NCBI GenBank assembly: GCA_016930515.1
Contig: JAFGGO010000154.1
Span: 1 to 14,403 of the forward strand
Length of the DNA: 14,403 nucleotides
Direction: 5' to 3'
DNA from: Promethearchaeota archaeon
GTDB taxonomy: Archaea > Asgardarchaeota > Lokiarchaeia > Sigyniarchaeales > SOKP01
Within the stretch, counting starts at the first letter, position 1. Each line of letters opens with the position of its first letter. The notes beneath the pieces were generated by a model. The model made no database searches. It had not been told where the DNA came from and saw only the letters and a list, made by a program, of their open reading frames with translations. Both the position numbers and the translations under genes were made by a program. Shown here piece after piece: positions 1 through 14,403 of this stretch.

Positions 1-1
1 C

Positions 2-1234
2 ATGCACAGAATCGCAATCGTAAATGGAGCCAGAACACCAATAGGACGTTTCGGAAAAACATTAAGAGATATTCCTGCGGTAGATCTTGGATCTATAGCG
101 ATAAAAGCGGCAATTAGGCGCTCATGCATAGATCCAAGAAGTATTGATAATGTTATTTTTGGTGCAATTCATCAAGAGGGAATGGGAAACAATCCCACTC
201 GAATAGCTTCTTTAAAATCGGGAATACCTTATACTTCTGGCGCATTAACCGTAAATAATGTATGCTCTTCAGGAATGAAGGCGATTGAAATTGCAGCACA
301 TAGAATCATGCTTGGAATGGACGAAATTGTAATTGCAGGTGGAATGGAAAGCAATAGTCAATGTCCATACATGGTTTTGAACGCCCGATGGGGTCTCAGA
401 TTGGGAAATCAGCAAATGGTGGATGCCCTCTATTACGATGGTTTCAAGGATATATATGGAATGTATGGGAAGTACCAACATGTGGGCGAAACAGCAGAAA
501 ATATTTTAGAAAATATAGATATATTGCGCCAAGAATATAATTTACCTTCATTTTCGTTAAATTTTGAAGAAATCAACGAATTCGCATTTAAAAGTCATCA
601 AAAATACTTTAAAGCCAAATCTGAAGGTTTTTTTAAGGAAATTACTCCCGTTAAATACGATTTAAAAGGAAAAACAATCACTCTTTTTGATGACGAAAGT
701 CCTCGGAAAGATCTAACAATCGAAAATTTAAACCATATGAATCCCCTTTTCAGAAAAAACGGAAAGGTTACTGCGGGAAATGTAACCAACTTAAACGATG
801 GTGCCTGTGCCTTAGTATTAATGTCTGAACACAAATGCCAAGAATTAGGGTTAAATCCTTTAGGTTATTGGATAAACAGTTCGGAAGGAAATGTGAATCC
901 AAAATTTATGGGAATTGGGCCCATCATTGCTATTAGAAATTTACTGAACAAGGAAGGATTACATAGAGACCAAATTGATTTATACGAAATAAACGAGGCA
1001 CAGGCGCAACAGGTTCTATTTTGTGTGAAAGCATTAGAATTAGATCTTAAGAAGGTAAATGTTAATGGGGGATCTATTGCCATGGGTCATCCCCCTGGAA
1101 TGACGGGTGCCAGACTTATTTTGACTGCTTTATATGAATTGCGCAGGAAAGAGAGAAACCTAGCTATTTGTTCCCAATGTGCTGGTGGAGGAACGGGAAT
1201 GGCTACTTTAATTAAAAAAGCAAGTTCAAGTTAG
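2..1234 (+). CDS. Thiolase (acetyl-CoA C-acetyl/acyltransferase)
   Basis: N-terminal ARTPIGRF, catalytic Cys motif NNVCSSGMKAI, AGGMES, TAGN..LNDGA, EINEAQA (NEAF-like), NGGSIAMGHPPGMTGAR and C-terminal CAGGG. ATG at 2 fits the usual thiolase N-terminus. Confidence 0.97.
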   Translation: MHRIAIVNGARTPIGRFGKTLRDIPAVDLGSIAIKAAIRRSCIDPRSIDNVIFGAIHQEGMGNNPTRIASLKSGIPYTSGALTVNNVCSSGMKAIEIAAHRIMLGMDEIVIAGGMESNSQCPYMVLNARWGLRLGNQQMVDALYYDGFKDIYGMYGKYQHVGETAENILENIDILRQEYNLPSFSLNFEEINEFAFKSHQKYFKAKSEGFFKEITPVKYDLKGKTITLFDDESPRKDLTIENLNHMNPLFRKNGKVTAGNVTNLNDGACALVLMSEHKCQELGLNPLGYWINSSEGNVNPKFMGIGPIIAIRNLLNKEGLHRDQIDLYEINEAQAQQVLFCVKALELDLKKVNVNGGSIAMGHPPGMTGARLILTALYELRRKERNLAICSQCAGGGTGMATLIKKASSS

Positions 1235-1369
1235 ATATAGGCAAATCTTTAGCTCTATATTTTTAAATTTAAATTTCGTACTGTTGTAATACTTTTCATC
1301 TACTTTTGATAATATTAAAAAACCGAAATTATATTATATTTTTAGACAACAGATAAGGTGTTGAATATT

Positions 1370-4153
1370 ATGGAAAATATTTTGAATACTCTAGATCTAT
1401 CTAAAGAAGCAATTAATCTTTATCTTAATATCTCGGGCAAAATTCCATTAAGCAGAGAAGATATTATTGAAAATAATCCAGATATCACGCGAGAAAACAT
1501 TATAAAGATTATCAATCAATTACTTGAAGCTAAATTATTAACTAATGTCGTACCTAACAACAGGGATACAGTTCCAAGATATTTACCCCTTCCACCGTTT
1601 GCTGCCATTTATAAGATGTATGGTAATGTTGAAAAAGAAGACACTAAAACATATAAGGAAGTAGGCACAAAAATAGAATCTATTGTATCTGAGATTCTTG
1701 AAGAATCAAGTAAAGCCGTCGGATTAGACTCTATTATTAATGAACTAACTAGTTTGAGAGATAATTTTGATACTGAATCTTCTGAAATCAGAAATGAGGT
1801 TCAGGAAGTAATGAACGAAATGCAAACAAGGGATGATTCTTCATTGTTTTACTTAAATTTTGAAGATGCTTTAAAGGAAATCATACATTCAAAATTTGCT
1901 AATATATTGGAAATAATACTACAGATTGAAAGTGTTGAAGAAAAATTTAAACCTGAGTTTTTAGATCAGAAGCAATGGAATCAAATAAAATCTTATTTCA
2001 AGAACCTTTTAGCCCAAAATATACATAAAAAAACACTTGAATTGGATACTAAAATTTCTGAAAAATTTACAGAATTAAAAAATTACTTTGCCTCAAAGCT
2101 TGCAATTAGCATGGAAGAGCAATTTGGACAAAATGTTGTTAATTTAGGAATTCTAAGGATTGTAATTGATGAAATTAATCAACTATTGGAAAAATTAAAA
2201 AATAAAAAAGATTCCGAAATAAAATCTTCTAAAGTAAAAGAACTAACAAGAAAAAAAATATTTTTAGAATTAAATATTTTTAACAAGCAATTTATTCAAA
2301 GTATCAAGCAAGTTGAAGCATTTCTTCCCGAAATTATAGAGAATTATTTTAGAATAGACGAAATCTGGCAGATATCTAATACTGGCAGTATAAGAGAAGA
2401 AATATCAAAGATAGCTAATAATTCTCTTGAAAATGCGATCATTATAATCCCTAAAATATCTGAATTTCTGGATTTAAATATCTTGCGAGAGCGTAAAAAT
2501 AAAAATCTTCTAAAGATAATATCTTCTGATTCTCACGATAGCGAAATCGTAAAAGAACTCAAAACATATCCGAGTATTGAATTTTTGCAAATTGAAAAAA
2601 ACAAAACGATACTAATAAAGGGAAAGGGAATTTTGATCATTGGTTTCTCAAAATTAGAAGAAAACGAATTCAAAAAGTCAATAAGGGCATTTGGTATTAT
2701 TTCCGATGATTTTATAGAACTTTTAAATCCAATTGCCAAAATTTTAGAAGAACAAGGAAAACCCTCTATAAATGTTCAAATTAACAAAAATTTTGATCGA
2801 ATGATAGAAAATATCCACAATTTTAAAGGTAAAAAACTTGGGAAATTACTGCAAACCAATTTAGATATTTTATCAAAAATTAAAGGAATTTCCTTAAAAT
2901 TATTAGAATTAAAGCTCCTTATAAGCAAGTTGAAAATAATAAATGTCCCATTAGATGAAGAATTCAAAAATAATCTCCTTGAAAAGATTCAGATTTGGAA
3001 CAATGAATTCACTGGCTTGCCTTTATCCTCTATGTCAAACAAAATTCAAGCCGAATCAGATAAAAATGTAATTGTTGAAGATTTAACTAAAGTTGATGCA
3101 ATACCATTTTTTAAAGAAAAAGAAGAAGAATTTGGAAAGCTAGATATTGAAAAAGTCGTACCATTATTCGACATTTTACTCGAAGAAGTTAGTAATAGCA
3201 AAGCAATCGATCTAAGCAATCAAATACAAAACGCGATAAATACACTCATCCAAATTCATGGATTTTCAATTATTACAACTTGGAAAGACGAGTTGAGAGC
3301 TCCGGAAAATGCTGATAAAATCTTAGAACCCCCATTCCAAGAAAAATTAAAAGAAGATTTGAATCGTTGGAAAGAAGAAATTCTCAAACAAAAATCTGTT
3401 TCTATTCCAATATCCAAGGAAAAAAATTTAATTCCTAAAGAAAAACAAGCACAGGAAATAGATTTAGGTGATTATGTAAGCCCAGGTTTGATGCAATCTC
3501 AGAGCGAAGACGCTCAAGAACAAGATGCAAATATAGGTCTATCGGAGGAGAACCCCCAAAAGTCTAACAACGAATTATTAAAGGAATATTTTGAACAACT
3601 TACAAGCCAAGTTGATACCCTTTCTGGAATAGAAATAAGTAACATATTACAAGATCTGGGAGACTCTCTCGTGGAAGAGTACGGATACATGGCAACGAAA
3701 GAAATAAGACTTCTTATTTCTAAAGTCAAGATATTTAGGGGACCAATTGAAGAAGACATCAAGAAGATATTCTTGGATGAAATAACCAAATTAAAGCAAA
3801 AATATGTGGAAAATGATAATGACGATTTGGTAGGCGATTATCAACCAAGTTTTACCATGATGGATACTGAACTAGAACCAATAATCACACCTGAAAGGGA
3901 AGAAGGAGGATCTGAACTATCTGCGCTCTTCTCCAAAGTTTTAGAGGATGTTCAGAATGTGGATGCAAGCCAATTAACTGATACTCTTCAGGAAATTGCA
4001 GATATCATAATGCTAACTAAAGGCTCTTTATCGGCTCGCTCCATTCGCCCATGGATAAGCAAGTTAAGGGCAATTCGAGAACGCCTAGATGAGGAAACAA
4101 AAGCGCAATTCATTGAAGAATTCTCACAAATGAAGGAAAAATTTTGTGAATAA
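1370..4153 (+). CDS. Large hypothetical protein: N-terminal TrmB-like winged HTH, coiled coil, TrmB-effector/PLD-like alpha/beta domain, four C-terminal ~75-aa helical repeats
   Basis: ORF of 931 aa from GTG 1358. ATG 1370 is preferred because AGGTG (1356-1360) is SD-like and lies 9 nt upstream. N-terminus LDLSKEAINLYL...IINQLLEAKLL...RYLPLPP resembles TrmB wHTH; IWQISNTGSIREEISKIANNSLENAIIIIP resembles the start of TrmB-type effector domains. Repeats are visible by eye. Domain calls are less certain than the CDS itself. Confidence 0.85.
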   Translation: MENILNTLDLSKEAINLYLNISGKIPLSREDIIENNPDITRENIIKIINQLLEAKLLTNVVPNNRDTVPRYLPLPPFAAIYKMYGNVEKEDTKTYKEVGTKIESIVSEILEESSKAVGLDSIINELTSLRDNFDTESSEIRNEVQEVMNEMQTRDDSSLFYLNFEDALKEIIHSKFANILEIILQIESVEEKFKPEFLDQKQWNQIKSYFKNLLAQNIHKKTLELDTKISEKFTELKNYFASKLAISMEEQFGQNVVNLGILRIVIDEINQLLEKLKNKKDSEIKSSKVKELTRKKIFLELNIFNKQFIQSIKQVEAFLPEIIENYFRIDEIWQISNTGSIREEISKIANNSLENAIIIIPKISEFLDLNILRERKNKNLLKIISSDSHDSEIVKELKTYPSIEFLQIEKNKTILIKGKGILIIGFSKLEENEFKKSIRAFGIISDDFIELLNPIAKILEEQGKPSINVQINKNFDRMIENIHNFKGKKLGKLLQTNLDILSKIKGISLKLLELKLLISKLKIINVPLDEEFKNNLLEKIQIWNNEFTGLPLSSMSNKIQAESDKNVIVEDLTKVDAIPFFKEKEEEFGKLDIEKVVPLFDILLEEVSNSKAIDLSNQIQNAINTLIQIHGFSIITTWKDELRAPENADKILEPPFQEKLKEDLNRWKEEILKQKSVSIPISKEKNLIPKEKQAQEIDLGDYVSPGLMQSQSEDAQEQDANIGLSEENPQKSNNELLKEYFEQLTSQVDTLSGIEISNILQDLGDSLVEEYGYMATKEIRLLISKVKIFRGPIEEDIKKIFLDEITKLKQKYVENDNDDLVGDYQPSFTMMDTELEPIITPEREEGGSELSALFSKVLEDVQNVDASQLTDTLQEIADIIMLTKGSLSARSIRPWISKLRAIRERLDEETKAQFIEEFSQMKEKFCE

Positions 4154-4237
4154 AACTCTTCTTTATCTTCCATAATTAGCAAAATTTTCAAATATTTTGG
4201 AGTTGATATCCTCGAAACACATAAATACACATAGAAG

Positions 4238-4261
4238 TTCGTGAAACGCTGATTTCACGAA
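4238..4261. repeat. Perfect 9-bp inverted repeat (hairpin or operator)
   Basis: TTCGTGAAA-CGCTGA-TTTCACGAA in the intergenic region. Confidence 0.6.
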
Positions 4262-4342
4262 GATTTCTCGTATTTAAAATCATTAGTTAGACGATTAAAA
4301 AGTAAACTTTTATTAATAGTTCTAACATAATCGAATATTAAG

Positions 4343-4365
4343 GACAATATATATTCTATATTGTC
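4343..4365. promoter_or_regulatory. Inverted repeat upstream of the serine hydrolase gene, possible operator
   Basis: GACAATATA-TATTC-TATATTGTC, 9-bp perfect arms, ending 32 nt before the TTG start. Regulatory role is inferred. Confidence 0.45.
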
Positions 4366-4397
4366 TTTCAACAACAACAGATTTAAGTGTATATATT

Positions 4398-5762
4398 TTG
4401 GCAAAAAATAAAAAGATTTTAGGAATTTTAGCTATTGCACTCCTATTTATTACTGCTTTTTCAAGCTGTATTATTCTTGGACGCGCAATAGATTATTTTC
4501 CTATGGACGACGATTCTTGGACTGAACGAACGTTAGAAGAAGGAGATTTTAACGAAACTCTTATTGACGAAATGTATGAATATATTCTTGATGAAAGTCA
4601 TTATATTGAAAGTATTTTGATCTCCCGCGACGGTTATATAGTACACGATCAATATTTGGAATATTCTAAACCAAGAGATGAGAGATCGTATGGCTCCTTC
4701 TCTCCGACTGTCGATCTGGCCGGTATGGATTGGACACAGAAGATAGGAGGAATGCACGCCATGTGGAGCGTGACAAAATCGGTAACTTCCCTGCTCACGG
4801 GAATTGCTATCGCAAATGGAAGTTTAGATAATGTATCCGTAAAATTCTTTGATATATTCCCGGACAGGTGGGACGCTTCTTTCCAAAACGCAACAGAATT
4901 GCAAAACATAACCGTTGAACACTTATTAACGATGACTTCTGGTATTATGTGGGATGAGGCAACCGATGGATTCGTAGAATGGTCAAAAGAATATAACGGA
5001 TTTAACCATAGCATTAGTTATATTCTTAACAAATCTCTCGAATTCGATCCAGGTACAACATTTGAGTATTCGACAGGAAGTACGGAGCTTCTCGCATGTG
5101 TATTGCAAAATGTAACAAACATGTTGCTCTCCGATTTTGCGTGGGAATATCTTTTTGAACCAATCGGAATAGATCATGGCGATCTAATGTGGCTAGAAGA
5201 TCCATGGGAATGGGGTTCAGGATCTTTAACGAACATTTCTCACGGAGGATACGGTATCTATATGACTCCACGTGCGATGGCTCGAATTGGAGAATTAGTC
5301 TTAAATAACGGATCCTGGGATGGTGTTCAAGTTGTTCCTAAAGATTGGATTATTAATTCGTCCTTGGAGCATTCTACTCCAATAGGTATCGGAGAAAATG
5401 CAATGTATGGGTATCTATGGTGGATCCGCCCAAGTAGCTCATCCGATCACGGAGTTCGATATTTCTCGGCCGTAGGAGCATTTGGGCAAAAGATTACCAT
5501 CGTCCCTGATTACGATATGGTAATTGCGATTACATCAGACACGATTTTAGAACCGGGAACAGAAGCCGCAAGCCCGACCTGCATTGATTACATGATAGAC
5601 AATTTTATCATTCCCGCAGTTATTACGGGATGGACACCACCACCAGAAACACCAACAACTCCACCAGCAGGAATACCCGGTTTCGATTTGTATATTTCCA
5701 TTGCAGTAATAGGTTTAATTTCAATCGTATTAATCGTAAGAATTAAATCTAAATCTAATTAA
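4398..5762 (+). CDS. Secreted, C-terminally anchored serine hydrolase of the beta-lactamase/AmpC-like family
   Basis: Signal peptide (MAKNKK + hydrophobic stretch), SxxK = WSVTKS, ITVEHLLTMTSG, PGTTFEYST (Y-x-N/T), MTPRAMARIGELVLNNGSWDG, YGYLWW, AVGAFGQ. C-terminus is a P/T linker, IPGF, a TM helix and a basic tail. TTG start. Confidence 0.95.
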   Translation: MAKNKKILGILAIALLFITAFSSCIILGRAIDYFPMDDDSWTERTLEEGDFNETLIDEMYEYILDESHYIESILISRDGYIVHDQYLEYSKPRDERSYGSFSPTVDLAGMDWTQKIGGMHAMWSVTKSVTSLLTGIAIANGSLDNVSVKFFDIFPDRWDASFQNATELQNITVEHLLTMTSGIMWDEATDGFVEWSKEYNGFNHSISYILNKSLEFDPGTTFEYSTGSTELLACVLQNVTNMLLSDFAWEYLFEPIGIDHGDLMWLEDPWEWGSGSLTNISHGGYGIYMTPRAMARIGELVLNNGSWDGVQVVPKDWIINSSLEHSTPIGIGENAMYGYLWWIRPSSSSDHGVRYFSAVGAFGQKITIVPDYDMVIAITSDTILEPGTEAASPTCIDYMIDNFIIPAVITGWTPPPETPTTPPAGIPGFDLYISIAVIGLISIVLIVRIKSKSN

Positions 5763-5771
5763 TATTTAAAA

Positions 5772-5787
5772 TTTTTTTTATTTTTTT
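5772..5787 (+). terminator. Oligo-T tract, probable archaeal terminator
   Basis: TTTTTTTTATTTTTTT beginning 10 nt after the hydrolase stop codon. Confidence 0.55.
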
Positions 5788-5820
5788 AGCGTTGTACCAA
5801 TAAATCAAATAACTCATTAA

Positions 5821-5825
5821 GAGGT
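5821..5825 (+). promoter_or_regulatory. Shine-Dalgarno-like site
   Basis: GAGGT 7 nt upstream of ATG 5833. Confidence 0.55.
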
Positions 5826-5832
5826 TGGAATT

Positions 5833-6291
5833 ATGTTAATTGGAGCAGCATTACAGGAATTAAAAACATTGAAGAGTAAATTAGCAAGATTATATATTCT
5901 GCGACGAGACACTTTCAATGTGCTTGAAAACAAGATAATTGAAGTCGAGTTTGAGAAGGTTACTGAAGATATTAGAAATTTACTAGAGGAAATAAAAAAA
6001 CTGAAAGGAAATATCGCAAAAACTAACGCAAAAACCATCATAGAGCTTGATGGAATACAAATCACTATGCAAGAGTTAATCATAACCATTGGTGATTTGA
6101 AATCCGAATTGTATCAGCTTGAATATTTAAAGCCAAGAGGCGCGGTATATCTAGGTGGTCAAGCCGTGGAATATATTCCTCAAAAGCGACAAGACGAAAT
6201 GGCAACTATTATTGCAAATCTAGAGGAAAAAAAGGCTGAATTGGACAAGATATTACAATCAAAAAACTGGCAAATTGAACTCGTCGATTAA
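5833..6291 (+). CDS. DIP1984-family / DUF6847-like all-helical coiled-coil protein
   Basis: 152 aa. Pattern MLIGAAL...L...IAKTNAKT.....ITMQELI...L...ELDKILQSKNWQIEL matches my recollection of the DIP1984 consensus (MKLAEAL...INRTN..T...TL.EAL...ELD..IQ..NW..EL). SD-like site present. Family recognised by eye. Confidence 0.8.
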   Translation: MLIGAALQELKTLKSKLARLYILRRDTFNVLENKIIEVEFEKVTEDIRNLLEEIKKLKGNIAKTNAKTIIELDGIQITMQELIITIGDLKSELYQLEYLKPRGAVYLGGQAVEYIPQKRQDEMATIIANLEEKKAELDKILQSKNWQIELVD

Positions 6292-6539
6292 AAATTACTT
6301 TTAAAGAAAAACAATCTGGAAATCTCGAGATGACGAGAAAAATCCTTCCGGATAAATCGATTTTCAATCGATCTCGGTTCGAATCCGAATTTGTAATGTG
6401 ATGTCTTAACGATCAAGACTTATTGATTAAAGATTACAGATTAATGTTTACAGCTTATCAATTATCTCGAACATTTCGAGATTAAAGACAGGATCTTTGG
6501 AGAATTACTCCGCAGGTTTAGATTCTTGAAAGTAATTTT
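6291..6539 (+). ncRNA. Candidate structured ncRNA / 3'-UTR element (~250 nt) downstream of the DIP1984-like gene
   Basis: Nested stems: 6291-6304/6526-6539, 6313-6320/6517-6524, 6321-6332/6472-6483, 6334-6338/6465-6469. Local hairpins: 6342-6353, 6356-6372, 6374-6388 (T-loop), 6484-6498, 6499-6511. Several G-U pairs work only on the + strand. Confidence 0.7.
6397..6466 (+). repeat. Degenerate 7-nt tandem array, ten units, consensus (G)(A/C)TTAxx
   Basis: TGTGATG TCTTAAC GATCAAG ACTTATT GATTAAA GATTACA GATTAAT GTTTACA GCTTATC AATTATC. T at position 3 and A at position 5 in 10/10 units; TTA in 8/10. Confidence 0.8.
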
Positions 6540-6600
6540 ATATAATTTAACAATTAAATTTTTGTTATGAAAAGAAGTTAGACTAAAAATTATTAATTCT

Positions 6601-7161
6601 TTAAGCTGCGATCCAACATTGTGCTCTTCCTTTCTTTCCCTTGCGCAAAACTTTTTTAGCACTTTCCAAGTCAGACATGATTTTCCATATTTGTGCGTTC
6701 GAAACCTTGAAGTATCTTCGAAGTTCGGGAGTGGACATTTCTATTTCGCTTAACACATTAACGATTAACCTTTCGATTTCGTCAAGCTCGTTTGTGTTAA
6801 TGTTTTCTCCATCTTTACTCTCCTCGTCGTCATTAGGAGTCTCCATTTCGTTCATGTATCTATTAGCGATCTTGTTTAATTGTTGAATGTTATTTTCGAT
6901 CCCTTGTGGTTTCATAAAAAGGCAACACAATTCTAAATCTCTAGGAAAAGCAACGATATAGAAATTATCGTAAAGAATAGCTCTTGGTTTTTTACCAGCG
7001 TTTCCTCCCCTAAACGCCAAATAAAAACTCATTGCAAATTCGTCCAAGTTCACTATATTCGTTCCTTGTCCGTTTTCTTTCTTCCACTTCAAAAAAGGAC
7101 CATCAATCATGTCAAAACCAATCAAAGCAGCGCCAAATAATTCGTTTTCGTTAAAATTCAA
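6601..7161 (-). CDS. Longin/uDENN-like N-terminal domain fused to a C-terminal winged HTH
   Basis: N-terminal ALIGFDMIDGPFLKW resembles the uDENN/longin FDxxxGP strand-turn. Acidic linker, then IVNVLSEIEMSTPELRRYFKVSNAQIWKIMSDLESAKKVLRKGKKGRAQCW (wHTH-like). TTG start overlaps the GTPase TGA stop (TTGA); GAGGT lies upstream. Confidence 0.75.
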   Translation of the reverse strand: MNFNENELFGAALIGFDMIDGPFLKWKKENGQGTNIVNLDEFAMSFYLAFRGGNAGKKPRAILYDNFYIVAFPRDLELCCLFMKPQGIENNIQQLNKIANRYMNEMETPNDDEESKDGENINTNELDEIERLIVNVLSEIEMSTPELRRYFKVSNAQIWKIMSDLESAKKVLRKGKKGRAQCWIAA

Positions 7162-7691
7162 TTTATTACTACCTCTTTTCTGGAAAGTACTTTATTTAAC
7201 TCGTTCTTAATGATCTTAATTAATCTTAACTTATGAGAAGGATCAATAGCAATCATTCCATAGGTTTGCACTTCGAGAATTTCTTCGATTTTATTCACTT
7301 CTAAGCGATCCTTTCTTTGTTCGTATAGATCTTGCTTGTTTGCAATTGCAATGATTGGGCATTCATCGTCTAATATTTTATCTGCCACATCGATTAATAC
7401 TCGCGACGACATAACATTTCTCAATGTCGAATCGGTGACTACCAAGACGATATCCGAACCTAATAAATAACTACTAAGAAAGGAGTTCATGTATATATTT
7501 TGCCCACCAAAATCCCAAATCTTAATCCGATAGTTTTCAAACTCCACTGTTTTCAAGTCAAAACCCTGGGTTGGCAAGTAAATTCGATCAATTAATTTTT
7601 GCGAGAGCAATTTTAACAAGCTCGTTTTTCCAACAGCTGGGTATCCTATGATCGATATTTTAGCAAGGTTATTTATTCTCGAGCCAATCAT
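7158..7691 (-). CDS. Ras-superfamily small GTPase (Arf/Rab-like, Asgard type)
   Basis: G1 GYPAVGKT, G2 PTQG, G3 WDFGGQ, G4 NKQD, degenerate G5 (MIAI); 177 aa. Confidence 0.96.
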   Translation of the reverse strand: MIGSRINNLAKISIIGYPAVGKTSLLKLLSQKLIDRIYLPTQGFDLKTVEFENYRIKIWDFGGQNIYMNSFLSSYLLGSDIVLVVTDSTLRNVMSSRVLIDVADKILDDECPIIAIANKQDLYEQRKDRLEVNKIEEILEVQTYGMIAIDPSHKLRLIKIIKNELNKVLSRKEVVIN

Positions 7692-7818
7692 TTTACTCTT
7701 TAAAAAACACTATAAGTATAATTTGATGACACTAGAATAATAACTCTGATGATATGCAGATATTACAGTTTTATAACCAATACTCATGAATCGTCTATTT
7801 GATAATCTTATAAGGTGA

Positions 7819-8838
7819 TTATTTTTTCTTCTGCTTAAATATAAATATCTGAAAGATTCCAATTATCAGAGTCATGATCATAAAATATATGAAAAGTCCT
7901 ATTGCTTGAGCGAGAACCTGATTGAAATACGCGTCAGGATCAGAAACCACCAAGTTTACAAGCCGAATATTAATAATTTGTACCAACATTTTCATTAAAA
8001 TGAAAAAAACTGCGATGGTGTCTGCTCGGATGATTTTTATATGATCGTGAAAATACTCTACTCTATCAAAGATTGATCCGATTATGTAAATGAATAATAA
8101 CAAATCGATTACGAACGCAAATATATCGTAAACAGGGTTGTTAATATATTTAAATTCGGCCCAAATGTTTAATATTATATATGAAACATATAATACGACA
8201 AATATATAAAATAAGGGGATGTATGCAGCTAATTTCTGTAATATAATGAGAGTTACAAGCACGATTATTAAAAGAATCAAGAGTACCCATACAACTATTT
8301 CAAAAATCCATTGTATCATCACGATAAAACCGGGATGAGCGGGAGGAGAAATTCTCAAAAGCAACCTTATGGAAATGTAAATAAGAACAATCGTTAAAAT
8401 CAAAAAAGCAAAGAATTCGATAGTTCTCAAAACTTTAGGATTTTTGCTCTTATAAAAAGCGCGATCAACTTTTGTAGAAGTATCCATACAAAATTTAAAG
8501 GCAAAAAAGGCGGTTATTACTTGATTTGCAAAAAAGCAGAACAAGTAAAGATAATCTACATACATTCCTAGAAAATATGTGAGGGGAAACACGAGGATGA
8601 TGGCAATAATTATCGCCACGATACCTATTTTCTCGATCGGAGCAAAAATGGAAAATATTAAGATGATAAGCGTGAACGCAGCTAAAAAACCGGTAAAAAG
8701 TGCGATATAATTTCCTATGTTCAATTGTGGATTTGAATAGGTGATAAAATACAAGACCCATGAAACGAGAAAGGCGACGAATATAATTACTAATAATGGT
8801 TTTTTAAAAAGACCCTTGTAACCGTTTACGACTCTCAT
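7819..8838 (-). CDS. Polytopic membrane protein of unknown function
   Basis: 339 aa with about 9-10 hydrophobic segments and a basic C-terminus; no recognisable motif. Confidence 0.85.
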   Translation of the reverse strand: MRVVNGYKGLFKKPLLVIIFVAFLVSWVLYFITYSNPQLNIGNYIALFTGFLAAFTLIILIFSIFAPIEKIGIVAIIIAIILVFPLTYFLGMYVDYLYLFCFFANQVITAFFAFKFCMDTSTKVDRAFYKSKNPKVLRTIEFFAFLILTIVLIYISIRLLLRISPPAHPGFIVMIQWIFEIVVWVLLILLIIVLVTLIILQKLAAYIPLFYIFVVLYVSYIILNIWAEFKYINNPVYDIFAFVIDLLLFIYIIGSIFDRVEYFHDHIKIIRADTIAVFFILMKMLVQIINIRLVNLVVSDPDAYFNQVLAQAIGLFIYFMIMTLIIGIFQIFIFKQKKK

Positions 8839-8880
8839 ATCATATTCATTTTTTATTTTTTATTGGTAAGTGATTTATAC

Positions 8881-9657
8881 TTATTTAAATTTATGAACGA
8901 ACTTTTCTAATGGAGGGTAATATTCGTTCTCAAACATGGAAATATCATTGTGTCCAGCCCCTTCAATATAAATTAATTCCTTATAAATAGAGTCTGGTAG
9001 TGAATTATATATAATTTTTGCTTGCTCTGGGGGAACTATCCAATCGGATGTACCATGAATAATAAGTGTAGGTTTAGAAAATTTCTTGATTCGAGTATCG
9101 TTCGAATATGAAGCAATGGATTCTTCGGTTAAACTTGGATCCTTAATGGCAAAAAGACCTGTCATCATTTTATATAAACTTCCAAAACCACTTTCAAAAA
9201 TTATACCTTTCAATCGTTTTGGATTTCGGCTTCCTATTTCAGAGGCACAAGTGCTTCCTAAAGACCTTCCTTTGACAAATAGAGAATCTCTCATTTGATT
9301 GTCGTCCATCCATTCTTCGAATTGTAAATAGATGGGGTAAGCGTCTTCGATAAGACTACCATAAGTTGGATCTCCGTTACTAAATCCATAACCCCGAAAG
9401 TCTGCTACAGCAAGATTTACATTACAATCGAAATATTTAGAGGCTAAATATTGATAATCTGAGGCGATTTCTCCATTACCGTGAAATAAAAGAATAGTTG
9501 GGAGGTCCTGATTTTTAATAAAACAGAATCCTCCAATATTAATACCATCTTTAAGCAAAAATTCGAGAACCTTAACATTAGAACTGGTCTCACGTGGTTT
9601 TGTTATTTTTCTGGGATAAAAAATTGCACTAGAAATACGTTTATCGTCAATATTCAT
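8881..9657 (-). CDS. Alpha/beta hydrolase (ABHD13/BEM46/ABHD17-like)
   Basis: LLFHGNGE, DFRGYGFS.G.P, nucleophile GRSLG, PTLIIHGTSDWIVP, GAGHND (Ser-Asp-His triad). Confidence 0.95.
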   Translation of the reverse strand: MNIDDKRISSAIFYPRKITKPRETSSNVKVLEFLLKDGINIGGFCFIKNQDLPTILLFHGNGEIASDYQYLASKYFDCNVNLAVADFRGYGFSNGDPTYGSLIEDAYPIYLQFEEWMDDNQMRDSLFVKGRSLGSTCASEIGSRNPKRLKGIIFESGFGSLYKMMTGLFAIKDPSLTEESIASYSNDTRIKKFSKPTLIIHGTSDWIVPPEQAKIIYNSLPDSIYKELIYIEGAGHNDISMFENEYYPPLEKFVHKFK

Positions 9658-9881
9658 GGTTGATATATTATTAAGTTCTATTTTCTCAATAAAAAGGATG
9701 ATTTTAAAAAATTAATAAATACCCATCATATAAAAAAATATAAGGTTTTTAATTCTAAAAAATAGGAATTACGAGGTTTTTAACAAAATATATATAATTC
9801 AATCAAGAAAACAAGAACTTTTAAATTTATAAGATAATACTATGTTATAATATGATATGAATGCCAAAAGTGAAATTTTAA

Positions 9882-10376
9882 ATGACCAAAGAACAAATTA
9901 AATATTCAGAAAGGGAATATCCACACACACATCTTATTTTAATTCTCACACCGTTAATCTTTTCAATAATATGGTTATTAGATGGTTTTATATTAGAATG
10001 GTCGACTTGGTTAAACCATTATATTCCAACCTTGGTAAGAATTATTTTATTCATGATAACTCTTGGAGTAGCACTTACAACAATATATATCTCCCATAAA
10101 AAATTATTTACTCACGATAACCCATCAAACGAATTAATCACCAATGGTATTCTCAAATACTCGAGGAATCCATTATATTTTGGAATATTAATCTTATATA
10201 TTTCATTAATTCTTCTTTCTATCTCATTAATCTCAATAGTACTTTTTATTCTAATCTTCTTAATTTACAATAAAATGGTAAATTTTGAAGAAAAAATTCT
10301 TGAAGAGATGTTTGGAGAGGAATATTATAAATATAAATCTGACACATCGAAATGGATACCAATTCCACTCAAATGA
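9882..10376 (+). CDS. Isoprenylcysteine carboxyl methyltransferase / PEMT-family membrane methyltransferase
   Basis: LITNGILKYSRNPLYFG and EEKILEEMFGEEYYKYK...KWIP motifs with TM helices. Confidence 0.93.
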   Translation: MTKEQIKYSEREYPHTHLILILTPLIFSIIWLLDGFILEWSTWLNHYIPTLVRIILFMITLGVALTTIYISHKKLFTHDNPSNELITNGILKYSRNPLYFGILILYISLILLSISLISIVLFILIFLIYNKMVNFEEKILEEMFGEEYYKYKSDTSKWIPIPLK

Positions 10377-10411
10377 ATACTAAACAAAATTAAAATATTT
10401 TTTAATAATAA

Positions 10412-11083
10412 TTAGCGACAAATATCATAGAGTTCTTCATAAATTTTGCGTAGTCTATAAAGCGTTCCTTGATCGCTTTGTATTATAGCTTGTTGAATAT
10501 AGGCTGGTAATCCCGTAGGATCGTTCATCCATTGAAGAAAATCTCTAACTTCAGATTCAACTACAGAATCAACACGAGTCACTAAGGAAGTATAGCTGCC
10601 AGAACTCATTGAATTGGAATTTGAAGAATAACTCAAACTTTGAGAATTACTAGTGGCTTGAATCCCTATTTCTGGCTCTAAAATAGGACCAAAAGATTTA
10701 TCTTGAATTTTTGCTGCCGCTCGAGCAACAAATGGATATGCGTAATGATACCAGCCTTTAGCTTTAGGTTTCACATGTGCAAGCACATAAACGGATTTAT
10801 CAGGGGTTGTAGCACCAATAAGGTGCCCTTTTGAGCCTTTCTTGTTATCTGTTGCAATAAATCGCTCGGGAGCACATTGAAGGATTGAATATCTATTACC
10901 ACCAACTTCAACGAACATTCCCCTGCCACTCTGCCAAGTAGCAATCACTTTTTTCATATCACGGGCAACATCAAACTTTTTCGTATTAAATAGACATTTT
11001 CCGTTCGGTTTTACGATTATAACTTCGTCAGCATCAGCATAACCTTTTTGGAGCTTACTTACAACCGATTTATAATTTGTCAT
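10412..11083 (-). CDS. Asgard profilin-like protein with Ser-rich linker and extra C-terminal domain
   Basis: First ~130 aa follow the Loki profilin pattern as I recall it (IIVKPNGKCLFNTKKFDV..D; VEVGGNRYSILQCAPERFIATD...KGHLIGA; VLAHVKP). Then a Ser/Asn-rich linker and a ~50-aa helical tail. Confidence 0.8.
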   Translation of the reverse strand: MTNYKSVVSKLQKGYADADEVIIVKPNGKCLFNTKKFDVARDMKKVIATWQSGRGMFVEVGGNRYSILQCAPERFIATDNKKGSKGHLIGATTPDKSVYVLAHVKPKAKGWYHYAYPFVARAAAKIQDKSFGPILEPEIGIQATSNSQSLSYSSNSNSMSSGSYTSLVTRVDSVVESEVRDFLQWMNDPTGLPAYIQQAIIQSDQGTLYRLRKIYEELYDICR

Positions 11084-11173
11084 TTTAAAAACCCATTTTT
11101 CTGTGATAAAAAAAACATTGATTCAGATACTTATTTTAATATCATGAAGATTTATATACATATCCCTTTTGTC

Positions 11174-11185
11174 AAAAGAAAAAAA
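11174..11185 (-). terminator. Oligo-T tract (minus strand), possible terminator of the acyltransferase-like operon
   Basis: TTTTTTTCTTTT on the minus strand, ~22 nt after the stop at 11208. Confidence 0.35.
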
Positions 11186-11207
11186 TTACAATTTGCTTTA
11201 TTAAGAA

Positions 11208-12161
11208 TTAATTATTTGGTTGAGATTTGCGAAATTTTTCAGTATCGAAAATGACTTTCTTATTTTCATCGACCAATCTTCGAATTGGTGGTTTTTTGCT
11301 CTCATCAATTACTTTTTGTGCTTGTCTTCTTGCCTCTTCGAGGATTTTCAAATCGATGTATGTTTGAGTACGCTTGTATTTTTTTGCTGGTTTTCCTATG
11401 TAAATCCAGTCTGGTTCTAGAACTTGTCCCACATGAGTCATGGCCCAGACGCCAAGCGTGGAACTATGACCAATGATCGTACCGGGTGCAATAACCGAAT
11501 TTCCTCCTAAGACGACGTGATCTCCAATAACCACTCTCTTAATCAATAAATAATCCTCGTTATTAATCCTAATAATCATGCTCGAAAGAACCGCAGCACC
11601 TTGCCCTATCATTATATTTCTCCCGTATTCGATGAACTCTGTATCGCTCCATCCATCGAACATCGTTGATTTGAAGTCTGCGGTCATTGTCCTCATGCTA
11701 CATATTTTGAAGGCAAAATTAGTAATCCAGGGAAAGCAAAAATTATTCCATACCCAAAACACGTGTTTTTTTACCGCTGTTCTCAAACAAAAATACTTGT
11801 AATCCTTGTCTTTACCTGTTACTTTAAACAATCCTTCTTTAGGAAGATGAATCAATTCCAAAATTATAAGTATTAATTTTCCAAAGGTGAGACTAACAAG
11901 CACATATACTCCCCACCACGCAAATACATCCAAAAAAATAAATAATATACGTAAATTATATACATCTTGGTCTAACGCAAAATCAAAAAACGTTAGAGCC
12001 ATTACTGTTGGTAAAATGAGGGAAACAACATTAAGAATAATATAAATCAGGCTAGCAGAAAAAGGCCATTTAAAAGCGCTCGTAGTAATGGGAATTGTAG
12101 TTAAATCAATTCCTTTTTTATCATCTTCTTCATCAACTTTTGGTTTATCTTCATTCACCAT
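11208..12161 (-). CDS. Membrane protein with left-handed beta-helix (hexapeptide repeat) acyltransferase-like domain
   Basis: Two TM helices, PKEGLF...DKDYKY motif, hexapeptide repeats IEYGRNIMIGQGAAV / VVIGDHVVLGGNSVIAPGTIIG, YIGKPA. Overlaps the upstream gene by 11 nt. Confidence 0.9.
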   Translation of the reverse strand: MVNEDKPKVDEEDDKKGIDLTTIPITTSAFKWPFSASLIYIILNVVSLILPTVMALTFFDFALDQDVYNLRILFIFLDVFAWWGVYVLVSLTFGKLILIILELIHLPKEGLFKVTGKDKDYKYFCLRTAVKKHVFWVWNNFCFPWITNFAFKICSMRTMTADFKSTMFDGWSDTEFIEYGRNIMIGQGAAVLSSMIIRINNEDYLLIKRVVIGDHVVLGGNSVIAPGTIIGHSSTLGVWAMTHVGQVLEPDWIYIGKPAKKYKRTQTYIDLKILEEARRQAQKVIDESKKPPIRRLVDENKKVIFDTEKFRKSQPNN

Positions 12162-13650
12162 CGAGATTATCTCCTAGAATTGATTTTAACTCTTCATTTT
12201 TAAGTTTCTTTATAGGAAATCCTCCATATATTCCTTCAGTTCCTAATTTATCGAATTTTATGGATGTGCTCATCGGTAACCATGTTACATCGTTTGCTAC
12301 CTCCAATCCAGGCATACCACCTATCATAGCATTATAAACACAATTATCGCCAGATTCTGCACCCCAAAATGTGAGATTTTCGCTACCATAGACTCCATCG
12401 ACCAGGTGATTCGAGATGTGAGAAAATGTTCCCGCATAACAATTCTTCCCATAATTTATATGGGCATGTAGATAACACTCCTCAATGACCGTCCCTTTTC
12501 CGATTTTATTTGATCCTATGAATTTAAGCTCCCAATTAATTAACCACGGAAATGGTGATCGAATGAATGCAAAAATGGGATATTTCATCAAAAATGACCC
12601 AAAATGATAATAATCCAAGGCAGTAGTTGTATCGTCAAGGTTTCGATCAAAAATTCCTTGGGTAGGCCCTCTTTTATCGGCAAATCTAAAAAATATTCGG
12701 GTAAACAAGGCAAGAAAAAATAAATGTACGATGTAAAAAATTGAAAAAATTAGAGGTGTAATGAGCATCTGAATTATTATTGAAATATCCAGAAGATTAT
12801 CGATTATAAAAGGAATAGACAAGACATTTGGTTCAAAAAAGGAATAAAAATAAAAAATAAATAAAAAACCCGGTATAATAAAGGAACCACCAATAATTAA
12901 AAACCCAGAAGTAATATACAAGTGAAATGGAATTCTTAATTCTTTAGTGTGAGTTTTTAAGGATTCAGGATCTAAATCCAATTCTCTTTTCTTTGCAAAA
13001 ATTGATCTTTCTATAGAATTTCTATTATTTATTATCGAATTGTCGAATTTTTTCTTGGTGGGTTGTCCAGAATAAGTTGAATTTGCAGATATCTTTTGAT
13101 TAAGTTGAGTCATTGAAATGGCATCAATAATGGAATTTTCTCCTATTTCGGTTCCTGGTAAAATAATGGAATGTGCACCAATAATGACATTATCTTCAAT
13201 TTTAATTTTTTTTATTATTATTTTATCCTTAATTATTAGATTTGACATTAGAATGCTTCCTTGTCCAAGTCGAACATTTTTTCCGCATTGAATGAACTCA
13301 CAATCGTACCACCCCTCGCTTAATAATGCAGAAAAAGGAACTTTCAAACCTAATAATTTTGCTACTAAAGTTTCTATAAAAGGTAGGGATAATTGACGCG
13401 ATAACCAAGCTGGCCATTTTCTAACTAGAGCTCGAAGACTCCAATAACAATAATCTTTATCTTTTTTATTTCTTTCAAATACACCCTCTTTTGGCTTATG
13501 TATTAGATTTATAAATCTGAGAATGATTTTAACAACGAATGCTGAAGCCATTATTAATAATAAATAGGCAAAAAAAAAAATTACTGGAAATAACGCAAAA
13601 TATAGAATATCCTTTATAACAAATGAAGACCAATAATACCAAATGAGCAA
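12151..13650 (-). CDS. Membrane protein with two tandem (2TM + LbH acyltransferase-like) modules; true start probably upstream of 13650
   Basis: Module 1: PKEGVFER..DKDYCY, IQCGKNVRLGQGS, IKIEDNVIIGAHSIILPGTEIG, YSGQP. Module 2: PTQGIFDR...DYY, KIGKGTVI, INYGKNCYAG, YGGFP. The frame stays open to 13797. Confidence 0.9.
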   Translation of the reverse strand: MLIWYYWSSFVIKDILYFALFPVIFFFAYLLLIMASAFVVKIILRFINLIHKPKEGVFERNKKDKDYCYWSLRALVRKWPAWLSRQLSLPFIETLVAKLLGLKVPFSALLSEGWYDCEFIQCGKNVRLGQGSILMSNLIIKDKIIIKKIKIEDNVIIGAHSIILPGTEIGENSIIDAISMTQLNQKISANSTYSGQPTKKKFDNSIINNRNSIERSIFAKKRELDLDPESLKTHTKELRIPFHLYITSGFLIIGGSFIIPGFLFIFYFYSFFEPNVLSIPFIIDNLLDISIIIQMLITPLIFSIFYIVHLFFLALFTRIFFRFADKRGPTQGIFDRNLDDTTTALDYYHFGSFLMKYPIFAFIRSPFPWLINWELKFIGSNKIGKGTVIEECYLHAHINYGKNCYAGTFSHISNHLVDGVYGSENLTFWGAESGDNCVYNAMIGGMPGLEVANDVTWLPMSTSIKFDKLGTEGIYGGFPIKKLKNEELKSILGDNLDGE

Positions 13651-13855
13651 AATTGATGGTTGAGCACTAATAACTATAATAAAGAAGTACCATAAAAGAT
13701 ATCTCTTTTTTGCGAGAGTATTAGTTGTTCGTGCTCCCTCTCGAACTGAAGATGGAATTGAAATAATAAATTCACTGTTCTTTATAGTAATTTTTAATTA
13801 ATAGATCATAAGAGGATTCAATTAATTAAATGTTTTTTTTAAGTTAACGCTGATT

Positions 13856-14224
13856 TTATTCGGAGTCTTTAAAATCTTCGATTATTTCAATTTGTTTATC
13901 AGCACTAAAAACGATTGCCGTGATTCTTGCGGGTTCGTCTTCGTTTTCGAATTCTTGGTTTGGGTCGAACATTAAGAAATAGAATTTTTGTTCTTCGGAT
14001 TCGTATCCTATTTCCATTTCGCCACAATCATCAGGCAGATCTTTTTTTAATTCTTCATTGGCATTTTTTAAGAGGATACTGTAAATTTTATCTTCTATTT
14101 CTCTCTGATTCTTCCTTATGTCCTTGATTGCATTAAAATCAAAATCACCGAATGATGCACCGACTTTTTCGTTTAATTCTTGCCAGGTGTTAAAGAGCTT
14201 TTTAAGTTCAGCAGGATTAGTCAT
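13856..14224 (-). CDS. Small acidic hypothetical protein
   Basis: 122-aa ORF with ATG, SD-like AAGGT upstream and protein-like composition; fills the space between neighbours. Confidence 0.8.
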   Translation of the reverse strand: MTNPAELKKLFNTWQELNEKVGASFGDFDFNAIKDIRKNQREIEDKIYSILLKNANEELKKDLPDDCGEMEIGYESEEQKFYFLMFDPNQEFENEDEPARITAIVFSADKQIEIIEDFKDSE

Positions 14225-14342
14225 ACTATACCTTAATTTTTCCCGTTAATTTAAATTTGTTATTTTCATGTTTTTTAGATGAATTATCTATTATGAAAAA
14301 TTATTTTAAAAATTTAATTAAATTATGAAGAAGTGTTTCTCA

Positions 14343-14403
14343 ATGAACGATATAAAAAATCAATTTGAAAAAATCAAGAAATCAAAAAACGAAGATCTCA
14401 TAA
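14343..14403 (+). CDS. Possible 5' end of a CDS truncated by the window edge
   Basis: ATG 14343 (in-frame ATG also at 14325) reads MNDIKNQFEKIKKSKNEDLI and is open to the end; divergent from 14224. Confidence 0.45.
   Translation, partial: MNDIKNQFEKIKKSKNEDLI

Follow-up and report, generated by a model that had tools for sequence, protein, structure and literature searches.

The trp leader RNA of Bacillus subtilis, which is bound by TRAP, contains 11 G/UAG triplets, and the hut leader bound by HutP contains spaced NAG triplets; in both cases, the protein is a homo-oligomer whose subunits recognize one motif each. Short motifs at regular intervals, with invariant bases between spacers that vary, also occur in an RNA that lies directly 3' of a gene for a 152-aa DIP1984/DUF6847-like protein in a Promethearchaeota archaeon (contig JAFGGO010000154.1; “the window” is the whole stretch of DNA that was analyzed, 14,403 nt), with eight phased units found across 20 sequences. 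The period is 7 nt here, whereas that of the TRAP and HutP RNAs is ~5 nt or otherwise different. TRAP and HutP arrays occupy the 5' leaders of other operons, where they serve attenuation control, while the archaeal array lies inside a closed scaffold at the 3' end of the gene encoding the protein itself. TRAP and HutP are, moreover, ring-shaped oligomers of other folds, whereas the protein considered here has the helical fold of PDB entry 3kdq, and we propose that it binds the RNA.

Other described systems share the arrangement of a protein gene next to a structured RNA. Like the Y RNAs (Yrn1, YrlA) of Ro60 (Rsr), the archaeal element belongs to the ~100-250-nt structured RNAs encoded beside a protein partner, is closed by a stem between its 5' and 3' ends, and includes a tRNA-type T-arm module; however, the protein is not of the TROVE/vWA type, the RNA is co-oriented with the gene and begins at its stop codon, Y RNAs are without a heptamer array, and no Rfam Y RNA model matched the window. 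ToxIN, CptIN, and TenpIN are likewise sporadically distributed two-gene cassettes in which a protein is paired with a repeat RNA and each RNA takes up several copies of the protein (as we propose here), but in those systems the RNA precedes the gene, and the toxin, an endoribonuclease with a different fold, processes repeats of ~34-45 nt. Our locus shows none of this: neither an upstream tandem-repeat RNA nor a ToxN-type endoribonuclease was found, the RNA being downstream and its units 7 nt long. With OLE, ROOL, GOLLD, and raiA, the element has in common that it is a conserved, elaborate non-coding RNA found by comparative genomics, and OLE RNA also has a dedicated partner (OapA/OapB/OapC) encoded adjacent to it; yet these RNAs are unrelated in sequence, fold, and size (no Rfam match) and have another host range, and here, in contrast to OLE-type RNAs, the partner gene lies 5' of the RNA, probably in one transcript. 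For the protein, the counterpart is 3kdq itself, a DIP1984-family protein of Corynebacterium diphtheriae with the same fold, length, and single-domain build, an entry that, judging by its title, holds no RNA.

The protein and its predicted dimer

The gene (5833-6291, + strand) encodes a protein of four helices and two small β-hairpins, which a first-pass annotation of this DNA had called DIP1984/DUF6847-like. This assignment holds as a distant relationship. The Pfam model DUF6847 (PF20935; E 6.9e-5, 23.3 bits, cut-off 27) and the NCBIfam model DIP1984_fam (NF038048; E 6.3e-8, 32.9 bits, cut-off 70) both align over the full length of the protein, though with scores below the curated cut-offs. 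Family-model scores were also below or near cut-off for 10 of 13 relatives, and many close homologues carry a precomputed PF20935 match. A profile of the homologues matched 3kdq over its full length (residues 1-150, E 1.3e-6), and the AF2 model of the protein (pLDDT 96.3) aligned with the same entry in Foldseek (E 2e-5, TM 0.77-0.81) and in VIA-align (Z 14.4, rmsd 3.1, 148 residues aligned), at an identity of 17-20%. Past 3kdq, the fold search returned only generic helical hairpins (Z ≤7.6). The most fitting description of the protein is that of a divergent archaeal branch within the DIP1984/DUF6847 superfamily. It is a stand-alone single domain, as expected of this family (~150 aa), which comprises 519 cluster representatives among 1.84 billion protein representatives, most of them 145-185 aa long and matching over their full length. 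A control search found a family member in Deinococcus radiodurans, and the family takes its name from DIP1984 of C. diphtheriae.

A homodimer is predicted by modeling, with a score of 0.61 against 0.01 for the best control; of proteins with solved structures, 20 of the 30 that are pairs of one chain attained this mark, compared with 1 of the 23 that are single chains. At least 98% of contacts agreed between runs and the partner pLDDT was at least 90; because 3kdq was solved with four chains, the pass may stem from likeness to that entry. Among 95 diverse relatives, N65 and N145 are near-invariant, and positions 11 (K), 58 (K), 90 (K/R), and 134 (K) are basic in >80%. The protein as a whole is not basic (pI 5.45, net charge -2; family median pI 6.5). 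The predicted dimer interface takes in many of the best-conserved residues (24-33, 63-67, 112-118), and so RNA contact is not required of them.

No PADLOC or PHROGs model matched the protein, and a tblastn search of phage and plasmid records was negative, as was a first back-translated scan of the genome contigs with the single protein. The literature that we searched held no mention of the family under any of its names (DUF6847, DIP1984, PF20935, NF038048, cd12208, IPR047741). The term “septicolysin” appears there as an annotation label only.

Structure of the RNA element

Between the stop of the gene and the convergent ORF 6601-7161 (- strand) lie 309 nt (6292-6600), compared with 35 nt in the second convergent gap of the window (10376/10412), as the first-pass annotation had stated. 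The structured RNA occupies 6291-6539 of the + strand; its first nucleotide is the final one of the stop codon, and it ends with its outermost helix, P1. On this strand, the fold reaches -67.2 kcal/mol, compared with -49.1 ± 4.4 for 200 shuffles (z -4.13, none as good), and z is -2.89 for the - strand. The 5' strand of P1 (6291-6308: 14 bp, a bulged A6305, then GAA) pairs with 6523-6539, according to both fold and alignment; the 14 nt of 6291-6304 and 6526-6539 are 93% complementary. Within P1 lies a two-sided junction. Its 5' side (6309-6319) consists of P2a AAAC (consensus GAAY), the bulge AAU (AMA), and P2b CUG (CCG), and its 3' side (6512-6522) of CAG (consensus CGG), GUUU (consensus GUUC), and a 3-nt bulge, AGA. 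Relative to the consensus in alignment A4, the window shows the double changes G-C to A-U and C-G to U-A. P3 (5' strand 6321-6338, 3' strand 6465-6483, from fold and alignment) has 12 bp (6321-6332/6472-6483), a 1-nt interruption, and 5 bp (6334-6338/6465-6469).

Three consecutive hairpins occupy 6342-6388 in the MFE fold, the last of them being a T-loop-like hairpin, TCGG-TTCGAAT-CCGA (6374-6388). Two further hairpins follow P3: P6, AAAGA-CAGGA-TCTTT (6484-6498), which occurs in part of the family only, and P7, GGAG-AATTA-CTCC (6499-6511), directly 5' of the 3' strand of P2b. The basal helix 6291-6304/6526-6539, both segments of P3, and these two side hairpins had all been drawn in the first-pass annotation, and all are present in the sequence. 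One helix was placed differently. The segments AATCTGGA (6313-6320) and TTTAGATT (6517-6524) are complementary as had been said, but in the wrong register: the MFE fold pairs 6313-6318 with 6513-6518, and the comparative alignment favors CTG 6316-6318 with CAG 6513-6515 together with AAAC 6309-6312 with GTTT 6516-6519. The element is single-copy in its own genome and therefore belongs to no repeat family or MITE; a search of 40 relatives gave only low-complexity chance matches.

Several flanking signals are consistent with a unit composed of gene and RNA. T8 and T7 runs (5772-5787, + strand) behind the stop of the upstream gene (5760-5762) are likely to be an archaeal oligo-T terminator isolating the cassette, and a Shine-Dalgarno-like GAGGT (5821-5825, + strand) stands 7 nt 5' of the ATG; both the T-tract and the gene's own Shine-Dalgarno site had been claimed earlier. 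In homologous loci, the ATG is preceded either by an SD-like site or, ~25-30 nt away, by a box of the TTTATAAA type. Downstream, a T5 run (6559-6563, + strand) 20 nt 3' of P1 is a possible oligo-T terminator for a gene-plus-RNA transcript, and several homologous loci have longer T runs 3' of P1. No RNA data set is listed as containing the window; within one study, only a DNA run that may be its source had contigs on it and two metatranscriptomes had none, which is uninformative about expression.

Conservation and covariation

All 20 distinct close homologous loci (59-68% identity) for which 250 nt or more were available downstream have the element directly 3' of the stop codon; in two further loci, the contig ends inside it. 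Across the 20, 85.7% of cells are paired, compared with 73.2% in shuffles (reached in 0 of 500) and 30-52% with slid partners. Thirty-three pairs changed on both sides (16-21 in slid controls), and the covariation score was 0.434, against 0.09-0.18. The helices thus covary among homologues, and the structured RNA postulated 3' of the gene is conserved. P1 varies in sequence while its pairing is kept in every homologue, with 11 of 11 aligned pairs changed on both sides. P3 has 17-20 bp; over the 17 pairs that could be aligned, pairing holds in 86.2% of cells, and both sides changed in 12 pairs. The T-loop-like hairpin, with a YUCRA-type loop and a covarying stem, occurs in 17 of the 20 homologues; the hairpin preceding it varies in both loop size and sequence. 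All 20 have a hairpin at the place of P7, in forms such as GGGG/CCCC, GGGC/GCCC, GGA-UUCG-UCC, and GGGAU/AUCCC.

Non-Watson-Crick cells over the 20 RNAs comprise 144 G-U and 33 A-C, and therefore the RNA strand is the gene strand, as had been read from the G-U positions of the window. The helix drawn as closing the array (UGAG.GCU/AGCUCA) showed almost no covariation, and how the array is presented is uncertain for this reason. One locus contains two tandem, diverged copies of the RNA, in both of which P1 and P3 are kept by compensatory changes. A 150-aa ORF at this locus (604-1056, - strand) was considered as a second paralogue of the protein and proved unrelated.

The window and nine homologous or related loci gave no match to Rfam 15 at E up to 1, in keeping with the expectation of novelty. 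A tRNA or tRNA-like gene was rejected: ARAGORN found no tRNA in the window, and only the T-arm-like hairpin is conserved (17/20), the acceptor stem being absent. A kink-turn/L7Ae motif at the P1-P2 junction was also rejected, the bulges being followed by CCG or by variable UGA, UAA, AAA, or AAU, and the G-A being unconserved in alignment A4 (read by eye).

The heptamer array

Lag-7 identity and the alignment delimit a phased array at 6402-6464 (+ strand), with eight units (TGTCTTA, ACGATCA, AGACTTA, TTGATTA, AAGATTA, CAGATTA, ATGTTTA, and CAGCTTA) and a weaker ninth (TCAATTA). The consensus is N-R-G-M-U-Y-A. In the window (6397-6466), lag-7 identity is 0.556 compared with 0.294 in shuffles (z 4.8; 0 of 2000), and its mean over the 20 homologues is 0.54, compared with 0.20-0.28 at neighboring lags. 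Some homologues show phase slips of 1-2 nt. A general 14-nt super-period was rejected; at lag 14 the window itself gives 0.61-0.69, but the mean of the homologues is 0.49, against 0.54 at lag 7. The G, U, and A that are invariant at the 7-nt period in the 20-sequence alignment have no conserved pairing partner, and in 20 of 20 sequences the array is more unpaired than the remaining RNA (0.52 vs 0.32 unpaired). Because of this missing partner and lower pairing probability, the pattern suggests that the heptamers are kept for recognition and not for pairing.

Linkage, distribution, and distant relatives

A covariance model of the element that was built without P1 (R1), and to which the window contributed, scored 128.4 bits on the window over 6307-6521. 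Searched against 135 genomes of the family, R1 matched only three (E <1e-28), namely those with a close protein, each of which has one RNA copy adjoining the gene; three additional genomes (G164, G165, and G168) likewise gave one match each, beside the gene. No other gene in the matched genomes bears the element. The protein itself is patchy, occurring in 15 of 400 genomes of the phylum, and flanking genes are common only to near-identical loci. The description of a self-contained cassette is therefore supported by exclusive linkage, one copy per genome, and neighbors that are not conserved. The gene and RNA constitute a real, uncatalogued gene-RNA cassette and, because the two always occur together and no catalogued RNA family was matched, are probably the two halves of an undescribed protein-RNA particle.

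Homologues of ~30% identity (six loci, L023 and L025-L029) have other scaffolds, again with an outer stem and 4-8 phased heptamers; R1 matched them weakly, via array positions only. Three loci whose genes score over the DIP1984 cut-off (L064, L065, and L068) are also followed by structured regions in which 7-nt units recur in phase, and thus the first-pass suggestion of structured 3' regions in bacterial-type homologues was borne out in three fetched bona fide DIP1984 loci. At a further locus over the cut-off (L063), the sequence ends at 138 nt and shows a T-loop-like hairpin there. Across these loci, the array outlasts the scaffold: the class of RNA shifts with the protein subfamily, and the heptamers persist. 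In a related genome, a stand-alone array (L062) of ~16 heptamers has the same type of phase, and none of the ORFs near it is a gene of this kind.

Proposed mechanism and alternatives

The analysis demonstrates the conserved fold, its strand, the phased array, and the strict association of gene and RNA. To account for them, we propose that the cassette is one transcription unit whose heptamer rail binds several copies of its own DIP1984-like protein, a proposal for and against which we find the case about evenly balanced. A single transcript would run from its own promoter or Shine-Dalgarno site through the gene and the ~250-nt RNA domain to an oligo-T stop. The RNA would form a rigid scaffold from the P1 closure, the two-bulge junction, the long P3, the side hairpin P7, and the T-loop-like hairpin, and this scaffold would display ~60 nt of eight phased heptamers (N-R-G-M-U-Y-A). 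The rail may then serve as a platform for several protein copies, probably dimers, made from the same transcript, and the outcome would be either (i) a defined RNP, or (ii) a complex with an autoregulatory role on the mRNA of the protein itself. We counted against this RNP reading the acidic protein, the interface location of conserved residues, the phase slips, and the non-covarying array closure. We also counted against it that a 3' UTR element acting purely in cis would place the RNA next to the gene just as well.

Such a cis-acting 3' UTR module would stabilize, terminate, or localize the mRNA through general host factors or none, rather than through the DIP1984-like protein. We consider it unlikely, even though the element begins at or within ~30 nt of the stop codon with no conserved promoter-like box before it, oligo-T runs follow P1, and the protein is acidic to neutral. 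A covarying, multi-helix fold of ~250 nt with invariant unpaired nucleotides exceeds the needs of a terminator or stabilizer, and a module of this kind is difficult to reconcile with a class of RNA that changes with the protein subfamily while the array stays, with a second tandem RNA under structural constraint in one locus (L047), and with the element's occurrence on no other gene of the genomes.

The reverse arrangement, in which the RNA is the active part (ligand-binding, catalytic, or a sponge for another factor or a nucleic acid with a 7-nt period) and the protein its chaperone, its cofactor, or a co-regulated product, would fit the conserved junction (AGAAY, CGGGUUC) and T-loop-type hairpin, which are typical of tertiary-structured RNAs, as well as the lone array of ~16 heptamers. 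Linkage to one protein family across very distant subfamilies points instead to joint action, no Rfam ribozyme or riboswitch model was matched, and we regard an RNA acting in this way as decidedly doubtful.

A toxic protein neutralized by a repeat RNA that binds several copies of it, as in type III toxin-antitoxin systems, appears improbable. The two-part composition of protein and repeat RNA, the patchy occurrence with changing neighbors, and an array able to titrate several protein copies all recall such systems, but the RNA is downstream of the gene rather than upstream, its 7-nt units lie within a scaffold whereas those of ToxIN are tandem units of ~36 nt, and the protein matches the fold of 3kdq alone and no PADLOC or PHROGs model. 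That the heptamers serve a DNA-binding protein as iterons or centromere-like sites at the DNA level, with the stems incidental, is highly improbable, since, although iterons and partition sites are typically phased short repeats, the long-range helices covary, the wobble pairs make sense on just one strand (144 G-U vs 33 A-C), and the element is chromosomal, single-copy, and flanked by ordinary cellular genes.

The RNP reading may extend beyond this locus. DIP1984/DUF6847 proteins and their 3' heptad-array RNAs could constitute an unrecognized class of RNPs in archaea (Asgard lineages in this work), bacteria, and possibly phages, in which dimers of a unique fold would line a 7-nt rail on a lineage-specific scaffold and have a function of their own (defense, stress response, or RNA storage) beyond self-regulation; we lean slightly against this broader form of the proposal.

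Significance

In the Asgard archaeal loci and the few bona fide DIP1984 loci that were fetched, genes of a protein family with a solved structure but unassigned function are followed at their 3' end by a dedicated, elaborately folded RNA. This RNA provides the family with its first functional handle, a candidate ligand with a simple code, G-U-A at a 7-nt period. The structured RNA class is new to Rfam and to the literature searched. To our knowledge, the RNA biology of the Asgard archaea is almost unexplored, and the element joins a small number of conserved structured RNAs outside the ribosome that are backed by covariation in these organisms. If the RNP reading is true, the stoichiometry, structure, and phenotype of the particle would be directly approachable in laboratory hosts.

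Conserved RNA element downstream of the flagged gene

The flagged gene (5833-6291, + strand; 152 aa) lies on C23, a 14.4-kb contig of a 4.0-Mb genome in 190 contigs, among genes that include those for a thiolase, a beta-lactamase-fold protein, an Arf/Ras-type small GTPase, an alpha/beta hydrolase and an ICMT/PEMT-type methyltransferase. As described in the first-pass annotation, the gene has its own Shine-Dalgarno site (GAGGT, 7 nt upstream of the ATG), follows a T-tract (T8 and T7 runs after the upstream stop), and is separated from the next, convergent gene (6601-7161, - strand) by 309 nt, the window's other convergent gap being 35 nt. That next gene, a 186-aa ORF without a Pfam match, overlaps the small GTPase gene (7158-7691, -) by 4 nt at its start; the two (6601-7691, -) look like a coupled pair convergent with the cassette.

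The gap had been proposed to hold a structured RNA co-oriented with the gene, and comparison with homologous loci bears this out. Within the close protein subfamily (21 metagenome and six genome loci sampled), a recognizably homologous element of 210-250 nt, beginning 0-30 nt past the stop codon, was found in 20 of the 20 distinct loci with enough downstream DNA. The trimmed alignment of these RNAs (A4) describes a closing stem, P1, wholly different in sequence between lineages and constant in pairing; P2a (GAAY with GUUC); a 3-nt 5'-strand bulge (AMA); P2b (CCGU with ACGG); a 3-nt 3'-strand bulge between P2a and P1; a 17-20 bp helix, P3; interior hairpins, one of them T-loop-like (a stem with a YUCRA loop, in 17/20 sequences); an array of phased heptamers; and a hairpin, P7, immediately 5' of the P2b 3' strand, present with differing letters in all 20. 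Standard pairs fill 85.7% of the counted cells, compared with 73.2% in shuffled alignments (0/500 reach the observed value) and 30-52% when the partner is slid by 1-3 columns. The number of pairs with both sides changed (33; shuffled 23.1; slid 16-21) and the covariation score (0.434; shuffled 0.230; slid 0.09-0.18) behave likewise, with double changes at 11/11 counted P1 pairs and 12/17 P3 pairs. The non-Watson-Crick cells comprise 144 G-U and 33 A-C, which assigns the RNA to the gene strand.

Of these RNAs, the window's copy diverges most, yet it is consensus-compatible. Its P1 (6291-6304 with 6526-6539, +) is followed by a bulged A6305 and then GAA paired with TTC; P2a (AAAC with GTTT) and P2b (CTG with CAG), both on the + strand, each differ from the consensus by double compensatory changes. 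All helices originally listed were found in the sequence, but one of them (6313-6320 with 6517-6524), while possible, is favoured by neither the minimum-free-energy fold nor the homologue comparison. The + strand of 6285-6545 folds at -67.2 kcal/mol (z -4.13 relative to dinucleotide shuffles, which average -49.1 +/- 4.4); for the - strand, z is -2.89. A search of Rfam 15 (E up to 1) gave no match to the window element, and no tRNA was found in it by ARAGORN. A repeat or MITE was rejected: the element's own genome carries it once, and 40 related genomes showed no relative at the DNA level.

How the gene and the RNA are linked

The protein's relatives are labelled Promethearchaeota, Lokiarchaeota or Helarchaeota where sources give a name, which makes the window's host an archaeon of Asgard type. 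Few genomes carry the close subfamily (59-68% identity): of 400 from the phylum, 7 do, counting the window's own (G000), and 15 carry a member of any subfamily. A 210-position covariance model built without P1 (R1), run on 135 genomes of the window's family, gave hits at E < 1e-28 in three of them only: G000, G020 and G235. The close protein is encoded in exactly these three, and each has a single match, directly behind the gene, a pattern repeated in G164, G165 and G168. In G031, where the contig ends 10 nt past the stop, no RNA copy was found elsewhere in the genome. Flanking genes are common only to near-identical loci. The metagenome locus L047 carries two tandem RNA copies behind one DIP1984-like gene (L047:2141-2330 and 2442-2631; 126.0 and 118.7 bits to R1), which have diverged and have kept P1 and P3 through compensatory changes.

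Promoter-like TTTATAAA boxes or Shine-Dalgarno sites lie upstream of the gene and oligo-T runs lie downstream of P1, and no conserved promoter-like box was found between stop codon and P1 in the homologous loci inspected. Co-transcription of gene and RNA would therefore be the simplest reading of these signals.

Two observations concern individual loci. L052:2501-2659 holds a 52-codon gene fragment (65% identical over residues 1-51) followed by unrelated sequence in which the RNA element was not found; it looks like a decayed cassette. Contigs L056 and L058, which carry the present Asgard-type cassette, are publicly assigned to Bathyarchaeota and Candidatus Deferrimicrobium bins. They recur in G031, a genome from the order of the window, and in G164, one from its class; their public labels may be mis-binned.

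Heptamer array

The array comprises eight N-R-G-M-U-Y-A units, spanning the conserved UGAGGCUUUA to AAGCUCA, in which G, U and A recur every 7 nt with little or no variation. In the window (6402-6457, +) the units read TGTCTTA, ACGATCA, AGACTTA, TTGATTA, AAGATTA, CAGATTA, ATGTTTA and CAGCTTA, followed by a weaker ninth. Lag-7 identity is 0.556 in the window, compared with 0.294 in shuffles (z 4.8, 0/2000), and averages 0.54 over the 20 arrays, compared with 0.20-0.28 at lags 5, 6, 8, 9 and 13. No conserved pairing partner for the array was found in the 20 sequences; its predicted unpaired fraction is 0.52, relative to 0.32 for the remaining RNA, and it is the less paired part in 20/20. A putative array-closing helix is almost invariant in A4. 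The period of 7 rules out a coding sequence.

In another genome of the window's family, about 16 heptamers in tandem (GCTTAAG, GTTCAAA, GTTTAAG, GCTCAGA), with a 28-nt super-repeat, form an array that stands alone at L062:1480-1590 (minus; G280:C8), flanked by two tandem GNAT-like genes. No DUF6847-like gene is among the nearby ORFs, and R1 matches it weakly (E 0.003), at the model's array positions only.

Protein family and distant homologues

The protein was borne out as a distant DIP1984/DUF6847 relative: Pfam DUF6847 (23.3 bits, cut-off 27) and NCBIfam DIP1984_fam (32.9 bits, cut-off 70) both align over the full length, with scores under their cut-offs. A 13-homologue profile matches PDB 3kdq (E 1.3e-6, residues 1-150), an uncharacterised Corynebacterium diphtheriae protein. 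An AlphaFold2 model built from 95 relatives (pLDDT 96.3; four helices and two small beta-hairpins) has 3kdq as its sole fold match (Foldseek TM 0.77-0.81; VIA-align Z 14.4, rmsd 3.1, 148 residues), subsequent VIA-align rows being generic helical hairpins at Z <= 7.6. Taken together, these matches place the protein in the DIP1984/DUF6847 superfamily, as a divergent branch from archaea. Searched with a profile, 1.84 billion representatives yielded 519 clusters, for the most part of stand-alone proteins 145-185 aa long; in the literature searched, the family was not mentioned by any identifier. Among 14 named control genomes, only that of Deinococcus radiodurans, a cultured, tractable organism, has a DUF6847 gene above cut-off.

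Modelling supported a predicted homodimer (score 0.61; best control 0.01), with contacts agreeing at least 98% between runs and partner pLDDT of at least 90; the score mark was reached by 20/30 proteins solved as one-chain pairs and 1/23 solved as single chains. As 3kdq was solved with four chains, the score may reflect likeness to that structure.

Behind the Asgard homologues that share about 30% identity (L023, L025-L029), the scaffolds differ from those of the close subfamily; a long outer stem nevertheless recurs in each, together with inner hairpins and 4-8 heptamers in phase (for example GAUUAAG, AAUAAAG, ACUUAUG, GAUAAAG), and R1 matches weakly, through array positions only. The suggestion of structured 3' regions behind bacterial-type homologues was borne out at three loci of a small sample above the family cut-off (L063, L064, L065, L068; the L069 and L070 contigs end shortly past the stop). 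L064 has an outer stem with GAUUAUC, AAUUAUC and GAUUAAC; L065 has GGUUACA, GAUUAAA and GGUCAAU enclosed by a GC-rich closing stem; and in L068 the gap is 176 nt long, structured, and contains GUAU-type units repeating every 7 nt. L063 (172.6 bits to NF038048) offers a hairpin, GGGG-UUCGAAU-CCCC, with a T-loop sequence identical to that of the archaeal RNA, in the 138 nt before its contig ends (477-614). Within L068:1-2465 the DIP1984 gene has an SLT lysozyme-like gene and a dCMP deaminase gene as neighbours, a context that could be phage or mobile element.

Possible function of the cassette

Like the protein-binding arrays of TRAP and HutP sites, the array has invariant bases recurring at a constant interval, spacers free to vary and no pairing partner, and it persists while the scaffold varies by protein subfamily; its sole constant companion is the protein encoded on the same gene-RNA unit. 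By this analogy, and given the homodimer model, we favour a mechanism in which several dimers would bind along a heptamer rail held out by the P1-P3 scaffold, giving a defined RNP or an autoregulatory complex. Two features of the protein count against dimers on the rail: it is not basic (pI 5.45), and much of its conservation falls within the predicted dimer interface. A purely cis-acting 3' UTR module is an unlikely but serious alternative, and an RNA acting on its own seems somewhat less likely again. A type III toxin-antitoxin-like pair is improbable and a DNA-level iteron array scarcely credible, each failing on defining features or the strand test.

The cassette had no match among Rfam families, the literature searched, or defence or phage protein models, and 3kdq, itself uncharacterised, is the one solved structure that matches the protein. 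To our knowledge, no described system has a phased 7-nt array in a closed, covarying scaffold 3' of its partner's own gene. The existence of the RNA family and its tie to the gene are the only established parts of this picture.
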